From: Candidatus Saccharimonadales bacterium | Lineage (GTDB): Bacteria; Patescibacteriota; Saccharimonadia; Saccharimonadales; JACDFO01 | Direction: 5' to 3' | DNA: 56,621 nucleotides | Assembly: GCA_038255465.1 (NCBI GenBank) | Contig: JBBSLJ010000005.1 | Coordinates: forward strand, 1 to 56,621 | In this document: one piece after another, positions 1-56,621 of the stretch | How positions within the stretch are numbered: the first letter of the stretch is position 1 | How the letters are laid out: each line of letters opens with the position of its first letter | The notes under the pieces: generated by a model | What the model saw: the letters and a program-made list of their open reading frames with translations, nothing else | Databases searched by the model: none | Told to the model about the DNA's origin: nothing | Program-made: the position numbers and the translations under genes

Positions 1-264
1 ACCAATAATTACTGCCGCATTGTCGTCAAACTTAATTGTTGAACCGTCCTTACGACGAATTTCTTTTTTTGTTCTAACTACAACCGCACGAACTACTGAC
101 TTCTTCTTAACATTTCCAGTTGGGCTGGCAAACTTGACTGTCGCAACAATAACATCACCGACGCCTGCATAACGACGGCGGGTACCGCCTAATACACGGA
201 TGCAAAGGATTTCTTTTGCACCGCTGTTATCGCAAACACTTAGACGTGATTCTTGTTGTATCAT
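1..264 (-). CDS. rplN: 50S ribosomal protein L14 (runs off the window start)
   Basis: Manual translation [27 protein letters not shown]...[19 protein letters not shown] overlaps the rpsQ stop (TAATG). Absent from the ORF track because no stop lies in the window. Confidence 0.97.
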
Positions 265-572
265 TATGCCTTCTCCTTGGTGCCCAGAGCTTCTTCAACA
301 ACTGCTTTGTCGCCATCAGCCGTGTGGCGGATTGGTGCTCGCTCGATGATTTTTACCAGCGTAAAGCGCTTACGAGCACTAAGCGGCTTTGTTTCGGCAA
401 TCAAAACTTTATCGCCAGCTTGGGCGTCATTAGTCTCATCATGTGCCATGAATTTCTTACTAAATGTGTATTGTTTTTTGTAAATCGGGTGCGTCTTACG
501 AGTAGCAACAGTAACAACTATTGTCTTGTCGCCTTTGTCAGAAGACACAACACCGGTAAGTGTTTTAGCCAT
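264..572 (-). CDS. rpsQ: 30S ribosomal protein S17
   Basis: [16 protein letters not shown]...AHDE...[13 protein letters not shown]; canonical S10-operon position. Confidence 0.97.
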
Positions 573-772
573 TACATGTTCTCCTTCGCTAGCTGCTCGC
601 TAAGTACTGTCAGCATGCGTGCTAGGTCTTTACGTTTATTACGGATACTTCTGACATTCTGCATTTCACCTAGGTGTAAACGACGCCTCAGCTCGGCAAT
701 TTCATCACGCAAGCGAGTTGTTTCTACCGTTAAATCAGAAGTTGGTAATTTACGGATTTCAGCGATTTTCAT
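572..772 (-). CDS. rpmC: 50S ribosomal protein L29
   Basis: 66 aa, EIRKL...IRNKRKDLARMLT; lies between rplP and rpsQ. Confidence 0.95.
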   Translation of the reverse strand: MKIAEIRKLPTSDLTVETTRLRDEIAELRRRLHLGEMQNVRSIRNKRKDLARMLTVLSEQLAKENM

Positions 773-773
773 A

Positions 774-1187
774 TTACGCGTCCTCCTTGGTCAAAAACTT
801 AGTCTTAACAGGTAACTTGTGTGCTGCTAAACGCATCGCTTCGCGTGCAACTTCTTCAGTAACACCCTGCATTTCAAACATAATTGTGCCAGGACGAACC
901 TTAGCTGCAAAAAATTCAGGGCTGCCCTTACCGCTACCCATTTTGGTTCCAAGAGCTTTGCGAGTGACTGGAGTATGCGGGAAAATACGGATCCAGATTT
1001 TACCGCCACGTTTTACATAACGCGTCATCGCTTGTCGAGCTGACTCAATCTGTCGTGATGTAATACGATCTTGACCAAGTGCCTGCAATCCATAATCACC
1101 GAAAGCAATGTAGTTGCCGCTAGTGGCTGGCCCGCGAATTTTGCCCTTAAATACGCGGCGGTGTTTTTGTCGTTTTGGAAGTAACAT
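774..1187 (-). CDS. rplP: 50S ribosomal protein L16
   Basis: [11 protein letters not shown]...KIWIRIFP...MGSGKG. Start moved to ATG 1187 because the longer track ORF overlaps rpsC. Confidence 0.97.
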
Positions 1188-1188
1188 A

Positions 1189-1821
1189 TTAGTTCGCCTC
1201 TCCCTTGTAGATCCAAACCTTGATGCCGATAATTCCAGAACCTGGATACTTAGCGCGGGCATTATGATAATCAATGTCAGCACGGATAGTGTGCAAAGGT
1301 ACTGAGCCTTCAACGGTTTTTTCACGACGTGACATTTCAGCGCCGCCTAAACGACCGGCAAGTTCGATACGAACACCTTTTGCACCTGCACGCATAGTTG
1401 CAGCAGCAGATGATTTCATAGCACGACGGAATGCAATACGGCGCTCTAGTTGGTGTGCAATATTTTCGGCAACTAGTTTAGCGTACAGTTCGGCCTTTTT
1501 GACTTCTTCGATATTAACGCGAGCTGGGCTTTTATAAATTCGTTCTATATCAGCTTTGAGTTCTTGTACGCCAGCACCGCCACGGCCAATCACGACACCA
1601 GCTTTGGCGGTCGCGATGGTGATTGATACTAAGTTTGGTGAACGTTCAATATCAACCCTGTTGATAGCTGCACGGTTTCCAAGCTTGTTGATTATTAAGC
1701 GACGTACTTCAAGATCCTGTTTGAGCATGGCGGCATAGTCCCGCTTGTTTGCGAACCACTTGCTACGCCAGTTCTTATTGACCTGGAGTCGCATACTAAT
1801 AGGATTAACTTTTTGGCCCAT
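1189..1821 (-). CDS. rpsC: 30S ribosomal protein S3
   Basis: MGQKVNP...[10 protein letters not shown]...[10 protein letters not shown]...[12 protein letters not shown]. Confidence 0.98.
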
Positions 1822-2216
1822 TATTTTGCCTCCTTTATGGCGTCTGGTTTTGCAGTCTGCACAGCTGCTTTCTTAGGGGCACGTACTTCTCCATCAACTA
1901 CAACAAAAATGTTTGATGTACGACGCTGGAATGGCAAAGCACGACCATGAGCAGCTGGACGGAAACGTTTGAAGCGTGGACCAGGGCTGACCTGAATTGA
2001 GACGATCTGTAGCGTTTCCGGCTTTAGACTATGATTATGATCTGCATTTGCACGGGCGGATTCGATAACTTTAATAACCGGTCCTGCAGCACGCCTAGGC
2101 GTGTGACTTAAAATAGTAAGCGCATCGCTAACGGTACGGTTTCGAACAAGCGAAGCCACCACGCTAACTTTGCGCGGGCTCATGTGAACACTTTTGGCGA
2201 TTGCTTTAACTGGCAT
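1821..2216 (-). CDS. rplV: 50S ribosomal protein L22
   Basis: SPRKVSVVASLVR...SARANA...GPRFKRFRPAAHGRA. Confidence 0.97.
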   Translation of the reverse strand: MPVKAIAKSVHMSPRKVSVVASLVRNRTVSDALTILSHTPRRAAGPVIKVIESARANADHNHSLKPETLQIVSIQVSPGPRFKRFRPAAHGRALPFQRRTSNIFVVVDGEVRAPKKAAVQTAKPDAIKEAK

Positions 2217-2219
2217 TGC

Positions 2220-2492
2220 TTATTTCCCCTTCGCTAACTTGCCGCCATGTTTGCGGAACTTACGTGTCGGACTAAATTCACCGAGCTTATGACCGACCAT
2301 ATTTTCAGTAACAAAAACTGGTACATGGACTTTGCCATTGTGAACAGCGATCGTGCGGCCTACAAAATCTGGTGAAATAGTACAAGCACGAGCCCATGTT
2401 TTGATAATCGTCCGGTCATCGGAACCAAGCGCTGCAACTTTCTTAGCAAGCTTAGGATCAATGAACGGGCCTTTTTTAAGTGATCTACTCAT
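2220..2492 (-). CDS. rpsS: 30S ribosomal protein S19
   Basis: [10 protein letters not shown]...IKTWAR...[13 protein letters not shown]. Confidence 0.98.
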
Positions 2493-2494
2493 AA

Positions 2495-3349
2495 TTATTT
2501 CCTTTTCGCCGCATGGCGGGACTTAAGTATAAATCTGTTATCAGCTTTGCGGCTGCGTGTCTTGTAACCAAGTGTCTTCTGGCCCCAAGGTGTCTTAGGT
2601 GCTGTACCGTGGTTCTTGCCACCACCAATACCGTGACGGCCACCGTCACCACCACCGTGTGGGTGGTCAGCTGCATTCATTACTACACCGCGTACAGAAG
2701 GGCGTTTGCCTTTAAGGCGATTACGGCCAGCCTTACCGGTTTTAATGTTCTGATGTTGTTCGTTGCCAACAACTCCGATACTTGCGGTACATTCGACATG
2801 CACCAAACGGACCTCACCACTAGGCAATTTTACTTGTGCATAATTACCTTCTTTGGCCATTAGCTGGGCGCTATTGCCAGCCGAACGGGCAAGTTGAGCG
2901 CCTCTTCCGGGCTGCAGCTCGATAGCATGCATAACACTACCGACAGGTATTTGCTTTAGCTTCAAACGGTTTCCATTTTCAATCGGAGCTTCTTCGCCGC
3001 TAACTATTTTTTGACCTTGCTTCATGTTGTTTGATGCGAGGATGTAATGATACACATTATTCTGATCTTTAATACGTGCGATACGGGCACTGCGACCCGG
3101 ATCGTATTCAATGTGCTCGATCACGGCAGTAGTACCTGCGGGCAGGTTAAAGTTAACCAAGCGGTAAAACTGCTTTACGCCGCCACCTTGGTGACGAGTT
3201 GTAATGCGACCTTGATTATTACGGCCGGACTTTTCTTTCTTAACAACAAGCAGGCTTTTAACAGGCTTTTTAGTCGTAATTTTGCTCATATCCTGAGACG
3301 TCATGTTACGGCGGCCCGGAGTGGTAGGTTTATAAGCTTTAATAGCCAT
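2495..3349 (-). CDS. rplB: 50S ribosomal protein L2
   Basis: YKPTTPGRR...[16 protein letters not shown]...EYDPGRSA...[19 protein letters not shown]. Confidence 0.98.
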
Positions 3350-3693
3350 TATTTCTTACCTTTCTTAGCGACAGGCTTGTCGTTCTGTTTTTCATCTTCG
3401 GCTGCAAAAATAGGAATGGTTTGGCCAGCCTTAACGGTTACATATGCTTTTTTAAAATCAGAGCGTTTGCCCAAAGTAGCTCGACCACCGCGTCGAACGG
3501 TCCGTTTTTGCTTGCCTTTGACATTCATGATGTTAACGCTTAACACGCTGACCGCAAATTGTACTTTAACAGCTTCTACTATTTCAAGCTTGCCAGCAGT
3601 TGTCGGAACTTCAAATACGTAGACGTTTTTAACTTGTGATTGGCCATAGGCTTTTTCACTTATACGTGGCTTTAACAGCATCGAATTACTCAT
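3349..3693 (-). CDS. rplW: 50S ribosomal protein L23
   Basis: KPRISEKA...YVFEV...KKAYVT. Confidence 0.95.
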   Translation of the reverse strand: MSNSMLLKPRISEKAYGQSQVKNVYVFEVPTTAGKLEIVEAVKVQFAVSVLSVNIMNVKGKQKRTVRRGGRATLGKRSDFKKAYVTVKAGQTIPIFAAEDEKQNDKPVAKKGKK

Positions 3694-4331
3694 TACTTAT
3701 CTCCCTTAAGCCATGCGGTTACAGCTGTTAGGGCTTCAGAAGTAATAACGATATGATCTGCATTTAACACGTCGTAAACATTTACATAAGTAGCTGCAAC
3801 TATCTTAACTTTGCTCAGATTATTGGTTGCGCGGACGACATCATCGGTCTTTGACCCTACAACAATTAATGTATTCTTGGTGGTGCCTAACTTGTCAAGT
3901 AGCTGTACGGCGCTGGCTGTTTTGCCATCGTTGAGCTCAAAACTCTCGATAACTACTATTTTGCCGGCTTCACTGGCTAGACTTAATGCCTGACGAATAG
4001 CGAGGCGCTTTGTCTGAGTCGGAAGTTTTTTGGTGTAGTTTTCTTCGCCAGTCGGTCCGAAGACAATTCCACCGCCACGCCAGATTGGGTTTCTACTAGA
4101 ACCAAAACGGGCGCGACCAGTACCTTTTTGTTTCCATGGCTTACGGCCACCACCGCTAACAAGTCCACGAGTTTTAGTAGTTGCACCTGCTGAGCGGGCA
4201 TTAGACAGGTAAGCGACGTATGCTTGCTTTAGCAATTCGTGGCTTTTTACTTCAACTGCAAATACAGTTTTATCTAATTTAGCAGGTGTAGTTGCCTTAC
4301 CACCGGTCTTAGTAAAGGTTAAAACAGCCAT
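3693..4331 (-). CDS. rplD: 50S ribosomal protein L4
   Basis: TKTRGLVSGGGRKPWKQKGTGRAR...WRGGGIVFGP. Confidence 0.98.
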   Translation of the reverse strand: MAVLTFTKTGGKATTPAKLDKTVFAVEVKSHELLKQAYVAYLSNARSAGATTKTRGLVSGGGRKPWKQKGTGRARFGSSRNPIWRGGGIVFGPTGEENYTKKLPTQTKRLAIRQALSLASEAGKIVVIESFELNDGKTASAVQLLDKLGTTKNTLIVVGSKTDDVVRATNNLSKVKIVAATYVNVYDVLNADHIVITSEALTAVTAWLKGDK

Positions 4332-4945
4332 TATTTAGCCTCCTTTATTAAGACGATACCTTTTTTAGGCCCCGGAACTGCTCCGGTTACGCCAATAACA
4401 CCGAGATCAGTGTCAATTAATGCTACTTTAAGATTTTGAACAGTTACTTGCTCATTGCCCATTTGACCAGCCATTTTCTTGCCTTTAAAAATATGCTGCG
4501 GGTACATTGAGCCAATTGAACCAGGCTTGCGGGTGTTCCCCTTACCACCATGAGTCTTACGCTGGCGATGAAAGTTATGCCGTTTGATCGTTCCAGCCCA
4601 GCCCTTACCCTTAGAGGTGGCTGTGACTGAAATAACATCTCCAACAGTAAAAACGTCGGCCGAGATAGTCTCGCCGACAGTTATGCTTTCATCCAGTTCC
4701 GTAATACGAAATTCACGTACTACTTTTGGCTGGACCTTAGCTGCCTTAAAATGGCCAGCTTGGGCTTTACCCATTTGCTTGGCCGTCTCAAATCCGAGCT
4801 GTACGGCTGTGTAGCCATCAGTCTCGTTTGTCTTCACTTGCGTAATAACGCAAGGACTAGCGGAAAGCAAAGTAACTGCACGAACAACACCATCTTCAGC
4901 GATAGTGCTCGTCATGCCTACCTTTCTTGTGATCAGAGCTTTCAT
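4331..4945 (-). CDS. rplC: 50S ribosomal protein L3
   Basis: MKALITRKVGMT...SKGKGWAGTIKRHNF...GKKMAGQMG. Start set at ATG 4945, behind an AAGGAG Shine-Dalgarno (SD) site. Confidence 0.97.
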   Translation of the reverse strand: MKALITRKVGMTSTIAEDGVVRAVTLLSASPCVITQVKTNETDGYTAVQLGFETAKQMGKAQAGHFKAAKVQPKVVREFRITELDESITVGETISADVFTVGDVISVTATSKGKGWAGTIKRHNFHRQRKTHGGKGNTRKPGSIGSMYPQHIFKGKKMAGQMGNEQVTVQNLKVALIDTDLGVIGVTGAVPGPKKGIVLIKEAK

Positions 4946-5057
4946 AGTTCTCCTTAAAGGCACAGATATTAATATACTTGGCTCCCACGGTTTCTACCTC
5001 TGTAGACCTGCTAGGTTACCAAGTTATTTTTGTGCTCGGCTTTTTATATACCGAAAC

Positions 5058-5087
5058 AGATTACCAGAGAACTGGTACCTCTGTCAA
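5058..5087 (-). promoter_or_regulatory. sigma70-type promoter for the rplC-rplN block
   Basis: TTGACA-N18-TAATCT with a TG extended -10, about 110 nt upstream of rplC. Confidence 0.65.
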
Positions 5088-5108
5088 GCTGTTGTTCATT
5101 CTACAAAA

Positions 5109-5360
5109 CTATTCTGTAGGTGTTTGTACGTTAACGTTTGGATCTGGTACATTCACATTTGGCGTGGGAACATCAACATTTACGTCAGTCTGGTCGCCAC
5201 CGCCTGCAAATGGGTTGCCAAAGTAAAAGAATAAAACAACCAGCAGGGCGATAATGGCAAGCGCGATAAGTCCCGCATTACTTTGACCACCTTCTTTTAC
5301 CACTACGGTGTCTCGTGGACGTTCTTCAACTGTTTCAACGCGTCGTATTTCTTCTGCCAT
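5109..5360 (-). CDS. small single-pass membrane protein with a (N/D)VNV-x-x-P repeat tail
   Basis: 83 aa, AGGAG SD, hydrophobic GLIALAIIALLVVLFFYFG followed by three VNV..P units. Confidence 0.75.
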   Translation of the reverse strand: MAEEIRRVETVEERPRDTVVVKEGGQSNAGLIALAIIALLVVLFFYFGNPFAGGGDQTDVNVDVPTPNVNVPDPNVNVQTPTE

Positions 5361-5430
5361 AACTCTAACTCCTATTTACTAGCAGCAACAATACTGAAAC
5401 ATGGATATTACTGCTGTTAAATAATTCGCG

Positions 5431-5700
5431 TTAGCGGATAAATAAACCTATCTGCGCCCAGAAACCAATAATCATTGCTATCAGCAGTACGGCGTATTCA
5501 ATTTTGCGATCAATTTGAAATCGTTCATGACGTACAAAAAATAGACCTATTAGCAGCCCTATCGGGATCGGGATATAGGTGAGTTTGTTTGTGCCTTCTA
5601 TCCAAAGCCATTGAGAGCCTATGATTGTATAAAGAACCAGTTTTAAAACATATGAACCGTCAGATTCATGTGTAGTTTTTTTCGTTTTTTTCTTGACCAT
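5431..5700 (-). CDS. small membrane protein (about 3 TM segments)
   Basis: 89 aa, basic N-terminus then three hydrophobic stretches. Confidence 0.7.
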   Translation of the reverse strand: MVKKKTKKTTHESDGSYVLKLVLYTIIGSQWLWIEGTNKLTYIPIPIGLLIGLFFVRHERFQIDRKIEYAVLLIAMIIGFWAQIGLFIR

Positions 5701-5791
5701 TTATATATAAAGCATAAGTGTTTAGCGATTAATGTCAATTAACTCATGCCTAAAGATAATTTAAGTTATGAGATTTATTTAGTGTTGCAGG

Positions 5792-6691
5792 CTATTTTTT
5801 ATCAGCATTAGCAACTGCCTTATACATGTCTATTCTAAAACCGCCAGCCAGGCAATAAGGCAAAAGTTTATTTCCAAGGTCGGGTTGGGACTGTAGCCTA
5901 TGCCACTCAACGACACGCAAATAATCTCTGAACCCAACTACATCCCGCCACTCTGATCGAAGTTTACCAGTAGCGAATCTGGGCGCCCCGGCTGAAATTC
6001 GGAATTCATGAGTTAGAACCGAAAGGTACACATAAAAGGCAAAGCACGCTACTAAAAATACCGGTACCAACATAAGTGAAAAAACGAACGAATCAAGTCC
6101 ACTATATGTTTCAGCTTTTGTGATGTATTTATCTGTAGCTATAAATAAAAAGTACCAAGTAATAATTAGACTGACTGTACCCTTAACAAATCTATCGACA
6201 AACGGCTCTGATTTGGCGTTATCAGTTAGATAGCCCTTGACAATGAGTTGCATTACAACTGATCTTTCGTATTGCCAACGGGTACCTGCCTCTCTGCTAA
6301 AGACAGAGCGCATTTCTTTCCAGCTTCTCGCGCCACCTTCACTATATGTTATATGACCTATTAACACAGCTTCGCAGTCATCCATTTTATTGTTATTAGG
6401 CCGTTCCCTTTCTGCTGAAATAATCAGATCGTTATCAAAAGCTTGTGATTTTGCAGTAAGTGTAAGAATTTTACGTTGCACTAAACCGACAATCGTACCC
6501 ATCATTTCATTTCTGCCGAACTTCCGATCAAAAATATAGCCAAATTCTGCTGGTGTTAAATTATGCGGAGTAGAAAATTGCGTGACAATCGTTTGTTTTG
6601 CATGCCAGTGAGCTTGTACTCTGAGCAAAGACAGTCTTGAAAACAAAACGACGGCCAGCCATATTAGAAAAAGAATTATAAGCAACAGCAT
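5792..6691 (-). CDS. DUF2207-like predicted membrane protein
   Basis: PxxLTPAEFGYIFD...MGTIVGLVQRKIL and W....GFRDYL...LLPYCLAGG patterns recalled for DUF2207; N-terminal and central TM segments. Confidence 0.6.
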   Translation of the reverse strand: MLLLIILFLIWLAVVLFSRLSLLRVQAHWHAKQTIVTQFSTPHNLTPAEFGYIFDRKFGRNEMMGTIVGLVQRKILTLTAKSQAFDNDLIISAERERPNNNKMDDCEAVLIGHITYSEGGARSWKEMRSVFSREAGTRWQYERSVVMQLIVKGYLTDNAKSEPFVDRFVKGTVSLIITWYFLFIATDKYITKAETYSGLDSFVFSLMLVPVFLVACFAFYVYLSVLTHEFRISAGAPRFATGKLRSEWRDVVGFRDYLRVVEWHRLQSQPDLGNKLLPYCLAGGFRIDMYKAVANADKK

Positions 6692-6928
6692 GATTCTAAT
6701 GCTAATTGTACCAGTCTAATCAGCTATGCTAATAAACAATGTAGCTTTTCCAGTCTAATTGTTTTCGCGGATTTTTATTACCTTTAAATAGTACCTTTAG
6801 CATGGCCCGTCCCCTTACCTTATTACCTACAAGTATAAAGCGTGCAAGTGACTTTGTCACGCTATAGGTGGTGTAGTTTTTGCACCAATACCCCTAGATG
6901 TAGTGTTTGGCGAGAACTGTTAATGCCC

Positions 6929-7759
6929 TTACTTTTCATCTTTCATTACTTTGGTTACTAAATACTTTGCGGCATTGCCAGGCAGCGCTATGTATCCGTT
7001 TAGTGATAGTGGCGTTTCTTCAATTTTGTGATAACGCCTAAAGAATTTGTCCAGTACATCATGCGACTTTAATGATTGATCTTGGTTAGATGGATCGTTA
7101 TACCAGTAGGCATTTTTTACCGCGAGTAGTGTTAGCCTGCACGCCAGCTCAGCTATAAATCCTGGGTTTTCTGCGTGTTCCTGTACAAAATCGAGTGCAT
7201 TCCAAGTATGCCCCTCAGCACCAAACGGAGCAAGTTTTAAGGTAGTGTCGTTTAAAAGTATCTCTAGTCCCCATCTTTCGGTATAGTCCGGTTCAAAGAC
7301 TATACTTACTTCTGGTATTAGTTGGTTTTTTGCTTGTGGGATATCTGGCACTTCAGGGTCCGGCTGCGGGGTACTATGCCGAACGTGCCTGGACGAAAAT
7401 TTTGAAGACTCGTCTGTTCTTGAAGTTTCAGGTTCGTTATCGATGTAAGTAACATGGTTGCCAATTTTTATTTGATTATTGCCAGTTAACCGTCGCCCGT
7501 CTGACGACTCATATAAAAGCAAACCGTGTAGCCGTGACGGCACTTCTTGACCATCTATTTCGTCATGAGTTGCTAGATACCAGGTATTTTCTTGTTCAAT
7601 GCCGTATGTTTCAAGTAGCCATTGGCAAAAGTGAAACGAAAAAAGTGCTGTATCACGCTGTTCAGCCTTATCGAAATCCCAGCAAATCAAAAGTCCTTCA
7701 GCATAGTCATATACCTCTTGATCGGTAATTTGTTTTGGACCTAGTTCAGGGCGTGGCAT
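6929..7759 (-). CDS. hypothetical protein (276 aa)
   Basis: Long ORF with its own promoter at 7832-7860; no family recognised. Confidence 0.7.
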   Translation of the reverse strand: MPRPELGPKQITDQEVYDYAEGLLICWDFDKAEQRDTALFSFHFCQWLLETYGIEQENTWYLATHDEIDGQEVPSRLHGLLLYESSDGRRLTGNNQIKIGNHVTYIDNEPETSRTDESSKFSSRHVRHSTPQPDPEVPDIPQAKNQLIPEVSIVFEPDYTERWGLEILLNDTTLKLAPFGAEGHTWNALDFVQEHAENPGFIAELACRLTLLAVKNAYWYNDPSNQDQSLKSHDVLDKFFRRYHKIEETPLSLNGYIALPGNAAKYLVTKVMKDEK

Positions 7760-7831
7760 TATCTCTCTTTTCAGTTGGCAGTTTTATAAAACACTACTAA
7801 CGATCCACTCATATAGTCTACAGAAAGTATA

Positions 7832-7860
7832 AGTCTAATGAATCGACTAATCGGTTGCAA
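7832..7860 (-). promoter_or_regulatory. sigma70-type promoter for the 276-aa ORF
   Basis: TTGCAA-N17-TAGACT. Confidence 0.5.
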
Positions 7861-7870
7861 GCACAAGTAT

Positions 7871-8860
7871 TTACTGAATTGTGACGGTGCCGTCTGGAGG
7901 TAGTACTGAAATCCAAGTATCACCGCGGTTTAAAGCGGTCTCTGTGTTATCACTATTGGTAAATCTGATTCGAGAACGGTAATCTTTTTGTTCCCATTTA
8001 ATCTCAGTGGCAATACCATCCTTATAGAGTGTTGCAACTCCGCTACCTAGCGAACCACCTTGTATATCTTTCTTAATTGTAATCAGATTTTTTACACTAA
8101 TTTGTTTATTTGTATTAGCGTCTATGTGCGGTGCACCGGCAAGTGAGCGTACGTAGCTGTTAGTGGTTGCGTCATAGGTAAATAGCGCGTCAAACAGTGC
8201 GTAAGAGAACCGTATATTGATATTGACAGGTTTCGGCATGGTGCTTGGAGCTTCGTCGCTTCGGGGAATTTCGGCAAACTTTGCGGTTTTATGGCCAGAT
8301 TTTTCTTGCAGAGCGACTAGGTTAACAGTCTTAGCATACGCATCATGAGGCGCCTCGCGTTCTGGGTTTCGGTAGTATGCGTCGGCATTGAAGAACTCGT
8401 TCATTGTTTTACCGTTACGTTCCTCAAGCATGCCTAGAGCTGGCTCGCTACCGCCGACATGGGCAATAGATGCGTCAAAACCCATAGCCCAGTCCACGTA
8501 TGCGGGCCGAACGCTTCGAACTGGGCCAACAACCTCCGGCTTTTGTTCCTGAAATAACAATAAGTATCGAGTAATTCCGGCTTCTGTAACTGTTTCAAAC
8601 ACGATTCCAGCGCTATCTAAACCAGATTGCGGTCGTGCTTCTTCGGAATTTTCAATCATTACGCCTAAAATTGGCAGTTCAGATTCATCTTTTTTAACCT
8701 CAACTCCTGTCAGTTGTGAATAGTACTTTTTATTTGGTTGCGTAATTTCTTCTACGACTTCCTTACTACGTGTTAGTAAGAAAGCTGCAGCACCGGCCAC
8801 AACAAGCAGTACTAATAAGAAAATAATTTTCTTCCGTTTTGTAAGATTAAATTTTTTCAT
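7871..8860 (-). CDS. DUF3048 (YerB-like) membrane-anchored protein
   Basis: N-terminal TM; VMIENSEEARPQSGL...EAGITRY...GPVRSVR...AHVGGS. Confidence 0.85.
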   Translation of the reverse strand: MKKFNLTKRKKIIFLLVLLVVAGAAAFLLTRSKEVVEEITQPNKKYYSQLTGVEVKKDESELPILGVMIENSEEARPQSGLDSAGIVFETVTEAGITRYLLLFQEQKPEVVGPVRSVRPAYVDWAMGFDASIAHVGGSEPALGMLEERNGKTMNEFFNADAYYRNPEREAPHDAYAKTVNLVALQEKSGHKTAKFAEIPRSDEAPSTMPKPVNINIRFSYALFDALFTYDATTNSYVRSLAGAPHIDANTNKQISVKNLITIKKDIQGGSLGSGVATLYKDGIATEIKWEQKDYRSRIRFTNSDNTETALNRGDTWISVLPPDGTVTIQ

Positions 8861-8915
8861 ACCTACTAGTTAAACCCGTAAGCCGGATTTGATCAAGCAT
8901 GAGCAGCTATTATTG

Positions 8916-8948
8916 AAAAATAACCCGGATTCATGCCGGGTTATTTTT
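8916..8948 (-). terminator. intrinsic terminator downstream of rpsJ (possibly bidirectional)
   Basis: AAAAATAACCCGG-7 nt loop-CCGGGTTATTTTT, a perfect 13-bp inverted repeat. Confidence 0.8.
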
Positions 8949-9038
8949 ATCCTTATTCAGGAAAGAGCAGCCAGACAAAATGTTATTTCATTTTGTCTGA
9001 GCGATGAGAGAACCTATCTCGGTTCTCTCATTACTGCT

Positions 9039-9398
9039 CTACATCTTAATTTCAGCGTCGCAGCCGGCTGGAAGACTCAGGTTCATGAGAGAATCAATTG
9101 TTTTTGGCGTTGGGTCAAAAACGTCAATTAAACGCTTATGTACGCGCATTTCAAACTGCTCACGCCCTTTTTTGTATACATGGGGGCTTTTGACGACAGT
9201 ATAAAGCGTTTTTTTAGTTGGAAGCGGAATTGGTCCGGCCACCGTTGCACCGGTGCGCAGTGCGGTGTCAATTATCTGCTTCGCTGATTGATCAATTACT
9301 TTGTGATCGTATGCTTTTAAGCGAATACGAATTCGCTGTTTTGTACTTGCAACAGGCGTCTCTACTTTTTTGGCGGCAGTCTTTTTGGCTTCAGCCAT
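9039..9398 (-). CDS. rpsJ: 30S ribosomal protein S10 (N-terminal extension)
   Basis: [19 protein letters not shown]...GPIPLPT...[20 protein letters not shown]; AAGGAG SD. Confidence 0.98.
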
Positions 9399-9581
9399 TT
9401 TGGGTGCTCCTTCCAGGGCATTGGTAGTTAGTCTTTGGTATATCGTATTTGGTAATTACCGAATACTTCGTACTGAATACTAACTACCGCGTTGTAGCGT
9501 AACCTCTTCCGGAGTTATGAGTGACCGGACGAGTTCTCACTACGATTAATTTATACAGCTGATTGTATAACATTTACCGCC

Positions 9582-9615
9582 AAAAGAAAAGAGCTCTGAT
9601 TTTGCAGAGCTCTTT
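9582..9615 (-). terminator. intrinsic terminator after tuf
   Basis: AAAGAGCTCTG-6 nt loop-CAGAGCTCTTT followed by TTCTTTT on the minus strand. Confidence 0.8.
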
Positions 9616-9634
9616 CACTTTTTGTTACTTGAGA

Positions 9635-10816
9635 TTATTTATTAATCTTTGTAACGACACCGGCGCCAACAGTACGGCCACCTTCACGAATTGCGAAGCG
9701 AAGACCCTGTTCCATAGCAATAGGTTGCAATAGCTTAACTTTGAAAGTCAAAGTATCGCCTGGCAAAACCATTTCTTTTTCGGCTGGAAGCTCAACTTCA
9801 CCAGTTACGTCAGTTGTACGGAAGTAAAACTGAGGCTTGTAACCTTTAAAGAATGGTGTGTGACGACCACCTTCTTCTTTGGTAAGAATATATACTTCTG
9901 CATCAAATTCAGTGTGCGGAGTTATAGAACCTGGCTTGGCCAAAACTTGGCCACGCTCGATGTCACCGCGTTCAATACCGCGCAACAAAATACCGGCATT
10001 GTCACCAGCTTGACCTTGATCAAGACTTTTTTTGAACATTTCAACGCCTGTAACGACTGACTTCTTAGTGTCACGAACACCAACAATTTCAACTTCTTCG
10101 TTAACCTTGATGATACCCTGCTCGATACGACCGGTAGCTACTGTGCCACGACCTTTAATAGAGAAAACATCTTCGATAGCCATCATGAATGGTTTTTCAA
10201 TTTCTCGCTTTGGTTCAGGAACATAGTCGTCCATAGCCTTAACGAGTTCCATGACTGAATCCATAGCCGCTTCATCGCCTTCGATAGCTTTGGTAGCGGA
10301 ACCCTTGACAATCGGGCAGTTTTCGTCAAATTCGTACTTAGCAAGTAGCTCACGGATGTCCATTTCTACAAGCTCAACAAGCTCAGGATCAGCAAGATCC
10401 ATCTTGTTCATAAAGACAAGAATACTTGGTACGCCCACTTGCTTAGCAAGTAGCACGTGTTCACGCGTTTGCGGCATAGGACCGTCAGCAGCAGAAACAA
10501 CAAGTATTGCACCGTCAATCTGAGCAGCACCGGTAATCATGTTCTTAACGTAGTCAGCGTGACCTGGCATATCAACATGCGCATAGTGACGCTTTTCTGA
10601 TTCGTATTCCTGGTGTGACGTAGCAATGGTGATACCACGGGCTTTTTCTTCAGGTGCCTTGTCAATCTCATCGTATTTGACTGCTTTATTAACGTCGCTT
10701 GGAAGGCGCTTTGAAAGCGTTATCGTGATGGCCGCCGTAAGACTTGTCTTACCGTGGTCAACATGGCCCATCGTGCCTACATTTACATGTGGCTTGCTTC
10801 TGTCAAAATTTGCCAT
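9635..10816 (-). CDS. tuf: elongation factor Tu
   Basis: [49 protein letters not shown]. Confidence 0.99.
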
Positions 10817-10924
10817 AAGTGGTTCTCCTTGGGGTTTATAAGGGTTAAATGAATTATTTTATTGTTATTCGCGATCCATAATTGTCGGCAAACCAACAAA
10901 AGCCCTCACGCGAGTTACCACAAT

Positions 10925-10953
10925 ATAGTACAGAATCCTAAGGAGTTTGTAAA
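10925..10953 (-). promoter_or_regulatory. sigma70-type promoter for tuf
   Basis: TTTACA-N17-TACTAT. Confidence 0.6.
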
Positions 10954-11087
10954 CCCCTGCACATCTTAAATTTCGCTATATATAGGTATTTTTTGACTAT
11001 ATTGACAGTTCGTTTTGTTAGTGAACTATTCCGATTATGTTATTTTTCTTGCTGTGATATTCTGCCAGTTAGTTACATTTATTATGT

Positions 11088-12779
11088 ATGGAAAAAACAA
11101 GCATTCCTGATCAGTCAAACGAACACGTACATAGATGGCCTGAGGGTGCTATTGTGTACCATATTTACCCTCGAAGTTTTCAAGATAGTAATGACGATGG
11201 TGTCGGCGATCTGGCAGGTGTGACCTCAAGACTTGATTACCTGAAAAGCCTTTCCATTAATGCAGTTTGGCTTTCGCCCTTTTATCCTTCACCTATGGCC
11301 GACTTTGGGTATGACGTGTCTGACTACTGTAATGTGGATCCAATTTTCGGAAATCTTGATGATTTTAAAGAATTACTAAAACAAGCCTCTCTGCGCGATA
11401 TACGGGTTATTATCGACTTAGTTCCTAACCACACGTCTGACGAGCATGAGTGGTTTAGGCAGTCCCGACTGTCGGACAACAACAAATTTAGCGACTGGTA
11501 TATTTGGGTAGACTCATTTAAGTTTAATGAGGATGGCACTCCTCAACCTCCCAACAATTGGCGTGACGCGCTAACGGGCGGTAGCGCCTGGGAGTGGGAT
11601 ACTACTCGCAAGCAGTTTTATTTGCATAGTTTCGATAAAAAGCAGCCGGACTTAAATTGGAGTAACCCTGCTGTTCGTGAAGCCGTAAAAGAGGCGATGC
11701 GTTTTTGGCTCGATCTTGGGGTGGACGGTTTTAGAATCGATGCGGTTTATTGGATGGCAAAAGAACCGTTGTTCATTAATGACTCCCCAAACCCCGATTA
11801 CGTAGATGGCACCGATTTACTTTACGAGGCGCTATTGCACGACAATAGTCGCGGCTGGCCCATGGTTTACGCGTATTTATCAGAAATGGCTGAAGTATTA
11901 AAAGAAAAACAGTTTCAAGACAAGCACCGGTTTATGGTAACTGAAGCCTATCCCGAGCGTCACAATCCCCTTGCTGCATATATGAATTTTTATGTCGGAG
12001 TAGATCCAAAAGTAGCCGCACCCTTTAATTTTGAAGGTTTAAGTTTGCCGTGGGACGCAGCCAGCTGGCGGAGATTTTTAAGTTCTTTCCATCATGCGCT
12101 TGCACGGTTTTCGTCAGATTGTATTCCCAGTTACGCATTCGGTAATCATGACCAGCCGCGGCTAGCGTCACGTATAGGCGAAAAGCCTGCCCGAGCAGCT
12201 GCTACTATGCTGCTTACACTTCCGGGCATGGCATTTATATACTACGGCGAAGAACTTGGAATGAAAAACGTTACTATACCGCCAGGAAAGGTTCATGACC
12301 CGGCCGCAAAAGGTGATCCATCCAAGGGTATAGGGCGTGACCCGGAGCGAACACCTATGCAGTGGAGCGCCGGGCAAAATGCCGGATTCACTACTAGTAG
12401 TAATCCTTGGCTACCATTAGCCGATAATTATAAAGACCATAACGTAGAAACAGAGCTTGCTGATCCTGCCTCATTTTTATCGCTTTATATAAAGCTGTGT
12501 AAACTGCGTAATGAATCCGATGCATTAAAATACGGCAAAATGCATGTGCTCGAGATAGACGAGCCTAAGGTACTCGGCTATAAACGTATAGCCGCTAATG
12601 GTGAAACATATATAATTCTTATAAATTTTTCGGAAGATATAATTACGTTTCATCCTGCCGTGGAGTTGGGTAAACTTATAATTTCAAGCGAACATTCAGA
12701 ACAGAGAGCCGCGGTTCGAGGCGGGGGAATAATGCTCTACCCGTACGAAGCAGTCGTTCTTGGGGCACCGGCAATTTAA
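11088..12779 (+). CDS. GH13 alpha-glucosidase / oligo-1,6-glucosidase family protein
   Basis: YHIYPRSFQDSNDDGVGDL, DLVPNHTSDEH, catalytic FRIDA, VTEAY and GNHDQPR, RDPERTPMQW. Confidence 0.92.
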   Translation: MEKTSIPDQSNEHVHRWPEGAIVYHIYPRSFQDSNDDGVGDLAGVTSRLDYLKSLSINAVWLSPFYPSPMADFGYDVSDYCNVDPIFGNLDDFKELLKQASLRDIRVIIDLVPNHTSDEHEWFRQSRLSDNNKFSDWYIWVDSFKFNEDGTPQPPNNWRDALTGGSAWEWDTTRKQFYLHSFDKKQPDLNWSNPAVREAVKEAMRFWLDLGVDGFRIDAVYWMAKEPLFINDSPNPDYVDGTDLLYEALLHDNSRGWPMVYAYLSEMAEVLKEKQFQDKHRFMVTEAYPERHNPLAAYMNFYVGVDPKVAAPFNFEGLSLPWDAASWRRFLSSFHHALARFSSDCIPSYAFGNHDQPRLASRIGEKPARAAATMLLTLPGMAFIYYGEELGMKNVTIPPGKVHDPAAKGDPSKGIGRDPERTPMQWSAGQNAGFTTSSNPWLPLADNYKDHNVETELADPASFLSLYIKLCKLRNESDALKYGKMHVLEIDEPKVLGYKRIAANGETYIILINFSEDIITFHPAVELGKLIISSEHSEQRAAVRGGGIMLYPYEAVVLGAPAI

Positions 12780-13782
12780 TAAGTTTGAGCAAGTCATCAA
12801 CAGATTGTTGTAAGGTAAATTTATTCGCCGCTGCTTGGCGCTGTTTTTCGCTGATTGGTGACTGTTTGGAAGCATACAGCAATCCGGAAGCCAGTGTTTG
12901 CGGATTATCTGCTTTTGTAAGAACGAGACCACCGCAGTTTGTTTCAGAAAGCCCTCCCGACCTTGAAGCAACTACCCGGCAGCCTGCATGCTGAGCTTCA
13001 ACAGATATCATGCCGAACATTTCTTGCCAGTATATAGCCGTAGACGGCATGACAACACAATCATTTTCGGCCATTAACGCAGCCATTTCTGTAGCATTCT
13101 TGCGTGCTTCTACAACTGTTATTTGCGGATGGGCCTCTAGTAACTTTAGAACTATTTTACCTTCTTTTGTATGACTGCCAGCTTTTGTTGCTGTTATTTC
13201 AATATTCATATTGTTAATGGTTTCCATGTGCAGGGCAGCAAGCAAAGTATAAATACCTTTGTCGGGCGTTAATCGGCCGGCAAATAATACACGAAAAGTG
13301 TTTGAGCGGGCTGATTTTCTGTGTGCTTTTAAAAACTGTGGATCCGCAAACGGATAAATAGTTGGAATTCGTTTTGTAGATAGTCCCAAGTAGTCACGCC
13401 ATAGTTTTGATGCGAACTTGCTTGTAGCAATTAAATGCTTAGTTCTCATAGCCGAAATATCATACAGTGGATCATTGTGAGACAGTTCCGGCGGCGGACA
13501 ATGAAGAATTGTGTAGGCAGGCCGCTTTGTCTTAACATGTAATGGGTAGGTTACGAAAATGAGCGTATCATCAAGCTCACTCAACTCTTCTTTATTGTTT
13601 AGTGCGATGAATGGAATATCCGGGAAACCGGCGCGTCCATCATCCTTAGGATGCCCGAGCGTAATTATTCGTGCAGGGATCCCACGCCTAGTCAATTCCC
13701 GCACTTGTCCGGCAGTATATGTTTCAGAACCACCTGCTCCCGCATAAAATGGATATTTCGAGGACCACACAAATGAAATCAA
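12676..13782 (-). CDS. glycosyltransferase family 4 (GT-B fold)
   Basis: GGSETY, LFAGRLTPDKG, EMFGMISVEAQHAGCRVVASRSGGLSE; TTG start. Confidence 0.85.
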   Translation of the reverse strand: MISFVWSSKYPFYAGAGGSETYTAGQVRELTRRGIPARIITLGHPKDDGRAGFPDIPFIALNNKEELSELDDTLIFVTYPLHVKTKRPAYTILHCPPPELSHNDPLYDISAMRTKHLIATSKFASKLWRDYLGLSTKRIPTIYPFADPQFLKAHRKSARSNTFRVLFAGRLTPDKGIYTLLAALHMETINNMNIEITATKAGSHTKEGKIVLKLLEAHPQITVVEARKNATEMAALMAENDCVVMPSTAIYWQEMFGMISVEAQHAGCRVVASRSGGLSETNCGGLVLTKADNPQTLASGLLYASKQSPISEKQRQAAANKFTLQQSVDDLLKLIKLPVPQERLLRTGRALFPRLEPRLSVLNVRLKL

Positions 13783-13888
13783 GTAGAAAGCTCCATTAGA
13801 ATGTGTTTATCCTAATTCAAATCAAACTACCTGTAAGTTAAATAACTCTCAAGCAGTAGTTCTATCACCGGTAAATTTGGCGCAGGTC

Positions 13889-14482
13889 TTAGGCTTGTTG
13901 TTGCTGTTGAATTGTTTGGCACAGGGCATCAAGTGATACTTGGCGGCCCTGCCGGAAAGCATCGACTGCAAATTCCGTAAGCAAACGAAAGTCAGGCTTG
14001 CTTAAACCGTATTTGGCAGCGTATGCTGCATAATTTTCAATTTCCCGTGCTCTGCCTACCACATCTGACATTGGGGCGATGGTATCTGTGTATGCTCGCA
14101 TACGGCCATATGGTTTTGGTTCTACTACTCCGTGGTGAATATGAAGCATTTGATCACCTTCATCTTTGCTCATATATAGTTCAGTATCAGTTAATGACAC
14201 GGCAGTTACTTGACGGGCAAGTTCAATTTGTTCATCAGTTGCATTAAAGGTAGTGTTCTGGTCAAGAATCAATGTGTACGCAGCCCGTTGACTTGCCTGA
14301 GGTAATACATAAAAGCCCCAGCAATCATCGTAAGTGATCGGCTCTTTGAATGACTGCTTACCCCATTTATAGGAATATAAATCCAATAGTGAACTTGTAT
14401 CATACACTTCGTCATATATTAATCCGTGTCTGCCACCGGTCCTATCAGTACCATACTCATTGGGAGAAATCAGCCACGGCAT
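13889..14482 (-). CDS. hypothetical protein (197 aa)
   Basis: Long ORF directly after fusA; no family recognised; start uncertain. Confidence 0.6.
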   Translation of the reverse strand: MPWLISPNEYGTDRTGGRHGLIYDEVYDTSSLLDLYSYKWGKQSFKEPITYDDCWGFYVLPQASQRAAYTLILDQNTTFNATDEQIELARQVTAVSLTDTELYMSKDEGDQMLHIHHGVVEPKPYGRMRAYTDTIAPMSDVVGRAREIENYAAYAAKYGLSKPDFRLLTEFAVDAFRQGRQVSLDALCQTIQQQQQA

Positions 14483-14561
14483 CTGAGGGCTCGGTGTAAC
14501 ATTCGTCCAGTCTTAATCTTTGACTATAGGCTAGGACCGGATCAAAGTCAGACATATACTA

Positions 14562-16649
14562 TTACTTACTGGTTTTAGCGGCAATTGCTTCGGCAACGTT
14601 ATTTGGCACGTCGGAATAGTGGGCTAGTTCCATGCTTGAGCTGGCACGTCCCTGCGTCATTGAACGAAGGTTAGTGGTATACCCGAACATTTCACCTAGT
14701 GGTACAAAAGCGGTAATTTCTTTGATGCCGCTTGAGAGGTCTTCCATGGATTCAATGCGACCGCGCTTAGAGTTTAAATCGCCGATAACATCACCCATGA
14801 AGTCTTCTGGTGTAACCACCACAACTTTCATGACAGGCTCGAGCAACACAGGTGCCGCTTGCCTCATTGCCTCTTTAAAACCGATAGAACCGGCAGCTTT
14901 GAAGGCCATTTCTGATGAGTCAACGTCGTGATAAGACCCGTCATATAGTTCAACCTTAACATCAACTACAGGGTAACCGGCCACGACACCGTTGTTCATG
15001 GCTTCGATAATACCCTGTTGGACTGGCTTGATGTATTCACCAGGAACAGTACCACCTTTGATAGCGTTAATGAACTCAAATCCCTTCCCTTGTTCATTCT
15101 GGGAAATACGAAGCCATACGTCACCGTATTGGCCGCGACCACCCGATTGGCGGATAAACTTGCCTTGGGCTTCGACGCCGTCCTTACGGACCGTCTCGCG
15201 GTAAGCAACTTGCGGCTGGCCAATATTAGCTTCAACGCTAAATTCTCGTTTCATACGGTCTACGAGAATTTCAAGATGTAATTCACCCATACCATTGAGC
15301 ACTGTCTGTCCAGTTTCATCATCAACTCTAATACGGAATGTAGGATCTTCTTCTGCCAAACGTTGCAGAGCCAAGCTCATTTTTTCTTGGTCAGACTTGG
15401 TTTTTGGTTCAATTGCAATTGATACAGGAGGATCAGGAAAATCGATACTTTCGAGAGTAATCGGATGAGCAGGATCGCAAAGCGTATGCCCTGTCGTTGT
15501 AGCTTTTAGGCCAACAACCGCCGCAATATCACCAGCACTTACTTCGTTCACATCTTCACGTTTATCGGCTTGCATACGAACAATACGACCGATACGTTCT
15601 TTTTCACCATTAGAGCTGTTGAGAATATACGAACCAGCCGTAAGCTTGCCTGAATACACCCGGAAATACGCCAGTTTACCCACGAATGGGTCGGACGTAA
15701 TCTTAAAAGCCAGTCCTGCCATAGGCTCGGTCTCTGTAACCTTACGCTCTACTTTGTCGCCGGTTTTAGGATGAATACCCCAGGTTGAACCGCGGTCTTC
15801 TGGACTTGGCAAAATATCAACAACCATGTCGAGAACTTTCTCAACAATCACACCGCGGCCGTCTCCACCAGTAACCGGGAAGAAGTCACCAGATAGGGTA
15901 GCAGTTCGGATAGCCTGATTGATTTCGTCTTCTGATAATCCGTCTTCGCCGACTTCAAAATATTTTTCGAGCATTGCTTCGTCTTCAGCTACGGCATTTT
16001 CAATCAGCAGTGAGCGATATTTTTTGACCTTATCCATCATATCGGCCGGAATCTCGGCTAAGACAAGCTCTTTGTCGGTGAAATCTTTATACGTATATGC
16101 TTTCATGCCGACAAGGTCAACGATACCGTTTATGGATTGCTCGAAGCCGATAGGAAGATGAATCGGGAAAGCACGCTTGCTCAATCGGTTATGTATAGAA
16201 TCGAGCGATTTATAAAAATCGCCGCCAGTTTGGTTGATCTTATTAATAAAGCAAACACGTGGTACGCCGTATTTGGTTGCTTGACGCCAAACAGTTTCAC
16301 TCTGTGATTCAACACCCATCTTGCCATCAAAGACAACACAGGCACCGTCAAGTACACGAAGCGAACGCTCCACCTCAACCGTAAAGTCGATGTGTCCTGG
16401 TGTATCAATAATGTTAATCTGGTGATCTTTCCAGTAACAGGTAACAGCAGCAGAAACAATGGTAATACCGCGCTCGCGCTCTTGGGCCATCCAATCTGTG
16501 GTGGTCCCGCCTTCATGAACGGCGCCAATTTTATGCTTTAAGCCTGTGCGATACAAAATACCTTCGGTGGTAGTGGTTTTGCCAGCGTCGATATGGGCAA
16601 TAATTCCCATATTTCTGATTTTGTTTAATGCATATTTCTTAGCTGCCAT
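14562..16649 (-). CDS. fusA: elongation factor G
   Basis: AHIDAGKTT, RERGITI, DTPGHIDF, GMGELHLEI, RQSGGRGQYG, LRSMTQGRA. Confidence 0.99.
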   Translation of the reverse strand: MAAKKYALNKIRNMGIIAHIDAGKTTTTEGILYRTGLKHKIGAVHEGGTTTDWMAQERERGITIVSAAVTCYWKDHQINIIDTPGHIDFTVEVERSLRVLDGACVVFDGKMGVESQSETVWRQATKYGVPRVCFINKINQTGGDFYKSLDSIHNRLSKRAFPIHLPIGFEQSINGIVDLVGMKAYTYKDFTDKELVLAEIPADMMDKVKKYRSLLIENAVAEDEAMLEKYFEVGEDGLSEDEINQAIRTATLSGDFFPVTGGDGRGVIVEKVLDMVVDILPSPEDRGSTWGIHPKTGDKVERKVTETEPMAGLAFKITSDPFVGKLAYFRVYSGKLTAGSYILNSSNGEKERIGRIVRMQADKREDVNEVSAGDIAAVVGLKATTTGHTLCDPAHPITLESIDFPDPPVSIAIEPKTKSDQEKMSLALQRLAEEDPTFRIRVDDETGQTVLNGMGELHLEILVDRMKREFSVEANIGQPQVAYRETVRKDGVEAQGKFIRQSGGRGQYGDVWLRISQNEQGKGFEFINAIKGGTVPGEYIKPVQQGIIEAMNNGVVAGYPVVDVKVELYDGSYHDVDSSEMAFKAAGSIGFKEAMRQAAPVLLEPVMKVVVVTPEDFMGDVIGDLNSKRGRIESMEDLSSGIKEITAFVPLGEMFGYTTNLRSMTQGRASSSMELAHYSDVPNNVAEAIAAKTSK

Positions 16650-16669
16650 ATATTGTTATCCTATATTAT

Positions 16670-17020
16670 TTACGTATTATCCGGCTCAGTAGTTTCTATT
16701 GGAGCTACAACTGCATCACAGTACGTACGATTATGTCTTGTAAACAATCGTACAAATGAGCTTTTGGGGTTGTTGCATGAGTAAGCTAGCGTGTAATCAC
16801 CAGAAGCTAAGCGTTCAGCTTTGTCACCGTAATCATCAGATGCCCCAGCTACATTGGTGGCATTCATTACAGTTAGTCTTGTAATCAGTGATATGTCACC
16901 ACTTACTGCTCGTTCAGACTCTTCACGCGCTAAGGCTCTGGCAAGCGTTGCTATGGGGCAATCTTCGCAGGGTTTAGCCGGGTTGCCATGTTCATTAACA
17001 GCGTGACGAGACTCAAACAT
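16670..17020 (-). CDS. Cys-motif hypothetical protein inserted between rpsG and fusA
   Basis: 116 aa; ATG directly follows the rpsG stop (TAGATG); CEDC...CNNP...C. Confidence 0.7.
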   Translation of the reverse strand: MFESRHAVNEHGNPAKPCEDCPIATLARALAREESERAVSGDISLITRLTVMNATNVAGASDDYGDKAERLASGDYTLAYSCNNPKSSFVRLFTRHNRTYCDAVVAPIETTEPDNT

Positions 17021-17500
17021 CTAATATCTTGCGAAGTGAGCGAATGCTCGGTTAGCTTCGGCCATTTTATGGGTGTCTTCTTTTTTCTTAACTGCACTAC
17101 CAGTGCTGTTATATGCATCTACAAGCTCTAGTGCAATCCGGTCTTCCATGCTCATGCCCTTACGAGCCCTGGCTGCTTGTACAAACCACATAATGGTCAA
17201 GTGATTTTGTCGCTGGCCTTTAACTTCAAAAGGAATCTGGTAGTTTGCACCACCAACGCGGCGTGAGCGTGTTTCCATGTGCGGCTTGACGTTTGCGATT
17301 GCCTGCTCAAAAACTTCTAACGGATTTTGAACTTTAACCTTATCGGCTGCTTTTTGCATGCCGTTATAGACTAAACGTTCTGCAACCTGCTTTTTGCCGT
17401 TAAGCATAACGCGGTTAATAACCTTGGTGACCATAGGGTTGTTGTACAGCCTGTCGGGTTGGACAGGACGGACAAGTGATTTAGTGACTTTACGCGGCAT
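17021..17500 (-). CDS. rpsG: 30S ribosomal protein S7
   Basis: MPRK...INRVMLNGKKQVAE...RRVGGANYQIP...HKMAEANRAFAH. Confidence 0.98.
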   Translation of the reverse strand: MPRKVTKSLVRPVQPDRLYNNPMVTKVINRVMLNGKKQVAERLVYNGMQKAADKVKVQNPLEVFEQAIANVKPHMETRSRRVGGANYQIPFEVKGQRQNHLTIMWFVQAARARKGMSMEDRIALELVDAYNSTGSAVKKKEDTHKMAEANRAFAHFARY

Positions 17501-17501
17501 C

Positions 17502-17915
17502 TTACTTGCTCTCCTTCTTGGTGCCGTACTTGCTTCGGCCTTGCTTACGGTTGCTTACACCTTGAAGATCAAGCGTACCGCGAACAATGTGATAACGCAC
17601 ACCAGGCAAGTCCTTAACACGTCCACCACGAACCATGACAACCGCGTGTTCCTGCAAGTTATGGCCTTCGCCGCCAATGTAAGCCCACACCTCATAGCCG
17701 TTATTAAGCCGCACACGTGCAACCTTACGGAGCGCTGAATTAGGCTTTTTAGGAGTTTTGGTAGTTACCTTAACGCAAACACCGCGCTTAAACGGCGCTG
17801 CCTTTTCGTAGTTGGTTGTCTTGAGCGTATTTACTACACGCTGCAAGGCTGGGGACTTGGATTTTTCCTTTTTAATAGTACGCGGTTTGCGCACTAACTG
17901 ATTGATTGTTGGCAT
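17502..17915 (-). CDS. rpsL: 30S ribosomal protein S12
   Basis: [10 protein letters not shown]...[17 protein letters not shown]...[12 protein letters not shown]. Confidence 0.99.
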
Positions 17916-17994
17916 ATCTCTCCTTAAAGAGTTGTGATCTACTGCAATGTACGAATGCCTACGTACAGCTCAAACCACTTAAATTAACTTGCTT

Positions 17995-18023
17995 ATTTTA
18001 ACAGAACTAAACTTCTTCTGCAA
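17995..18023 (-). promoter_or_regulatory. sigma70-type promoter for rpsL-rpsG-fusA, overlapping the rpoC stop
   Basis: TTGCAG-N17-TAAAAT with a TG extended -10. Confidence 0.55.
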
Positions 18024-21000
18024 CAGGTGCGGGTGCCAGAACAGTTTCTACGTCGCTGAAACCGTCATTGTCAGTATCGGGCAACCAGCCGGTTCCGACT
18101 GGAATACGTCGTCCAAGGATAACGTTTTCTTTTAGACCAAAGAGCTTGTCAACCTTACCGCTTGTGGCAGCTGCAATCAGCACACGTGTAGTGTCCTGGA
18201 ATGAAGCGGCACTCAGGAACGAATCAGTTGAAAGGCTGGCTTTTGTGATACCGAGTAGCAACTGCGTGTAAACTGCAAGGTTCTTGCCGTTTTTAGCCAA
18301 TTGTTCGTTGGCTTCAACAACCGCAAGTTTTGAAACAATATCACCCGTAACAAATTCTGTGTCGCCAGCTTCGTCGATTTGAACGCGGCTAAACATTTGA
18401 CGCACAATGATTTCAAGGTGCTTATCAGCAATGTTTTGACCCTGTGAAGCAAAGATTCGAAGGATTTCGTTCATGATGTAACGCTGCGTTGCTTCAACAC
18501 CCTGCAATCGCATAAGCTCATGCAAGTTGATAGAACCGTTAGTTAGACGCTGACCGGCTACAACCTTGTCGCCATCTTTAACCACCAACTGTTTAAAGCC
18601 TGGTATCTCGTAACGAACGGCGCTGTCGCTGCTAGGCACGATCATAACCTTCTTTTTGGTTACTTCTGCCTTACCGGCAACGCGGGCAATAATAGGATCA
18701 TTACCGTCTTCATCTGCGGCAAGCACATCACCAATAGCTATGTCGGTTCCAGTTGCTACTTGAGCCACACGGATGCCTAGGTCAAATTCAATCTTTTCTT
18801 TTTCATCTGCAGCAACTTGGACGACATAATGGTCGCCTTCTTCAAATGCCTGCACTGTGCCGGAGATGTCGCTGACAAAAGCCTGACCTTTAGGGGTGCG
18901 GACCTCAAATAGTTCTTCAACACGAGGAAGACCTTGCGTAATATCCTCGGCTGCAGCAGAACCACCACCGTGATATGAACGAAGGGTCAACTGCGTACCA
19001 GGTTCACCGATACTTTGGGCAGCAATAACACCAACCGGATGATGATTAGCCACCACTAGACCAGTGGCCGGGTCAACACCGTAAGATTTCATAGGAACAC
19101 CGCGAACGCTTGTAGCGCTCAGGACACTCATGATTTTTACGCCATCGATACTTTCATCTGCTTCAATTGCTTCGGCGGTCTTTTTGGTGATCAAATCACC
19201 ACGCTTTAGATGGCCTTTCAGCGTATCTGCTGCAAAACGGCCTTCAAGCCGGGCTGCAAACGCTACGCCAATTTCAGCGGCATCAGCACGATACTGCGCA
19301 AATCCAAGGTCGCCCTCTTCGTCGTCAATAGTGAATACATCCTGCGATACATCAACCAAACGACGCGTCAGATAACCTGAGTCAGCGGTCTTAAGAGCGG
19401 TGTCAATCATCGTCTTTCGGGTACCACGGGTTGACGTAAAGTATTCGAGTGGGGTCAATCCGACTTTATAGCCGGACTTAATCGGCAACTCGATAGCCTT
19501 ACCGGTCGTGTCCATAGTCACACCCAAGATACCAACGGCGGTTTTAACCTGACCGATATTACCACGAGCACCAGAAACAACTGCGATGGACATTGAGCTG
19601 TCTTCGTTTGCGAACTGCTCGGTGAGCACTGATTGGACTTCAGCGTCAATTTGCAGCCAGTTATCAACAATTAAACGATATCGTTCATCGTCGGTAATGA
19701 AGCCTTGCTCAAATTGCTCACTAATCTCTGCGGCTTTGTTTTCGCCCTTCTGAATAATGCCATCAAGCCCTTCAATATCATGAAAGTCACTCATACCCAT
19801 AGACAGACCGGATTTCGTTGCATATTGAAAGCCGATATCTTTGAGGTCGTCAGCTATTTCGGCGGTTTTATCCTGGCCGTACATTTGGTAGGCCAATGCC
19901 ATAACACCGTTCAAACGCTTCTTTGTCATTGGTTCATCTTGGAAAGGAAAATCATCCGGAAAGATTTCGTTGAACAAAATGCGTCCGAGAGTTGTTTCGT
20001 GTATGTGATCTCTAAACGGTAATCGTACCAGGCTCTGAAGACGGATTTTGCCTGCATCAAGCGCCATAATCGCTTCTGCAAGTGACGCATAAGCGTGTCG
20101 CTTAACACCGGCACCAGGACGCTGGTAAGTTAGGTAGTAACAGCCGAGCACAATATCTTGTTCGATGTGCAGAATTGGTGAACCATCGGCTGGTTTCAAC
20201 AAGTTCTTGTTAGCTGCCATTATTTCACGGGCTTCTGTTTGAGCTTCATCGCTCAGTGGCAAGTGAACAGCCATTTGGTCACCGTCAAAGTCAGCGTTAA
20301 AACCCTTACAGACAAGCGGGTGCAACTGAATTGCCTTACCTTCAATCAGACGAGGCATGAAAGCCTGAATAGACAGACGGTGCAATGACGGAGCACGGTT
20401 AAGCAATACATATTTGCCCTTGATGACTTCATCAAGCGCATCCCATACGGCTGTTTCACCAGTTTCAATCATGCGTGTTGCAGAACGGATATTGTGCGCG
20501 TGCTCATTAGCAATGAGATGCCCGATTACAAACGGCTTAAATAGCTCAAGCGCCATCATCTTAGGTAAGCCACACTCAGTAATATTAAGCTCTGGACCGG
20601 CGACAATTACGGAACGTCCGGAGTAGTCTACACGCTTACCGAGTAGGTTCTGACGGAAACGACCCTGTTTGCCCTTAAGCATATCGCTCAAAGACTTAAG
20701 GCGGCGGCGTTGACCAGTTGCGGCAACTGCCCGACCAGAACGTGCGTTATTGTTGTCAATCAGCGCATCCACGGCTTCTTGCAGCATACGCTGCTCGTTA
20801 CGCCTAATAACTTCAGGCGCATTCAGTTCGATTAACTTCTTAAGTCGGTTATTACGGTTAATAACTCGGCGGTACAGGTCATTTAAGTCGCTGGTTGCAA
20901 AGCGGCCACCAGTAAGTTGGACCATCGGGCGAAGATCTGGAGGAATCACCGGCAATACGGAAACACACATGCTGTTCGGTAAAATTCCGGCGCGGTCCAT

Positions 21001-21846
21001 ACTTTCGAGCAAACGAAGACGCTTTAGCAGCTTCTTTTTTCGTTGGCCCTTGGCATCTTCAGCCTCAGCAGTTAATTCTGCGAGGAGATCTTTAAGCTTA
21101 ATTTCGTCAAGGAGTTCTTTGATGGCTGCGCCACCCATGCCGACTTCAACTAAATCAGCTAATTCATCAGGTAATGCCCGGTAGTCGGTTTCTGAAATAA
21201 GTGCAAGCTTCTGCAAGCTTATTAACTGAGCCTTAAGGGTTTCATATTCTTCAGTTACTTCGTCAAGTTCCTTAGTTTGCATTTCTGCTAAGGCTTTAAC
21301 GTTTGCTTCCGGAGCTTCAGCCTCTTTTTCGAAGCGCATTTTGATAGCTTCCTTAGCGGCCGCAAACTCAGCCTCTTTGTCGGCGAGATATTGATCACGC
21401 TTTTCGATGTCAACTTTCTTAATGACATATGAAGCAAAGTAGGCAATACGCTCTAAGCTCTTTACAGTCATACCGAGCAAAAGGCCTATAGCACTTGGCG
21501 TACCGCGGAGGAACCAAATATGTGCAACAGGGCTGGCCAAACTAATGTGGCCCATACGCTCACGTCGGACAATCGATTTGGTGACAATTTCGCCATTCTT
21601 ATCAACTGCAGCTTCGCGTGACCTAACACCTTTGTATTTTGCATCATGCGGATTTATGTCTTTGACAGGGCCAAAGATTCGCTCGCAGAATAAACCGTCT
21701 CGTTCAGGTTTTTGGGTTCGATAGTTAATGGTCTCTGGTTTTGTTATTTCGCCGTGGCTCCAGTCCAAAATATCATTTGGACTTGCCACGCTTAAACGGA
21801 CTGAATCGAAATCGGCGATGTTTGTACTTTGTGAATAGCGTCTCAT
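18007..21846 (-). CDS. rpoC: RNA polymerase beta' subunit
   Basis: NADFDGD active-site motif, LGKRVDYSGRS, DSGYLTRRLVDV, SIGEPGTQLT. Start set at ATG 21846, just after the rpoB stop. Confidence 0.99.
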   Translation of the reverse strand: MRRYSQSTNIADFDSVRLSVASPNDILDWSHGEITKPETINYRTQKPERDGLFCERIFGPVKDINPHDAKYKGVRSREAAVDKNGEIVTKSIVRRERMGHISLASPVAHIWFLRGTPSAIGLLLGMTVKSLERIAYFASYVIKKVDIEKRDQYLADKEAEFAAAKEAIKMRFEKEAEAPEANVKALAEMQTKELDEVTEEYETLKAQLISLQKLALISETDYRALPDELADLVEVGMGGAAIKELLDEIKLKDLLAELTAEAEDAKGQRKKKLLKRLRLLESMDRAGILPNSMCVSVLPVIPPDLRPMVQLTGGRFATSDLNDLYRRVINRNNRLKKLIELNAPEVIRRNEQRMLQEAVDALIDNNNARSGRAVAATGQRRRLKSLSDMLKGKQGRFRQNLLGKRVDYSGRSVIVAGPELNITECGLPKMMALELFKPFVIGHLIANEHAHNIRSATRMIETGETAVWDALDEVIKGKYVLLNRAPSLHRLSIQAFMPRLIEGKAIQLHPLVCKGFNADFDGDQMAVHLPLSDEAQTEAREIMAANKNLLKPADGSPILHIEQDIVLGCYYLTYQRPGAGVKRHAYASLAEAIMALDAGKIRLQSLVRLPFRDHIHETTLGRILFNEIFPDDFPFQDEPMTKKRLNGVMALAYQMYGQDKTAEIADDLKDIGFQYATKSGLSMGMSDFHDIEGLDGIIQKGENKAAEISEQFEQGFITDDERYRLIVDNWLQIDAEVQSVLTEQFANEDSSMSIAVVSGARGNIGQVKTAVGILGVTMDTTGKAIELPIKSGYKVGLTPLEYFTSTRGTRKTMIDTALKTADSGYLTRRLVDVSQDVFTIDDEEGDLGFAQYRADAAEIGVAFAARLEGRFAADTLKGHLKRGDLITKKTAEAIEADESIDGVKIMSVLSATSVRGVPMKSYGVDPATGLVVANHHPVGVIAAQSIGEPGTQLTLRSYHGGGSAAAEDITQGLPRVEELFEVRTPKGQAFVSDISGTVQAFEEGDHYVVQVAADEKEKIEFDLGIRVAQVATGTDIAIGDVLAADEDGNDPIIARVAGKAEVTKKKVMIVPSSDSAVRYEIPGFKQLVVKDGDKVVAGQRLTNGSINLHELMRLQGVEATQRYIMNEILRIFASQGQNIADKHLEIIVRQMFSRVQIDEAGDTEFVTGDIVSKLAVVEANEQLAKNGKNLAVYTQLLLGITKASLSTDSFLSAASFQDTTRVLIAAATSGKVDKLFGLKENVILGRRIPVGTGWLPDTDNDGFSDVETVLAPAPVAEEV

Positions 21847-21847
21847 A

Positions 21848-24800
21848 TTACGCCTCCTCCTCTTCATCAACATTTGCTATAGCAACGTCCTCATCATCTG
21901 TAGCAATGACCGTTGTTCCTGTAATATCATCGTCAACATCCATAACTACGAAGTCATTTTCTGTAACTTCAGCAGTTACATCAATATCTGATATGGATGG
22001 TTCAGGCACTAAAACTTCTGGCAGGTGTGCGGCTTCATCTTTGATGTTTTCTGCCAAAACTGCTTCTGCATCAATAACTGCATCAGATACAACTAGGTCA
22101 ACCTTAAGACATAGGCCCTGAAGCTCTTTAACAAGCACGTTGAAAGATTCTGGAATCTTTGGTCCAACAATCTCGGTGCCCTTAATGATGGCTTCGTAGG
22201 CCTTTGAGCGGCCGTAGACGTCATCTGATTTAATCGTCAACATTTCCTGCAAAGTATTCGATGCGCCATATGCTTCGAGCGCCCACACTTCCATTTCTCC
22301 AAATCGCTGACCACCGTTTTGCGCTTTACCGCCCAATGGCTGTTGCGTGACCATAGTATATGGACCGGTTGATCGAGCGTGGATTTTATCTGCAATCATG
22401 TGGTTTAGCTTGATCATGTACATAGAACCAACTGTTGTCAGCTCCGTAAATGCCTCACCCGTGCGACCGTCGTAAAGCTGTTGCTTGCCGCTTTCCGGCA
22501 ATCCAGCTTCTTTCAATAGTTCTTCAATCTTTTGTGACGAAACGCCGTCAAATGACGGACTGGCAACTTTCATGCCAAGCGCACGCGCAGCCATACCAAG
22601 GTGCGTTTCAAACAACTGACCAATGTTCATACGTGAAGGCACGCCAAGTGGGTTCAGCAATACGTCAACCGGTGTTCCATCTGCCATAAACGGCATGTCT
22701 TCGATTGGCAGAATACGGGCAATTACACCCTTGTTGCCGTGACGTCCACCAAGCTTGTCACCAACGCTAATCTTACGCATTTGTGCCACAAAGACCTGAA
22801 TTTGCATGAGTACGCCAGCTTTAAGTTCGTGGCCGTTTGCCCGGCTAAAGACTTTAACACCAACAACTTTACCGTGCTTACCGTTTGGCATTCGCTGCGA
22901 AGTATCACGGACTTCTTTTGCCTTTTCACCAAAGATAGCGCGCAAAAGCCTTTCTTCGGAACTAAGTTCTTGTTCACCCTTTGGAGTAATCTTACCGACC
23001 AAAATATCGCCGGGGTGTACCTCGGCGCCAATACGGACGATGCCCTCTTCGTCAAGATGACGGAGAGCGTCTTCGGACACGTTAGGGATATCCCTGGTTA
23101 CAATTTCTGGACCAAGCTTGGTTTCACGAACTTCTACCATAAAGTCGACAATATGAACGGACGTGAGTGTGTCGTCTTCGACTAATTTACGCGAAATAAT
23201 AATCGCATCTTCAAAGTTATAGCCATTCCATGGCATAAATGACACGATTAGATCTTTACCAAGTGCCAGTTCGCCGTCTGCAACAGACATTCCCTCGATG
23301 ATTGGATCACCCTTTTCAAGTTTGTCGCCGGTGTTAACAACCACTTTCTGATTGATCGAACTGCCTTCGTTGGACCTGATGAAGTGTTGCGGGCGGTAAG
23401 AAACCGTGCCGTCCTTATATTTTACGAGCACTTCATCGCCAGCGGCTTTTACTACCTCTCCGTCTTCATGAGCAAGAATTAGCTGTCCACTGTTGCTAGC
23501 TGCAACCGTCTCCATGCCTGTACCTACAATTGGGCTTGCTGGTGAGACCAGTGGCACCGCTTGTCGTTGCTGGTTAGAACCCATCAAACTTCGGTAGACG
23601 TAGTTTTTCTCTACAAAAGGAATCAAACCGGCAGAAGAACCAATAATCTGGCGACGGCTGGCGTCCATATGTGTAACATCATCGGCATCAACTTCTCCGG
23701 ATTTTAAGTATGAACGAGCCGAAACGCGTTCGTTTACAAAGAATCCATTGTCGTCAACTTCTTCACCTGCGCTGGCAATAACCGCATGCTCTTCATCAGA
23801 GGCATTTAGATACACTACATCACTCGTCACTACGGCCTTAACCGGCCAGGTGATTTGATCTTTACGAGCAGCTAACTGCTTGGCTTGATCGGCAGTGATT
23901 TTTGAACCGGCTTTGACAATTACTTTGCCATTTTCATTTTCAAGATCAACTGCTGCAGTAAATCCGGCAGCGTCTTTTGCTGTCACGGCATTCTTGACTT
24001 TGCGATAAGGCGTCTCAATGAAACCATAGTCGTTTATACGAGCGTAGCTTGCCAGATTAAGCACCAAGCCAATGTTTGCGCCTTCTGGAGTTTCTACGGC
24101 ACATATGCGACCGTAGTGCGTTGCATGTGCGTCACGGACTTCAAAACCGGCACGTTCGCGGCTTAAGCCACCAGGGCCCATTGAACTAAGACGACGTTTG
24201 TGTGCCAGCTCAGATAGCGGGTTAATCTGATCCATAAACTGTGAAAGCTGACTGCTTGCAAAAAATTCACGTACGGCAGCAACCACAGGACGGGCGTTAA
24301 TCAGCTGGTTTGGAGTAACCGTTTCGATTTCACTCATAGACATTCGGTCTTTGGTGTTACGCTCCATGCGCAACAAGCCGATGCGGAACTGACGCTGTAC
24401 GAGCTCACCAACCAACTTTACGCGGCGGTTAGCCAGGCTGTCGATATCATCAGCAGGCTCCTGTGTATTATTGAGTCGAATGATTTCGGCAATAATCGCA
24501 GTTAAGTCTTCTAGACGCATAACCCGGTTTTCTGCCGTATTTGGTATATCAATATTTAGACGTTTGTTGATTTTATAACGTCCAACCCGGCTGAAATCGA
24601 AGCGCTTGAAGTTATAGAACATGTTTTCAAGCAGGCTTCGAGCGTTGTCCACGGTTGCAAGATCACCTGGACGTAAACGACGGTACACTTCAATCAACGC
24701 ATCATTAGCGCCTTTAGCTGGGTCCTTATCAAGTGTTGCTTCGAGGTAGCTTAGCTTGCCTTGGTCAACATGCTTAAAGGTGTCTTTCATTTGATTTTCA

Positions 24801-25405
24801 GTCATACCAAGTGCGCGCAGCAAAGTAGTAACTGCAATTTTGCGTTTTCGGTCGATTTTGACATATAGAGCACCGGACGCGGCGGTTTCGAACTCAAGCC
24901 ATGCACCACGGCCTGGAATAACTTTGGCGCCATACTGATTGTGTGTGCCGTGTGAATCAGCAGTAAAGAATACACCAGCCGAACGGATTAACTGTGACAC
25001 CACGACACGCTCAGCACCGTTTATAACAAATGTACCGCGTTCGGTCATCCACGGATAGTCACCAAGGTAAATCTCTTGTTCTTTAATTTCACCGGTAATT
25101 TTATTAGTAAGCTCAACGGTAGCCTTGAGCGGAGCATCATAAGAAACGTTATTCTCACGTGCCTCAGGTTCGGTGACCTTTGGTGCTTCAAAGCGGTAGC
25201 CTTTGAAACGAAGTGATAACTTTGTACCTGTGTAATCATCAATCGGGCTGATTTCGGCTAATAGTTCGCCAAGCCCTTCCTCTACAAACCACTGGAATGA
25301 GCGGTTTTGGTGGTCGACCAAATTTGGTAGTTCTAGTACGTCATCTGTCTTAGTAAAGTACTTGCGCATTTTCTGCGCATTCTTAGTGCTGGTGCTCTTA
25401 GCCAT
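21848..25405 (-). CDS. rpoB: RNA polymerase beta subunit
   Basis: SQLSQFMDQINPLSEL, ETPEGANIGL, GDKLGGRHGNKG, GGQRFGEMEVWAL. Confidence 0.99.
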   Translation of the reverse strand: MAKSTSTKNAQKMRKYFTKTDDVLELPNLVDHQNRSFQWFVEEGLGELLAEISPIDDYTGTKLSLRFKGYRFEAPKVTEPEARENNVSYDAPLKATVELTNKITGEIKEQEIYLGDYPWMTERGTFVINGAERVVVSQLIRSAGVFFTADSHGTHNQYGAKVIPGRGAWLEFETAASGALYVKIDRKRKIAVTTLLRALGMTENQMKDTFKHVDQGKLSYLEATLDKDPAKGANDALIEVYRRLRPGDLATVDNARSLLENMFYNFKRFDFSRVGRYKINKRLNIDIPNTAENRVMRLEDLTAIIAEIIRLNNTQEPADDIDSLANRRVKLVGELVQRQFRIGLLRMERNTKDRMSMSEIETVTPNQLINARPVVAAVREFFASSQLSQFMDQINPLSELAHKRRLSSMGPGGLSRERAGFEVRDAHATHYGRICAVETPEGANIGLVLNLASYARINDYGFIETPYRKVKNAVTAKDAAGFTAAVDLENENGKVIVKAGSKITADQAKQLAARKDQITWPVKAVVTSDVVYLNASDEEHAVIASAGEEVDDNGFFVNERVSARSYLKSGEVDADDVTHMDASRRQIIGSSAGLIPFVEKNYVYRSLMGSNQQRQAVPLVSPASPIVGTGMETVAASNSGQLILAHEDGEVVKAAGDEVLVKYKDGTVSYRPQHFIRSNEGSSINQKVVVNTGDKLEKGDPIIEGMSVADGELALGKDLIVSFMPWNGYNFEDAIIISRKLVEDDTLTSVHIVDFMVEVRETKLGPEIVTRDIPNVSEDALRHLDEEGIVRIGAEVHPGDILVGKITPKGEQELSSEERLLRAIFGEKAKEVRDTSQRMPNGKHGKVVGVKVFSRANGHELKAGVLMQIQVFVAQMRKISVGDKLGGRHGNKGVIARILPIEDMPFMADGTPVDVLLNPLGVPSRMNIGQLFETHLGMAARALGMKVASPSFDGVSSQKIEELLKEAGLPESGKQQLYDGRTGEAFTELTTVGSMYMIKLNHMIADKIHARSTGPYTMVTQQPLGGKAQNGGQRFGEMEVWALEAYGASNTLQEMLTIKSDDVYGRSKAYEAIIKGTEIVGPKIPESFNVLVKELQGLCLKVDLVVSDAVIDAEAVLAENIKDEAAHLPEVLVPEPSISDIDVTAEVTENDFVVMDVDDDITGTTVIATDDEDVAIANVDEEEEA

Positions 25406-25615
25406 GCATTGCTCCCGCTTACGTTATTGTGAGGTCTACCTGCAAAAAACAGGTTAAACATAAAAAACAACCACGAACATATTTAATGGGTGTTTTTTGG
25501 TTTATAAATTTAGTTGTTGCGCGCGAAGATTTCTTACCCAAGTGTTTTTAGTGAGGACTCCCACCTTAGGTACACAACTTCTTAATATAAAGTCTCTCTT
25601 AAGCCGTCCGGAATG

Positions 25616-26275
25616 TCAACCCTGAAATGTAATTTCTAGTTGGTCGCCAGCTGCTTTTGAAACAAGAAAGTTAGCGGCATAAAGCTGCAGGACAGATTGG
25701 TCTTTAGTTATTCCGTACGGATCACCTTCTGTGCCGGACGAAAGAACCGACGGTTCGCCAGCTTGGGCAAGGAAATTATGCAGGCCTCGGTTGTAGTCAG
25801 TATTGGTAGGAGTGGTGGCAAAGACATAATTCAGCAAAGCATCATCGCTTACACCATAAATCCCGGGATGTGATGCATCAGGGTTTACATGTTGTTTAAA
25901 ACTTTCTCGTGAACTTGCCTCTATCAATGCGCGTCCGGTCTGCTCGTGCGTCTCATCATTTGCATCCCGCACTAACCAGTAATCAAGGTCTGTGCCAAAA
26001 AATGCTCCATTTGACGGGTGGAGTAACGTTTGACCAAGTATAAGCGTAGCGACGCCAACCGCGACTTTGCCATCCCGGACAACAAAGGCCTTTACAGCTT
26101 CAGAACTTGCCACCCTGGCAACGGACTTTATACTTCTTGGCAAATCTCGATATCGCGTAACTGTACCGGCGAAAAACTCTCCTAGCCAATCTTTTTCTGC
26201 CGAAATTAGTTCATGCAAATCATAGCCCTGTTTTGCGGATCGCACTTTTGAATAGTGATCTAGTTTTATGCTCAT
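25616..26275 (-). CDS. hypothetical protein, possibly GNAT-like fold
   Basis: 219 aa; AFVVRDGKVAVGVATL...LDYWL...TGRALIEA loosely resembles acetyltransferase strand/helix patterns. Confidence 0.55.
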   Translation of the reverse strand: MSIKLDHYSKVRSAKQGYDLHELISAEKDWLGEFFAGTVTRYRDLPRSIKSVARVASSEAVKAFVVRDGKVAVGVATLILGQTLLHPSNGAFFGTDLDYWLVRDANDETHEQTGRALIEASSRESFKQHVNPDASHPGIYGVSDDALLNYVFATTPTNTDYNRGLHNFLAQAGEPSVLSSGTEGDPYGITKDQSVLQLYAANFLVSKAAGDQLEITFQG

Positions 26276-26314
26276 GTTACAAATATATGTTCTAACCTAT
26301 AAATATGCAAGCAA

Positions 26315-26905
26315 CTAAGCCTTCGGTGGTGTCGTTATAACCGCATCAACTATGCCGTACTCTTTGGCTTCGCTGGCGGTTAACCACTTGTCGCGCTCCA
26401 TATCTTCGTGAATTCTGGCGGGCTTTTGTCCGGTGTTTTTAGCCATAATTTCTTCAAGCAGTTTCTTGACGCGCAAAGATTCGCGCAAGTCAATTTCCTG
26501 GTCAGTCACCTTGCCGCGCGTTCCGCTTGAAGGCTGGTGAATCATCACCGTTGAATTAGGTAGCAGAAACCGTTTGCCTTTTGCGCCTGAGCTCAATATG
26601 AAAGCTGCGGCTGAGGCCTGAACACCAATACCGACAGTCTGAACATCAGATTTTACGTATTGCATAGTGTCATAAATGGCTAGGGCATCATATACGCTGC
26701 CGCCCGGACTGTTTATATAGAGAAAAATATCCTTTTTGGGATCTTCATTGTCAAGAAACAACAACTGGGCTGTTATAAGATTGGCGGTGTGCGGATTGAC
26801 ATCTTCGCCCATAAAAATAATACGATCTTTTAATAGCCGTGAATAAATGTCATAAGCTCGTTCGAGCCTTCCTTCTTGTTCTATGACTGTTGGAATAAGT
26901 GGCAT
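26315..26905 (-). CDS. clpP: ATP-dependent Clp protease proteolytic subunit
   Basis: [22 protein letters not shown], catalytic Ser (ASAAA), His (MIHQP) and Asp (ERD). Confidence 0.98.
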
Positions 26906-26971
26906 GTTCTTTACCTCCGCTTTTTACATATCACCCCGTCTAGGGATTGGACACAGTGACTTAACAAAGCT

Positions 26972-27000
26972 ATTGTAAATACAAAATTGGCACTCGTCAA
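26972..27000 (-). promoter_or_regulatory. sigma70-type promoter for clpP
   Basis: TTGACG-N17-TACAAT; overlapped by the CIRCE element. Confidence 0.7.
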
Positions 27001-27013
27001 TATAGAGTGCTGA
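26987..27013 (-). promoter_or_regulatory. CIRCE operator (HrcA site) upstream of clpP
   Basis: TCAGCACTC-N9-GAGTGCCAA against consensus TTAGCACTC-N9-GAGTGCTAA. Confidence 0.85.
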
Positions 27014-27024
27014 TTTCAAATACC

Positions 27025-27330
27025 CTATCTTCGTCCGACACCATAAATAATGGCGCCCACCACCGCTGCGCCAAGACCGCCTCCTGCGCCTAAAGCCACA
27101 ATGTCGTCAGGAGCAGAATCAATTATCTCCCCGACAACCAAGCTACCACTTGTGATTATTCCACCAGCTGCAACCATAAGACCACCGAGTGTCTGAATGT
27201 CTCTGTCGCCACGAGGGCCAGTATCACGACGTACTTCCAACTGCTCGTTTTCAGCCCTAACCTTAACCTCGGCTATTGGCCCAAATACATCATCTATTAC
27301 ATCCGTTACTGCTTGCTCTAATCTATTCAT
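27025..27330 (-). CDS. small Gly-rich membrane protein
   Basis: 101 aa from ATG 27330; two hydrophobic segments with GxxxG patterns; extended -10 TGATATAAT 10 nt upstream. Confidence 0.6.
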   Translation of the reverse strand: MNRLEQAVTDVIDDVFGPIAEVKVRAENEQLEVRRDTGPRGDRDIQTLGGLMVAAGGIITSGSLVVGEIIDSAPDDIVALGAGGGLGAAVVGAIIYGVGRR

Positions 27331-27346
27331 ATAAGAATATATTATA

Positions 27347-27664
27347 TCACATGTGATAGCCGGTAGCAAGGATCTCTTTTTTGGTTTTGCGTGCTAATCG
27401 GACTGACTGCAGCGCAACAACTACACCGGAAACCCCGATTATCCCAAGCATTACGCGTGCTCCCGTATTAGCAACTTCAGCTATTCCTTCTGTTTCATAT
27501 AACCCCATTACGGCGCTTGACGTTAATACGCTCGCAGCAAGACCGGACAAGAATTTAGAGTCATACGTATAATCATCATACAAATTATTTTGTGTTTCAC
27601 GCAACGCGGCACTGTCTACAATTTCAGCTGCTCTGTCAAGAACGTCTTTTTCATACGATTCCAT
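27347..27664 (-). CDS. small two-TM membrane protein
   Basis: 105 aa, starts 10 nt after the tig stop; acidic N-terminus plus a hydrophobic hairpin. Confidence 0.6.
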   Translation of the reverse strand: MESYEKDVLDRAAEIVDSAALRETQNNLYDDYTYDSKFLSGLAASVLTSSAVMGLYETEGIAEVANTGARVMLGIIGVSGVVVALQSVRLARKTKKEILATGYHM

Positions 27665-27674
27665 ACTAGTTACC

Positions 27675-28949
27675 TTATGATGAGAAGGACCTAAGCCGCA
27701 GCAACGTCTTTTCAGTTAAAATGCGGGAAACGACATCCTGTCGATTTTCAGGCTTATCCAACTCTGCTTGCATCGTGGCGTCCTGGTACTGGCCTTTTAG
27801 AATCTGGATTCGTATTTCTAGTTCTTCAGGAGTTACAGACAAATTCTCGGCTTCGGCTACGACGCTTAAGACCAATCCCATTTTTACACGTTGTTCAGCA
27901 GCCTCGCGCTTTTGTTCACGATGCTGGTCTGGTGTAACACCCTCTTCTTTAAGGTGCTCCTCCCAGGTTTGGTTTCGATAAACTAAGTTCTGGCGCTCTT
28001 CGTTCTCAATGCGGTCTATTTGCTCCTGTATCAAGACTTCAGGTATTGCAACTGTACTAACGGCAGCAAGCTCTTTAACCAATTCCGTCTCGTAATCACG
28101 GCCGGCTTGGTTTTCTCGCTCTAGTTTTAGCTGCTTTTTAATATCTGCCTTGAGTTCACCTACGGTTTTAAATGGTCCGACTTTAACCGCAAATTCATCA
28201 TCTACTTTAGGCTCAACAATTTCCTGAACCTTAGTCACGTTAACGGTGAATGTCACCTTTTTACTGGCGAGTGCTTTCACCTGGTAGTCTTTGGGAAACG
28301 TTACATCAAAAGTTTTTTCATCACCTGCAGCAAGACCAATTAAGGCTGGTTCAAAGCCAGGAATAAACGTATTGCTGCCCAATACTAATGGGTAGTCTTT
28401 GCCGTCAGCACCTTTAACCGGCTGGCTCTTAGCGTCGACACCCGTAAAATCTATCCAGATCTGGTCACCGTCTTTGGCCGCCCGATCAACATCCTTTTTT
28501 TCAGCCATACGGGTTTGCAGTGATTTTATAACGCCCTTGACGTCGTCAGCGGTTATTTCTATTTTTTGCTGAACAGCTTTAAGTTTTTTGTAATCACCGA
28601 GTTTGATTTCGCCGACTACTTCAACTTTGACAGTAAATTCTAATGTAGTGAATGGAACAAACTTTTTGATTTCTACCTCTGGGCGTCCGACAGGTCGTAA
28701 ATTATTTTCCTGTACTGCCTGAGCATACATCTGTGATAATGCTTCATCTAAAAATTCAGACTGTAGTGCCGATTGGTCGACGTTTTTTTCTACCATCGCT
28801 AGTGGAACTTTGCCCGCTCGAAAGCCAGCAACTTTTACTTTATTCTGAAAATGCCGTAAGACATGTTGCTTTAGCGGACCTAGATCTGCCTCCTGCGCAA
28901 CGATTGTTATTGTCGCGTTGGTGTTTTCGAGTATCTTTTTAACTTGCAT
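27675..28949 (-). CDS. tig: trigger factor
   Basis: VKVAGFRAGKVP; FKBP domain IDFTG...LGSNTFIPGFE...FPKDY. Confidence 0.97.
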   Translation of the reverse strand: MQVKKILENTNATITIVAQEADLGPLKQHVLRHFQNKVKVAGFRAGKVPLAMVEKNVDQSALQSEFLDEALSQMYAQAVQENNLRPVGRPEVEIKKFVPFTTLEFTVKVEVVGEIKLGDYKKLKAVQQKIEITADDVKGVIKSLQTRMAEKKDVDRAAKDGDQIWIDFTGVDAKSQPVKGADGKDYPLVLGSNTFIPGFEPALIGLAAGDEKTFDVTFPKDYQVKALASKKVTFTVNVTKVQEIVEPKVDDEFAVKVGPFKTVGELKADIKKQLKLERENQAGRDYETELVKELAAVSTVAIPEVLIQEQIDRIENEERQNLVYRNQTWEEHLKEEGVTPDQHREQKREAAEQRVKMGLVLSVVAEAENLSVTPEELEIRIQILKGQYQDATMQAELDKPENRQDVVSRILTEKTLLRLRSFSS

Positions 28950-28963
28950 AAGGCGTTATTCTA

Positions 28964-29416
28964 TCAGATTTTCAACAATATTACCAATACCAAACAAGCG
29001 CTTGCAAACCACGCCACTTCGACAACACCGCCGATTGGCCTTTGAAACCACTGTATCCACGTATGGAACTTTACTAAAAAGTTTGATGGCAGTATATCTT
29101 CTTCGGCACGACGCGCGCGTAAAAACTTTGGAATCCACATAAAGTCCGGGCTAGTTGCTATAAATGCACACGCAATCGCTATCCACGCCCCATTTCCGTT
29201 TGCGCGATATAGCACCACTACAAGCAAAAAGCAAAGCAGGGCATCGGCTCCTAATCCAAGCATATATCGTGTTGACCCAAGGTTTTCTTTTCTACTGCCA
29301 TAATGTGGCAGTGCGTCTAAAACAAAATGGGAAGCAAACGCCAAAGGTATGGCCGAAGGGTGCTGCACGACACTTCCTAGTATCGCTCCAGTGAGCGCAT
29401 GATTTATTGCACGCAC
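28964..29416 (-). CDS. putative membrane-bound metal-dependent hydrolase
   Basis: NHALTG...SHFVLDALPH...PD...H pattern with TM helices; GTG start overlaps the hisS stop. Confidence 0.65.
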   Translation of the reverse strand: MRAINHALTGAILGSVVQHPSAIPLAFASHFVLDALPHYGSRKENLGSTRYMLGLGADALLCFLLVVVLYRANGNGAWIAIACAFIATSPDFMWIPKFLRARRAEEDILPSNFLVKFHTWIQWFQRPIGGVVEVAWFASACLVLVILLKI

Positions 29417-30723
29417 TACTTGTTACGGTAATCTTTTAGTATGCTGACAGTACGTTGAACACTGTGGCGTTCTTCTTCACCGGTATGCAGATCCTTTAGC
29501 ACCAATTGCTCGTCCTCGAGCTCACGCTCACCTATAAAAAGTACAAACTGAATATCCTTTTTAGCGGCACTTTTAAGCTGTTTATCGGGCTTACGGCCCG
29601 ACATATCAACTGACAATTTGATTCCCATTTCACGTAGATCCTGGATCATGTTTTGTGCTTGTAAGTACACGTCGCCGACAAGAATCAGACAGGCATCTGC
29701 CTCGGGCCTTAAGATAGGCTGTAGGTTATGTGTTTCCAGAAAATTCTGAAGCGTGACGTCACCCATGCCGAAGCCAACAGTTGGGACCGGCTCTACACCG
29801 AACAGGCCAACTAAACCATTGTAACGGCCGCCGCCGAACATGGAGCGATTATTCTCGGGGTTGTTATCGAAAACTTCAAAAACTATATCCGTATAGTAAT
29901 CAAACCCGCGCATTAGTGTTGGGTCAAAAACAACATTGGAAATTTTGGATTCTTTAAGCAGCGTCAGCAATGTCTTAAGCTCAAGTACTGACTCGTGATT
30001 TTTTAACTCTTCAGCTATATCATCCAGTGATTTCAATTTCAAAAATGCAAATAAACGACCCGCATTACCTGCCTCGCGTTGGCTTGGGCTAAATAGCGCC
30101 TCCGCTTGGGCGGCAAACGCCGCAGGGTCCATCTTGTGCATGCGGTCTATAAGCCGTATAAGCGTCTGGGCCTGTGTGTCATCCTCGCCCAACACATCTT
30201 TAAGCAATGTGTTGATTAGCTTGCGGCTATTAAGTTTAATGGAGTACATGTCCCGCTTGGCGCCGTAAGCCCGCATAATTGCATCAGCAACCTGAATAAT
30301 TTCGTGATCGGCTTCTATGCCGGCAATACCAAATAAATCCACATTGAGCTGCCAAAACTCGCGCAACCGTCCGCGCTGTGGCCGTTCGTATCTCCATAAG
30401 TTTGGAATCGAGTACCAGCGTACCGGGTAGGCCAGCTCTTGCCGTTTACCAGCCACCATACGGCTTACACTTGGCGTCATTTCAGTTCTAATAGTTACGC
30501 TGCGATCTCCGCGGTCAGTAAACGTATACGTTTGCTCGTTAACGATCTCATCTGAAGTTTTGCTTGCAAACAACTCGGTTGGCTCTAAGATTGGTGCGTC
30601 ATACTCTTCGTAGCCAAAACGCTCACATACTTGCCGCATAACGCCAAACATGTACTTTTGCAGGCGTTTATCTTCAGGATAAAAATCCCGCGCACCTTTA
30701 TATGGTTGTGTAGAAAGTGCCAT
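29416..30723 (-). CDS. hisS: histidine--tRNA ligase
   Basis: YKGARDF, IRTEMTPS, RYERPQRGRLREFWQ, RGFDYYT, GGGRY, GFGMG; GGAGG SD. Confidence 0.98.
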   Translation of the reverse strand: MALSTQPYKGARDFYPEDKRLQKYMFGVMRQVCERFGYEEYDAPILEPTELFASKTSDEIVNEQTYTFTDRGDRSVTIRTEMTPSVSRMVAGKRQELAYPVRWYSIPNLWRYERPQRGRLREFWQLNVDLFGIAGIEADHEIIQVADAIMRAYGAKRDMYSIKLNSRKLINTLLKDVLGEDDTQAQTLIRLIDRMHKMDPAAFAAQAEALFSPSQREAGNAGRLFAFLKLKSLDDIAEELKNHESVLELKTLLTLLKESKISNVVFDPTLMRGFDYYTDIVFEVFDNNPENNRSMFGGGRYNGLVGLFGVEPVPTVGFGMGDVTLQNFLETHNLQPILRPEADACLILVGDVYLQAQNMIQDLREMGIKLSVDMSGRKPDKQLKSAAKKDIQFVLFIGERELEDEQLVLKDLHTGEEERHSVQRTVSILKDYRNK

Positions 30724-30735
30724 AGTTGACCTCCA

Positions 30736-31647
30736 TTATAGCTTATCAATCGTAAGCTTGTTATTCTTAACCGTTATTATTAGATGTTCCCCGATTGGAA
30801 GCGGTAATGATGCCGCCTTATAACCCCTTGGAAATTCATACAAAATAGGTATGTTAGCTAAATAATCTCTCTTTGTTACTGACTGCTCAAATTCTTTTTC
30901 GTTTAACATATATGTTTCTGGAAAACTACCTATTAACAACCCGGTGATGTTTTCTTTTGCTCCAGGCAACAGCATAATCGAGTCAAGATTTCGTATAAAA
31001 TCCTGCCAAATTCTGTTTTTGGAAGTTATACAATCTTCACCTTCAAGTAGAAGAATGTAAGGTTCATTAAATTGTGGACAAAACTTGGTACCTTGCAATA
31101 AGTCAAAACTGTAGTTATTGCCACCCCATATTTTTCCTGTCATTTTGCCGGGTCGATAGACCTTAAATGAAATCTGATTATAGAGTCGACTCAGCTCTTG
31201 GTAATTTGATTTGTAAACAGCCTTGAGTGAATTAACGTACAGTTCAAGGAATTGCGGGTTTTTAATTCAGTTTCGTAACATCGGCCCCATTACGCCGCGC
31301 ATCATACCAAAAGCGGGTAATGCATTTACCAGAACCGTATTATCGGAATATCCTACAAAAATCTTGCGTTCATCAAGTTCAAGTGCGGGAATAAACTCTA
31401 AAAGTTCAATTGCATTAAAACCACCATCCCAGGCTATAACAATGTCAGCGTTCTGGGACGCCCGCTTTAGAGACTGTAAACGATCCGTTATTGACCGAGA
31501 ATCAAATATGTCATTTGCCCTAATATCGCCATAAATGCCGAGTTCCATATAGTTGCCTACTGTACGAGCTAACTGCTCAATCTCCACCATATCTTGCTGT
31601 GTTGCGCCAAGGCTCGTAATGCACACACCGACTTTAAGCTTGCTCAT
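30736..31647 (-). pseudogene. S66 family LD-carboxypeptidase / MccF-like peptidase interrupted by one in-frame TGA
   Basis: GGFNAIELL, IFVGYSDNT, GPML, LLEGED, PLPIG. I read the frame by hand from 31647 to 30736: it is continuous except for TGA at 31267-31269. Confidence 0.8.
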
Positions 31648-32479
31648 TCCTACCTATCCTTTCCCCAATCCAACTATCTATGTTTCCACAGGTAAGGTCA
31701 GTAATATCACTTAAATCAACTGCGAATTCTGGTACTCGATACTTATCATCTCCGATAGCCGGGTACTCGTCACGAGGCTTCCACTTAATCACGAGCGGCT
31801 CAACGCCTAGTGCTTCTTTGGTTGCCCAAAAACCTAAGCGTGCTGGCGTAAAATCGGGGAACGCATCAAAATCACAAAAAAGCACCGCCCTAGCTGCATA
31901 CAAACACATAAGTCTCGGGTAGTAATATGCCGCTTTAGAACCCGTTCGCCACCCATTTTCTAAAGCCTGTTCAAGATACCAGTTACTGATATCAAAGACA
32001 TTACTGTCTGTCGCTTGATTTCTAGCAGCTACTACGTCACATAGCGATTGCCAGTATTTCTGAAGCGTTACACCGTAGTTAGTGACAATACTACCGATTT
32101 CGGGCGCTTGTTTGGCCGTGGTAATTTTTTGCTTTACTATCTGCCCCTTCGGCAAAGCAATACGCGGACAAGCCATATTACTTTTTTTAGCATTTGAAGT
32201 CGTAAACTCGTCTTTTGCGTATGTAACGGTCCAAGGCCGCAAGCCTAGTTCATTTGACCTGGAGGCATAATCCAAATCTCCCACCGTTGGTCTGGCAAGA
32301 TATTCAGCTCTAACTGACGGCACCACATCACCATCTAGTGCAAACGCACCGGCTACTAGCTGGTCCGCTAAATAGTTTTTAAGCTCTTTTTGCAAAGAGG
32401 CATCAACACGACGATTGCCCATAATTTCAGCGGCATCATCGGCAGATACATAGTTAATTTCATTCATTATTTTCTCCAA
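31634..32479 (-). CDS. uncharacterised protein (281 aa; alternative start 32467)
   Basis: Long ORF, first gene after the attenuator; overlaps the S66 gene start by 14 nt. Confidence 0.8.
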   Translation of the reverse strand: MEKIMNEINYVSADDAAEIMGNRRVDASLQKELKNYLADQLVAGAFALDGDVVPSVRAEYLARPTVGDLDYASRSNELGLRPWTVTYAKDEFTTSNAKKSNMACPRIALPKGQIVKQKITTAKQAPEIGSIVTNYGVTLQKYWQSLCDVVAARNQATDSNVFDISNWYLEQALENGWRTGSKAAYYYPRLMCLYAARAVLFCDFDAFPDFTPARLGFWATKEALGVEPLVIKWKPRDEYPAIGDDKYRVPEFAVDLSDITDLTCGNIDSWIGERIGRNEQA

Positions 32480-32495
32480 AATGTTGTTAGTACAT

Positions 32496-32523
32496 AAAAA
32501 AACGCCGGAGCATGTCCGGCGTT
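32496..32523 (-). terminator. intrinsic terminator within a 5' leader (attenuator)
   Basis: AACGCCGGA-CATGC-TCCGGCGTT-TTTTT, in the sense orientation between the promoter and the first CDS. Confidence 0.85.
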
Positions 32524-32545
32524 ATATTTTTAGAGAAATAGTAAA

Positions 32546-32602
32546 CTAACCGACGAGCTCCGGCAAAATATGCAGATGGGGGTTAATTTGACTAATATAC
32601 AT
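32546..32602 (-). CDS. putative leaderless leader peptide MYISQINPHLHILPELVG
   Basis: ATG is the 7th nt after a perfect TATAAT. The ORF contains GCCGGAGC (32557-32564), complementary to the terminator 3' arm. Confidence 0.7.
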   Translation of the reverse strand: MYISQINPHLHILPELVG

Positions 32603-32608
32603 AATTAT

Positions 32609-32637
32609 ATTATACTACACTGATTATTTGTTGTCAA
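32609..32637 (-). promoter_or_regulatory. perfect-consensus sigma70 promoter
   Basis: TTGACA-N17-TATAAT. Confidence 0.9.
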
Positions 32638-32688
32638 TACAGGGGTTTTTTGACCGGACTTTGCTGGTACTAAAGTATACTTAGAAGC

Positions 32689-32958
32689 ATGTACCGTAAG
32701 CGCCATGATCAAGCAGTCGATATCTGGAGTTCGGCTCACTTCTTTGAGGGAATCGTTTTTGTTCAATTTCTTCCGCCATTAGTTGCCCTCGCACTGCTGG
32801 CCGCCTGGGAACCATTTGAGAATTTTGTTTTATCGCCCCTGCTTTGGCGCTACTTTAAAATAAACTTTGGTCACGAGAGCCTGCGCAATGCCCTTGGTGA
32901 CATTTACTTTGATGCGCTTGGTATCGCTATCGGCTTGGTATTGTTGCAGCTTTATTAG
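32689..32958 (+). CDS. small membrane protein with conserved-looking H, WE and E..N..GD residues
   Basis: 89 aa, about 3 hydrophobic segments; TATACT 7 nt before ATG. Confidence 0.7.
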   Translation: MYRKRHDQAVDIWSSAHFFEGIVFVQFLPPLVALALLAAWEPFENFVLSPLLWRYFKINFGHESLRNALGDIYFDALGIAIGLVLLQLY

Positions 32959-33031
32959 TAGGATTTTATACACAAGTATGTGCTATAGTAGGCATTAGCA
33001 ATATAAAATAACAACAAAGGCTACTCATACA

Positions 33032-33139
33032 ATGTCAGTCGCAGAAATCAATCAGCTAGCAGGAGCCATACTCGGCGCTTCAATAGCAGTAGTTACTGCT
33101 GTCGTGCTAAAAAGCTACGCAGCCAGCAAAGATTATTAA
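33032..33139 (+). CDS. putative 35-aa single-TM protein
   Basis: Manual translation MSVAEINQLAGAILGASIAVVTAVVLKSYAASKDY; upstream TGCTATAGT extended -10. Confidence 0.45.
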   Translation: MSVAEINQLAGAILGASIAVVTAVVLKSYAASKDY

Positions 33140-33185
33140 AACAGAAGATTAACTGCTCTTTACGTTTCGCCACACGAAAGTATGG

Positions 33186-33854
33186 TTATTTTTTCGCTTT
33201 CAAAACCATTTCTATTTGCGGAACTGGTGTCATGTATTCCGGCCTGTCTTCATCTATAATCACCACCGTGTCAGTTATTTCAAATCCAAAATGTTTATAA
33301 AAATCTATAGCGTTTTGATTGTAGCTTACGACCTCAAGTAAAATATCATGATCGCGGCCGTATATATCTAATACCTGGCGCATTAGTTTGCCGCCAATGC
33401 CTTGCTTCTGAACCTCTGGATCTACATATATAGCCCATATGTGTCTGGTATTGTGTTCATCAATACTTATGTCAGTAAAGCCAACCGTTTTGTCGTCAAA
33501 TTTGGCAACAAATATTTTTTTATTTGGATCGTCATTTGCTAGTTGCTGCTTTAAATAAGCAATACGCCTTGGTACGAATACACCATTCTGGCCTTGGGCA
33601 TTGAGCTTGATCGCGTCAGCCGTAATGCCCAGCTCTGCGTTTGGGTAGGCTCCCATCCAGGCACGGTCACGAATATCACAAATAATTTCAGCATCTTCAG
33701 GAGTTGCAGGTAAAATCTCAACATGCGACTTATAAGTCTCGTGGGTATGGATAACTTTTTGCCTATTAATTACAAGATATGATGGTGCGGCAGAAGCCAG
33801 TCTGCTTGAACCTTTTGACAGTATAAGTGATTGGCTACTTAGCAGTCCAGACAT
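33186..33854 (-). CDS. GNAT family N-acetyltransferase (start uncertain)
   Basis: ILPATPEDA...IYVDPEVQKQGIGGKLM...NQNAIDFYKHFGF. The annotated N-terminus crosses the att-like site. Confidence 0.85.
   Translation of the reverse strand: MSGLLSSQSLILSKGSSRLASAAPSYLVINRQKVIHTHETYKSHVEILPATPEDAEIICDIRDRAWMGAYPNAELGITADAIKLNAQGQNGVFVPRRIAYLKQQLANDDPNKKIFVAKFDDKTVGFTDISIDEHNTRHIWAIYVDPEVQKQGIGGKLMRQVLDIYGRDHDILLEVVSYNQNAIDFYKHFGFEITDTVVIIDEDRPEYMTPVPQIEMVLKAKK
33783..33812. repeat. degenerate direct copy of the tRNA-Leu 3' end (att-like junction)
   Basis: TGGTGCGG-14 nt-CTTGAACC here, against TGGTGCGG-9 nt-CTTGAACC at 39569-39593. Confidence 0.6.
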
Positions 33855-33977
33855 TGACTGGATTTTACAGCTAAGAGAAGCGTCAAGAACAAAGTTTGTT
33901 CAGCAGTATCAGCTCTGATATGAGTGTGCTATTACTCTCGCTAGACGCCATTTGAACCTTTATCTATAATCAGCTAT

Positions 33978-34763
33978 ATGCCAAAGCCACCCTATTACCG
34001 TATTTTTCTAAAAGAAAACTCAAAGACATATCTTCTGTGCCGATTATGGCAACAGAAATCAGATGAAAGCCTTATGTTGCAAGTTGAGCCTAGTAAAACA
34101 GGTGGTAGTGCAACAGTTGGCAAAATTGAAATCACTAGCGACACATTTGAAATTAACTACGAAGATATAGACACTCCCGCAGAAATAGAGCATACCAACA
34201 TACACGCTTCTGGTATGTCGCATACCAAACTTAAAGACGGCACTTACCGATTTAATTACGATAAAGATAACAAAGGCATACCGCTTACGGAGCTAAAGAC
34301 AATCAAACATCTAGGCACTCTATTAAGCCGAGAAATGACAGAAGCTGACGAAAAGTCAGCAGAAAGAGCAAATGATGTGCCTATTGAGCGTAATGCAGGG
34401 CAGAAGTTCAGTGTATTAGACGTATTGGCTGTACCAAAAGGTATTAACTTTAATTTCAGTGCTGATTGGGATATGGAAAATGACCGACCAGTTCAGCTCA
34501 ATGTCGGTATGCACCGATTATCGTTCAACGGTTATGACGTTATTATCTTTACCCGCAGTAGCGACCAGTTTGATGAAGTACCTAGTAAAACATTGCATTT
34601 ACCCGATATGAACAATATCGTACCTTTTGTTACAAAACTGAACGGCAAACAAGCCATAATCAAATTATCAACACTCACATTTGATGAAGTGATTAAACCG
34701 CAAGACCCGAACGACCCTTACGCTGGTTTTACAGTTATTACGGCAACTCCAAAGTGGCTTTGA
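33978..34763 (+). CDS. hypothetical protein (261 aa), island cargo
   Basis: Long AT-rich ORF; TATAAT 7 nt before ATG; HTNIHASGMSH motif. Confidence 0.75.
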   Translation: MPKPPYYRIFLKENSKTYLLCRLWQQKSDESLMLQVEPSKTGGSATVGKIEITSDTFEINYEDIDTPAEIEHTNIHASGMSHTKLKDGTYRFNYDKDNKGIPLTELKTIKHLGTLLSREMTEADEKSAERANDVPIERNAGQKFSVLDVLAVPKGINFNFSADWDMENDRPVQLNVGMHRLSFNGYDVIIFTRSSDQFDEVPSKTLHLPDMNNIVPFVTKLNGKQAIIKLSTLTFDEVIKPQDPNDPYAGFTVITATPKWL

Positions 34764-34905
34764 TTTGTGTCGCACAATGAGTATTGCACGACATGCCCTA
34801 ACAGGGGTAGAGTCGTTTATTTAGCGACATAAGAGCTTGTCAAGTGCTAGTGCTGTTTTCGCCCACCCCTGTTATTTTACATATTATACAATAACGGGTT
34901 ATGGG

Positions 34906-35238
34906 CTAAACTTTGCTATGAAACCAGTCGGTTGACTCAAGCACTTGGTCGCGCAATTTAGCTAAGACCATTTCGCCATATTGCTCACGAGATTTACGCT
35001 TAATCTCTTCCCACTCGCTATCAGCCATAAAAGCTGCCCACTGCTTTTCAAGTGTTGCTTTATCTGACCACTCCAATATGTATACAAACTCAGTCTTACC
35101 TTCAGATTCCGAAAACCACATGGCTTTTATATTAAATCCATAGGATTGCATAATCCGTACAGCGTACTTACGAAACCGAGTATCAAAAGCGGTCTTTAAG
35201 TCTGGTTTTATTTGGTAAATTCTTAACTGATGGATCAT
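34906..35238 (-). CDS. NIPSNAP family protein
   Basis: MIHQLRIYQIKP...FVYILEWSD...WAAFMADSEW; start set at ATG 35238. Confidence 0.85.
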   Translation of the reverse strand: MIHQLRIYQIKPDLKTAFDTRFRKYAVRIMQSYGFNIKAMWFSESEGKTEFVYILEWSDKATLEKQWAAFMADSEWEEIKRKSREQYGEMVLAKLRDQVLESTDWFHSKV

Positions 35239-35276
35239 AGGTATAAGTGTAGCAAAAAAGTTGTATAATAATCTCA

Positions 35277-35600
35277 ATGACTTTACCAGAAGAACGTGGA
35301 GTAGAATTCCGATCAGAATTTGTAGACCAGATAGTTGGTTTTTTCGGGGAGCAATTTAATACTCTACAACCTAAAGAGCGTGGTCATTCGATAGGAGTAA
35401 TAGCAAATACACTAGCAACATTAGCGGTCAACCAAGCTAACGCTGTTGATGCAGATGGAATGGCTGCCACCTTACACACACTCAGCCCTCGCAGTAACGA
35501 ACTTATTGAAACTCTGGTACAAGATGAATCAGCAAGTTATCTATTCCCTCAAAGTGCACGAATCTGTGAAGTTATTCGTGAGGCACTCGCTAGTCGTTAG
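35277..35600 (+). CDS. hypothetical protein (107 aa)
   Basis: TATAAT 7 nt before ATG; fills the gap between convergent and divergent neighbours. Confidence 0.6.
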   Translation: MTLPEERGVEFRSEFVDQIVGFFGEQFNTLQPKERGHSIGVIANTLATLAVNQANAVDADGMAATLHTLSPRSNELIETLVQDESASYLFPQSARICEVIREALASR

Positions 35601-35601
35601 A

Positions 35602-36075
35602 TTACATTGCTCCTTTTGCGTTTTGGTCTACTAGACCACCGATAACAACAGCCCAGTAAATCTCTTCGTCTCCCTCGTAGATAAACTCTTTAACCGTATG
35701 ATCGGCAACATCACCCTCAGTGGTACTTTTGTAGGTCAGGTTATCTTTCTTATATTCAGCAGGTCCACGAAACGGGTTATCTTCACCAGGATGTTGTAAT
35801 GCTTCTCTCAAGAAGTCATAAACAGCATCTGCTGGACGGGTTGTCTGTCCGTAGTAAGCCTCAAGAAACAACGGCTGTTCTTTATAGAAAACAACTAAGC
35901 GTCCACCGTATGGCTCACCACCAAAGAAGTTGTCGTGCATGCGGTAGTCGCCTTCACTATATTCAATAGTCCGTGAACCGTCTTTTTCTTTAACGGTCTT
36001 TGCAGTTCCATTTGCATGAGGCATGTTTGCCTTCATTAGGAACTTCTTGAGTTCGTTCAGGTTGATGCTAGCCAT
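35602..36075 (-). CDS. DUF5680-like protein
   Basis: DGSRTIEYSEGDYRMHDNFFGGEPYGG...FLREAL...PFRGPAEY...GGL; start set at ATG 36075. Confidence 0.7.
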   Translation of the reverse strand: MASINLNELKKFLMKANMPHANGTAKTVKEKDGSRTIEYSEGDYRMHDNFFGGEPYGGRLVVFYKEQPLFLEAYYGQTTRPADAVYDFLREALQHPGEDNPFRGPAEYKKDNLTYKSTTEGDVADHTVKEFIYEGDEEIYWAVVIGGLVDQNAKGAM

Positions 36076-36601
36076 TTGTTCGCTCACTATTCGATTCCTT
36101 GGCAGCCTGTAATAACGCAAGGTCACGAACCTTTATAAACTTGCCCTCATAATTTGTTGGCTCATCTTGCTCAAGAAGTGAGATTGCTCTATCAATATCT
36201 TCAGCCCAAACAATAGAGAACTGTTCTCTGAGTTCCTTGTCTGTAAAATCTGGTTCGCCTTTTTTGCCTACCTGCTTAGCGATAAAACAATAAGATGTCT
36301 GCACTAACTCAAATTGGTCACGATATTCTACAATTTCACCAACTTCTCCAGTTACTTCAGCACTACATCCTATTTCTTCTAATAACTCACGCTCAAGTGC
36401 CGTTGGTATATCTTCACCCTCATCGACACCACCTCCAGGCAGCTTGTGGTAGTCATAAAGCCCAACTCTAAGCAGAGCAACCTTACCAGCATTATCTGAT
36501 ACCACTGCACGAGCAGCTTCACGCTTACGAAAATTAGAAGTGTCTATGGCTGGTGCTTCTGGCGTTATGTCTTGTTCGTTGATTGTAAGTATATTTCTCA
36601 T
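36068..36601 (-). CDS. NUDIX hydrolase
   Basis: Nudix box GGGVDEGEDIPTALERELLEEIG. Confidence 0.92.
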   Translation of the reverse strand: MRNILTINEQDITPEAPAIDTSNFRKREAARAVVSDNAGKVALLRVGLYDYHKLPGGGVDEGEDIPTALERELLEEIGCSAEVTGEVGEIVEYRDQFELVQTSYCFIAKQVGKKGEPDFTDKELREQFSIVWAEDIDRAISLLEQDEPTNYEGKFIKVRDLALLQAAKESNSERTNG

Positions 36602-37059
36602 ATATGTTCTCTTATCTTAGTAGCGATTTCATCAAGCACTTCATCGCTGACCATATTTATTTTATCTTCGTCAATGTGGCTCCCAAATAATGGATCATCG
36701 AATACTATTCCTGCTACTTCTGGTGCAATCTTATATCTTGGATAAATATGCCAGTGGATATGAGGGCTGTAAGGCTCCGTCTTGAATGCGTGGTTCATAT
36801 TGCATTCTATATTTAGCACCTCAGCTCTAAATGCTTTTCGATAAGTATCTTCGAGCTTCCTCATGATTTCTTGAAAGTCTAGTAGCTCTTCACTGGTTAG
36901 TTCGCTAATACTACCTTTATGTTTATTTAATGTTGCGTATGCACGTCCCAAATACGGTTGGTCGTTATATATACCAACACTCCAATTCTCCGTCACTAAT
37001 ATTTGATGCTTTTTGTTAGGTGATTCCAGAAATTCACAGGCATCGCATTTTTTATTCAT
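36598..37059 (-). CDS. HIT family hydrolase
   Basis: Histidine triad PHIHWHIYPR; N-terminal CxxC; TGA stop overlaps the NUDIX ATG. Confidence 0.9.
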   Translation of the reverse strand: MNKKCDACEFLESPNKKHQILVTENWSVGIYNDQPYLGRAYATLNKHKGSISELTSEELLDFQEIMRKLEDTYRKAFRAEVLNIECNMNHAFKTEPYSPHIHWHIYPRYKIAPEVAGIVFDDPLFGSHIDEDKINMVSDEVLDEIATKIREHI

Positions 37060-37319
37060 ACAATAATAATAACAGGGCTAAACAGCATTAGCCATATTAC
37101 TTCGACATATACTCCAAAGCTTGTCCAGTGGTCTGAGAATGCGTCACAGAGGGTGTTTTGGTTGAGGGTTCTTATTCACTAAATGTGCCCTTTGATGTTG
37201 CAGTCCACCTGCCCCTGAGATTTTTTTGGAATATACACCGTCTAACGCCATTTACTCGTATAATCACTTACTTTCCTCACACCAAAATCTGCGAAATCAT
37301 TGCAAAAACAACGGATTTT

Positions 37320-37553
37320 CTATGGTAGTGTAAAGAAACTGAATACCACTTCATTTTGCCTTTGTTTCGCCGCCAGCATCCTGTCCCTAAACACTTCATT
37401 GTTCCTCATGTAATAAAAGAAAGTGGTCCGACTAATCCCTGCCCATCGGGACGCTTCAGCAATTGTAGAATTATGCTGCAAGGCATCTTCAAGACGAAGC
37501 ATGGTGGTGTAGGTTACTTTTGGTTTTCGTCCTATAGCTTTTCTTATATCCAT
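37320..37553 (-). CDS. small helix-turn-helix DNA-binding protein
   Basis: 77 aa, AAGGAG SD; GRKPK...TIAEASRWAGISRTTFFYY. Confidence 0.7.
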   Translation of the reverse strand: MDIRKAIGRKPKVTYTTMLRLEDALQHNSTIAEASRWAGISRTTFFYYMRNNEVFRDRMLAAKQRQNEVVFSFFTLP

Positions 37554-37622
37554 TAGACTCCTTTGTTTTTCGGCGTTATCTCTGTTCTAATTATACTAAA
37601 TTAGCATAACCATAAAATATAC

Positions 37623-37651
37623 TTGACAATCCTTATGCTTAGGCGTATAAT
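37623..37651 (+). promoter_or_regulatory. perfect-consensus sigma70 promoter facing the recombinase
   Basis: TTGACA-N17-TATAAT. Confidence 0.85.
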
Positions 37652-37657
37652 TAGTAG

Positions 37658-37713
37658 CATAGACTCCAACCAAAAGACCTTTCAGTAGAGGTTCTTTGCA
37701 TGGAGTCTATTTT
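37658..37713 (+). ncRNA. candidate short hairpin RNA or attenuator
   Basis: Begins at the predicted +1. ATAGACTCCA pairs with TGGAGTCTAT (10 bp), enclosing an inner AGACCT/AGGTTCT stem; TTT follows. Confidence 0.4.
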
Positions 37714-37813
37714 GATTCTATGCGAGCCTTAGCGGACTAATAAAACTACCGTGCTGAAAACTTTTGCGAGGTGGAGAACCTAAAACACTTCACTGGTCAA
37801 AGACGGATACAGT

Positions 37814-37990
37814 GTGAGCGACAATGCCTTACAGCAAGTTCTACCAAACAAAAAGATCGAACAAATAAATGTAGATGACGGACTGATAGAGTATACAGAT
37901 GCACTTGAAGCCATAGACGAAAACAGCCCCTTAGCTGAATTGAATGCGATTTCCATATCAGACAATAATGGTGGTCGTATCTTCCTATAA
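37814..37990 (+). CDS. putative 58-aa acidic protein upstream of the recombinase
   Basis: Manual translation from GTG: VSDNALQQVLPNKKIEQINVDDGLIEYTDALEAIDENSPLAELNAISISDNNGGRIFL. Confidence 0.45.
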   Translation: MSDNALQQVLPNKKIEQINVDDGLIEYTDALEAIDENSPLAELNAISISDNNGGRIFL

Positions 37991-38012
37991 AACAGAGTAA
38001 AATTAAGTTAGT

Positions 38013-39590
38013 ATGCAAGTCGTGGAAGAAATAGACAGAACAAAACTGCGTTATGTTTTGTATGCTCGTAAATCTACTGAAGATGAGGGCAGTCAGGTCA
38101 GAACTCATAAAGACCAGATAAAGCACTGCATGAAGCTTGCTGAAGCCAGAGGGTTGAACGTGGTGGATACTTTTAAGGAAAGTAAGTCAGCCAAGAAGTC
38201 GAATAACCGCCCAATCTTTAACCAAATACTCGAAGATATTAGAAATAACAAATACGACGCTATTCTAGCGTTTGCCCCAGATAGACTCTCTCGCAATATG
38301 CTTGAAGGTGGCTTACTCATCAACATGCTAGACGAGGGCATGATAAAAGACCTCCAATTCCCAACTCTGCTATTTTCAAATGATGCTTCAGGCAAATTAA
38401 CTCTGGGAATAATGTTCTCAATATCCAAACACTTCTCAGACGACCTATCCCGCAAGGTTCAGTCAGGTGTGTCAGGAAACCTTGAAGACGGAAAATCAGG
38501 TGGTCAGCCCAAATGGGGTTATGATAGAGATGACCAAGACGGATTATATCGCCCTAATGACTGGTTCGATGTTGTACAAGAAGCATGGTACATGAGGGCT
38601 AGAGGTGCTACAAACAAAACCGTACTGGAATACTTGTTGGAAAAAGGCTACCACCGCATGACGAAAGTTTCGAGGAAGAATAAATTTAGCAAGAAGATAG
38701 TACCCACTGAAAAAAGCGTAGGTCAGATGTTCCGTGACCCTTTTTATTATGGTTTACTTGTGCAAACTGAACAGACTATCGATCTACCTCGTTTTCACCT
38801 CGACTTTGTGCCCATGATTAACGAAGATATTTATAATCAGGTTCAAGCTTTGGCATATACCAGAAAGCGAGATATTGACCCCAAGAAACGAACTGAGTTC
38901 AAACCACTGAGGCACATGGTGTACTGTGGCGTTTGTAAAAGTGATAAGTGGATGTCAGTTGGCAAAAATTTGCCAGGCGGAAGCACACACCACGTATTGT
39001 CATACGAGTGCAAAAACTCTGATTGTTCTCGTAAACCTAAATCTGTTAGAGCCAAATTCATCTTTGATGCTATGTATGAGCTACTTGAGAAACTAGAGCT
39101 GTCAGACGAAGCGTATGAACGTTACAGCAAGCGTATAGACAGCTTCACCGACGCAAAAATCCTCAAGATTAAACAAGATATTGCCAGCAAGAACGGAGCC
39201 AATGCTCATAAAAAGCGAGAACTAAATGAGTTATCACTTGGACTGGGTAATATAAACCGTAGCTCAAAAGCCTACGCCATTACCGAAAGTAAAGTTGAAC
39301 AGCTTGCCATTGAGACTCAAGACTTAGACGATGAGATAGGCAAGCTGAAGGATAAAATTGCAAATCCAAGTAAAATCAAGCTAACCAAAGAACAGTTCTT
39401 GTACCTAGTAAAATTAGCACCTGACAAGATGAGAGCAGGTTCAGCAGTTGAAAAAGACCGTGTTGCACGCATTTTGTTCTTGAACCTGACTGTAGACAAT
39501 GAAAAAAGGGTCTTCCCAATCTGGAAAGAACCCTTTGCCAGCCTCGTAAAGGCTATTGAAATGTCGTCTGGTGCGGATGAGAGGACTTGA
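38013..39590 (+). CDS. large serine recombinase (integrase)
   Basis: Catalytic YARKS, DRLSRN, recombinase domain, Zn ribbon CGVC...CKNSDC, coiled coil. Confidence 0.95.
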   Translation: MQVVEEIDRTKLRYVLYARKSTEDEGSQVRTHKDQIKHCMKLAEARGLNVVDTFKESKSAKKSNNRPIFNQILEDIRNNKYDAILAFAPDRLSRNMLEGGLLINMLDEGMIKDLQFPTLLFSNDASGKLTLGIMFSISKHFSDDLSRKVQSGVSGNLEDGKSGGQPKWGYDRDDQDGLYRPNDWFDVVQEAWYMRARGATNKTVLEYLLEKGYHRMTKVSRKNKFSKKIVPTEKSVGQMFRDPFYYGLLVQTEQTIDLPRFHLDFVPMINEDIYNQVQALAYTRKRDIDPKKRTEFKPLRHMVYCGVCKSDKWMSVGKNLPGGSTHHVLSYECKNSDCSRKPKSVRAKFIFDAMYELLEKLELSDEAYERYSKRIDSFTDAKILKIKQDIASKNGANAHKKRELNELSLGLGNINRSSKAYAITESKVEQLAIETQDLDDEIGKLKDKIANPSKIKLTKEQFLYLVKLAPDKMRAGSAVEKDRVARILFLNLTVDNEKRVFPIWKEPFASLVKAIEMSSGADERT

Positions 39591-39652
39591 ACCTCCACGC
39601 CTTGCGGCACGTGCTCCTAAGGCACGCGTGTATACCATTTCACCACATCCGC
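39569..39652 (-). tRNA. tRNA-Leu (anticodon TAG), CCA encoded
   Basis: GCGGATG/CATCCGC acceptor stem, D loop TGGTA, anticodon arm GTGCC-TTAGGA-GCAC, long variable arm, GGTTCAAGTCC. Confidence 0.97.
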
Positions 39653-39667
39653 TCGCACCGCGTTAGT

Positions 39668-40201
39668 TTACGAAATTCTGCGGTAAATTACTAGTGTTGC
39701 ATCACCATAAGCTTTTTCTGACAGTAATGTAAAATTTGAATCAAGCTTAAAGTCATGGTCTGGCGGTAACGAATAAATAACCAATCCATCTACTTTGGCA
39801 TGCGTAGCTAGCTTGTGGAGCAGCGTGTATGGCACGGCATCATAGGGAGGATCTATTAGCACCACATCAAATGTAATGAGTTTGTTATTCCGAGACCAGC
39901 TTTTTACGTCCTTTCTAACCAGTTTAACTTGCTCGGCTATCGCCAGTGTTTGTATATTTTGCGTAATAATTTTAAATGCCTCGATGTCGAGCTCGACAGC
40001 CGTCACAAACTTCGCTCCACGGCTTACGGCTTCAATCGCCAGAGCTCCTGTTCCAGAATAGGCATCAAACAGTGTAAGACCGCTAATATCACCAAGCATA
40101 TTAAAAATTGCGCCACGGATTTTTTCGCTCATTGGATGCGTTCGGTGGCCTCTAGGGCTTTCGAATGGTCTGCCACCTAGTTTTCCTGCTATTACTCTCA
40201 T
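39668..40201 (-). CDS. rsmD: RsmD family 16S rRNA m2G966 methyltransferase
   Basis: MRVIAGKLGGR...THPMSEKIRGAIFN...DAYSGTGALAIEAVSRGA...DPPY. Confidence 0.9.
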   Translation of the reverse strand: MRVIAGKLGGRPFESPRGHRTHPMSEKIRGAIFNMLGDISGLTLFDAYSGTGALAIEAVSRGAKFVTAVELDIEAFKIITQNIQTLAIAEQVKLVRKDVKSWSRNNKLITFDVVLIDPPYDAVPYTLLHKLATHAKVDGLVIYSLPPDHDFKLDSNFTLLSEKAYGDATLVIYRRIS

Positions 40202-40207
40202 CGTGCC

Positions 40208-41032
40208 TTACTTCTTAGTTTCGGTTAGCTTGGCATCGCGCAGTGCGGCGTACCACGTCAAACAAACGCTCTGAACTAACAGCGGACCAAGTTTGTGGCG
40301 AATATCATATGCTAAACGAGGCGTCCAACCTTTTCGATGATAACGCTCATACATATCCATAACGGCAATTTCTCTAGCGGTTCTTTTAAACCAAACTTCT
40401 GGACCAATTTCATGCATGCGGGCCATATCCGCTTTCGTAGGTACGGCTTCGCTGAATGTAAGCGGCATTATTAGCGTAGCCACACCCATCTCAAATAGCC
40501 CATGTGTAGTAAATAAACCTTTTGGTCCCCACATTTTCCAGTTGTTCTTTACCTGTTCACGTCGTGTATCGCCATGCATCACCCACTTTTCTTTAATAGT
40601 GGTACGAGTTTCGATACCTTCGCCGCCTCGTAGCTCTACGAGCTTTTCTTCGTATGGATAATGGTGCGCTGGTGTCAGCCCGTCGACAATAGCATGTGCT
40701 AGCCATGCTGCCTCAAAGGCACTTCTTTCATGATTTCCTGACTTAAGCTGGCTAACGAGTAATTTGTAATGATCATTGATGAGCTGCGGCAATTTTGAAT
40801 CATTATCATCAAATGGGTCATAGTAATGCCACGGTTCGTCTTTGGCTGGGGACTTACGCTTGATTGCATCCGGCCCGTTTTTGCCCTCAAAATGTAGGAT
40901 CTGCTTAGACGCCGGAAAGGCGGAATTATCTGATATCAAATGCGCAAGGTGCCTGCGTGCGACACGATCTATTTTTTGGTGTGCACCAAGCACGCGGCCT
41001 GAGTAACGGGTAAGGGTAGTTCCAGAATACAT
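40208..41032 (-). CDS. conserved hypothetical protein, possibly Zn-dependent phospholipase C / S1-P1 nuclease-like
   Basis: AHQKID...HYYDP...WLAHAIVDGLTPAHH resembles the H..D...P.H metal-ligand motif of that fold. Confidence 0.55.
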   Translation of the reverse strand: MYSGTTLTRYSGRVLGAHQKIDRVARRHLAHLISDNSAFPASKQILHFEGKNGPDAIKRKSPAKDEPWHYYDPFDDNDSKLPQLINDHYKLLVSQLKSGNHERSAFEAAWLAHAIVDGLTPAHHYPYEEKLVELRGGEGIETRTTIKEKWVMHGDTRREQVKNNWKMWGPKGLFTTHGLFEMGVATLIMPLTFSEAVPTKADMARMHEIGPEVWFKRTAREIAVMDMYERYHRKGWTPRLAYDIRHKLGPLLVQSVCLTWYAALRDAKLTETKK

Positions 41033-41037
41033 AATCT

Positions 41038-43074
41038 TTAGTTCAAATTCGTTACTGCGCGCAATTTCTGCACACGTTCATATAATTGCTTATAGTTTAT
41101 CAGGTTTTCCTGTCTATCAATAAACTCTTGTGCGGATTTGCGGGCTGCAGCGATCAGTTTTACATCTGTTAACTTGGCAATTCTTAAATCTAGTTGACCG
41201 TGCTGAGTATAACCGTAAATCGCTCCTGGCCCACGAATTTCAAGATCCAGCTCTGCAAGTTTGAATCCGTCATCAGAACTTTCGAGGGCTTTTATGCGCC
41301 GGCTTGGCTCTTTGGAATCCCCTAGCATTAAATAGGCATAACCTTGGTAGTCGCTTCGGCCTACTCGCCCACGCAGTTGATGTATTTGCGCAAGCCCGAA
41401 ACGCTCAGCGTTCTCAACAAGCATTATCGTCGCGTTTGGCACGTTAACACCGACTTCAATAACGGTGGTAGAAACAAGAATATCAAGTTCATGTTGCATA
41501 AACTGTTTCATGACCCTTTCTTTTTCTTCTGGCTTCATTCTGCCGTGCAATAAACCCACGTGTTTATTCTTAAAGGTTTTACTAGAAAGCTCTTGATACA
41601 CTTCTTCTGCGGACCGTACTGGCAAACTGTCTGAATCAGCAATGAGCGGTGTTACCACAAACATTTGCCGGCCGCTGTCTAGTTCGTGCGCAATTTTTTC
41701 GTACAGTTGCTTACGGGAATTGGGAGAACAAACCTCAGTAATAATCGACTTACGGCCAGCAGGCTTACTGTCAATAATTGAAATGTCCATTTCCCCATAA
41801 AGTGTCAGCGCCAGACTTCTAGGAATAGGCGTTGCTGTCATATTGATAACATGCACGGCGTGTCCTGCTTTAGTCTGTAATTTTTTGCGCTCTTCGACGC
41901 CAAACCGATGCTGCTCATCAATAATGACCAGTCCCAAGTTATGCATGTCCACTTTTTCCTGAATTAAGGCATGCGTTCCGATTAAAAACTTCACCTCACC
42001 TGACTTGATTTTACTTAGCGCCAGCTTCTTCTGGGCTGGCTTTAAGCCCCCGATAAGCAGACTGACCGTGTTTTCCATCTTAACAGGCGTAAGCAACTCA
42101 AAAACTGTCTCGGCGTGCTGGCGCGCAAGAAGTTCTGTTGGCGCCATAAATGCCACCTGAAAACCTTGCTTAATCGCCATCAATGCGGCCATGGTTGCGA
42201 CCACCGTTTTTCCGGAACCTACGTCCCCCTCCACCAGACGGTTTGCGGGCTGCTTTTTTTGGAGATCCTGATAAATTTGCCAAACAGTTTTACGCTGTGC
42301 CGATGTCAATTCAAATGGCAGATTTGCTACAAAGTCTTTGGCAAGCTGTTCATCAAATGGAATACTGATTGCTTCTTCTTGCATTAGCTCATATTTGTTA
42401 AGTAGCGCTGCAAGCGTTAGGCCAAATACTTCTTCAAAACCAAGCCGATGTTGGGCTTCAATAAGCATCTTTGGACTGCTTGGAAAGTGCATTTCAGCCA
42501 CCGCTCTTGAGCGAGCCAATAGCTTTTGTTCATGTACTATCCAGCTAGGCAACGTTTCATCCAGTGCATGGACTAATGGCATTACTTCACGTAAGGTTTT
42601 GCGAATTAGTAGGGATTTTATACCTTTTGTTTCGCGATAAACGGGCACAATACGGGCCGTATTCACCGTAAAATTACTAACTAACTCAACCGAGGGGTTC
42701 ATAATACTGAGCCGCTGATGACTAAGCTGAAACTCACCGGAGATAAAGTATTCCGTCTCAGGCTTGAGTGCAGTCGCACGGTAGGGCTGGTTGAACCAAA
42801 TAAGCCGCACGCTACCAGTTTCATCGCTTACTACGGCTTCCGTAATGTGCATACCACGACGAACATACCGACCATTAGATTGTTTAATCACGCCTCTAAT
42901 CGTTACGGTACCCGGCTTGATACGCGCTATCTTTTGTATGTCAGAGTAATCATCGTACCGCCTAGGAAAGTACTCAATAAGATCATGAATAGTATGAATC
43001 TGAAGCGTTGCAAACTTTTTACAAAGTTCTTCGCCAACACCTTTAACGTCTTTTATCGGGCTAGTGTTATTCAT
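41038..43074 (-). CDS. recG: ATP-dependent DNA helicase RecG
   Basis: GDVGSGKT, DEQHRFG, MTATPIPRSL, HQLRGRVGR, DLEIRGPG. Confidence 0.98.
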   Translation of the reverse strand: MNNTSPIKDVKGVGEELCKKFATLQIHTIHDLIEYFPRRYDDYSDIQKIARIKPGTVTIRGVIKQSNGRYVRRGMHITEAVVSDETGSVRLIWFNQPYRATALKPETEYFISGEFQLSHQRLSIMNPSVELVSNFTVNTARIVPVYRETKGIKSLLIRKTLREVMPLVHALDETLPSWIVHEQKLLARSRAVAEMHFPSSPKMLIEAQHRLGFEEVFGLTLAALLNKYELMQEEAISIPFDEQLAKDFVANLPFELTSAQRKTVWQIYQDLQKKQPANRLVEGDVGSGKTVVATMAALMAIKQGFQVAFMAPTELLARQHAETVFELLTPVKMENTVSLLIGGLKPAQKKLALSKIKSGEVKFLIGTHALIQEKVDMHNLGLVIIDEQHRFGVEERKKLQTKAGHAVHVINMTATPIPRSLALTLYGEMDISIIDSKPAGRKSIITEVCSPNSRKQLYEKIAHELDSGRQMFVVTPLIADSDSLPVRSAEEVYQELSSKTFKNKHVGLLHGRMKPEEKERVMKQFMQHELDILVSTTVIEVGVNVPNATIMLVENAERFGLAQIHQLRGRVGRSDYQGYAYLMLGDSKEPSRRIKALESSDDGFKLAELDLEIRGPGAIYGYTQHGQLDLRIAKLTDVKLIAAARKSAQEFIDRQENLINYKQLYERVQKLRAVTNLN

Positions 43075-43119
43075 TAGGCTCAGTATAGCAACTAGCTGTA
43101 TATGGACTGATGAGTTAGT

Positions 43120-43896
43120 TTATTTGGCTTTTTTGACTAAGAAGAAAACGCTTGGTCCAAAGTAAGTCTTTGCAAGTGTAGGCTGCAGAATTCGCTCGGC
43201 TACAAGCATAGCTCCTTTAGGTAGCAGTTTTTTGAGAGATGGGCTGCGGAGATTTGACACTGATAAGACTTTTTCAACTTTTAATCCAGCGTGGGCAAGC
43301 TGCTTCTGAACAGTTGTGGGGTTATGATTCACGAAAGGAATTTCTTCTTCACGTTTGTTTTTTTCAGAACGGATGTCGACAGGCTCCTGCGGAAGTTTCT
43401 GACCTCTTAAAAGATGCTTAACTCGGTTACGACCATGTGCATAATTGGCAACTTCCAAAATCAAGTAGCCGCTGTCGCTTAAGACGCGTGCCAGTTCTTT
43501 GAACTCCGGGCTTGGATCTGGGAGATGATGCATGACACGGATCATGGTTATCAGGTCAAGCGAGTCATCTTTGAACTTTAAAGAATCGGCCTGCGTAAGT
43601 ACCATGTCTATGTCTGGTTCGTCTTTTAAAAATTCTTTACCTATATCAAGCTGTTGCTGTGACGGTTCGGCGAGCGTGACTTTATCGGCAAATTCTTTTA
43701 AGAAAATACACAAGCGACCATATCCGCCGCCAATGTCAGCCGCGTGCTTAAACCGTTTGCCCTTTAGTAATCTGGTGATTGCAATCTGTTCAGCGGCATT
43801 TTCGTAGTCGCGGCCATCCCAGTACTTAAGATAATTATGCGAAGGATCATTATACTGATCGGCCTTCTTTTTTGTTGCTGATGATTTATTTGGCAT
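43120..43896 (-). CDS. class I SAM-dependent methyltransferase
   Basis: DIGGGYGR motif I, RVMHHLPDP, LARVL. Confidence 0.88.
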   Translation of the reverse strand: MPNKSSATKKKADQYNDPSHNYLKYWDGRDYENAAEQIAITRLLKGKRFKHAADIGGGYGRLCIFLKEFADKVTLAEPSQQQLDIGKEFLKDEPDIDMVLTQADSLKFKDDSLDLITMIRVMHHLPDPSPEFKELARVLSDSGYLILEVANYAHGRNRVKHLLRGQKLPQEPVDIRSEKNKREEEIPFVNHNPTTVQKQLAHAGLKVEKVLSVSNLRSPSLKKLLPKGAMLVAERILQPTLAKTYFGPSVFFLVKKAK

Positions 43897-43919
43897 AACG
43901 AGATTTTAGCATAGGAAGT

Positions 43920-45146
43920 TTAAGTTTCTACGATTGCAAAAGAATTTTTGCCGCGTTTAAGTAAGTTCGCACCTGTTTTCCAGCTAATTGCCTGGTCCGG
44001 CATAACTTTTGATCCATTAACAGAAACCGCGCCAGACGAATGAAAATTGCGAGCTTCAGATTTTGAGCTGGCTAACCCGCTCTCAACCATCATCTGATAC
44101 AGATCTTCCGATACTTTTACAGTGGTTAATTCAGTGCGCAATATATCGACTTCATTTTCAGCGGCGTTTAAAAAGTCTTCTTGACCAAATAAAATCTTGC
44201 TTGCCCGAACGATGGCATCAGATTTTTCTAACCCGTGCACGAGCTTTGTAACTTCATAAGCAAGCGTTTTTTGAGCCACACGACCGGCTTTATCTTTCTC
44301 AAATTCAATCATGATCTTTTCTATTTCATCTTTTGTTAGCAACGTATAAATCTTTAGGTAATCCGTGGCGCCTTCATCATCTACATTGAGCCAGAATTGG
44401 TAAAATTTATACGGGCTTGTCAGTTTTTCATCAAGCCAGATTGCCCCTTCTTCTGTTTTGCCAAATTTTACACCCGTGACTTTATTTACCGCTAGTGGTG
44501 TCGACCAAACATGAGCTTCTTTGCCATCTAAACGACGAAGTAAATCTACCCCTGCTATGCTATTTCCCCATTGGTCTGACCCACACAGCTGCAGTGTTAC
44601 CCCATGCTCACGATTTAAGTGCACGAAGTCGTAAGCCTGTATCAGTACATAGCTAAACTCAGCGTAGCTAATACCCGCCCCATCTTCATTTAAGCGTGTT
44701 TGTACAAAATCACGGCCTAGCATTTGCCGCATTGGGACGTTCTTACCAACTTCACGCAAGAACTGCAAGTAGCCCATTTCTTTAAACCAGTCGTAATTAT
44801 CGACAAAAGTAAAGTTCTGACCACCAAATATTTGCTTATACTGAGCGTGTAATCCTGTTTTACTAGCTTCAATTTCAGCAATTGACTTGAGATCACGCTC
44901 CTGCGCTTTGCCATCAGGATCACCTATCATTCCAGTTGCTCCACCAATAAGCAACACTGCCTTATGACCATTATTAATAAAATGACGCACCATCATAGCA
45001 GCTGCTAAGTTCCCAATTGTCATCGACGGCGCGCTCGGGTCTACACCCCAATAAAATGTTATGGGCGCTTTGTCTATTTCAGTTAAAGATTTATATGTAT
45101 GCTGGTTAACGAATCCACGCCAGCTTAGTTCTTCAGATAATGTCAT
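43920..45146 (-). CDS. tyrS: tyrosine--tRNA ligase
   Basis: GVDPSAPSMTIGN, IGDPDGK, EFSYVLIQAYDF, GSDQWGN, KFGKT, C-terminal S4-like domain. Confidence 0.97.
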   Translation of the reverse strand: MTLSEELSWRGFVNQHTYKSLTEIDKAPITFYWGVDPSAPSMTIGNLAAAMMVRHFINNGHKAVLLIGGATGMIGDPDGKAQERDLKSIAEIEASKTGLHAQYKQIFGGQNFTFVDNYDWFKEMGYLQFLREVGKNVPMRQMLGRDFVQTRLNEDGAGISYAEFSYVLIQAYDFVHLNREHGVTLQLCGSDQWGNSIAGVDLLRRLDGKEAHVWSTPLAVNKVTGVKFGKTEEGAIWLDEKLTSPYKFYQFWLNVDDEGATDYLKIYTLLTKDEIEKIMIEFEKDKAGRVAQKTLAYEVTKLVHGLEKSDAIVRASKILFGQEDFLNAAENEVDILRTELTTVKVSEDLYQMMVESGLASSKSEARNFHSSGAVSVNGSKVMPDQAISWKTGANLLKRGKNSFAIVET

Positions 45147-45266
45147 GCTTACTAGTATACCTTATCCCTGTTATCTTGCATTATATTTATGGTAGCAAGA
45201 TGACTTTTTATGATAGAATAGAACGTAAGCTAATGGCTGATTTAACTGGAGTAAGAGACTAAATCC

Positions 45267-48200
45267 ATGAGGAATATAAAGAAGCGGCTGGATGCCCATG
45301 GCGCCAACCAATTGGGACGCAAGACTAAAAATACCTTCGTTACTAAAAGCGGTCAGGCTGTCAAGATTAATCGAACATTGGGTGAAAAGCTAAAAGCACG
45401 CAAAGAGCACCATGCGCGTCGTCGTGCAGAACGTTTAGCTGGTATGCCTAAAAACCCGGTCAAACGATTCTTTTATCGTATGCATCCTAAGCGCTTATAT
45501 AAGTATTGGTTCAGCCGCGAAGGCGGTATCATGGCGCTCAAGATTACCGGCATAGGTATTGTTGCTGGTTTTCTTCTTATGATTGGCGTATTTGCTTACT
45601 TTAGAAAGGATCTACCAAACCTCCGTGATATTAGCGGTAATAATATTGGTGGTAGCATTCGGTATTACGATAAAACCGGTGACACATTGTTATGGGAAGA
45701 TTATGACGCCGTAAAACGTATCCCTGTCAAAGATGACGAAATCAACAAATTCGTAGAAGACGCTACCATAGCCATCGAAGATAAAGACTTCTTTAAGCAT
45801 GGCGGTTTTGATGTACGTGGCATTTCCAGGGCTGCATTTACCAACATAGTGGGCGAGGGCGATACACGCCAAGGTGGCTCTACTATTACGCAGCAGCTCG
45901 TACGCTTAACCCAAGAAGGCGTTAGCCGTGAACAAACATATACACGTAAGGTTAAAGAGCTCATTCTTTCTATTGAGCTTGAGCGAACGTATTCTAAACA
46001 AGAAATTTTAACGGGCTACTTAAACACGGCACCATACGGCAACGTACAATACGGGGTCGAGGCAGCAATGCGCGATTACTTCCATAAATCTGCAAAAGAT
46101 ATAACCCTTGATGAAGCAGCCTTTTTAGCTGCCATACCTAAATCGCCATCATTTTACTCCCCATACGGTCCGGATTTTGACCCTCAGGCACTGGTAGGTC
46201 GCCAGCACTACGTTCTGGATCTGATGGAACAGCAAGGAATGATTACCAGCGAGCAACGTGACCAGGCTAAAAAAGTCGATACAGTAGCCAGTGTAAAAGA
46301 AGTAAAGCCAAAATATGAAGGCATTACAGCGCCATGGTTTGTACTCGCAGCCAAAGAAGAATTAGAACGTAAGCATTGCGCTGAATCAACCTGCCGCGGT
46401 GGATGGAAAGTTACTACTTCCCTTGACCTAAATCTGCAACGCCTTGCAGAAGAACAAGTAACCAAAGGCTTGGTTCAAGTACGAAGACAAGGCGGTGATG
46501 TCGCGGCTTTTGTTGCCGAAGACGTTAAAACCGGGCAAGTCGTGGCCCTTGTTGGGGGAGCAGACTTTGCTAATCCGGAGCACGGCCAAAACAACTATGC
46601 ACGATATAAGCTACCTCCCGGCTCAAGCGTTAAACCTTATGACTATTTATCATTGATGGAGCACACCGAAAACGTTGGCGCGGGAACCGTGTTATACGAC
46701 ACACAGGGAACGTTGGATGGTTGGCCTTGCAAAGATAAGTCACGACCCTCCAAAACCGGCGATAACAGTCAGAAGTGTCTCTGGGATTTCGACTTCCGTT
46801 TTCCTGGCCCGGTTACACTGCGTTACGCACTTGGTGGTTCCAGAAACGTGCCGGCTGTAAAGGCAATGCTCATTGCAGGCATTGATAAGACTATTGAAAC
46901 GTCCAATAAACTCATGGGTGATACTGAAGACGGTTATGGCTGCTACACAAACGACAGCCTAAGCGAGCGCGGTCCCTGCTATGCATCTGCGGCGATCGGT
47001 GACGGTGCCTATTTACAACTTGATGAGCATGTCCACGGATATAGCTCGATTTCGCGGAACGGTCTAGTACTGCCAATGACGTACATTCTGAAAATCCAGG
47101 ACGCCAACGACAAGCTACTTAAGGAATGGAAGCTAGAAAAAGGCGAGCAGGTTGTACGTGAAGATAGCGCCTATATAACGACAGATATGATGCAGGATCC
47201 AAATGCTAGCTACATCAGCGGCCGCAAGCCTCATCGATACCGTGGGAACCAGGGAGAATGGAAATTTGCGCTTAAAACCGGAACAACTAACGACGCTAAA
47301 GATGGTTGGTTAATGGGCTTCTCCTCCCAGTATTCAGCCGGGGTATGGGTTGGATACCATAACCGCCAAAGAGAAATGTCAGGATTTATGGAAAATATGA
47401 CCAGACCAATTTGGGAAGGTTGGATGCAAGGTGCGCACAAGGATCTAAAACCAGAAGACTGGAAAAAGCCTGCGGGTGTGCAATCATTGCCAGCCTATGT
47501 GGTTCGTTCTCATGTTGGCCTCGGCTCAGTTGAACCAAGCCCTACTAATGATTTGTTCCCGAGTTGGTACAAAAAGAAAGGCGCTGCAAGTAACGAAAAG
47601 CGTACCATTGACATCGTATCCAATAAGCTTGCCACCGACTGTACGCCACCGCGTGCCAAGAAAGAGACCAGTGACGCTGCCGCCAATCAATTCAGCTTTG
47701 ACAGATTTGTCGATTCGGGCCAAGCCGCAAACACTTCAGAAAAAGATGATGTACACAAGTGCGATGACCTTAAACCGAGCGTAAGGTTAATCATCACACC
47801 TGCTGGCGGCAACAGCTACACATTAAGTGCCGACGTAACGGCTGGTACGCATCCGCTTTCTAGTGGACAATTCCCTGGTTCCGTTAACTTTAAGATCGAC
47901 GGCCAAACGTTGCCTGGTGGTTCCGTTGGTGTGACTAATTCCGGTGTCGTAAGCATAAACTACACGGCTGACTTTAGTGGAGACAAAACAGTTACCGTAG
48001 AACTAGTTGACAGCGTATTATATGACGCCACTGATACAGGCACGATTACAGGTTCAGGAGGTGGTGGCGGAGCTAGCCTTACAATAGTAAGTGCTAAGAA
48101 GAGCTTACCAAATACAGTATTTACTTGGTCAAATAACAATGGCAAGGTATCTGTTTACAGAGCCTCAGACAATCTTAAATTATGCGACGGTTCGAATGGT

Positions 48201-48305
48201 AACGATACAGATTGCGGCGTAGCTTTTGCACAAGCAGATACAGGTATTGCAGTTTACGCCAAAGATAATAGCAGTACATCGCCTACGGTCACGGTTACAA
48301 ATTAA
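45267..48305 (+). CDS. class A penicillin-binding protein (transglycosylase-transpeptidase) with a C-terminal extension
   Basis: EDKDF, GGSTITQQL, RKVKE, YLNTAPYG; transpeptidase SSVK, SRN, KTG. Confidence 0.95.
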   Translation: MRNIKKRLDAHGANQLGRKTKNTFVTKSGQAVKINRTLGEKLKARKEHHARRRAERLAGMPKNPVKRFFYRMHPKRLYKYWFSREGGIMALKITGIGIVAGFLLMIGVFAYFRKDLPNLRDISGNNIGGSIRYYDKTGDTLLWEDYDAVKRIPVKDDEINKFVEDATIAIEDKDFFKHGGFDVRGISRAAFTNIVGEGDTRQGGSTITQQLVRLTQEGVSREQTYTRKVKELILSIELERTYSKQEILTGYLNTAPYGNVQYGVEAAMRDYFHKSAKDITLDEAAFLAAIPKSPSFYSPYGPDFDPQALVGRQHYVLDLMEQQGMITSEQRDQAKKVDTVASVKEVKPKYEGITAPWFVLAAKEELERKHCAESTCRGGWKVTTSLDLNLQRLAEEQVTKGLVQVRRQGGDVAAFVAEDVKTGQVVALVGGADFANPEHGQNNYARYKLPPGSSVKPYDYLSLMEHTENVGAGTVLYDTQGTLDGWPCKDKSRPSKTGDNSQKCLWDFDFRFPGPVTLRYALGGSRNVPAVKAMLIAGIDKTIETSNKLMGDTEDGYGCYTNDSLSERGPCYASAAIGDGAYLQLDEHVHGYSSISRNGLVLPMTYILKIQDANDKLLKEWKLEKGEQVVREDSAYITTDMMQDPNASYISGRKPHRYRGNQGEWKFALKTGTTNDAKDGWLMGFSSQYSAGVWVGYHNRQREMSGFMENMTRPIWEGWMQGAHKDLKPEDWKKPAGVQSLPAYVVRSHVGLGSVEPSPTNDLFPSWYKKKGAASNEKRTIDIVSNKLATDCTPPRAKKETSDAAANQFSFDRFVDSGQAANTSEKDDVHKCDDLKPSVRLIITPAGGNSYTLSADVTAGTHPLSSGQFPGSVNFKIDGQTLPGGSVGVTNSGVVSINYTADFSGDKTVTVELVDSVLYDATDTGTITGSGGGGGASLTIVSAKKSLPNTVFTWSNNNGKVSVYRASDNLKLCDGSNGNDTDCGVAFAQADTGIAVYAKDNSSTSPTVTVTN

Positions 48306-48306
48306 A

Positions 48307-49656
48307 TTACTGTTCTTCAAGAAATGAGTTCAAAGCTGAGCGGACGTCAGTTAGACCATAATACGATGACGGTTTTTTATTCCCTTTAATAATCGGCCCG
48401 ATTGCACCATCAAAACCCAGTTTTTTTGCTTCAGCTAATCGTTTCTCTATAAATGGCACATGACGAATTTCACCCGAGAGTCCAACTTCTCCAAACACTA
48501 CTGCATTCTTCTTTAGTTGTAGGCCTTTTGATGCACTAGCAATTGCCATGATGACGGCAAGATCAGCAGCTGGTTCGCTCAAGCGTATGCCCCCGACAAT
48601 ATTTACATAAATATCCTGATCTGCAAGATTAAGCTTTGTCCGGCGTTCAAGCATTGCGACTAACAAATTAACCCTATTAAGATCTAAACCGCTTGCAGCC
48701 CTCTTGGGGTAACCGTAGCTGGTACGATTAACTAATGCCTGTACCTCGACAAGCAGCGGACGCGTTCCTTCCATGGTCGCGAGCACAATTGAACCATCGC
48801 TTATTTGTCGCTCTGCCAACAAGGCTGCAGATGGGTTTTCAACCGGTTTAAGTCCTTCGTCCTTCATTTCAAAAATACCGGCTTCATTGGTAGAACCGTA
48901 CCTGTTTTTAATTGCCCGGAGGACCTTAAAACCACCATACCTGTCGCCCTCAAGCTGCAGCACAACATCTACCACATGCTCTAACACCTTTGGACCAGCA
49001 ATTGAACCTTCCTTGGTAACGTGCCCAACGAGCAATAAGGCCGTGTTGGCTCGCTTTGAAGCAGCCGTGAGCAGTTGTGTACTATTAGTAATCTGGCTGA
49101 CATTACCAGCAGCTGACGCAACGGCCGCACAGGCTATGGTCTGGATTGAATCAACAACTACTAATTTGTATTGTCCGCCGGCAATTGTCGCGGCAATATC
49201 ATCTGCACTTGTGCTGGTTGCCAGCAGTAGTTTAGCGCTCGTTGTGCCGAGCCTTTTGGCGCGCAAACCAATTTGATGGGCTGATTCCTCGCCGCTGACA
49301 TACAAAACCGGATAGTTTTTAGAAAGTTCATATGCAAGCTGTAAAAGCAGTGTGCTTTTTCCGATGCCAGGCTGGCCGGCGATTAAGGTAACACTTCCGG
49401 CAACGATTCCGCCGCCAAGTACGTTGTCGACTTCGTTCACGCCGGTAGACAAACGTTTATGGTCAGTAGCAAGCGATGATAAAACGCTTTGAGTTTGAAG
49501 AGTCGTACCGTCAGAACCGGCGCGAGTTAGTGATGAAGTCGTTAACTGCTCTTCTAGCGTGTTCCATTCGCCACACGAATAACACTTGCCGCTCCAGGTA
49601 GAACTGGATGCGCCACAGCTGCTGCACACGTACTGAACACTCCCCTTTTTTGCCAT
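48307..49656 (-). CDS. radA: DNA repair protein RadA/Sms
   Basis: N-terminal CSSC...CYSC, GQPGIGKST, DSIQ, KNRYG, Lon-like C-terminus. Confidence 0.98.
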   Translation of the reverse strand: MAKKGSVQYVCSSCGASSSTWSGKCYSCGEWNTLEEQLTTSSLTRAGSDGTTLQTQSVLSSLATDHKRLSTGVNEVDNVLGGGIVAGSVTLIAGQPGIGKSTLLLQLAYELSKNYPVLYVSGEESAHQIGLRAKRLGTTSAKLLLATSTSADDIAATIAGGQYKLVVVDSIQTIACAAVASAAGNVSQITNSTQLLTAASKRANTALLLVGHVTKEGSIAGPKVLEHVVDVVLQLEGDRYGGFKVLRAIKNRYGSTNEAGIFEMKDEGLKPVENPSAALLAERQISDGSIVLATMEGTRPLLVEVQALVNRTSYGYPKRAASGLDLNRVNLLVAMLERRTKLNLADQDIYVNIVGGIRLSEPAADLAVIMAIASASKGLQLKKNAVVFGEVGLSGEIRHVPFIEKRLAEAKKLGFDGAIGPIIKGNKKPSSYYGLTDVRSALNSFLEEQ

Positions 49657-49673
49657 AAAACTAGTGTACCACC

Positions 49674-50636
49674 TTATTGCTGGTCAATTGTCTCGGGACG
49701 GCTGTCTATTGCTTTTATAAGTTCTTTTTCTTCAACTACAACCTGATTATATTCAATAACTAGCGCGTTATGCCGGTCAATTAGCGCATAAGACTGTTGC
49801 ACCTGGGCATTATAACGCTGCACTTTGGCATTATAGGCTCGTACGCGGGCATTAAAGCTGTCAGGATCTGCTCCGGATCGCTGGGCCTCCAGGGCTGCAT
49901 ATTCAGACTCCAGTTCGGCGCGTGTATTAGCGAGCGATTGGTCGAGTATTTGAATCTGTTGTTTTACGGTTTCAATCTGATTCTGTAACTGCTCGGCTTT
50001 TGTTTTTCGCTCGGAAAATGTTTGCTCATATTGTTCAGAAAACGCTACTACAGCCGTGCGGTCTTTAAAGTAACGCGAGTAATATGCCTCAAGCTCTGCG
50101 GGTAATTCACGTACCTCCGTAGCCAATATAGAATGCTGTTCATTCTGAACTATACTCGGATCACGTTTGCGATAAGCCTCGACTGTGTCCTTAATACGTT
50201 GATTTTCAAGCGATGAAAAAGTCTGGCTGACTAACTGGTCAATTTTTGCTTGTTCTTTACTGCTTAAGCGGTCATAGGCTGCATGCAGGACTTCATGCGC
50301 GGCAGTTACTTCATGGATTCCCTTAAGTCGCTCATCTGTCACATTAAAAATGTAGATGCCACGATTACTTACGTAGCAGCCTAGCACGATACTTTGCTCG
50401 CTGAATTCACAGCTTTGGTTAAAAGCTTCGCGATCCTGCAGCGCAGCATGATATACATACAGTAAGTGTTTGCCCTCGTCAGTTAGGGTTGTTCTATCCG
50501 CGATCTGAACAATTTCCTGCGACGGCGTATAGTTTCGAAGTCGCCACCAATCAAATATCGCCTGCCGCTCAACAAAAGCCACGGCCGGTATTGCAAGAAT
50601 CGCCAGGGAAACTAGTAAAGTAGCAAGCTTCTTCAT
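49674..50636 (-). CDS. membrane-anchored protein with an HExxH motif and a C-terminal coiled coil
   Basis: N-terminal signal/TM; TAAHEVLHAAY; heptad-rich C-terminus. Confidence 0.7.
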   Translation of the reverse strand: MKKLATLLVSLAILAIPAVAFVERQAIFDWWRLRNYTPSQEIVQIADRTTLTDEGKHLLYVYHAALQDREAFNQSCEFSEQSIVLGCYVSNRGIYIFNVTDERLKGIHEVTAAHEVLHAAYDRLSSKEQAKIDQLVSQTFSSLENQRIKDTVEAYRKRDPSIVQNEQHSILATEVRELPAELEAYYSRYFKDRTAVVAFSEQYEQTFSERKTKAEQLQNQIETVKQQIQILDQSLANTRAELESEYAALEAQRSGADPDSFNARVRAYNAKVQRYNAQVQQSYALIDRHNALVIEYNQVVVEEKELIKAIDSRPETIDQQ

Positions 50637-50657
50637 TACGGTAACGCTAGTGTAGCA

Positions 50658-53135
50658 TTATTCTCCAGCGACAGCGTACGTTAACTCATTCTTCTTTGTG
50701 CCTACCTGCACGGTTAGTCCTTTTTCGTAGGCATCGCTTAAGAGTTCAACAGCAATATGGTCTTCTAGCGTATCCTGAATTAATCTGCGCAAAGGACGCA
50801 CGCCGTTATGTGCGTCATAACCCTTATCTAGCAAATGCTGCTTCGCAAGGCTACTTACTTGTAGTGTAAGCCCGTGTTTAACCAAGCGCTCTCTGAGTTC
50901 GTCGAGCTGTAAGTCTAAAATTCTTAAAACATCTTTTTTAGTTAGGGCCCTAAATACAATAACTTTGTCGATGCGGTTTAAGAGCTCTGGACGCATCATT
51001 TTCTTCAGCTCATCCCGAACTTTATCGCTATTTCGGGCGTGCAGTACGTCCAGATCTTTAAAATCATCCCTGTCAGTCGCATGGAATCCAAGATTCGCTT
51101 CTTTTTGCAGCTTATCGGCACCAAGGTTACTGGTCATAATGATAATAGTATTTGTAAAGTCGATTTTGCGTCCCTTGCCGTCAGTCAAAGCGCCGTCTTC
51201 CAGAACTTGAAGCAGCATATTAAATACGTCAGGATGGGCTTTTTCAATCTCGTCAAACAAGACCAAGCTGTAAGGCTGTCTTCGGATCTTATCAGTTAAC
51301 TGACCGCCGTCATCATAACCAACATAGCCAGCCGGAGCGCCAACCAAACGCGAAGCATTATGGCTCTCGCTAAACTCACTCATGTCAATCTTAACCAGTG
51401 CTTCGTCAGATCCAAAGAATTCTCTTGCAAGCACGCGAGCCAGCTCTGTTTTACCAACACCAGTCGGGCCAAGAAATATAAATGAACCGATTGGACGTTT
51501 ACCGCTGCCAATACCAACGCGGTTGCGGCGGACTGCTTTAGACACAGCTACAACCGCCTCATCCTGGCCAATTACGTACTTACTCAGTGTTTTTTCAAGA
51601 TTCAGTAAATATTTTGCTTCTGAACGAATAACTTTCTTAACGGGGACTCCAGTCATTCGCGCAACCACCTCGGCAATATCATCGCTTTGCATTGTTAGTT
51701 TATTGGCCAGTTTACCGCCTGATTGCAGTTTAGAAAGCTCTTCATTTATTTGCGAAGCACGTTGCTTTTCTTTGGCAGCTCGCTCGTAATCTTCGCTATC
51801 TACAGCATCTTCAATTCTAGTATTGACTAACTTTAGCTCTTTTTGCAGTTCGCGCACGTGTGGTGGTGTTTTGCCTTTGTCTACGCGCAGGTGTGCAGCC
51901 GTCTCGTCTAGCAAATCAATAGCTTTATCGGGCATAAAACGATCGTTTATATAACGCTTAGCAAGCAGTACTGTGTCATCAATTACTTCATCACTTATTT
52001 TAACGTTATGAAAATCCTCATAATGCTTGCGTAGTCCTTTTAGAATAGCCAGTGTTTCGGCCGGTGTTGCTTCTGGCACCTGAATTGGTTGGAAACGTCG
52101 TTCTAAAGCAGCGTCTTTTTCGATGTGCTTTGTATACTCCTGGGTTGTTGTAGCTCCGATTACCTGAATTTTGCGGCGAGCTAGAGCTGGTTTAAGAATA
52201 TTGCCAGCGTCCATAGCGCCTTCGGCGGCACCGGCGCCAACAATTAAATGCAGTTCGTCAATAAACACAATTGTCTTTTTGTCATTTTCAAGCTCGGTCA
52301 TAACTTTTTTAAGTCGTTCTTCGAATTCGCCACGATACTTCGTTCCGGCAATCATACCCGCTAAATCAAGCATAACAATGCGCTTGTCTAGCAGGCTATC
52401 GGGAACATCTTCAGTGACAATACGTTGCGCGAGCCCTTCAACGATCGCCGTCTTACCCACACCTGGCTCACCAATAATTACAGGATTATTTTTATTTCGT
52501 CTGTTTAAAATAGTGATCACGCGCCTTATTTGTGTCTCGCGTCCAACAACAGGGTCAAGCTTTCCCTGACGAGCCTGCTGTGTTAAATCGGTGCCAAAAA
52601 AATCAAGCGCTGTCTTTTTCTGACGCTTAGTTCGACGAGTTTTGCTCTCTGCAGCGGCGTCATCGCTATATTGTTGACGGTTAAGAAACTGCTCAAGCTC
52701 ACTAACCAGGCTATCAACATCAACATTCATATCCCGAAGCAAAATAGTTGCCCGGGCATTTTTCTGACTCAAAATACTATACAAAATATGTTCGGTTCCA
52801 CAATAGTCCTGGGTAAAGTCCTGCGCGACATCATAGGCCATTTTAAGCGTCAGCTTAGCCGTTTCACTTAAACCCTTTGCGCCCATATTGATAACTAATG
52901 TTTTAGGCGTTAAGTTAAGCGCGAGACGCGCTTTATCAAGCGTTACCCCAGCACCTTCTAATATCTTAGAGCCCATACTTGTGTCTTGTGCGAGCACACC
53001 AAGCAACAAGTGCTCAGTACCCACATAAGCACTTCCAAAACTACGTGCAATTGCATCTGCATGCTTTAAGCTCTGCAACGCATTGTCAGTTAAGTGGTTC
53101 AAAAATTCTTGAAAATCAGGACTGTTTGGCATCAT
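50658..53135 (-). CDS. clpC: ClpC-type AAA+ chaperone
   Basis: Clp-N repeats, [16 protein letters not shown]-like middle domain, [19 protein letters not shown]. Confidence 0.95.
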
Positions 53136-53198
53136 AGTGTTTACCTACCCTATCTGTGACTTATCTTTAGTAAGATCACTGCATACATCATATCAAAT

Positions 53199-53225
53199 TT
53201 GGCACTCAACATGCAAGAGTGCTAA
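53199..53225 (-). promoter_or_regulatory. CIRCE operator (HrcA site) upstream of clpC
   Basis: TTAGCACTC-N9-GAGTGCCAA; overlaps a candidate promoter TTGCAT-N18-TATGAT (53187-53216). Confidence 0.88.
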
Positions 53226-53857
53226 TAATTATCCGGTAACTCTTTTGGCAGGTACGCATAATATGCAAGTTGCCATTCATAGTCGCCCGGTAATAATAGG
53301 GTTACTGAACTATTAGGAGTTGTGTTCTGGCGTATTTGTTCGGGCGGCCAGCCAAACCTTCTACCGAGCTCGCACCGTATTGCCATCCCGTGTGTATATA
53401 CAAAGTGACGTGCGTTCTCTTCGGGATCAATATTGGCATCAAACCAACGACCCATTCGCAAGCCGGTGTCGTTCATGGATTCGCCACCAGGCAGTTTAAA
53501 ATCTTTTAGCTGTTGTCTTAAGTCCATAATAACTGCTGGGGTATATGTTTCAGCCCTATTTTTACCTTCGAACGCTCCATGTCCCATTTCCTGAAGGTCA
53601 TCATGTACCTGAAAATCATTACTGACGCCAATTTCCGCTAAAGAATATTCTGCAGTCATCAATGTCCGTACCGCTGGCGAAACATGCACATGTGTCGGAA
53701 ATATATTTCTTTTTAATAGCTCACGGCCCAGGTTTTTTGCCTGGTCCACGCCAGTTTCTGTAAGTGGGCTTTCATTGCTGCGACCACCAATTAGATGATC
53801 ATTGTCTCTATTAAATACAGATTCGGCATGTCGGATTAAATACACTTCAGCACTCAT
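53222..53857 (-). CDS. histidine phosphatase family protein
   Basis: LIRHAES, SPLTETG, SPAVRT, LQEMGHG, YTHGMAIR. Confidence 0.9.
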   Translation of the reverse strand: MSAEVYLIRHAESVFNRDNDHLIGGRSNESPLTETGVDQAKNLGRELLKRNIFPTHVHVSPAVRTLMTAEYSLAEIGVSNDFQVHDDLQEMGHGAFEGKNRAETYTPAVIMDLRQQLKDFKLPGGESMNDTGLRMGRWFDANIDPEENARHFVYTHGMAIRCELGRRFGWPPEQIRQNTTPNSSVTLLLPGDYEWQLAYYAYLPKELPDNY

Positions 53858-53963
53858 TAAATATATTATGACATAGTAACTTATTTGTGCATAAACTTTG
53901 AGTCGTCTTGCTGCAAAAGATTAGCTATAAAATATTTATGTGATGCGACCTGGAGTGTTGGTT

Positions 53964-54245
53964 TTACGTATCAAGTACCCTGCATCTGCCGCTATCTTCT
54001 TCTATTGGCCCATTACAGTTTTCGGCGCGCTCAATAATAAGCCTGAAATCACACAATGCAATTATACAGACTGAGGCTAACTCATTTCCTATCCGTTGCC
54101 TTTGTTCTTCAAGACTATTGGGCCATTCCATCCGCTTAAAGTCCTCGCGCGGTTTGCGGCTTTTGGCTACTGCCTCAAGACGCTGATCGAAGCATGGCAA
54201 GCACGAGGCGGGGACCTTGCTTCGTAACTCGTTAGTAGTAAGCAT
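53964..54245 (-). CDS. Cys-rich hypothetical protein (93 aa) directly after nusA
   Basis: Start set at ATG 54245, 10 nt after the nusA stop; CLPC...C...C...CNGP...C. Confidence 0.6.
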   Translation of the reverse strand: MLTTNELRSKVPASCLPCFDQRLEAVAKSRKPREDFKRMEWPNSLEEQRQRIGNELASVCIIALCDFRLIIERAENCNGPIEEDSGRCRVLDT

Positions 54246-54255
54246 GTTTAAGCCC

Positions 54256-55431
54256 TTACTTCGTCTCGTCGGTGCCGTGTTCTTCAATAGCGTCAAGCAG
54301 GCTGCTTTCAAGCTGTTCCTTGCGCTTCAGCTTTTGAACAACTTTAGGCTTCTCGGCTACCTGAGGCTTTTCAACAGGTTCCGGCGTAAGTACCTTTTCC
54401 TGTTCAGCAGCAATATCAATTTCATAGCCCGAAAGCTTGCTGGCGAGGCGAACATTCTGTCCGCTTTTACCTATAGCAATGCTTAGCTGATCTTCCGGCA
54501 CGATAACTTTTGCCTTTGTATCCCTAAGCTCAACACGGGTTACTTTTGTAGGGCTTAGTGCGTTGGTAATATACGTTGCCGGATCGGCATCCCAAACTAC
54601 AATGTCGATTTTTTCCTGTTCACCTATTTCACTCATCACCGCATTAACACGGGTTCCATGGCCCCCAACAAATGTTCCAACCGGGTCAACTCCTTGCACT
54701 GTACTAGCAACTGCCAGTTTAGTGCGGACACCGGCTTCACGGGCAATACCTTTTATTTCTACGGCTCCACTTTCCATTTCGGGCACTTCGCCACGGAAAA
54801 GCCACTCGACAAACTGCGTATTGCCACGGCTTACGACTAATTGCGGACCTCGGAATCCCCGCTCAACATCTTTTAAGAAGACTTTTAGCCGTTGGCCGGG
54901 GTAATAGCGCTCTCCCTGAATTTGCTCGCTCATAGGCATAATGCCCTGTGCCTTGCCTAGATCAACACGAATAATCCGACCCTCTACGCGAGCAACTATG
55001 CCGTTAATAACGGTGCCGATCTTGTCCTCGTATTCATTCATAATAATTTCACGCTCTGCTTCGCGTAACCGTTGCAAAACAACTTGCTTTGCAGTCTGAG
55101 CTGCTACTCGGCCGAAATTTTCTATTTTTTCGTGAATTTCAATGGTGTCACCTATAGCAGCATTCTTTTTCATTACTTGAGCGTCATTAACGCTTAGTTC
55201 GAATCGTTCGTCACCGACCGTGGCAACAACTTCTTTGCTGACATAGACGTCAATTTCACCATTATTTAAATTCAGCGTGACACGCACTTCTTGCTCTCGG
55301 TCACCAAAATCACGGCGGTAGGCAGCAGCGAGCGCTTGCTCGACAACCTCTTGTACTGTCTCTTCTGGCAGGTTCTTTTCTTCGGCAATTGTTTTAACCG
55401 CTAAAACCAACTGTTTAATATCTAATTCCAT
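54256..55431 (-). CDS. nusA: transcription termination factor NusA
   Basis: FGRVAAQTAKQV, S1 domain, AREAGVRTK, KH domains, AIGKSGQNVRLAS. Confidence 0.98.
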   Translation of the reverse strand: MELDIKQLVLAVKTIAEEKNLPEETVQEVVEQALAAAYRRDFGDREQEVRVTLNLNNGEIDVYVSKEVVATVGDERFELSVNDAQVMKKNAAIGDTIEIHEKIENFGRVAAQTAKQVVLQRLREAEREIIMNEYEDKIGTVINGIVARVEGRIIRVDLGKAQGIMPMSEQIQGERYYPGQRLKVFLKDVERGFRGPQLVVSRGNTQFVEWLFRGEVPEMESGAVEIKGIAREAGVRTKLAVASTVQGVDPVGTFVGGHGTRVNAVMSEIGEQEKIDIVVWDADPATYITNALSPTKVTRVELRDTKAKVIVPEDQLSIAIGKSGQNVRLASKLSGYEIDIAAEQEKVLTPEPVEKPQVAEKPKVVQKLKRKEQLESSLLDAIEEHGTDETK

Positions 55432-55451
55432 TGTTTTGTCTCCTTTTCATC

Positions 55452-55480
55452 AAAAAATCCGACCTGTTAGCGGCCGGATT
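55452..55480 (-). terminator. terminator-like hairpin in the nusA 5' leader
   Basis: AATCCGGCC-GCTAACA-GGTCGGATT-TTTT between the promoter and the AAGGAG SD. Confidence 0.7.
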
Positions 55481-55492
55481 ACAACAATAAAC

Positions 55493-55521
55493 AGTATACG
55501 TCAGAGGCGTCATGTTGTCAA
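55493..55521 (-). promoter_or_regulatory. sigma70-type promoter for nusA
   Basis: TTGACA-N17-TATACT. Confidence 0.85.
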
Positions 55522-55565
55522 TCAAACTTCAGAAGCCGTTCAGTATATCTGTTAAAATAAGTCGA

Positions 55566-56621
55566 ATGGGAAAAAATGTTAAGCGCCTTTATACCGAGTT
55601 CAAGCCAAAGCACTACATTGTTGAATTGGCACCAAACAAAGATGACATGACTTTTGCTGGTTCTGTTATAGTTTCCGGTCAAAAAACTGGGCGCCCTAGC
55701 AGACGACTAACGTTTCATCAAAATGGCCTAAAGCTTACGAAAGTACATGTGGTTAAACATGACAAAACTGGAGATCAAGAGCTTATTGTTGACCGTATAA
55801 ATAACCATAATTCCAGTGATGAGGTCCGTTTACATGCGACCAGCATGCTGTATCCGGGAAGGTATACAATCAGAATGGAGTTTAAGGGTGTAATCAGCCA
55901 GCAAATGAATGGCATGTACCCCTGTTTTTTTACACATGATAATACGAGCAAAAAGCTTATTGCGACTCAGTTCGAGAGCCATCATGCCCGAGAAGTTTTA
56001 CCATGTATTGATGAACCCGAGGCAAAGGCAACGTTTGACCTTACCCTTCGCACTGTTCCTGGAGAGGCAGTACTTGCTAATACACCGATTAAAAAACAAC
56101 TGGAAAAAGACGGGCAGCTGGTAACTGAGTTTGAGCGTACGCCGCATATGTCAACATATCTGCTGGCATTCGTAACAGGTGAACTAGGTTTTACCGAATC
56201 TAAAACTAAAAGTGGCGTAGTTGTGCGGGCATATGCGACACCTGACAACGTCCAATTTACACAGTTCGCACTTGATACAGCCGTAAAATGCTTGGAATTT
56301 TACAATGATTACTTCGGCATAAACTACCCACTTGAAAAATGTGACATGGTTGCCCTGCCGGACTTTGCCAGCGGTGCAATGGAAAATTGGGGCTGCATTA
56401 CTTACCGAGAGCAAACGTTGCTTGTTGACCCGGCAAACACAAGTCTGATGGCCAAGCAGTATGTTGCCATGGTCGTTGCACACGAGCTAGCTCATCAGTG
56501 GTTTGGCAACCTTGTAACCATGCGCTGGTGGACTGATCTTTGGCTTAATGAAGGTTTTGCCAGCTGGATCGAATTTATGGCTGTCGATCACTTGTTTCCA
56601 GAATGGGATATGTGGACGCAA
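55566..56621 (+). CDS. pepN: M1 family aminopeptidase (runs off the window end)
   Basis: Manual translation MGKNVKRLY...[19 protein letters not shown]...GAMENWG...[13 protein letters not shown]...LNEGFA. Absent from the ORF track because no stop lies in the window. Confidence 0.95.

Follow-up and report, generated by a model that had tools for sequence, protein, structure and literature searches.

The window analyzed in this work is a stretch of 56,621 nucleotides from a contig of a Candidatus Saccharimonadales bacterium (Patescibacteria), which has Saccharibacteria as its close relatives. On its reverse strand, positions 14562–16649 carry fusA, encoding an elongation factor G (EF-G) of 695 amino acids. 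In a profile scan the product matched the EF-G model TIGR00484 over its full length with 1002.6 bits (cut-off 659.4), scored below the cut-offs of the EF-G2 models and reached 830 bits with PDB chains of canonical bacterial EF-G. The gene is part of an rpsL-rpsG-fusA-tuf-rpsJ region, in which rpsG and rpsL (17021–17915, reverse strand; named from their translations and not by a family scan) mark the canonical str-operon position. This position and the order rpsL-rpsG-fusA-tuf are those of a housekeeping EF-G. Two ORFs of 197 and 116 amino acids flank fusA (13889–14482 and 16670–17020, both reverse strand) and have no match in Pfam or NCBIfam. Between fusA and tuf lie a gene of the GH13 alpha-amylase family (11088–12779, forward strand) and one encoding a GT4 glycosyltransferase (12676–13782, reverse strand), which overlap tail-to-tail by about 100 bases.

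The first-pass annotation had allowed for another canonical fusA doing the job. Searches of the genome (95.7% complete) with tblastn and phmmer did not detect a second fusA. They retrieved just EF-Tu and three more translational GTPases, which by their motifs are IF2-, LepA- and BipA-like. All four of these proteins keep NKxD. The EF-Tu gene (tuf, 9635–10816, reverse strand) retains the canonical NKMD and GSA motifs, as the annotation had read them, and served as an internal control. Likewise, G1–G3 of the EF-G proved as normal as described: the P-loop (G1, 16572–16598), G2/switch I with RGITI (16458–16481) and G3 with DTPGH and the catalytic His (16392–16406, all reverse strand) are intact. 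A ligand-free AlphaFold model of EF-G domains I–II had a pLDDT of 88 and a TM-score of about 0.9 to solved EF-G; it adopts the ordinary EF-G fold, with a block-mean pLDDT above 90 over G4 and G5.

The deviations are located in the base pocket. G4 reads NKIN (amino acids 136–139) at exactly the annotated positions 16233–16244 (reverse strand; FINKINQTGG as a whole, 16221–16250), with Asn139 (16233–16235) in place of the guanine-reading Asp. The G5 loop, annotated at about 15850–15875, has indeed been rewritten to TGGDGRGV (amino acids 260–267; 15849–15872, reverse strand) and lacks one residue relative to the canonical loop. Its Asp263 (15861–15863, reverse strand) aligns with the G5 Ser, immediately behind strand 6, which ends at the same place in the AlphaFold model, and Arg265 (15855–15857, reverse strand) stands two residues further on. 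As the canonical EF-G pattern is G4 NKxD with G5 gSAx, the protein with NKIN and GGDGR was classed as a variant EF-G.

The phylum-wide alignment which the annotation had proposed comprised 102 EF-Gs and revealed a complete coupling of these residues. All 74 sequences with Asn in G4 carry Asp in the G5 Ser column and also Arg265, all 28 with Asp in G4 carry Ser, Thr or Ala in that column, and intermediates were absent. Two further sites co-vary with the pocket: position 30 in helix 1 (Gly30, 16560–16562, reverse strand), which is Arg in 28/28 canonical sequences and Gly in 49/74 variants, and Lys110-Met111, located where strand 4 runs out into a loop (16317–16322, reverse strand), with Lys or Arg110 in 74/74 variants and Met111 in 69/74 variants vs. 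0/28 canonical sequences. The G5 Ala column is occupied by Gly, Ser, Phe, Tyr, Asn or Ala in the variants, and the 30 most discriminating alignment columns all fall within residues 30–270. In the fetched loci, some of which are redundant, the codons vary only synonymously (Asn: 149 AAC, 43 AAT; Asp: 132 GAT, 60 GAC). Since the motif pair was present in 30 of the 30 best-matching loci from the order and in 80/80 loci of a contig search seeded with this motif, the variant is neither a chance event nor a sequencing error.

When 301 genomes of the phylum were scanned with a DNA pattern of the variant G4, 108 matched, as against eight for the reversed control pattern. After correction for one match away from fusA (G062) and one missed variant (G258), at least 108 of the 291 sampled Patescibacteria genomes with a fusA G domain carry the variant. 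These tallies include one unpublished genome (G193), which adds one to each count and whose sequence is absent from the alignments. Several of the sampled families are fixed for the variant and others are mixed; even within the Saccharimonadales, four genomes have the canonical block. Genomes harboring both alleles were sought and rejected as a candidate, the second matches being canonical in G021 and G242 and BipA-like in G003. Carriage by phages was rejected, as viral contigs contained no relative. Regarding an origin outside the phylum, only four of the best 150 representatives of a library clustered at 50% identity had Asn in G4, all of them with NKINQTGG; this library is without taxonomy, variants may hide inside its clusters, and it says nothing on absence elsewhere. 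Literature searches yielded nothing on this EF-G variant. It is a real and conserved variant of an essential factor, and apparently unpublished.

Comparison of the different parts of fusA revealed a mosaic gene. In a tree of the G domain without the motif columns there was a single change between the two types, in contrast to 14 in the tree of domains II–V. A tree of residues 410–690 (44 rows) had 12 label changes, no fewer than with shuffled labels, and at least eight of the 12 were forced by well-supported branches; holding the variants together in this quick tree was rejected only marginally (AU p 0.048). Between two genomes of one genus, identity was 87–92% for residues 8–120, dropped to 40–55% for residues 121–300 and rose to 93–100% for residues 421–690. 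The breakpoints in six pairs clustered near residues 125–130 and 290–310. The trees, the within-genus identity profile and the clustered breakpoints all indicate that a block of about 180 residues with G4, the G' subdomain and G5 has been exchanged many times within fusA, even within one genus. In the present gene this block spans approximately amino acids 128–308 (15726–16268, reverse strand), and identity of the two types in its G' part amounts to only about 40%. Both block types evidently work in near-identical cells. As the exchanged block has a single origin, the perfect coupling of Asn139 and Asp263 shows joint conservation and not many independent co-changes.

EF-Tu provided a parallel. 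In 12 EF-Tu loci of the Dojkabacteria (f63) the G4 Asp is lost, and the G5 Ser column is occupied by Asp (six), Asn (four) or Ser (two). The EF-Tus of the families f138 and f112 have lost the G4 Asp as well and kept the G5 Ser. G4 of these proteins reads N-[K/T/D/V]-F-[G/P] in f63 and f138 (L221–L234) and N-R-F-K in genome G156 (f112; L245/L251). A looser EF-Tu pattern gave matches at chance level and was discarded. Dojkabacteria EF-Tu resembles the variant EF-G in its independent loss of the G4 Asp, in Asp, Asn or Ser at the G5 Ser column and in Gly at position 30 of helix 1, whereas it differs in its G4, N-[KTD]-F-[GP], and in a G5 without deletion. Losses accompanied by Asn or Ser go against Asp being an obligatory replacement, though this concerns EF-Tu and not EF-G. 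G156 combines an altered EF-Tu with a canonical EF-G; the changes in the two factors are thus not tied, and the loss in G156 looks like a separate event. IF2 and LepA keep [NTS]KxD in five genomes with altered EF-Tu and in the present genome. As far as the factors were checked, change is confined to the two which act in every elongation cycle.

In Ras and EF-Tu geometry, the G4 Asp accepts hydrogen bonds from N1-H and N2-H of guanine and from the hydroxyl group of the G5 Ser, and backbone NH groups of G5 bind O6. The literature likewise describes a reading of guanine N1/N2 by the G4 Asp and a binding of O6 by the NH of the G5 Ala (PMC11594714, PMC8959515). In Ypt1 the exchange of Asp for Asn alone stops binding of both GDP and GTP (PMC2120555); an essential factor with this substitution consequently needs either compensation or another fuel. 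The annotation had postulated an altered or relaxed nucleotide recognition, of which the change itself is real, selected and located in the only fusA found; that recognition is altered or relaxed is the reading which we favor. On balance, we tend to the view that the variant EF-G accepts ATP and would hydrolyze it on the ribosome, either in preference to GTP or in addition to it. An actual preference for ATP is a more tentative proposal. A similar reserve applies to the broader scenario, in which a large share of the Patescibacteria would translocate mainly with ATP by means of a transferable block and the Dojkabacteria would no longer run either elongation factor on GTP. Our literature searches brought up no natural translocase driven by ATP in this way.

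According to the proposed mechanism, the parts of this housekeeping EF-G which handle phosphate and carry out translocation are normal, whereas its base pocket would take up adenine. Given little movement, the amide of Asn139 could donate hydrogen bonds to Asp263 and to the base acceptor N1, while Asp263 would accept one from the 6-amino group; donating to N1 while accepting from position 6 corresponds to the adenine pattern. The Gly-rich, shortened G5 loop would remove the contacts to O6, and Arg265 may stack on the base. A speculative benefit would be a lower demand on a scarce, scavenged guanine nucleotide pool. Our leaning to ATP is based on the precedent of SpoIVA, the EF-Tu losses in Dojkabacteria, f138 and f112, and the canonical IF2 and LepA. 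Further points in its favor are the loss of nucleotide binding in Ypt1 with Asn alone, the variety of residues at the G5 Ala column whose NH binds O6, the use of ATP by FeoB and YchF after changes in G4/G5, and the lower frequency of guanylate kinase matches among the variants described below. Against ATP it can be held that the other ATP determinants of SpoIVA (loss of Lys, an acidic residue) are not seen here, that guanine is most often read by a carboxylate also where NKxD is lacking, and that GTP can be regenerated by NDK, which is present in this genome and in 267 of 301 genomes. The same distribution led us to reject a loss of NDK as the driver of the change. In many genomes of the phylum NDK appears as two partial Pfam matches within one frame of about 200 amino acids, which suggests an inserted or divergent form of the enzyme.

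A Pfam guanylate kinase match was present in 26 of 108 variant vs. 85 of 183 other genomes (odds ratio 0.37), with a nominal p of 2e-4 that is overstated by kinship. In family f56 none of five variant genomes but all four with the canonical block had such a match, including a within-genus contrast; these matches are divergent and do not reach the cut-off of NCBIfam. On the other hand, 12 of 17 Saccharimonadia variants kept the match (the present genome has none), over half of the non-variant genomes are without it, and other close contrasts were neutral or opposite. With kin that are not independent, the rarity of gmk among variants is at best a weak link to the fuel. Overall, about 60% of the sampled Patescibacteria genomes have no Pfam guanylate kinase match. 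One variant genome carries a guanylate kinase-like gene between fusA and tuf (L252, G109:C1:144013-144579). In the present genome, a GMP synthase C-terminal match (C8:17118-17387) lies in a frame of 670 amino acids that follows immediately downstream of the BipA-like gene; it was not found in the four other genomes tested. A loss of EF-Ts was rejected, the factor being present in 5/5 genomes, and so was a link to RelA/SpoT, for which four of five genomes of either type gave no match.

The main alternative, credible though doubtful, is an EF-G that is still GTP-specific, in which the shortened loop shifts Asp263 so that it reads N1-H and N2-H of guanine, while Asn139 keeps the hydrogen bond between G4 and G5 with reversed polarity. 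The annotation had offered a similar compensation for the lost G4 Asp. Asp263 is invariant and never apart from Asn139, the block and its canonical counterpart can replace each other among close relatives, an Asp or Glu outside NKxD is used in 20.5% of guanine complexes, and this genome has NDK and canonical EF-Tu, IF2 and LepA. IFT22 reads guanine through a G5 Asp. However, a carboxylate in the Ser column would sit at the O6 edge and should disfavor guanine unless the loop shifts. Moreover, this reading does not explain why EF-Tus have lost the G4 Asp while carrying Ser or Asn in this column, or why a functionally equal block would be exchanged so frequently. While the coupling in 74/74 sequences agrees with compensation, the losses in EF-Tu go against an obligatory Asp there, and we rank compensation below ATP.

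Improbable in our opinion is an EF-G which is still fuelled by GTP but binds it weakly or with fast exchange, and whose block is favored for escaping an inhibitor, with (p)ppGpp, GDP, antibiotics and toxins as examples, or for altering activation by L7/L12 through the divergent G'. EF-G needs no exchange factor, which speaks against altered kinetics, no inhibitor came to light, and four of five genomes of either type gave no RelA/SpoT match, as mentioned. In its favor, the block includes G', the repeated swaps suggest fluctuating selection, and G4/G5 mutations speed up exchange in Ras (PMC8295990). Specificity for XTP or ITP, an analogy drawn by the annotation from the engineered EF-Tu D138N and matched by Ras and Ypt1, in which the exchange of Asp for Asn confers xanthine specificity, is very improbable, as xanthine and hypoxanthine keep the O6 which the new carboxylate should repel, a Ham1/ITPase-like gene occurs in 5/5 genomes tested and the within-genus swaps would require that a dedicated XTP pool repeatedly appears and disappears.

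EF-G serves as the textbook example of a translational GTPase. With a conserved alternative pocket in more than a third of the sampled genomes of the phylum, it can be tested whether translocation depends on guanine or works with any NTP. The near-identical natural pairs of genus g87, which differ mainly in the block, are ready-made controls. If the EF-G uses ATP, energy models of host-dependent cells would have to be revised and an orthogonal factor for cell-free translation would be available; if it is still GTP-specific, it would represent a new way of reading guanine. The mosaic fusA is a poor phylogenetic marker in Patescibacteria.

Compared with canonical EF-G (FusA, EFG I; S. aureus 2XEX, T. 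thermophilus 1DAR), the variant has the same length, operon position, G1–G3 and domains II–V, and differs in Asn for the G4 Asp, Asp for the G5 Ser and the rewritten, shorter loop. Even EF-G paralogues keep NKxD, and those of the EFG II type also retain gSAx (PMC3150367). The engineered XTPases (Ypt1 D124N, Ras D119N, EF-Tu D138N) bear the same G4 substitution, but they are laboratory mutants with an unchanged G5, which is rewritten in 74/74 variants. GTPase folds that use ATP through changes in G4/G5 are known from YchF/OLA1 and the NTP-promiscuous FeoB (PMC8959515, PMC11406355). YchF is ribosome-stimulated, but has N-x-x-E and is not a translocase; FeoB of V. cholerae, likewise no translocase, keeps its G4 Asp in a turned-away position. 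A precedent is SpoIVA, a tested natural ATPase derived from a TRAFAC GTPase, in which the G4 Asp is replaced by Lys, His, Asn or Arg, the G5 Ser column is "usually N, D, or S" and an acidic residue at the second position after the Ser was found to account in part for the preference for ATP (PMC7952092). The variant EF-G shares with it the absence of the G4 Asp and a residue of the Asn/Asp/Ser type in the G5 Ser column, whereas SpoIVA belongs to a different family with a different job, has lost the G4 Lys and is often acidic at the second position after the Ser; the variant EF-G keeps Lys137 and carries Arg265 at that second position.

What the first reader, a model, noticed from the sequence alone, without database searches (positions are those of the whole stretch)
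19080..21660. RNA polymerase beta' has lost all eight zinc-coordinating cysteines
Seen: the N-terminal zinc-binding domain reads VKDINPHDAKYKGVRSREAAVDKNGEIVT, the same length as the canonical VKDYECLCGKYK...VICEKCGVEVT. E. coli C70, C72, C85 and C88 become P, D, V and N. The second site reads DDEEG...SVLSATSVRGVPMKSYG, so C814, C888, C895 and C898 become E, A, P and S. NADFDGD is intact. The trigger loop reads QLTLRSYH instead of QLTMRTFH. Known: both Zn sites are near-universal. The first acts in initiation, termination and antitermination, and the second in folding and assembly. RadA here keeps its Cys ribbon, so this is not a general Cys loss. Inference: a zinc-independent RNA polymerase. 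It may be shared by the whole lineage.
Basis: partly seen in the sequence, partly recalled or inferred. Interest (0 to 1): 0.7.

Follow-up and report, generated by a model that had tools for sequence, protein, structure and literature searches.

The report
RNA polymerase without its zinc sites
This Saccharibacteria (TM7) bacterium, like its whole order, has replaced all eight cysteines that hold the two structural zinc ions of bacterial RNA polymerase. The first site is still under strong selection, so the enzyme most likely works without structural zinc, as apparently does the cell's ribosome.

Summary
rpoC (window 18007-21873, minus strand) is a single-copy, intact beta' gene. Direct alignment to E. 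coli RpoC gives C70/C72/C85/C88 -> P75/D77/V90/N93 and C814/C888/C895/C898 -> E853/A920/P927/S930, with no length change at site 1 and NADFDGD intact.

The trait belongs to the order, not to this genome. All 50 sampled genomes of the same GTDB order (24 families, Saccharimonadales by record names) lack Zn1 and at least the last two Zn2 cysteines. All 20 sampled genomes of other orders of the class keep all eight. On an RpoC tree with these regions masked, the loss is one event.

The Cys-free "zinc-binding domain" is more conserved than the Cys form in sister orders, and its synonymous codons are fully scrambled, so it is selected and not decaying. Two of the four ligand positions hold residues that cannot bind metal (Pro, Val), and the others vary within the clade. 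A substitute His/Asp zinc site is therefore unlikely.

The same branch also removed Cys4 sites from L31, L36, S14, RecR, GatB, PheS and two PilB paralogs. Total cysteine did not fall, and about 20 other zinc proteins, including RadA, keep theirs.

Zinc independence itself is inferred from sequence, not measured. I found no published report.

The parts
18007..21873 (-). rpoC (RNA polymerase beta'). The ORF is 1288 aa; the probable start is M10 at 21846 (1279 aa).
   Evidence: It is the only rpoC in the 1.21-Mb genome.
21580..21666 (-). Cys-free remnant of the N-terminal zinc-binding domain (residues 70-98, VKDINPHDAKYKGVRSREAAVDKNGEIVT). The former ligands are P75 (21649-21651), D77 (21643-21645), V90 (21604-21606) and N93 (21595-21597).
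   Evidence: The segment is nearly invariant in the order, with all synonymous codons in use. Seven of the protein's 13 branch-diagnostic substitutions lie here.
19084..19317 (-). Former second zinc site. E853 (19315-19317), A920 (19114-19116), P927 (19093-19095) and S930 (19084-19086) replace E. coli C814, C888, C895 and C898.
   Evidence: The last two ligands are lost in all 50 order members. The first two survive as relics in some crown families. AlphaFold2 confidence in the region is 77-91 pLDDT.
20278..20298 (-). Catalytic NADFDGD motif, intact (D528, D530, D532).
18970..18993 (-). Trigger-loop motif QLTLRSYH (E. coli QLTMRTFH).
   Evidence: M->L is order-wide. S and Y are a family-level variant.
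21848..25405 (-). rpoB (beta subunit), immediately upstream. The clpP-rpoB-rpoC-rpsL order is the same as in the sister-order genome.
48307..49656 (-). radA, which keeps its N-terminal Cys4 ribbon. It serves as an internal control showing that zinc sites are not lost wholesale.

Best explanation
SHOWN. On the stem branch of this Saccharibacteria order (Saccharimonadales by record names), both Cys4 zinc sites of RNA polymerase beta' were abolished once and never restored.

- Site 1, the zinc-binding domain at the RNA exit channel, was not deleted or left to decay. It was rebuilt at the same length by a concerted set of about 13 substitutions in 29 residues: W73I, E74N, C75P, Y76H, C77D, G78A, Y85S, K86R, V88A, V89A, C90V, C93N and V95E.
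- Five of the seven basic positions of the E. coli domain are kept (K79, K81, R84, R86, K92).
- The rebuilt segment has since been under strong purifying selection.
- Site 2 lost its last two ligands at the same time. The two leftover cysteines were then lost repeatedly.

INFERRED. The core enzyme contains no structural zinc. The former zinc ribbon is held together by packing (Pro/Val/Ile/Ala) and polar contacts, and it still does the domain's job at the RNA exit channel.

SHOWN. The same branch removed Cys4 sites from ribosomal proteins L31, L36 and S14 and from RecR, GatB, PheS and two PilB ATPases. Total cysteine content did not fall, and about 20 other zinc proteins kept their sites.

INFERRED, weaker. 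This selective removal of zinc from the most abundant machines (ribosome, RNA polymerase) lowers the cell's zinc requirement, or its sensitivity to thiol oxidation, in a tiny epibiotic cell.
For: - Ligand mapping to E. coli.
- Functional gene: single copy, intact catalytic motifs, conserved operon.
- Distribution: 50 of 50 order genomes are Cys-free at Zn1 and at the last two Zn2 positions, while 20 of 20 genomes of other orders of the class have all eight Cys.
- Single origin: with the zinc regions masked, the order is monophyletic (support 100). The Zn1 loss is 1 change and the loss at the positions matching E. coli C895/C898 is 1 change. The relic positions matching C814/C888 need 6-7 changes.
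- Nearest clusters: all 120 nearest 90%-identity clusters read PD[V/I][N/K].
- Wider search: among the 150 best of 1.84 billion representatives, 12 are Cys-free and all that could be placed fall inside this clade. Of the other 138, 137 keep Cys4 and one is an unreadable fragment.
- Selection: entropy of residues 70-98 is 0.26 bits in the order, against 0.39 in sister orders and 0.86 for the whole protein. Invariant residues use all their synonymous codons.
- Concentration of change: 7 of the 13 branch-diagnostic substitutions fall in these 29 residues (Fisher p = 2e-9).
- Non-ligand character: Pro and Val at two positions; R/K at the second knuckle in L122; PSVS in P0149.
- Proteome context: Cys frequency is 0.64% here against 0.60% in the sister. 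Proteins with two or more Cys knuckles number 21 against 29. The same sites are lost in a second, divergent order member, G283. L36, L31 and S14 are Cys-free single copies. Sites kept include PriA, DnaJ, Fpg, UvrA, AlaRS, IleRS, LeuRS, NrdR, PilD, MsrB and RadA.
Against: - No metal content was measured. Everything about zinc is inferred from ligand loss.
- AlphaFold2 gives the Cys-free domain low confidence (pLDDT 39-45), so a defined metal-free fold is not shown. The matched control with a Cys-bearing sister protein was also poor (48-52), so this neither supports nor refutes.
- H76, D77 and D91 are highly conserved. In principle they could contribute to a weak site for some other metal.
- The zinc-economy motive has no independent support. 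No ZnuA-type importer is present in either Cys-free or Cys-bearing genomes. A FUR-family gene occurs here but not in G283 or G401.
- RecR, GatB, PheS and PilB are not especially abundant proteins.
The proteome comparison rests on two order genomes and one sister genome.
Confidence: 0.75

Rival explanations
1. The remodelled domain still binds zinc, or another metal, through new His/Asp/Asn/Glu ligands (H76, D77, D91, N93, E95). The polymerase would then not be metal-free at site 1.
For: D77 and D91 are invariant in the 50 order genomes. H76 is present in 47 of 50 and N93 in 43 of 50.
Against: - Two of the four original ligand positions are Pro and Val.
- H76 is N, Y or F in some members.
- Positions 90 and 93 are R/K in L122 and K/E in others.
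- D77 is S in P0149.
- D91 is equally invariant in the zinc-bearing sister orders, so its conservation is not new.
- In a zinc knuckle the residues between the ligands point away from the metal (established knowledge).
Confidence: 0.1
2. The former zinc-binding domain is now a flexible, intrinsically disordered basic segment. It orders only on nascent RNA, DNA or a partner protein, and is conserved for that interface rather than for a fold.
For: AlphaFold2 pLDDT is below 50 across model residues 63-94. The basic residues are retained.
Against: The Cys-bearing control was also poorly predicted, so the low confidence is not specific. Conservation extends to small hydrophobic and Pro/Gly positions typical of a packed hairpin: I73, P75, A88, A89, V90, G94.
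Confidence: 0.12
3. The loss is neutral. The class lacks Rho, and perhaps other partners of the domain, so constraint on the zinc sites relaxed and the cysteines drifted away.
For: Rho (TIGR00767) is above cut-off in 0 of 151 genomes of the class. The relic cysteines at the positions matching E. coli C814/C888 were lost 6-7 times, as expected for unconstrained positions.
Against: Rho is absent equally from the sister orders, which keep all eight Cys. Site 1 is among the most conserved segments of the protein after the change, and the change was concerted and fixed once. Drift may fit the later decay of site 2 relics, but not site 1.
Confidence: 0.05
4. Artefact: a pseudogene, an assembly error, contamination, or a second functional rpoC elsewhere.
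For: None was found. The genome is a 104-contig draft with 2.3% estimated contamination.
Against: The frame is intact at 1288 aa and the gene is single copy. The rpoB-rpoC-rpsL context is canonical. The same state is present in more than 170 independent sequences, including closed genomes.
Confidence: 0.01

Closest known systems
Canonical bacterial beta' zinc-binding domain (Zn1; E. coli C70, C72, C85, C88)
   Same: Same position, same 29-residue length and identical flanks (FGPxKD...VT.S.VRRERMGHI). Most basic residues that face nucleic acid at the RNA exit channel are retained. In E. coli this domain binds the HK022 put RNA and influences pausing (PMC9378689).
   Different: All four Cys are replaced (P, D, V, N), together with about nine further concerted substitutions. 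No plausible tetrahedral metal site remains.
Second beta' zinc site (E. coli C814, C888, C895, C898). It is reported to be needed for folding and assembly of the subunit (own knowledge: Markov et al. 1999).
   Same: The surrounding segment is retained, alignable and confidently modelled.
   Different: No Cys is left here. Across the order the last two ligands are always S/P/A... and S/A, and the first two are relics in some families.
Zinc-independent (C-) forms of Zn-ribbon ribosomal proteins L31, L33, L36 and S14, used under zinc limitation (for example PMC5912738, PMC9825181, PMC13343924)
   Same: The evolutionary move is the same: a Cys4 ribbon is converted to a Cys-free version of the same protein. 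This genome itself carries only C- L31, L36 and S14, whereas the sister-order genome has the C+ forms.
   Different: Here the C- form is the only copy, not a Zur-switched paralog. The move has also been applied to RNA polymerase, for which I found no described C- form.
Beta' proteins that lack only the second site, seen here in Brevibacterium sp. UMB10442 (L044) and two Acidimicrobiia MAGs (L072, L078)
   Same: These are independent losses of the Zn2 cysteines. The replacement pattern is similar (D/A, S, S/A/H) to that in basal Saccharimonadales (L003, L122).
   Different: They keep all four Zn1 cysteines. Loss of Zn1 was seen only in the Saccharimonadales clade, apart from one CSCC case (L017).

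Membership tests
Bacterial RNA polymerase beta' (RpoC) | Rpb1 domains 1-5 in order, with full-length similarity to solved beta' chains | tested here: met
   Pfam PF04997, PF00623, PF04983, PF05000 and PF04998. PDB hits at E = 0. Foldseek E = 1e-90 to beta' chains.
Bacterial RNA polymerase beta' (RpoC) | Catalytic NADFDGD triad and trigger-loop His | tested here: met
   D528/D530/D532 align to E. coli D460/D462/D464, and H968 aligns to H936.
Bacterial RNA polymerase beta' (RpoC) | N-terminal Cys4 zinc-binding domain (Zn1) | tested here: not met
   P75, D77, V90 and N93 stand at the four ligand positions. This is a near-universal rather than defining feature. It is intact in 137 of the 138 non-clade representatives (the other is an unreadable fragment) and in 76 of 77 other diverse loci.
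Bacterial RNA polymerase beta' (RpoC) | Second Cys4 zinc site (Zn2) | tested here: not met
   E853, A920, P927 and S930. The site is also lost independently in 3 of 77 other loci.
Bacterial RNA polymerase beta' (RpoC) | Single essential copy in rpoB-rpoC context | tested here: met
   One match in the genome. The order clpP-(orphan ORF)-rpoB-rpoC-rpsL-rpsG-fusA is seen.
Zinc-independent (C-) variants of Zn-ribbon proteins | Same domain and length, with the Cys ligands replaced by non-ligand residues | tested here: met
   The segment is 29 aa in both forms, with ligands P/D/V/N.
Zinc-independent (C-) variants of Zn-ribbon proteins | Coexists with a C+ paralog and is switched on by Zur under zinc limitation | tested here: not met
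   There is only one rpoC, and only one copy each of L31, L36 and S14. The replacement is constitutive.
Zinc-independent (C-) variants of Zn-ribbon proteins | Protein demonstrably free of zinc and functional | not testable with these tools
   This needs metal analysis and activity assays of the purified enzyme.

The most novel reading that the evidence does not exclude
Saccharimonadales would be the first cellular lineage whose multisubunit RNA polymerase has no structural zinc at all. The loss was fixed together with zinc-free versions of ribosomal proteins L31, L36 and S14. The whole core gene-expression machinery of these epibionts, which include relatives in the human mouth, would then run without structural zinc. 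That would make it a constitutive, lineage-wide version of the zinc-sparing response that other bacteria switch on only under starvation.
Probability: 0.55. Interest if true: 0.75.

Novelty: new variant of a known kind. Interest (0 to 1): 0.62.

Why it matters
Both beta' zinc sites are treated as conserved, functionally important parts of bacterial RNA polymerase. The first acts at the RNA exit channel in pausing, termination and antitermination, and the second in folding and assembly.

- A large, widespread order that has dispensed with both gives a natural answer to what the zinc is for. It shows one sequence solution, about 13 concerted changes in 29 residues, for building the exit-channel module without metal.
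- That solution can be tested directly by transplanting it into E. coli beta'.
- It extends the "C-plus/C-minus" zinc-sparing logic from small ribosomal proteins to the polymerase.
- Because the change coincides with zinc-free L31, L36 and S14, it suggests that these ultra-small epibionts have a much reduced zinc quota. That bears on their ecology and on their cultivation.
- The remodelled exit-channel surface is a clade-specific feature of an essential enzyme.

Tried and rejected
- **AlphaFold2 of residues 10-1200.** The Cys-free domain came out at pLDDT below 50, which looked like evidence for disorder. The matched control with a Cys-bearing sister protein and the same alignment was also poor at this domain (48-52). 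I therefore do not use the result for site 1. The tool returns no coordinates, so contacts could not be inspected.
- **General cysteine purge: rejected.** Cys frequency is 0.64% here against 0.60% in the sister genome. G283 is lower, at 0.43% against 0.58%.
- **Rho loss as the trigger: rejected.** Rho is absent from the whole class, including the Cys-bearing orders.
- **Zinc homeostasis genes as a correlate: uninformative.** ZnuA is absent from all five genomes tested. A FUR-family gene is present here and in one sister genome only.
- **Omega subunit: inconclusive.** It was not detected by BLAST in the own, same-order or sister genomes.
- **A trans-acting zinc protein next to rpoBC: rejected.** The only lineage-specific neighbour is a Cys-free 219-aa orphan with no homolog in G283 or G401.
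- **An independent second origin of Cys-free Zn1: rejected.** The divergent forms P0147-P0149 nest inside the clade.
- **Literature.** Five searches found no report.
Full report
**What is there.** The finding lies in a 3867-nt ORF on the minus strand (18007-21873) that encodes a 1288-aa RNA polymerase beta'.
- It has all five Rpb1 Pfam domains, E = 0 similarity to solved bacterial beta' chains, and a model that matches them by Foldseek (E = 1e-90).
- The real start is probably M10 (21846). It follows the rpoB stop by one base, has GAGGAGG upstream, and agrees with the public 1279-aa gene call.
- The gene sits in the usual clpP-rpoB-rpoC-rpsL-rpsG-fusA neighbourhood.
- It is the only rpoC in the 1.21-Mb, 95.7%-complete genome.

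**Observation check.** I fetched E. coli MG1655 rpoC and aligned it directly.
- C70, C72, C85 and C88 correspond to P75, D77, V90 and N93.
- C814, C888, C895 and C898 correspond to E853, A920, P927 and S930.
- The catalytic aspartates are kept.
- The trigger loop reads L-R-S-Y-H where E. coli has M-R-T-F-H.
- The site-1 segment is 29 residues in both proteins.
- RadA in the same window keeps its Cys4 ribbon.

**How far the trait extends.** Named relatives place the genome in Saccharibacteria/Saccharimonadales.
- I read rpoC from 50 genomes of the same GTDB order, from 24 of at least 71 families, at 59-86% identity to the query. All have P/D/V(I,R)/N(K,E) at site 1, apart from one genome with Ser in place of the Pro, and none has the last two site-2 cysteines.
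- In 20 genomes from other orders of the same class (52-57% identity), all eight cysteines are present.
- On a tree built with the zinc regions masked, the order is monophyletic (support 100). The site-1 loss needs one change, as does the loss at the positions matching E. coli C895/C898.
- The 120 nearest protein clusters from public genomes and metagenomes are all Cys-free at site 1.
- I ran a phmmer search of the domain against 1.84 billion cluster representatives. The best 150 comprised 12 Cys-free proteins, 137 with Cys4 and one unreadable fragment.
- The three most divergent Cys-free proteins (P0147-P0149, 50-52% identity, 1326-1387 aa) nest inside the order's clade on long branches.
- Among 77 other diverse bacterial loci, site 1 is intact in all but one, a Paceibacterota MAG with CSCC. 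Site 2 is lost independently in a Brevibacterium and two Acidimicrobiia.

Loss of site 1 therefore appears to be a single event that defines this order. Site-2 loss has precedents.

**Selected, not decaying.**
- Within the order, mean column entropy of residues 70-98 is 0.26 bits. The same segment in the Cys-bearing sister orders scores 0.39, and the whole protein scores 0.86.
- The invariant residues use all their synonymous codons. All four Pro codons occur at P75, all four Val codons at V90, and both Ser codon families at S85.
- Only 13 positions in the whole protein are strictly diagnostic between the order and its sisters. Seven of them lie in these 29 residues (Fisher p = 2e-9).
- The flanks are unchanged, and five of the seven basic positions of the E. 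coli domain are kept.

This is a concerted rebuild of the module, fixed once and then held. Site 2 behaves differently. Its last two ligands went on the stem. Cysteines at the first two positions survive only in some crown families and need 6-7 changes on the tree, the pattern of relics that no longer matter.

**Could it still bind zinc?** Two former ligand positions hold Pro and Val. The remaining candidates are not constant across the clade:
- H76 is N, Y or F in some members.
- The second knuckle is R/K in the basal lineage L122.
- D77 is S in P0149.
- D91 is just as invariant in the zinc-bearing sisters.

A substitute tetrahedral site is unlikely, but only metal analysis can settle it.

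AlphaFold2 did not help. The domain scored pLDDT 39-45, but a Cys-bearing sister run with the same alignment scored only 48-52. The site-2 region is confidently modelled in both.

**Context in the genome.** I compared reciprocal best hits between this genome and a near-complete sister-order genome (G401, 532 pairs).
- Cysteine frequency is 0.64% here against 0.60% there. There is no general cysteine loss.
- Proteins with two or more Cys knuckles number 21 here against 29 in the sister. The sites missing here are RpoC (both), RecR, L31, S14, GatB, PheS and two of three PilB/GspE ATPases.
- The same sites are missing in a second, divergent member of the order, G283, labelled Candidatus Microsaccharimonas.
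- L36 is also Cys-free in both order genomes and Cys-bearing in the sister. L31, L36 and S14 are single copies.
- Sites kept include PriA, a ComF-like protein, DnaJ, Fpg, UvrA, AlaRS, IleRS, LeuRS, two NrdR, PilD, MsrB, RadA and one PilB.

The RpoC change is thus part of a selective removal of structural Cys4 sites that covers the ribosome and the polymerase. It is neither an isolated oddity nor a wholesale purge.

**Correlates that did not pan out.**
- Rho is absent from all 151 sampled genomes of the class, so its absence cannot explain an order-specific change.
- ZnuA is absent from all five genomes checked, and FUR presence is patchy.
- Omega was not detectable by BLAST in any of the three genomes.

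**Prior knowledge.** Five full-text searches found no paper reporting a beta' without zinc ligands. The role of the domain at the exit channel is documented, for example in PMC9378689. Zinc-sparing C- ribosomal paralogs are well known (PMC5912738, PMC9825181, PMC13343924). Earlier notes of this scan report the same trait from at least eight other Saccharibacteria windows. I treated them as leads and re-derived each point here.

**Limits.**
- No metal measurement exists.
- The census covers 24 families of the order.
- The proteome comparison uses two order genomes and one sister genome.
I could not extend the census or check expression.

**Verdict.** This is a new variant of a known enzyme: an order-wide, selected, Cys-free and probably zinc-free RNA polymerase beta'. 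It was fixed together with zinc-free ribosomal proteins.

Noticed in passing
window 18970-18993; loci L111-L121 (family f64): The trigger loop is unusually variable in this order. M932 (E. coli numbering) is L in all 50 genomes. R933 is R, K, N or D. The f64 clade reads QLSLDSKH or QLTLDTKH, meaning R->D and F->K at residues regarded as functionally important.
   Followed up: partly
window 25616-26275 (-): A 219-aa Cys-free orphan ORF is inserted between clpP and rpoB. It has no Pfam hit and no homolog in the same-order genome G283 or the sister genome G401, where clpP abuts rpoB.
   Followed up: partly
own genome contig C11:16594-19491 (locus L242): The leucyl-tRNA synthetase carries a NUDIX hydrolase domain (residues 389-506), inserted after the editing domain.
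   Followed up: no
loci L044, L072, L078, L003, L122: The second beta' zinc site has been lost independently in Brevibacterium sp. UMB10442 and two Acidimicrobiia MAGs. The Acidimicrobiia pattern (C888->D, C895->S, C898->S/A) matches that of basal Saccharimonadales, while the Brevibacterium one differs (A, S, H). The Acidimicrobiia also carry a PFDRP insertion at the first ligand.
   Followed up: no
locus L017 (Paceibacterota MAG): Site 1 reads C-S-C-C (ECDSAKYR...), a single-ligand loss outside the Saccharimonadales clade.
   Followed up: no
proteins P0147, P0148, P0149: These are three long-branch, longer (1326-1387 aa) Cys-free RpoC representatives. One reads PSVS/NPFSH at site 1. They nest inside the order but are only 50-52% identical to the query, and their organisms are unknown.
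   Followed up: partly
window about 20969-20971 (residue S301): One of the few branch-diagnostic changes outside the zinc sites is W301S, in the conserved PEWM motif just before the lid. It changed on the same branch as W73I. The two may be a lost Trp-Trp contact between the clamp core and the zinc domain. I could not check this without coordinates.
   Followed up: no
own genome C14:10820-12607, C25:4601-6205, C2:53953-55764: There are three PilB/GspE-type ATPase paralogs. Two have lost the C-terminal tetracysteine motif and one keeps it. In G283 all three have lost it.
   Followed up: partly
class-wide (151 genomes): No Rho factor is above the family cut-off anywhere in the class. No ZnuA-type zinc importer is present in the five genomes checked.
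   Followed up: partly

Follow-up and report, generated by a model that had tools for sequence, protein, structure and literature searches.

The hisS operon

The window analysed here is a 56,621-nt stretch of a Candidatus Saccharimonadales bacterium (contig JBBSLJ010000005.1), and the genes and signals of the operon all lie on its minus strand. A preliminary description had placed at 29416-32479 an operon of an uncharacterised 281-aa protein (U281), an MccF-like peptidase of family S66 and hisS, tightly coupled behind one attenuated promoter. The coupling of these same-direction genes is real. The stop codon of U281 (31634..32467), at 31634-31636, lies downstream of the S66 ATG at 31645-31647, giving a 14-nt overlap; the S66 gene (30736..31647, recognised by Pfam and alignment) is interrupted and ends in a stop codon at 30736-30738, with the hisS ATG at 30723 coming 12 nt later behind a GGAGG Shine-Dalgarno sequence. 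The 435-aa product of hisS (29416..30723) is a histidine--tRNA ligase (TIGR00442, 359.7 bits with a cut-off of 286.75). The boundary at 29416 held less well. The start of a conserved 150-aa protein (p150, 28964..29416) shares 1 nt with the hisS stop, tig (trigger factor, 27675..28949) follows 14 nt further on, and no terminator was found in the hisS-p150-tig stretch before tig; the transcription unit probably extends into both genes, tig being its probable last one. The p150 gene is found 3' of hisS in many relatives too, and a hydrophobic N-terminal stretch suggests that its product resides in the membrane. Further neighbours in the window are a divergent 89-aa ORF and a GNAT gene.

Upstream lies a single promoter with a perfect sigma-70-type match (TTGACA-17-TATAAT, 12/12, 32609..32637). 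Two promoter-like sites inside the operon score 10/12 (31177-31204 and 30735-30764), and since the eight such sites in the region fall below the shuffle mean of 9.7, the earlier statement that hisS has no convincing internal promoter stands. The start of U281 is more likely the ATG at 32467 (277 aa) than the TTG at 32479 (281 aa): the TTG overlaps the Shine-Dalgarno site, and the ATG fits both the N-termini of homologs and the database record P0001.

A histidine-codon leader

The preliminary description called the promoter attenuated, but overlooked the nature of the attenuator. At 32546..32602 lies an 18-codon mini-ORF, MYISQINPHLHILPELVG followed by a stop codon, with CAT histidine codons at 32576-32578 and 32570-32572. 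Directly 3' of this short ORF is a G+C-rich intrinsic terminator (32494..32523, fold z-score -4.0), in which a 9-bp hairpin at 32501-32523 with six G-C pairs precedes a T run. The 3' segment of the leader, GCCGGAGC, duplicates the 5' arm of the terminator. This repetition, the basis of a possible antiterminator pairing, recurs in four sequence classes (GCCGGAG, CCTCGA/CCCGA, GCCAG and AGCCAGATGGA) in which leader segment and terminator arm covary, as read by eye across lineages and not from a covariance-model score. The leader pattern, matched at 32546-32578 in the window, occurs in 27 of 301 genomes of the order and in none of the reversed control. Known RNA families were rejected as an identity for the region, no Rfam family (T-box and His_leader included) having matched it. 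By its sequence, the element upstream of the operon is a histidine-codon leader-peptide attenuator.

Transcription from the single promoter would pass through the leader and its two histidine codons before reaching the terminator. When charged tRNA-His is scarce, the ribosome would stall at these codons, and the stalled ribosome would free the 3' segment of the leader for pairing with the 3' arm of the terminator. The terminator would then be disrupted and transcription would continue into U281, S66, hisS, p150 and tig.

In its short ORF, its regulatory histidine codons and its intrinsic terminator the element resembles enterobacterial hisL (RF00514) and other leader attenuators, and as in hisL-type attenuators the end of the leader and a terminator arm stand in competing pairing. 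Unlike hisL, however, the Saccharimonadales leader has no Rfam match and only 2-4 histidine codons (the leader of genome G296 has one), is near-leaderless in that it starts a few bases past the -10 box, and governs an aminoacyl-tRNA synthetase operon whose cargo can be swapped, in a phylum that has no de novo histidine synthesis.

Conservation of the arrangement

The preliminary description staked its proposal on homologs of U281 lying near S66 or synthetase genes, and it suggested HIT and GNAT genes as further neighbours to look for. The first expectation was borne out. In Saccharimonadales, S66 directly follows U281 in every locus with downstream sequence, hisS comes next in all lineages but one genus, and a histidine-codon leader with its terminator precedes U281 in 13 of 13 distinct loci with upstream sequence. 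HIT or GNAT linkage was found at none of the related loci, and the GNAT gene of the window has no counterpart elsewhere. The regular adjacency of U281, S66 and, mostly, hisS argues for a functional unit that has been conserved and is connected with histidine and HisRS. Its occurrence is patchy: among the 301 genomes of the order, U281 was found in eight and S66 in 22, the sister species G018 has neither, and several copies are decaying. The U281 and S66 trees conflict for G164, which indicates that partners were exchanged there while the pairing itself was kept.

The exception to hisS linkage is informative. In G214 and G230 the U281-S66 pair lies away from hisS, which has no leader in these genomes, and stands behind a TrpR-family gene (PF01371, HisR-like) whose tail, ..SQHHVHMSPVGAE, carries histidine codons and is followed by a terminator. 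HisR (YerC, TrpR family) regulons of Firmicutes and Actinobacteria comprise histidine biosynthesis and uptake genes (PMC9413887). The presence of a TrpR-family gene directly 5' of U281-S66 recalls these regulons, but the published ones have no peptidase or U281-like gene, and in G214 and G230 the regulatory histidine codons lie in the tail of the repressor gene itself. That the pair keeps an attenuator where it has no hisS, together with the confinement of histidine depletion to genes behind the leader (see below), weakens the alternative that an unrelated cassette landed in front of hisS.

Between leader and hisS lies a variable slot, which in relatives is empty or filled by HisG or HisG-HisE, HisD, HisI, SLOG, HAD or PRT-like genes, an unknown 238-aa gene with an AstE/AspA-like gene, or U281 with S66. 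U281 also has other partners, namely an M28 peptidase in G585 and an AstE/AspA-like protein plus S66 in G296, M28 and AstE/AspA-like proteins both being amide hydrolases. In other Patescibacteria it is coupled not to a hydrolase but to a HisKA sensor kinase, in locus L080 again with a 14-nt overlap. A complete second HisRS (TIGR00442, 374 bits) is encoded in G226, as is a HisRS/HisZ-like paralog whose gene immediately precedes another S66 gene.

Histidine depletion

The genome as a whole has a mean histidine content of 2.1%. Leader-linked U281 has no histidine in 12 of 14 lineages, that of the window included, and a single one in the other two, whereas unlinked U281 homologs outside the order have 5-12. 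The same holds for the peptidase, with 0-1 histidines in the close clade of leader-linked S66 and 3-12 in unlinked copies; in most linked copies the catalytic histidine is the sole one. Where S66 is unlinked to U281, it lacks a leader and its histidine content is normal, and the other cargo of the leader-hisS slot is likewise histidine-free. Depletion of U281 and S66 is therefore confined to copies behind the histidine leader, and proteins purged of histidine in this way could still be produced when His-tRNA is limiting. Depletion combined with a histidine attenuator would also be expected of a defence against an inhibitor of HisRS.

G000 has no HisG, HisD or HisI, and HisA/HisF is missing from 19 of 19 genomes tested, with all 14 control genomes scoring. 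The idea that U281 or S66 replaces a missing step of the pathway was rejected on these absences.

The S66 peptidase

Read through with TGA as Trp, the peptidase matches both S66 domains in Pfam (PF02016, 42.3 bits with a cut-off of 25; PF17676, 46.4 bits with a cut-off of 23.7). In the window, the frame is broken by an in-frame TGA (31267..31269), a position at which the closest homologs have Trp, which divides the gene into ORFs of 126 and 135 aa. The Ser nucleophile (GYSD, codon 31345-31347) and the Glu (EGED) of the Ser-His-Glu triad are retained, but by alignment the His of the 'GH' motif has become Tyr ('RGY'; TAT codon at 30820..30822). This variant is common to the window, G242 and G025, the catalytic His being kept in 19 of 22 aligned S66 sequences. 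An alternative code in which TGA means Trp or Gly was rejected, as TGA terminates 6 of the 47 long ORFs of the window and the only tRNA-Trp is tRNA-Trp(CCA); no suppressor tRNA reading TGA was found in the genome. The S66 partner in the window is thus probably non-functional. The module would be decaying in this genome, with the loss of the catalytic His as an old event, common to two other genomes, the nonsense codon as a newer one, and U281 remaining intact.

Affinity to MccF, as claimed earlier, is apparent in the S66 domains and in the solved structures, where MccF-like proteins of B. anthracis match best (E 1.6e-17), followed by E. coli MccF (1.3e-7) and murein LD-carboxypeptidases (1.7e-7 to 5e-7). 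Like E. coli MccF and B. anthracis BA_5613, both of microcin C immunity, the protein belongs to the two-domain S66 fold family and keeps the G-x-S-D Ser and the Glu. It differs from MccF in its interrupted gene and its Tyr for the catalytic His, and in being about 30 aa shorter than the best-matching MccF-type chains. The gap lies in the inter-domain region, which in E. coli MccF holds the adenine-stacking W186, cannot be aligned here and has about 17 residues fewer than that of the B. anthracis chain. No mcc-type genes stand beside the pair, whose neighbours are p150, tig, the 89-aa ORF and GNAT in addition to hisS. MccF moreover counters an AspRS-directed toxin, whereas this S66 gene is under a histidine-codon attenuator and linked to hisS. 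The only NCBIfam match is LdcA (NF008424), a murein tetrapeptide LD-carboxypeptidase of the same family and of comparable length (about 300 aa), at 48.5 bits, below the cut-off of 378. In contrast to LdcA, the U281-linked S66 copies are nearly histidine-free, form their own clade (100/100 support) and sit in a histidine-regulated operon. Characterised S66 enzymes cut mDAP-D-Ala in murein peptides or the Asp-phosphoramidate of microcin C; the chemistry of the family has no tie to histidine in any characterised enzyme, which speaks against scavenging of histidine as a function.

The U281 family

U281 belongs to a family of 39 clusters in 1.84 billion proteins, to which a profile search of a 5.8-billion-protein set added nothing. 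It has no match in Pfam, NCBIfam, PHROGs, PADLOC or PDB sequences, and none of 33 family members matched Pfam. The family is acidic (median pI 5.1), with N96, D163 and Y186 as its few invariant residues; the short motifs picked out in the preliminary description coincide with the conserved alignment columns N96, K99, D163, W167, Y168, Y186 and Y187. An AlphaFold model, as had been suggested there, is confident (pLDDT 94) and of alpha/beta type, but Foldseek returned no significant match in PDB or viral structure libraries (best E 0.11 and 0.02, respectively, TM about 0.3). The top weak matches are all HUP/Rossmann-like nucleotide-binding proteins (TyrRS, TtuA, PPAT, PanC and cytidylyltransferases). 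A place in the HUP class has neither a significant match nor a HIGH/KMSKS, SGGxDS or (H/T)xGH signature, and the histidine-bearing ones among these motifs are impossible in the window U281, which contains no histidine. Neither a catalytic motif nor a significantly similar structure could be recognised for U281, which can be called an enzyme by inference only. Its gene is intact in the window and in G025, where S66 is broken.

Three other identities for U281 were rejected. A tRNA-His G-1-adding enzyme is not called for, as G-1 is already encoded in the tRNA-His gene, opposite C73, and U281 is acidic; kinship with the 238-aa slot protein preceding AstE/AspA-like genes has an hhalign probability of 0.5%; and an anti-phage or phage origin finds no PADLOC or PHROG match.

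Possible functions of the U281-S66 pair

The arrangement kept in related genomes and the near absence of histidine from both proteins make a role under histidine shortage the most likely one for the pair. We favour, at a probability of roughly 45%, the reading in which U281 and S66 are the conserved two-gene cargo of a histidine-starvation regulon in Saccharimonadales and supply histidine by scavenging. Scavenging is the probable function, and the slot context, with its his-pathway genes, HAD and AstE/AspA-like hydrolases, points to histidine supply. The S66 serine carboxypeptidase would act on a conjugate or peptide that contains histidine and comes from the host, cutting a terminal amide bond in it. 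The adjoining reaction on that small molecule would fall to U281, which is acidic, soluble and of a Rossmann-like alpha/beta type, with Asn96, Asp163 and Tyr186 invariant.

Saccharibacteria are ultra-small epibionts unable to make amino acids, and to our knowledge their acquisition of amino acids from the host is largely unexplained. A histidine-sensing operon that is conserved in Saccharimonadales, with cargo swapped between lineages, and an orphan U281 and an S66 protein both stripped of histidine codons would offer a testable handle on histidine acquisition, and the otherwise blank U281 family gains a physiological context. The pair is also a clear natural case of starvation-induced proteins depleted of the cognate amino acid, for which homologs outside the regulon serve as an internal control.

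Several observations speak against scavenging: the HisKA partner in other Patescibacteria, the probably non-functional S66 of the window, and the one-codon leader of G296.

A bolder reading, which we regard as doubtful, makes U281 the founder of an enzyme fold not seen before. With a histidine-free S66 as its partner, it would give host-dependent Saccharibacteria an uncharacterised route to histidine, or protection of HisRS, when charged tRNA-His falls; on this view the His-to-Tyr change in one S66 clade would mark where selection to rid the starvation-induced proteins of every histidine has ended, with function kept.

An unlikely explanation is that the pair defends HisRS from a non-hydrolysable histidyl-adenylate mimic, the MccF-like S66 cutting an aminoacyl-nucleotide amide and U281 binding or modifying the nucleotide. 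It is the nearest to the preliminary proposal of a module that makes, modifies or detoxifies an aminoacyl-nucleotide, of which the conserved link to hisS has held up, while the aminoacyl-nucleotide chemistry has gained no specific support. The attenuator senses the charging of tRNA-His and not histidine itself, and would respond to HisRS inhibition too: charged tRNA-His would drop, the attenuator would open, and more HisRS and S66 would be made. Histidine-free proteins would be useful when HisRS is blocked as well. The B. anthracis MccF-like proteins as best solved matches and the nucleotide-binding character of the weak U281 matches agree with such a defence, as does the extra HisRS of G226 with its paralog before another S66, extra synthetase copies often being a mark of antibiotic resistance. 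However, GNAT, HIT, MccB-like and exporter genes are unlinked at all related loci, the other slot cargo consists of histidine-pathway enzymes, S66 is shortened in the very region of Trp186 and in the window has no catalytic His, and the U281 matches are non-significant (E >= 0.02). A 2021 review of natural Trojan-horse inhibitors of aminoacyl-tRNA synthetases makes no mention of HisRS or histidyl compounds (PMC8323819).

Equally improbable is housekeeping recycling of murein peptides by an LdcA-type enzyme and its partner in a permissive leader-hisS slot, with no specific connection to histidine. The sole NCBIfam match being LdcA, the variable slot with unrelated genes in different lineages and the patchy, partly decaying occurrence of the pair would fit, but the LdcA score is far below its cut-off, strong histidine depletion affects both proteins only in leader-linked copies, U281-unlinked S66 genes are leaderless with normal histidine content, and where hisS lies at another locus the pair retains a hisR-like gene and a histidine-codon attenuator of its own. 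Least probable of all is that U281 is a non-enzymatic, small-molecule-binding adaptor or regulator of whichever protein is encoded downstream (S66, M28 peptidase or HisKA kinase): its translational coupling to three unrelated partner types (14-nt overlaps with S66 in the window and HisKA in L080), its few invariant residues and its survival beside a broken S66 would suit this role, but it has no DNA-binding or known sensor domain, and invariant polar positions in a compact Rossmann-like domain of 280 aa are more typical of an enzyme.

Organization of the operon and its control region

The genes concerned lie close together on the minus strand of the window. Open reading frame (ORF) calling and family searches place first in order a gene for an uncharacterised protein without a family match (U281), which occupies 31634-32479 when counted from a TTG codon. 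It is followed by two genes identified by family matches: a peptidase gene of the MccF/LdcA family (S66; 30736-31647) and, third in order, hisS (29416-30723). As the preliminary description had stated, U281 overlaps S66 by 14 nt and a 12-nt gap separates S66 from hisS. The length of 281 aa given there for U281 is probably too great, as its TTG start falls within the Shine-Dalgarno sequence; an ATG at 32467, yielding 277 aa, matches the N-termini of homologs. A gene of 150 aa (28964-29416), whose start shares one base with the hisS stop, and then tig (trigger factor) follow on the same strand. The 150-aa ORF has a hydrophobic N-terminal stretch and no family match, and it is found 3' of hisS in many relatives.

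A perfect promoter (TTGACA-17-TATAAT, minus strand) is present at 32609-32637. Only a few bases after it begins an 18-codon ORF (MYISQINPHLHILPELVG, then stop), the His-codon leader of a presumed attenuator, and directly 3' of this ORF are a G+C-rich 9-bp hairpin and a T run. Rfam contained no matching family for this control region. In its last codons, the leader duplicates the 5' arm of the terminator. Across lineages, this repeat and the terminator change together in four sequence classes, the mark of an antiterminator. A search with a degenerate pattern of the leader end, run on 301 genomes of the same order (Saccharimonadales) and on a reversed control, gave one match in each of 27 of the 301 genomes and none in the control. 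In one genome outside the order (G585, L089 6830-7055), U281 and an M28 peptidase gene are preceded by a promoter, an ORF of 28 codons, none of them for His (MENINRPTWFILILGLFIRSSFVLGDNI, then stop), and a terminator-like hairpin, which may be a different attenuator.

A variable slot under histidine control

The stretch between leader and hisS (the slot) was surveyed in the 27 genomes with the leader pattern. It is empty in eight cases, and its cargo elsewhere is a short HisG or HisG-HisE fusion, HisD or HisI; a SLOG-cluster-4 protein accompanied by either a HAD hydrolase or a PRT-like protein; a 238-aa protein without a known family together with an AstE/AspA-like deacylase; or U281 with S66. 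What the slot collects under histidine control are genes of partial pathways and of hydrolases. The 238-aa protein, found ahead of the deacylase in G151 (L076 1153-2585) and G135 (L077 1204-2642), is Cys-rich with zero to one His, and hhalign ruled it out as a relative of U281. Three genomes (G239, G024 and G124; loci L073, L074 and L075) carry a short HisG-like protein with HisD and/or HisI behind the His leader, and lack HisA/HisF.

HisA/HisF were absent from all 19 genomes tested and present in all 14 control genomes, and HisG, HisD and HisI were also not found in the genome of the window. Therefore, these organisms have no de novo histidine synthesis.

Linkage and histidine depletion of U281 and S66

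A single-sequence search scored U281 in 8 of the 301 order genomes, to which a family HMM added G100, G165 and G211. The proposed linkage to S66 was confirmed in the neighbourhoods of the homologs, with U281 directly followed by S66 in every order locus that has downstream sequence. All order lineages but genus g159 have hisS as the next gene; in G296, S66 and hisS are separated by an AstE/AspA-like gene. In g159 (G214 and G230), the U281-S66 pair is found elsewhere in the genome, behind a 109-aa TrpR-family gene (PF01371; L019 6673-7002 in G230, L020 7719-8048 in G214) resembling the published histidine repressor HisR (PMC9413887). The last codons of this gene encode SQHHVHMSPVGAE before the stop and a terminator follows, so that the tail of the repressor itself seems to act as His-sensing leader for U281-S66. 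The hisS of both genomes comes directly after a tRNA-Leu gene and has no leader; the histidine-sensing element in this genus stays with U281-S66, not with hisS. No such leader was found at S66 genes unlinked to U281.

The linked S66 copies of one motif-defined type ('SDN/EGED') form a single clade in the tree (support 100/100); the remaining linked copies belong to the general S66 clade. In G164, U281 clusters with the partners of these latter copies, though the S66 beside it is of the 'SDN/EGED' type; therefore, partners have been exchanged and the pairing kept. Few genomes beyond the order have U281 (4 of 400 in the phylum); in these, the gene that follows it encodes either a HisKA sensor kinase or an M28 peptidase.

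Histidine is missing altogether from leader-linked U281 proteins in 12 of 14 lineages, and those of the remaining two have a single His; the five homologs outside the order have 5 to 12. The linked S66 of the close clade retain one His only, the catalytic one, and the S66 of G242 and G025, variants with Tyr at this position ('RGY'), have none; unlinked S66 have 3 to 12. HisG-like, SLOG, HAD and PRT-like proteins are further slot cargo without histidine. The genome mean is 2.1% His, and among 247 ORFs of comparable length, 6 lack it. Such depletion would be expected from selection on proteins made while His-tRNA is scarce. That both proteins are depleted where leader-linked argues against the suggestion that an unrelated cassette landed before hisS, and against a mere passenger role for the pair.

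Possible functions of the pair

Membership of U281-S66 in a histidine-controlled regulatory unit is well supported; its chemistry is not. The preliminary description proposed a module acting on an aminoacyl-nucleotide, which is possible: inhibition of HisRS would open the attenuator as well, the S66 of the window is closest to Bacillus MccF-like proteins, and in G226 another S66 is preceded by a second HisRS and a HisRS-like paralog. However, neither HisRS nor the word histidyl occurs in a review from 2021 on natural Trojan-horse inhibitors of aaRS (PMC8323819), and the expected linkage to genes of such a system failed to appear, with no GNAT, HIT, MccB or exporter linked in any relative's locus. 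For this last reason, and because the other slot cargo concerns histidine supply, the partners of U281 are amide hydrolases of three families (S66, M28 and AstE/AspA-like) and the genome cannot make histidine, we favour histidine scavenging.

In G226, the second full-length HisRS (TIGR00442, 374 bits; 27-29% identity to the HisRS of the window), the HisRS/HisZ-like paralog and the S66 peptidase lie in a row on contig 8 (L037 4767-8620). A mini-ORF (MFLTLFNHHTNAL, then stop) is located 5' of this S66, and the ordinary hisS is on another contig.

Apparent decay of the S66 gene

The S66 gene of the window is not one open frame, a point missed in the preliminary description: it has an in-frame TGA at 31267-31269. 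The closest homologs align a Trp here (LWNWVKNP in L001, LSNWIKTP in L007, LANWVKTP in G025). Since 6 of the window's 47 long ORFs end in TGA and tRNA-Trp(CCA) is the sole tRNA-Trp type in its genome, this is a genuine nonsense codon, which either arose by a recent TGG-to-TGA change or reflects an assembly error. The 'RGY' of the same protein aligns with the 'GH' (catalytic histidine) of solved S66 structures and of 19 of 22 aligned S66 sequences, and the change goes back to a single event in the common ancestor of the copies in the window, G025 and G242 (support 91/97). Two of these three copies are now disrupted, that of the window by the TGA and that of G025 by a break roughly 40 residues in, which falls at two contig ends. 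Leader, U281 and S66 are all absent from the searched genome of the sister species G018. The lineage of the window therefore appears to be losing the module, with U281 still intact; alternatively, the Tyr variant may be active and the TGA an error.

The two parts of the G025 gene lie at L010 (end of contig 151) and L038 (end of contig 23), both flanked by unrelated sequence, which points to insertion of a repeat or a mobile element. In G046, a single-contig genome of 0.69 Mb, hisS, spread over three frames, and S66, in fragments interrupted by stops, both look broken (L024 6412-8436), through either error-prone assembly or real decay.

The U281 protein family

Among 1.84 billion representative proteins the U281 family comprises 39 clusters, and neither U281 nor its family matched Pfam, NCBIfam, PHROG, PADLOC or PDB sequences. 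The AlphaFold model, built on 33 sequences, has very high confidence (pLDDT 94.2, pTM 0.90) and predicts a Rossmann-like alpha/beta domain of alternating strands and helices. Foldseek returned nothing significant for it (best E 0.11 in PDB, 0.02 in viral models); the top matches, all weak (TM ~0.3), are without exception HUP-type nucleotide-binding folds, a predicted likeness that is only a hint. The family is acidic (median pI 5.1), and its alignment has N96, D163 and Y186 invariant and R23, K99, T133 and Y187 nearly so.

Follow-up and report, generated by a model that had tools for sequence, protein, structure and literature searches.

What does an 18-codon open reading frame do between a consensus promoter and an intrinsic terminator, at the head of an operon that includes the gene for histidyl-tRNA synthetase? 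The locus lies in a stretch of 56,621 nucleotides (the window) from a Candidatus Saccharimonadales bacterium, an ultrasmall organism of the Saccharibacteria type, and a first-pass annotation had read it as a leaderless leader-peptide attenuator heading the hisS operon. We conclude that it is very probably a ribosome-mediated transcription attenuator that senses charged tRNA-His and sets read-through into unk277 (a gene for a 277-aa protein), a probable S66 pseudogene, hisS and the genes beyond; most likely it raises expression when charged tRNA-His is short.

Promoter, leader ORF and terminator in the window

Four features that the first-pass annotation had described are present on the minus strand (Table 1): a perfect TTGACA-N17-TATAAT promoter, an ATG opening the 18-codon ORF, a terminator with a GC-rich 9-bp stem and seven T before the first gene, and a match between GCCGGAGC in codons 13-16 and the terminator 3' arm GCTCCGGC, which are exact 8-nt reverse complements (32564-32557 and 32511-32504). 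Two instances of the perfect promoter pattern were counted in the 56.6-kb window against a shuffle mean of 0.05, and 0 of 100 shuffles reached two. Transcription presumably starts at or beside the A of the leader ATG, which has no Shine-Dalgarno motif before it, and the leader ORF is presumably translated. The intrinsic terminator stands between this ORF and the first structural gene, and a scan from the terminator to the start codon of that gene (32467) found no promoter-like site, so that downstream expression from the leader promoter must cross the hairpin. From promoter to terminator the whole leader measures about 105 nt; the 113-nt transcript has a folding energy of -29.7 kcal/mol (z = -3.9), which none of 200 shuffles matched. 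With a covariance model built from relatives, the stretch scores 97.7 bits and is the sole match in the 1.2-Mb genome. The combination of promoter, ORF, terminator and complementarity is unlikely to be a product of chance. Only four candidates were returned by a genome-wide screen for sets of promoter, leaderless mini-ORF and terminator, and the other three show no obvious amino-acid bias.

Table 1. Coordinates of the leader elements and downstream genes in the window.
Feature	Position	Strand	Remarks
Sigma-70-type promoter, TTGACA-N17-TATAAT	32609..32637	minus	12/12 consensus match
-35 box TTGACA	32637-32632	minus	followed by 17-nt spacer
-10 box TATAAT	32614-32609	minus
Leader ORF (leaderless), 18 codons + TAG	32546..32602	minus	MYISQINPHLHILPELVG, then stop; ATG at 32602-32600, 6 nt past the -10 box
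P1 helix, 5' half	32582..32594	minus	AGUCAAAUUAACC, codons 3-7; minimum-free-energy fold
Regulatory His codons (putative)	32570..32578	minus	His9 CAT 32578-32576; His11 CAT 32572-32570
Segment 1	32557..32564	minus	GCCGGAGC, codon 13 last base to codon 16 first base
Segment 2	32546..32557	minus	CUCGUCGGUUAG, also written CUCGUCGG; codons 16-18 + stop
Terminator (segments 3 + 4)	32496..32523	minus	9-bp stem AACGCCGGA/UCCGGCGUU, loop CAUGC, U7; terminator scan: DNA AACGCCGGA-CATGC-TCCGGCGTT at 32523-32501, T7 at 32502-32496
unk277	31634..32467	minus	277-aa protein, first gene behind the attenuator
S66 gene (LD-carboxypeptidase/MccF-like)	30736..31647	minus	probable pseudogene
Possible internal hisS promoter, ATAACA-18-TATAAT	30735..30764	minus	10/12 match
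hisS	29416..30723	minus	Pfam tRNA-synt_His + HGTP_anticodon

A family of leaders before hisS and his genes

The proposal of an attenuator at the head of the hisS operon gains weight from its recurrence. The covariance model (R1), searched against 401 genomes of the class, found exactly one copy per genome in 52 genomes from 40 of the 187 genera. Of 50 copies, 39 have a co-oriented hisS downstream, and genes found behind other copies encode HisG (hisG), histidinol dehydrogenase (hisD) and PRA-PH (hisE). The gap from terminator to hisS is often only 15-50 nt, which leaves no space for a promoter. Conservation of the His codons and stems ahead of homologous operons, which the first-pass annotation had named as a check on its reading, is borne out together with that of the mini-ORF. 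The distribution of the element is patchy, and it is absent upstream of hisS in most of the closest relatives, including a genome of the same genus.

Of the 51 matches, 46 are not tails of HisR-like genes, and all of these but L197 (45 of 46) contain a homologous in-frame ORF that spans some 15-25 codons and is read from close to the 5' end. A -10 box of the form TAnnnT stands 4-9 nt ahead of the in-frame leader ATG in 41 of these 45 copies, none of the 45 has a Shine-Dalgarno motif, and some frames open at GTG or TTG a few codons ahead of the ATG. Among 28 copies found by pattern, all 28 have an ATG-started ORF. Despite their range of lengths, the frames end at a stop inside a conserved GGUUAG.

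At the family level, the window element matched nothing in Rfam that resembles it: at the gathering score the sole match in the window was a tRNA, with neither His_leader (RF00514) nor the T-box matched, and at E values up to 10 only chance sRNA matches far under threshold appeared. These results bear on the reading in which an RNA-only switch (a T-box, a riboswitch or a HisRS-binding operator) senses uncharged tRNA-His, histidine or HisRS and the ORF is incidental. The strong conservation of RNA structure would suit such a switch, and in Firmicutes hisS is usually under T-box control (PMC2965389). We nevertheless hold it to be very improbable: beyond the lack of an Rfam match and a transcript of only about 105 nt, the short frame to the GGUUAG stop and the ATG placed by its -10 box are kept in nearly every copy, synonymous His codons occur, and the same switch in the same frame is found at the end of a gene for a HisR-like protein.

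Within the leader peptides, one position stands out. Among 73 distinct leaders, a His three codons before a Pro is found in all 73 (the anchor, His11 ahead of Pro14 in the window), although such "invariant" positions are partly a product of collection, since the family was gathered with a pattern and a model that include conserved bases. His also occurs at -2 (His9 in the window) in 61 of the 73 leaders and at -3 in 36, so that most copies have one or two additional His codons just upstream of the anchor, and CAT and CAC are both used at each His position. The count per leader runs from one to three, with four in 2/73. Ile and Leu positions vary freely, and the peptide tail behind Pro is highly variable (ELVG, ERIG, DFAG, LRVG, ENSLR and others), which places the constraint there on the RNA and not on the peptide. 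The first-pass annotation had put the sensing stall at His9: the sensing of His stands, but the site does not, His11 alone being universal. Its objection that His11 lies too close to the antiterminator is likewise not upheld, because His11 is the only His in every copy. Its alternative signal at Ile3/Ile6 is disfavored by the free variation of Ile beside a conserved His, and we found nothing pointing to the sensing of HisRS inhibitors.

The two His codons of the window leader, and the single one in ten relatives, are few for a graded sensor, which speaks for a ribosome-dependent attenuator with a different signal, such as stalling at Ile, Leu or Pro or translation slowed by an antibiotic, as in erm- and bmrCD-type leaders. 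The Pro at +3 is as constant as the His, and some of the genes behind the leader encode peptidases or proteins of no assigned function that could be read as resistance genes. Against this, the element stands before hisS, or else before hisG, hisD or hisE; His is the only residue kept besides Pro, whose codon lies within the paired segment 1; and the extra His codons at -2 and -3 interchange CAT with CAC while Ile and Leu drift. A signal other than His is thus improbable in our judgment.

The first-pass annotation knew of no described attenuator of this kind in the lineage, and our searches agree, with no Rfam family and no paper on one found in the searchable literature. Sequencing-run searches with the window locus and with a relative (a complete 0.7-Mb genome) returned three DNA metagenomes and zero RNA runs. 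As judged from sequence comparison, the element belongs to a conserved family of probable attenuators and would be a new example within known ribosome-mediated attenuation.

Pairings of the leader RNA and a proposed mechanism

The leader RNA has three mutually exclusive pairings and an additional helix, and the sequences compared bear out the covariation of each. In the terminator stem (3:4), compensatory changes on both sides occur in 8 of 9 pairs, and 92% of cells are paired across 51 copies. In the RNAalifold consensus, segments 1 and 2 form hairpin H1 (GCCGG/UCGGU), which is 90.5% paired across the 51 copies. The P1 5' half partners the region of Gly18 and the stop in untranslated RNA, with compensatory changes in several copies, and for the 5' part of each leader the leader's own stop region is a better partner than those of others (-8.35 versus -7.02 kcal/mol; 0/5000 permutations, relatedness of the sequences being uncorrected). 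Segment 2 has alternative partners, either segment 1 or P1 on one side or the terminator 5' arm and loop on the other. There are 33 distinct segment-2 octamers, each complementary over 4-8 bp to its own terminator 5' arm and loop (for example, GUUCUUCG/CGGAGAAC, GCUAUUGG/CCGGUAGC and CGUGCUGA/CCAGCACG), and the 2:3 duplex is stronger with a leader's own partner than with others' (-8.6 versus -5.5 kcal/mol; 0/5000 permutations, again uncorrected for relatedness). The window pairing (5 bp, -3.9 kcal/mol) has the weakest duplex energy among the 33 variants.

This covariation supports a classical four-segment switch of 1:2, 2:3 and 3:4, in which the antiterminator would be formed by segment 2 with the terminator 5' arm and loop. 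The first-pass annotation had instead assigned the antiterminator to GCCGGAGC and the terminator 3' arm, and the covariation moves it to codons 16-18. Segment 1 does pair better with its own 3' arm than with those of others (-12.2 versus -10.5 kcal/mol). We rejected this 1:4 pairing as the antiterminator proper, since the complementarity follows automatically from a 1:2, 2:3, 3:4 design and since the 1:4 stem adjoins the U tract and alone would not stop termination. GCCGGAGC is more likely a protector segment, covered by a ribosome waiting at His11. When His11 occupies the A site, segment 1 begins 11 nt from the first P-site base, and the distance from the anchor His to GCCGG is constant in the family, placing segment 1 at +11 to +15, which would lie inside the footprint of a stalled ribosome. 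By this geometry, a ribosome waiting at His11 would mask segment 1.

We infer the following kinetic order of folding and response to histidine. Transcription starting at the A of the ATG, or beside it, would give a leaderless mRNA, on which a 70S ribosome would load at the 5' end and trail RNA polymerase. Four segments would then compete: 1, GCCGGAGC; 2, CUCGUCGGUUAG; 3, the terminator 5' arm and loop; and 4, the 3' arm and U7. With ample His-tRNA, the ribosome would reach the UAG and cover segment 2, 3:4 would fold, and transcription would end near 32496. Without translation, segment 2 would be held by segment 1 (H1) or by P1 (codons 3-7 with the Gly-stop region), and the terminator would again fold. 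With His-tRNA scarce, the ribosome would wait with His11, and to a lesser degree His9, in the A site, covering the P1 5' half and segment 1 and leaving segment 2 free. Ahead of the emergence of the 3' arm, free segment 2 could pair with the 5' arm and loop of the terminator, blocking the hairpin and allowing read-through. When the mask at His11 was imposed in constrained folding, the minimum-free-energy structure retained the terminator; thermodynamic antitermination is accordingly not claimed, and the argument for antitermination is a kinetic one, as for trp.

The exclusive pairings also weigh on whether the element is simply a gene in itself, for a stand-alone sRNA or an 18-residue peptide, with the downstream genes served by other promoters. 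A strong promoter separated by about 105 nt from a strong terminator, together with a transcript that folds far better than its shuffles (z = -3.9), would fit such a gene, as would the possible internal hisS promoter, and terminated attenuator RNAs act in trans in other bacteria, rnTrpL being an example (PMC7968998). Covarying pairing that overlaps a terminator would, however, be purposeless in a plain sRNA, the peptide tail is unconserved, and the element is co-oriented with and almost always directly upstream of hisS or his genes, often across gaps too short for a promoter. We consider a stand-alone gene highly improbable and retain the attenuator as the reading of the locus.

Downstream genes and relation to known attenuators

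The first gene behind the attenuator, unk277, matches nothing in Pfam or NCBIfam and belongs to a family of about 670 cluster representatives. Its AlphaFold model is mediocre (mean pLDDT 62), and Foldseek against the PDB found nothing with E below 0.1, only weak Rossmann/HUP-like, nucleotide-binding hints. A related-locus search with unk277 in genome contigs returned nothing and a word-based homolog search a single match; the relatives used here come from a genome search and a profile search. Five homologs could be placed in genomes, and two more lie behind family leaders (L061 and L074). The next gene encodes a peptidase (S66 or M28) in 4/4 scanned of the five located. In other lineages, modules of unk277 and peptidase follow another mini-ORF, one enriched in Phe, Trp and Tyr; tentatively, this suggests that unk277 may be a family of amino-acid salvage enzymes regulated by leader peptides.

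In the window, the S66 gene is probably a pseudogene, as read from its sequence. One TGA, in frame, joins two ORFs that divide the N- and C-terminal Pfam S66 domains between them, and a Tyr replaces the conserved His of the relatives' DFGH motif, which we take to be the catalytic His of S66 enzymes. Recoding of the TGA was considered and rejected: translation table 11 leaves the remaining long ORFs of the window intact, and 3 of 30 long ORFs terminate at TGA. hisS, the sole histidyl-tRNA synthetase gene in the genome, begins 12 nt past the S66 gene and may have its own proximal promoter (Table 1), relatives that lack the leader having a TACAAT box at an equal distance from the hisS ATG. If that promoter is real, the attenuator may chiefly govern unk277 in the window. 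The first-pass annotation had expected induction of hisS together with an MccF-like module; the link to hisS or his genes holds across the family, whereas the module is swappable cargo and its S66 member here looks dead.

The gene order of short ORF, terminator, unk277, MccF-like S66 and aminoacyl-tRNA synthetase could also be read as a microcin C-like system, in which the mini-ORF would encode the precursor of a modified peptide, unk277 would modify it, and S66 and HisRS would provide self-immunity. The gene mccA likewise precedes a terminator, and the weak Foldseek hints for unk277 are of nucleotide binding. This is the most improbable of the readings weighed here, as the peptide ends in Gly, not Asn, on an unconserved tail; unk277 has no ThiF/MccB-type domain by Pfam or NCBIfam; HisRS is single-copy and S66 probably dead; and most family members have hisS or his genes straight behind the leader, with neither unk277 nor S66.

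The slot between leader and hisS is filled in different genomes by unk277 and S66, SLOG/LDcluster4 proteins, AstE/AspA-type amidohydrolases, a protein with a PRPP-binding-like motif, or short HisG, HisE or HisD. Tentatively, and with the balance somewhat against it, the leader could serve Saccharibacteria as the cis-acting sensor for a regulon of histidine starvation in which the cargo is swappable; if so, the cargo genes would reveal histidine scavenging by auxotrophic epibionts. A histidine repressor of the TrpR family, HisR (YerC), has been predicted in Firmicutes (PMC9413887). The mini-leader shares its architecture with the final ~11 codons (HHxHxSPxRAE and stop) of a HisR-like ORF, and the terminator that follows, in five related genomes. 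Pfam Trp_repressor is matched by one of these ORFs, which the remaining four resemble over the tail read; the same covariance model recognizes all five tails, although one match is faint. The window contains no HisR gene, only the 18-codon ORF. The mini-ORF may descend from a hisR tail, which in some genomes would still serve as a "coding leader."

Gene regulation in candidate-phyla-radiation bacteria is almost unexplored, and the element would offer a concrete regulatory device in Saccharibacteria that is open to bench testing: by our reading, classical translation-coupled attenuation operating on leaderless transcripts in reduced genomes. Charged tRNA-His would then be a quantity monitored by organisms that rely on host amino acids, and the genes under leader control, including the unannotated 277-aa family, become candidates for functions in histidine acquisition. 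The natural compensatory variants of the antiterminator form a data set for attenuator evolution.

The closest known systems include enterobacterial hisL (RF00514) and trpL, which share with the element a short ORF that contains cognate amino-acid codons, exclusive 1:2, 2:3 (antiterminator) and 3:4 (terminator and U tract) pairings decided by ribosome position, and termination as the default. It differs from these leaders in lacking any sequence or model similarity, with nothing of its kind in Rfam reaching the gathering score, in its few His codons where hisL has seven in a row, in its presumably leaderless mRNA, in its main target, which is the synthetase gene hisS and not a biosynthetic operon, and in its candidate-phyla-radiation host. 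A T-box leader has about 200 nt or more, with a specifier loop and a T-box sequence, and the whole leader here is about half that length.

Control of an aminoacyl-tRNA synthetase by a leader peptide with cognate codons has a precedent in the E. coli pheST attenuator (pheM). In bacilli, His leader peptides are predicted before a hisS paralog and hisZ (Naville and Gautheret 2010, PMC2965389), which likewise places a synthetase gene or its paralog under a His-codon leader peptide, and His leaders are predicted in some Firmicutes (PMC9413887). Those Firmicute leaders have three to five consecutive His codons, whereas here the pattern is H-H-x-H or H-x-H, the His motif stands at a fixed distance from the first paired segment, and sequences and phylum differ from both the Firmicute leaders and pheM. 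Finally, the leaderless polycysteine short ORFs of mycobacteria are Cys-responsive attenuators (bioRxiv 10.1101/834739) that resemble the present family in placing the sensing ORF at a leaderless 5' end and in letting the operon follow the supply of the cognate amino acid. The Saccharibacteria element serves another amino acid in another phylum and, compared with the mycobacterial ORFs, combines the leaderless sensing ORF with a canonical intrinsic terminator and a covarying antiterminator.

Leader and gene context in the window

The promoter, mini-ORF, terminator and complementarity reported in the first-pass annotation were borne out as written, with all parts on the minus strand ahead of the hisS operon. 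Within the ORF, GCCGGAGC at 32564-32557 is exactly complementary to GCUCCGGC at 32511-32504. Such features go beyond what chance would give: the window has two perfect promoter matches where 0.05 would be expected, and the leader transcript folds with a z score of -3.9. On the plus strand, a divergent promoter-like site shares sequence with the leader ORF, placing two promoters back to back, and the terminator of the leader receives a terminator score in this direction too.

Coordinates of the leader, its neighboring genes, and promoter-like sites (forward-strand numbering)
Feature	Position	Strand	Remarks
Promoter, TTGACA	32637-32632	minus	17-nt spacer
Promoter, TATAAT	32614-32609	minus	
Leader ORF MYISQINPHLHILPELVG and TAG stop	32602-32546	minus	ATG at 32602, six bases past TATAAT
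Terminator hairpin AACGCCGGA-CAUGC-UCCGGCGUU	32523-32501	minus	22 bases past leader stop
Run of seven U	32502-32496	minus	first two U are the hairpin's final two
unk277 start, GGAG Shine-Dalgarno motif and ATG	ATG at 32467	minus	about 30 nt beyond terminator
unk277 (277-aa protein)	31634-32467	minus	no Pfam or NCBIfam match
S66 (LD-carboxypeptidase/MccF-like)	30736-31647	minus	split by one in-frame TGA (31269-31267)
Promoter-like site ATAACA-18-TATAAT	30764-30735	minus	inside S66 end, 12 nt ahead of hisS ATG
150-aa ORF, trigger factor, two short ORFs, clpP		minus	past hisS
89-aa gene	32689-32958	plus	divergent
Promoter-like site TTGACT-17-TATACT	32588-32616	plus	for the 89-aa gene
Sole other perfect TTGACA-N17-TATAAT in window	37623-37651	plus	

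The hisS gene is the sole HisRS gene of this 1.2-Mb, 104-contig genome. The first gene behind the leader, unk277, belongs to a family that counts about 670 cluster representatives (E up to 0.001) and for which neither Pfam nor NCBIfam has a model; in six members, the invariant residues include Y6, R19, Y56, Y83, N92, D159, W163, and Q167, and a mediocre AlphaFold model gives weak hints of a Rossmann/HUP-like fold. The MccF-like gene earlier proposed as induced cargo is present, but its role needs correcting: the window copy is probably a pseudogene in decay, not a recoding case, and the genes in this slot vary. Where relatives show a DFGH motif, the window copy reads RGY, replacing with Tyr a conserved His that we take to be the catalytic His of S66 enzymes. 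In addition, hisS may be transcribed independently of the leader in the window genome, since a promoter-like site lies just ahead of it and, in relatives without the leader, a TACAAT box is found equally far from hisS.

A leader family linked to histidine genes

Genome G379, which belongs to the same order, carries leader, unk277, S66, and hisS in the arrangement seen in the window, with the homologous 18-codon ORF MFTQTNQSQSHISPELIG and a stop. Between the two genomes, unk277 is only 28% identical compared with 70% for HisRS; thus, the intervening cargo may have been independently acquired or may be fast-evolving. A search of public genomes with the shared 18-nt core, which fixed that sequence, gave 27 loci from Saccharibacteria or Saccharimonadales that have a promoter, an ORF of about 18 codons, and a terminator, and hisS lay within the first three downstream genes at 19 of 28 loci, window included. 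Since the core search had fixed the sequence, a covariance model, R1, was built from the alignment and run on 401 genomes of the class, where it matched 52 genomes, which fall in 40 of 187 genera. Every matching genome, including that of the window, had exactly one match; 39 of 50 matches had hisS downstream in the same orientation, although many flanks extended only 1.5 kb, and at several remaining copies the next genes encode a short HisG, histidinol dehydrogenase, or PRA-PH (HisE). Therefore, the element, present once in each genome that carries it, is a leader of hisS and his genes and does not belong to unk277.

In the closest relatives, the divergent 89-aa gene directly faces hisS-unk150-tig, so the leader, unk277, and S66 together look like an extra block. 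The R1 copies that head hisS and his genes nevertheless place the leader with these genes rather than with an inserted module. The distribution is patchy: most of the closest relatives, a same-genus genome included, lack the leader upstream of hisS, and in one close relative it lies about 2 kb upstream, hisS itself being immediately preceded by the end of a histidinol dehydrogenase gene. Across the family, the slot between leader and hisS (varied at L157, L164, L185, L195, L198, and L200) holds SLOG/LDcluster4 proteins, AstE/AspA-type amidohydrolases, small unknown proteins, and a 275-aa protein with a PRPP-binding-like motif; these cargo genes may have histidine-salvage functions.

Other mini-ORFs were also seen. 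In two genomes of other orders, a different mini-ORF and terminator (L050:4250-4370, plus; L051:3980-4110, minus) precede a homolog of unk277 and then an M28 peptidase. Both mini-ORFs, MQVNKSNYHFWFSTNSSRKRLVVVPRVN and MDMTRPTYFFWRFAHSSRKRLVVVSIAS, each followed by a stop, are rich in Phe, Trp, and Tyr and may represent an aromatic-amino-acid leader through which the enzyme family of unk277 is controlled. A genome-wide screen found a strong promoter, the leaderless mini-ORF MSYSYQYTKSVLPRPLPL, and a terminator on contig C2 near 37885 (minus strand), with three Tyr and three Ser in the first ten residues.

Conserved codons and RNA pairing

All 73 distinct leaders carry a His codon three codons ahead of a Pro codon (His11 in the window), an invariance that partly reflects how copies were found because the collecting pattern and model contain conserved bases. 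The first-pass annotation had named His9, two codons upstream of this anchor, as the key codon; it is kept in 61 of 73 leaders, but the anchor is the better candidate. A His three codons upstream of the anchor occurs in 36 of 73. Leaders have three (32), two (29), one (10), or four (2) His codons, and CAT and CAC interchange at every His position. Past the Pro, the peptide varies (ELVG, ERIG, DFAG, LRVG, ENSLR, VPAR, and others). A TAnnnT box lies 4 to 9 nt before the ATG in 41 of 45 leaders, and a Shine-Dalgarno motif was found in none of the 45; judging from these sequences, leaderless organization characterizes the family.

In its 3' part, the ORF is a reverse complement of the terminator. 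Segment 1 (codons 13-16) reads GCCGGAG, and segment 2 (codons 16-18 and the stop) is usually CUUGUCGG or CUGAUCGG; together they match the end of the terminator 5' arm, the loop (both in segment 3), and the 3' arm (segment 4). Each half also folds on itself, as hairpin H1 (1:2) and as the terminator (3:4), which changes on both sides in eight of nine pairs and has 92% of cells paired. The pairs of segment 2 with the 5' arm and loop are the most telling, since nothing else would call for complementarity in a loop. Segment 2 comprises 33 distinct octamers, each forming 4 to 8 bp with its own terminator, as in GAUCGG with CCGGAUC, UGUCGG with CCGGACA, GCUCGG with CCGGGC, GUUCUUCG with CGGAGAAC, GCUAUUGG with CCGGUAGC, and CGUGCUGA with CCAGCACG; the window pairing is the weakest of the 33 by energy (5 bp, -3.9 kcal/mol). 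In permutation tests uncorrected for relatedness, own terminators outperformed those of other leaders for segment 2 with 5' arm and loop (-8.6 versus -5.5 kcal/mol), segment 1 with 3' arm (-12.2 versus -10.5 kcal/mol), and segments 1 and 2 with the whole terminator (-25.8 versus -19.6 kcal/mol), and 0 of 5000 permutations reached the own value in each case. Chance pairing appears unlikely despite the uncorrected relatedness because there are many independent variant types. Furthermore, codons resembling ACUAACC immediately ahead of the His codons pair with GGUUAGU at the Gly-stop region; this helix, P1, is seen in the window fold and has compensatory changes.

Four R1 matches (L195, L198, L200, and L202) and a weak fifth (L049) are the ends of longer ORFs rather than mini-ORFs. 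These ORFs end in HHxHxSPxRAE and a stop, followed by a terminator of the same kind, and in this set segments 1 to 4 have covaried together as GCCAGC, GCUG, CAGCACG, and GCUGGC. The L049 ORF (4890-5222, minus) matches Pfam Trp_repressor, and the tails read for the other four are similar to its own; the next genes are hisG and hisD in L202 and unk277 and S66 in L049. A full-length TrpR-family (HisR/YerC-like) gene thus appears to serve as the "leader peptide." YerC/HisR is a TrpR-family histidine repressor predicted in Firmicutes (PMC9413887). Hypothetically, the mini-ORF could derive from a HisR-type tail.

Proposed mechanism and comparison with known systems

The leader is very probably a His-sensing ribosome-mediated attenuator, and its predicted architecture matches the classical 1:2, 2:3, 3:4 scheme. 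The first-pass interpretation is supported overall by the single-copy association with his and hisS genes, the retained His codons, and covariation in all three pairings. The spacing between the invariant His and GCCGG does not vary, and the footprint geometry of the ribosome on mRNA is established; with this His in the A site, GCCGG would occupy +11 to +15 relative to the first P-site base, inside the mRNA channel. A ribosome awaiting His-tRNA would mask segment 1 and the 5' half of P1, and segment 2, freed by this masking, would pair with segment 3 and its loop before segment 4 has been transcribed. Once at the stop codon, a ribosome would instead cover segment 2, allowing the terminator to fold, and a leader that is not translated would form H1 or P1 together with the terminator.

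Constrained folding with a ribosome mask placed on His9 yielded a long duplex of segments 1 and 2 with 3 and 4 in 26 of 28 leaders. With the mask at His11, the terminator is still the minimum-free-energy structure; therefore, we infer that antitermination has to be kinetic. Antitermination in trp is generally held to be kinetic as well. The 1:4 pairing, previously read as the antiterminator, is real (8 bp in the window) but is a consequence of the symmetrical design. Lying directly against the U tract, it would not stop termination unless its base were blocked by a ribosome.

No family in Rfam release 15 matches the leader, and full-text literature searches yielded no description of it in Saccharibacteria or Patescibacteria. 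Its relatives in kind are the enterobacterial hisL and trpL leaders and the E. coli pheST leader. It is likewise alike in kind to the predicted His leaders of bacilli, which precede a hisS paralog and hisZ (PMC2965389), to those predicted in some Firmicutes (PMC9413887), and to the leaderless Cys-sensing short ORFs of mycobacteria (bioRxiv 10.1101/834739). The mechanism is thus of a known kind, and the family is new, in a new lineage.

Follow-up and report, generated by a model that had tools for sequence, protein, structure and literature searches.

A putative integrative element whose large serine recombinase gene runs into tRNA-Leu(TAG) in a Candidatus Saccharimonadales bacterium

The window analysed here, a stretch of 56,621 nt from a Candidatus Saccharimonadales bacterium (GCA_038255465.1, contig JBBSLJ010000005.1, positions 1 to 56,621), very probably (about 85%) contains an integrative element at 33783..39576 that was inserted by a large serine recombinase at the CCA end of tRNA-Leu(TAG), with the recombinase gene spanning the junction. 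The element is 5.8 kb in length, and its features are listed in Table 1. Tyrosine integrases usually target the 3' ends of tRNA genes, and serine integrases usually insert inside genes. The family described here appears to break this rule, in that a serine integrase acts at the very end of a tRNA gene and leaves the gene undamaged. Insertion at tRNA ends by this family spans much of the Saccharibacteria/CPR lineage, and literature searches returned no account of tRNA ends as targets of CPR serine recombinases.

Table 1. Features of the putative element and its target tRNA. TTGAAC positions are counted from the T of TGG.
Feature	Position	Strand	Remarks
attL core TGGTGCGG	33783..33790	+	antisense of tRNA end CCGCACCA; identical to 39569-39576
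Tail exon, 44 codons plus stop	33784..33918	+	GAAEASLLEPFDSISDWLLSSPDIDWILQLREASRTKFVQQYQL, then stop; translated only when fused in excised form
CTTGAACC, P' arm, candidate zinc-ribbon-domain (ZD) motif	33805..33812	+	TTGAAC at position 24
Conserved non-coding segment after tail stop	33919..33959	+	sharp end at TTTGAACC; alignment A2
Variable cargo gene, 261 aa	33978..34763	+	no family match; between two conserved patches
Conserved non-coding patch, ~130 nt	34766..34895	.	10-bp inverted repeat TAACAGGGGT (34799), ACCCCTGTTA (34865)
NIPSNAP-like cargo gene	34906-35277	-	Pfam
Cargo gene of no assigned family	35277-35600	+	
DUF5680 cargo gene	35602-36126	-	Pfam
NUDIX cargo gene	36068-36601	-	Pfam
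HIT cargo gene	36598-37059	-	Pfam
77-aa HTH protein, small-terminase N-terminus-like	37320..37553	-	phrog_4102, 3.7e-6
Divergent control region, HTH gene versus recombinase operon	37554..37813	.	22-nt hairpin at 37659-37710
58-aa ORF directly upstream of recombinase	37814..37990	+	conserved module; no family match
Large serine recombinase, integrated form, 525 aa	38013..39590	+	last 7 codons plus stop antisense to tRNA
attR core TGGTGCGG	39569..39576	+	8-mer at tRNA end
CTTGAACC, T-loop antisense, B' arm	39586..39593	+	TTGAAC at position 19; supplies TGA stop
tRNA-Leu(TAG), host target	39569..39652	-	ARAGORN call; intact; CCA encoded

The recombinase and the tRNA gene that it overlaps

On sequence comparison, the window protein is a large serine recombinase with a resolvase-type catalytic domain and a four-cysteine zinc ribbon that carries an inserted coiled coil. 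Residues 15-160 matched Pfam Resolvase (PF00239) at 3.2e-18, and residues 8-500 matched the PHROG integrase family phrog_95 at 3e-51. The match to Recombinase (PF07508) was weak, at 19.3 bits and under the cut-off of 21.1; this domain is present in many homologs of the protein, and it is confidently modelled in the AF2 prediction for a relative. No variation was seen among 19 homologs at the catalytic residues R19, S21, R66, D90, R91 and R94, the zinc-ribbon cysteines C305, C308, C333 and C338 are also invariant among homologs, and the AF2 model of relative P0115 places long helices (365-411 and 419-450) between the zinc-ribbon strands. The nearest solved structure by sequence is the catalytic domain of TP901-1 integrase (3bvp, 6.4e-10).

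tRNA-Leu(TAG) is present as a single copy in the genome, and the Rfam tRNA model scored 58.8 bits at 39572..39652. The original prediction held that the last codons of the recombinase gene are antisense to this tRNA over 22 nt, and the ORF and ARAGORN coordinates confirmed it. The C-terminus reads ...AIEMSSGADERT and ends with SGADERT and the stop, and the overlap at 39569-39590 covers, in antisense, the CCA end, acceptor stem and T arm. The codons TCT GGT GCG GAT GAG AGG ACT TGA are the antisense of ...TCAAGTCCTCTCATCCGCACCA, so that the TGA stop codon is supplied by the T-loop.

A survey of homologs for tRNA overlap, which had been proposed along with that prediction, revealed that the linkage is family-wide. 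Among 72 Saccharibacteria/CPR loci, each followed by 100 nt of sequence or more, an antisense tRNA overlapped the recombinase 3' end in 66, and by exactly 22 nt in 51. The tRNA overlap is a family trait. This survey refutes the explanation that the overlap in the window arose by chance or as an artefact of gene calling, with the true gene end further upstream: the shortness of the overlap, and nothing else, speaks for such an origin, against which stand the identical frame and overlap length in the 51 loci and a recombinase ORF without any earlier stop, making its likelihood negligible.

The overlapping tRNAs across the homolog loci are those for Leu, Pro, Met, Val or Phe. The type of tRNA clusters on the recombinase tree, with 20 changes compared with 41 in shuffles and a count as low in 0 of 200, and recombinases that are approximately 90% identical were found at different tRNA-Leu isoacceptors. 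The 1.2-Mb genome from which the window is taken has four such recombinases, of which at least three terminate within a tRNA gene, and a second element of the same layout (C16:14291-18378) has tRNA-Pro(GGG) as its target.

Ends of the element and evidence for excision

The sequence TGGTGCGG occurs twice in the 56.6-kb window when both strands are counted, at 33783 and 39569, which are the ends of the element. In an alignment of nine elements (A2), conservation begins sharply at the left end, with TGGTGC at 33783, and the sequence to the left of this position is unrelated among the nine elements and often resembles a terminator hairpin. Across 18 delimited elements, attL and attR have a common core of 6-13 nt counted from TGG, and identity to the left of TGG extends over 0-5 nt, mostly 0. 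The two ends thus share a short core only, without long direct repeats, as for serine integrases. A generic repeat search of the window returned chance-level repeats only, no second copy of the tRNA 3' 25-mer was found across the window with up to 3 mismatches, and a sensitive blastn search of the reconstructed attP against 32000-41000 detected the two ends alone, with no second inverted copy inside the element. Judged from these sequences, the crossover must fall in the first six bases of the core, TGGTGC, and a 2-bp crossover would most likely lie in TGGT, which is found throughout the family and is the antisense of ACCA.

The register of the TTGAAC motif was compared between the two arms. 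In 17 of the 18 elements the motif lies at position 24 in the element and at position 19 in the tRNA, a constant shift of 5 bp. In phage-type large serine integrases, as in this element, the junctions share few bases and a ZD-type motif is displaced by 5 bp, the ZD motif being that much closer to the centre in attB than in attP half-sites (PMC3783163); the shift of TTGAAC matches this published attP/attB model. No clear mirror image of TTGAAC was seen in the P arm. To the left of the core, the host half-site lacks conservation, an uncommon situation among serine integrases, and recognition therefore seems to depend on the tRNA half. This apparent reliance on a single half-site may interest those who engineer integrase targeting.

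The predicted circle junction (39568/33783) reads ...ATGTCGTC TGGTGCGG CAGAAGCC... and the predicted empty-site junction (33782/39569) reads ...AGATATGA TGGTGCGG ATGAGAGG... A contig of 5204 bp from a relative (L115) has a terminal overlap of 30 nt, no tRNA, and a fused ORF of 563 aa with a homologous tail; the k-1 length of the terminal overlap suggests that this contig is circular. The junction predicted for the subfamily of the window element is present in two metagenome contigs, one of which, L121, is a chromosomal relic adjoining hisS and not a circle. Tandem arrays of elements also recreate the fused recombinase gene. The gene order RecG-RsmD-tRNA-Leu(TAG)-HisS occurs without a recombinase in most relatives, and when the element at locus L013 was excised in silico, its left flank and tRNA were colinear with the empty site of the sister genome G001.

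For the window copy, the interval between HisS and the tRNA in G001, a genome of the same genus, is non-homologous to that in the window, and no before/after pair was obtained. No excised form or empty site was detected for this copy in the Logan contigs of the runs, which as assembler contigs drop rare variants. Read depth was flat over the element in the runs that carry it, loose ends at 39569 in Logan contigs belonged to tRNAs of other organisms, and a junction scan of viral contigs gave 0 matches.

The undetected excision of the window copy in these contigs would suit a different reading, in which the recombinase would be a vertically inherited relic that no longer moves, or else a domesticated host gene, and would lie beside the tRNA by position only, as would the finding that recombinases of 43-90% identity occupy one tRNA-Leu(TAG)-RsmD locus in several genomes. 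This reading is very improbable given that the locus lacks a recombinase in most relatives, the same-genus genome included, that relatives of about 90% identity lie at different tRNA-Leu genes, and that a circular form and tandem arrays exist. In addition, the cargo at 34952-36808 is nearly identical in aquatic metagenomes of other studies, and the window copy has every part intact.

Two C-termini and their possible role

Since attP lies inside the integrase ORF, the protein has a different C-terminus in the integrated and the free state. In the integrated copy this is a six-residue stub, GADERT, read from the antisense of the tRNA, and the joined form has a tail of 44 residues in its place. 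It had been proposed from the window sequence that attP lies inside the recombinase gene and that the C-terminus differs between the two states; the left end of the element, the circular relative, the junction contigs and the tRNA linkage all support this, and translation across the reconstructed attP, the check suggested at the time, verified the in-frame join of the recombinase 3' end to the tail, with a product of 563 aa. The first ~30 nt of the tail exon double as the P' half-site.

The tail frame is open over 44-45 codons in 22 of 22 loci. Its pN/pS ratio, 0.33 for the whole tail and 0.24 for codons 11-44, compares with about 1.5-1.8 in the other two frames and 0.16 in the last 100 codons of the recombinase, and by these ratios the frame is coding and under purifying selection. 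The motif SIA(D/E)W..NP...W...L.EA...Y.Y is kept in clades targeting Leu, Pro and Met tRNAs; the retention of both length and motif across clades indicates that the tail has a role in the excised state, the one state that allows its translation. AlphaFold assigned the tail a pLDDT of 31-39, so that the model, which predicts a flexible tail at low confidence, is silent on the contacts of the tail. A protein database search with the tail alone returned 27 word candidates, none of which scored, and retrieved from the close subfamily no full-length protein in the attP form.

In the proposed mechanism, the recombinase would insert the element exactly at the CCA end; the tRNA is left intact. Following the published model for large serine recombinases, the enzyme would recognise the acceptor stem and T arm of the tRNA as the B' half-site, with the tail-coding left end of the element serving as the P' half-site. 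Integration would trade the 44-aa tail for the 6-aa stub and may thereby couple the activity, direction or stability of the enzyme to its state, and convergent transcription with the tRNA gene may damp expression of the recombinase once integrated. The truncated enzyme would then carry out excision, perhaps with the 58-aa or the HTH protein as a directionality factor.

Tentatively, the tail swap could be a self-contained device for directionality or commitment, in which the 563-aa form, made from the circle alone, integrates and the 525-aa form behaves differently, being locked, prone to excision or of altered stability. In that case the state of the DNA would set the state of the enzyme, and no separate circuit would be needed for the decision. 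The serine integrase concerned would require a single specific half-site in the host, namely the universally conserved tRNA 3' end. The same structure might instead, again doubtfully, involve no switch: the overlap would stem from compactness, the 563-aa protein would behave as the 525-aa protein does, and direction would come from a separate factor. A tail predicted to be flexible, at low confidence, would agree with this, the conservation of L-E-P (CTT GAA CC) could reflect a constraint on the half-site at the DNA level, and conserved small genes that might encode a directionality factor adjoin the recombinase; moreover, the altered Mx8 integrase remains active (PMC6070905). Two observations argue against the absence of a switch, namely that codons 11-44, which lie outside the half-site, have a pN/pS near that of the recombinase body, and that tail length and motif are kept across the Leu, Pro and Met clades. 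With a protein sequence that depends on state, directionality in a serine integrase becomes testable with two proteins and sites of ~50 bp.

According to reviews, elements with serine recombinases insert within genes (PMC5704250). The window enzyme has the resolvase domain, a weakly matching recombinase domain and the zinc ribbon with coiled coil of the Listeria A118/LI, TP901-1, phiC31, Bxb1 and SPbeta SprA integrases. The window element differs from phage-type serine integrases in its target, the extreme 3' (CCA) end of a tRNA gene that is left intact, in having one conserved host half-site only across its family, and in the location of attP inside the integrase ORF.

The concept of an integrase gene that spans attP has precedents among tyrosine integrases, for example that of Mx8, whose target is likewise a tRNA gene. 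The Mx8 attP lies within the integrase coding sequence, and integration creates a new C-terminus (PMC6070905). Mx8 Int is however a tyrosine recombinase of a 49-kb phage, whereas the window family consists of serine recombinases in elements of 3-9 kb, and unlike in Mx8 the integrated-state tail of the window enzyme is read from the tRNA antisense itself. In the integration-dependent immunity of the mycobacteriophages BPs, Brujita and cluster P (Broussard et al. 2013), a gene contains attP at its 3' end, and integration at a tRNA 3' end drops a C-terminal segment and alters the behaviour of the protein (PMC9635641). In that immunity system the attP-spanning gene encodes the repressor, which loses a degradation tag, and integration is catalysed by a tyrosine recombinase, whereas here the integrase itself is shortened. 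Archaeal integrases of the SSV1 type also have attP inside the integrase gene and a tRNA gene as their target, but these are tyrosine recombinases whose gene is split in two, whereas the window element swaps the last 44 codons. The window enzyme therefore resembles the Mx8/SSV1 type in layout and, having serine chemistry, is not a member of it.

The tycheposons of Prochlorococcus are small cargo elements at tRNA genes that contribute variable islands to streamlined genomes; 474 of 501 have tyrosine recombinases, and partial tRNA repeats are left behind (bioRxiv 10.1101/2020.12.28.424599). The window element, in contrast, has a serine recombinase and a repeat of 6-8 nt (8 nt here), and illustrates the formation of variable islands beside tRNA genes in ultra-small genomes, in which few mobile elements are known.

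Cargo and accessory parts

The expectation of a compact, non-phage element fits the size of the element and the content of its 5.8 kb, in which no structural, replication or transfer genes were recognised, with the small-terminase-like HTH protein as a caveat. This 77-aa protein matches small-terminase PHROGs over the N-terminal HTH only. Its gene is found in 9 of 19 elements, one of which (L019) has a full-length form of 142 aa, and the match of the 142-aa relative to Sf6_terminase (0.004) was below the cut-off. Given the resemblance to a small-terminase N-terminus, transfer as a phage satellite is possible. PICI-like phage satellites carry a packaging-hijack gene such as a small terminase, whereas the HTH protein in the window matches the N-terminal part only, and no helper is known.

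The 77-aa HTH protein is a candidate regulator or directionality factor, and the 58-aa protein, whose ORF adjoins the recombinase gene in about 25 loci (tblastn), is a candidate directionality factor; neither protein showed homology to known directionality factors. Other elements, the second element of this genome (L002) among them, share conserved DNA with the control region that separates the HTH gene from the 58-aa ORF.

The 10-bp inverted repeat of the ~130-nt patch is invariant among elements, and the patch is probably a protein-binding DNA site. As a structured RNA the patch was rejected, having an invariant 10-bp stem only and no covariation, and Rfam models gave no match in the window besides the tRNA. 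The conserved segment that follows the tail stop may act as a terminator or as an accessory site. Among the cargo genes, NUDIX and DUF5680 recur in elements with different recombinases (L037 and L063).

Recombinase gene and its overlap with tRNA-Leu

The 525-aa product of the recombinase gene has the C-terminus AIEMSSGADERT and is, by sequence, a large serine recombinase (LSR). It contains a Resolvase domain (3.2e-18), only a weak match to the Recombinase domain, and a PHROG integrase match spanning residues 8-500 (3e-51); the catalytic residues R19, S21, D90, R91 and R94 and four zinc-ribbon cysteines are invariant in its homologs. ARAGORN called tRNA-Leu(TAG) as the sole tRNA in the window, and Rfam supported the call (58.8 bits). 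The original prediction that the 3' end of the recombinase gene is antisense to this tRNA was confirmed, the overlap being 22 nt. The codons TCT GGT GCG GAT GAG AGG ACT TGA are the T-loop, T-stem, acceptor stem and encoded CCA in reverse complement, and the stop codon is supplied by the T-loop TTCAAGT.

Coordinates of features in the window, in other contigs of its genome (C16, C23, C27) and in related loci (L089, L116)
Feature	Location	Strand	Remark
Integrative element	33783..39576		
attL core	33783		TGGTGCGG
attR core	39569		TGGTGCGG
LSR gene	38013..39590	+	
tRNA-Leu(TAG)	39569..39652	-	
Left-end (tail) patch	33783-33959		
TTGAAC 8-mer, P' arm	33805..33812		
TTGAAC 8-mer, B' arm	39586..39593		
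Third CTTGAACC	39479-39486		
Non-coding patch	34766-34895		
Near-identical cargo	34952-36808		NIPSNAP to HIT
GNAT acetyltransferase ORF	33186-33854	-	
S66 LD-carboxypeptidase (MccF-like) domain ORFs	30736-31143, 31267-31647	-	C-terminal and N-terminal domains
Second element	C16:14291-18378		intact, same design; recombinase overlaps tRNA-Pro(GGG) by 22 nt
Third recombinase	C27:2407-4119		reads 132 nt through tRNA-Trp, antisense
Fourth recombinase	C23:9915-11486		C-terminus WRARPDSNW; tRNA-like end without ARAGORN call
Tandem tRNA-Leu(TAG) calls	L089 1282-1475		
Region with the P0030 gene	L116 10001-14507		

A protein search with the recombinase returned 2056 relatives. The best 120 of these, at 54-92% identity, were from Saccharibacteria, and nearly all of them terminated in ...G-ADERT, ARERT, RGDRT or GGGWT, which look like tRNA 3' ends read backwards. 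Genomic loci were fetched (n=79) and scanned with ARAGORN. Linkage to tRNAs held across this homolog survey: among the 72 loci whose downstream sequence reached 100 nt or more, an antisense tRNA overlapped the recombinase end in 66, by exactly 22 nt in 51. The target tRNAs were Leu (TAG, CAG, GAG, TAA), Pro (GGG, CGG, TGG), Met, Val and Phe. Three of the other six loci ended in tRNA-Met-like 3' halves without an ARAGORN call, and three had a longer recombinase C-terminus. At loci L064, L068 and L025 the recombinase entered a tRNA-Met-like 3' half that matched as far as the anticodon (..GTTATGC) and then diverged, with no ARAGORN tRNA call; these ends could be intron-containing or disrupted tRNA-Met genes.

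On a maximum-likelihood tree, target tRNA type clustered with recombinase clade (20 changes vs 41 in shuffles). Within the clade of the window's enzyme, ~90%-identical recombinases occupied different tRNA-Leu isoacceptors, which argues for movement rather than inheritance in place. Of the 46 tRNAs in the window's genome (1.21 Mb), 43 have their CCA encoded and just one is tRNA-Leu(TAG); the genome carries three further recombinases of the same kind. In the C16 element the core is TGGTCG, the tail has 44 codons and TTGAAC is at position 24, and the end of the C23 recombinase looks like an uncalled tRNA end.

Element boundaries and the host site

In DNA comparison with related loci, two patches lying 2.5-3.5 kb to the left of the recombinase proved to be conserved. 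Conservation of the first begins sharply at TGGTGC, which is also how the CCA end reads in antisense, and the DNA left of this edge is unrelated between loci and often terminator-hairpin-like, as expected of sequence that originally followed a tRNA gene. The core TGGTGCGG occurs in the window only at the two junctions, which delimits an element of ~5.8 kb. In 18 delimited elements the junction pairs shared 6-13 nt from TGG, starting TGGTGC (Leu), TGGTCG (Pro) or TGGTGG (Met), with 0-5 nt of identity leftward, mostly none. Crossover would have to occur inside the shared TGGTGC; TGGT, which is common to all subfamilies, is its most likely place. A GNAT acetyltransferase ORF has its nominal start and initial 24 codons within the left end of the element, antisense to the tail exon; the following in-frame Met, residue 67, already lies in the fold. 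This gene either takes its start from the element or is 5'-truncated.

In 17 of the 18 elements the tRNA has TTGAAC, as its T-loop, from position 19 and the element arm has it from position 24, both counted from the T of TGG. In serine integrases the zinc-ribbon-domain motif of attB is closer to the centre than that of attP, by 5 bp (Rutherford et al. 2013, PMC3783163), and the 5-bp shift is that predicted by this model for P' and B' half-sites. The fit is poorer on two points: the opposite host arm is without conservation, and the P arm, formed by the last recombinase codons and strongly conserved as DNA, has no clear mirror motif. Site recognition may be largely by the tRNA half. A third CTTGAACC, 90 nt upstream of the core within the recombinase's invariant FLNL codons, may be a coincidence or a candidate accessory site.

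Synteny of RecG, a 274-aa gene, RsmD and tRNA-Leu(TAG) extends throughout the order. The site is free of a recombinase in most relatives, and HisS directly follows the tRNA in several. G001, a genome of the same genus, has the tRNA, no recombinase, and a HisS-tRNA interval unrelated to that of the window. This and the order-wide synteny identify the tRNA as the host's and the downstream DNA as a variable island. In silico removal of the element from the occupied locus L013 left a sequence that is colinear with the G001 empty site across the junction.

A partial repeat of the tRNA 3' end (21 nt, TGGTGCGCGAGAAAGGACTTG), broken off inside the T-loop, lies ~190 nt downstream of tRNA-Leu both at the empty site (L114, the G001 locus, ~7076-7100) and in L013 (~6516-6540); it may be the scar of an older element with another crossover point. 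The two tandem tRNA-Leu(TAG) calls in L089, 30 nt apart beside RsmD, may have arisen by duplication or be left over from an integration. Compared with the window, the element and tRNA-Leu of L016 are inverted relative to RsmD/RecG and HisS, while in L091, which has no recombinase at the locus, the tRNA alone is inverted; the breakpoints of both inversions flank the tRNA. The two S66 LD-carboxypeptidase domains lie in separate ORFs with a 123-nt gap, which may reflect a frameshift in, or splitting of, a gene of the hisS operon.

An attP within the recombinase gene

In the frame of the recombinase (GGT GCx ...), 44 codons of the left-end patch are open before a stop and encode GAAEASLLEPFDSISDWLLSSPDIDWILQLREASRTKFVQQYQL. 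When the circular form was rebuilt by joining 39568 to 33783, the recombinase ORF continued in frame across attP to 563 aa. The tail frame was open for 44-45 codons in 22/22 loci examined, including Pro- and Met-targeting elements, with the common motif (L/F)E(P/L)..SIA(D/E)W(L/F)(I/L).NP...W...L.EA.......Y.(Y/L). The tail has no conserved start codon, so translation is possible only within the fused gene.

Fused forms were also found in other sequences. P0115, a 563-aa relative with a homologous tail, is encoded on a 5204-bp contig (L115) that has no tRNA and has a 30-nt terminal overlap, the pattern expected of a circular molecule assembled with k=31. The junction predicted for the window's subfamily (...AIEMSS joined to GAPEDRCLEPLESISDWLLSSPD...) was found exactly and in frame in two metagenome contigs, one of them a chromosomal relic beside hisS. 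In the tandem array of L118 the inner recombinase is fused to the tail of the next element and the outer one overlaps tRNA-Pro, so a resident attR can serve an incoming element as target. No circle or empty-site junction of the window copy was seen in the assembler contigs of the runs that contain this element. The window element was also searched for a second, inverted copy of the joined ends (a spare attP), and none was found. The in-frame join, P0115 and the junction contigs support the original prediction that attP lies inside the gene and gives differing C-termini; we consider the element, its ends and the state-dependent C-terminus well supported (probability about 0.85). L116 encodes P0030, a 553-aa recombinase of 75% identity that ends in another tail, of 32 aa. 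Its neighbours are an HTH gene, a DUF87/TrwB-like ATPase and another serine recombinase, with no tRNA beside it; the arrangement may reflect insertion of one mobile element into another.

In ten close elements pN/pS of the tail was 0.33, and 0.24 for codons 11-44, outside the presumed half-site; the other two frames gave ~1.5 and ~1.8, with stops, and the last 100 recombinase codons 0.16. AlphaFold modelled the body of the circular relative confidently and the tail as two short helices at pLDDT 31-39, and a protein database search with the tail alone gave no matches. That the exchange of tail and stub is a functional switch is a tentative and rather doubtful hypothesis, its main rival being a neutral overlap of gene and attP.

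By mechanism the enzyme is a large serine integrase. It differs from those described in targeting the extreme tRNA 3' end and leaving the tRNA intact, in having only one conserved host half-site, and in an ORF that spans attP. Rewriting of the integrase C-terminus by integration has precedents, and is found here in a tRNA-end-targeting serine integrase. Integration rewrites the SSV1 integrase in this way, and that enzyme is a tyrosine recombinase. The same is true of phage Mx8, also with a tyrosine enzyme (PMC6070905), and mycobacteriophage integration-dependent immunity likewise strips a repressor of a C-terminal tag (PMC9635641). According to a review on integrative mobilizable elements, tRNA 3' ends are used by tyrosine enzymes, whereas serine enzymes insert within genes, disrupting them (PMC5704250). 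Literature searches turned up no description of the present family. Tycheposons are an ecological analogue, but their enzymes are tyrosine recombinases.

Gene content of the elements

Element sizes were 3.1-8.9 kb (n=19). The genes recurring in these 19 elements were the recombinase, an ORF of 58-73 aa immediately upstream, and a small HTH protein similar to the N-terminal part of a small terminase (77 aa in the window, phrog_4102, 3.7e-6; full-length 142-aa forms in other elements); all others were variable cargo. In the window the cargo comprises a 261-aa protein without a family match and NIPSNAP-like, DUF5680, NUDIX and HIT genes. No replication, conjugation or virion genes were recognised in the window element, and transfer as a phage satellite is possible but unsupported. 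The NIPSNAP to HIT segment was 99-100% identical in aquatic metagenome contigs from other studies (runs X2 and X3), whose recombinase region differed by 5-10% from that of the window, suggesting mosaic exchange of modules.

A conserved non-coding patch of ~130 nt was present inside at least 12 elements. It contains an invariant 10-bp inverted repeat (TAACAGGGGT at 34799 and ACCCCTGTTA at 34865, 56 nt apart) enclosing a conserved TTGTCAAG. No covariation was found in the patch, which makes it a candidate protein-binding DNA site rather than an RNA; it looks like a DNA site, perhaps an origin, operator or packaging site. A variable cargo gene sits between this patch and the tail patch.
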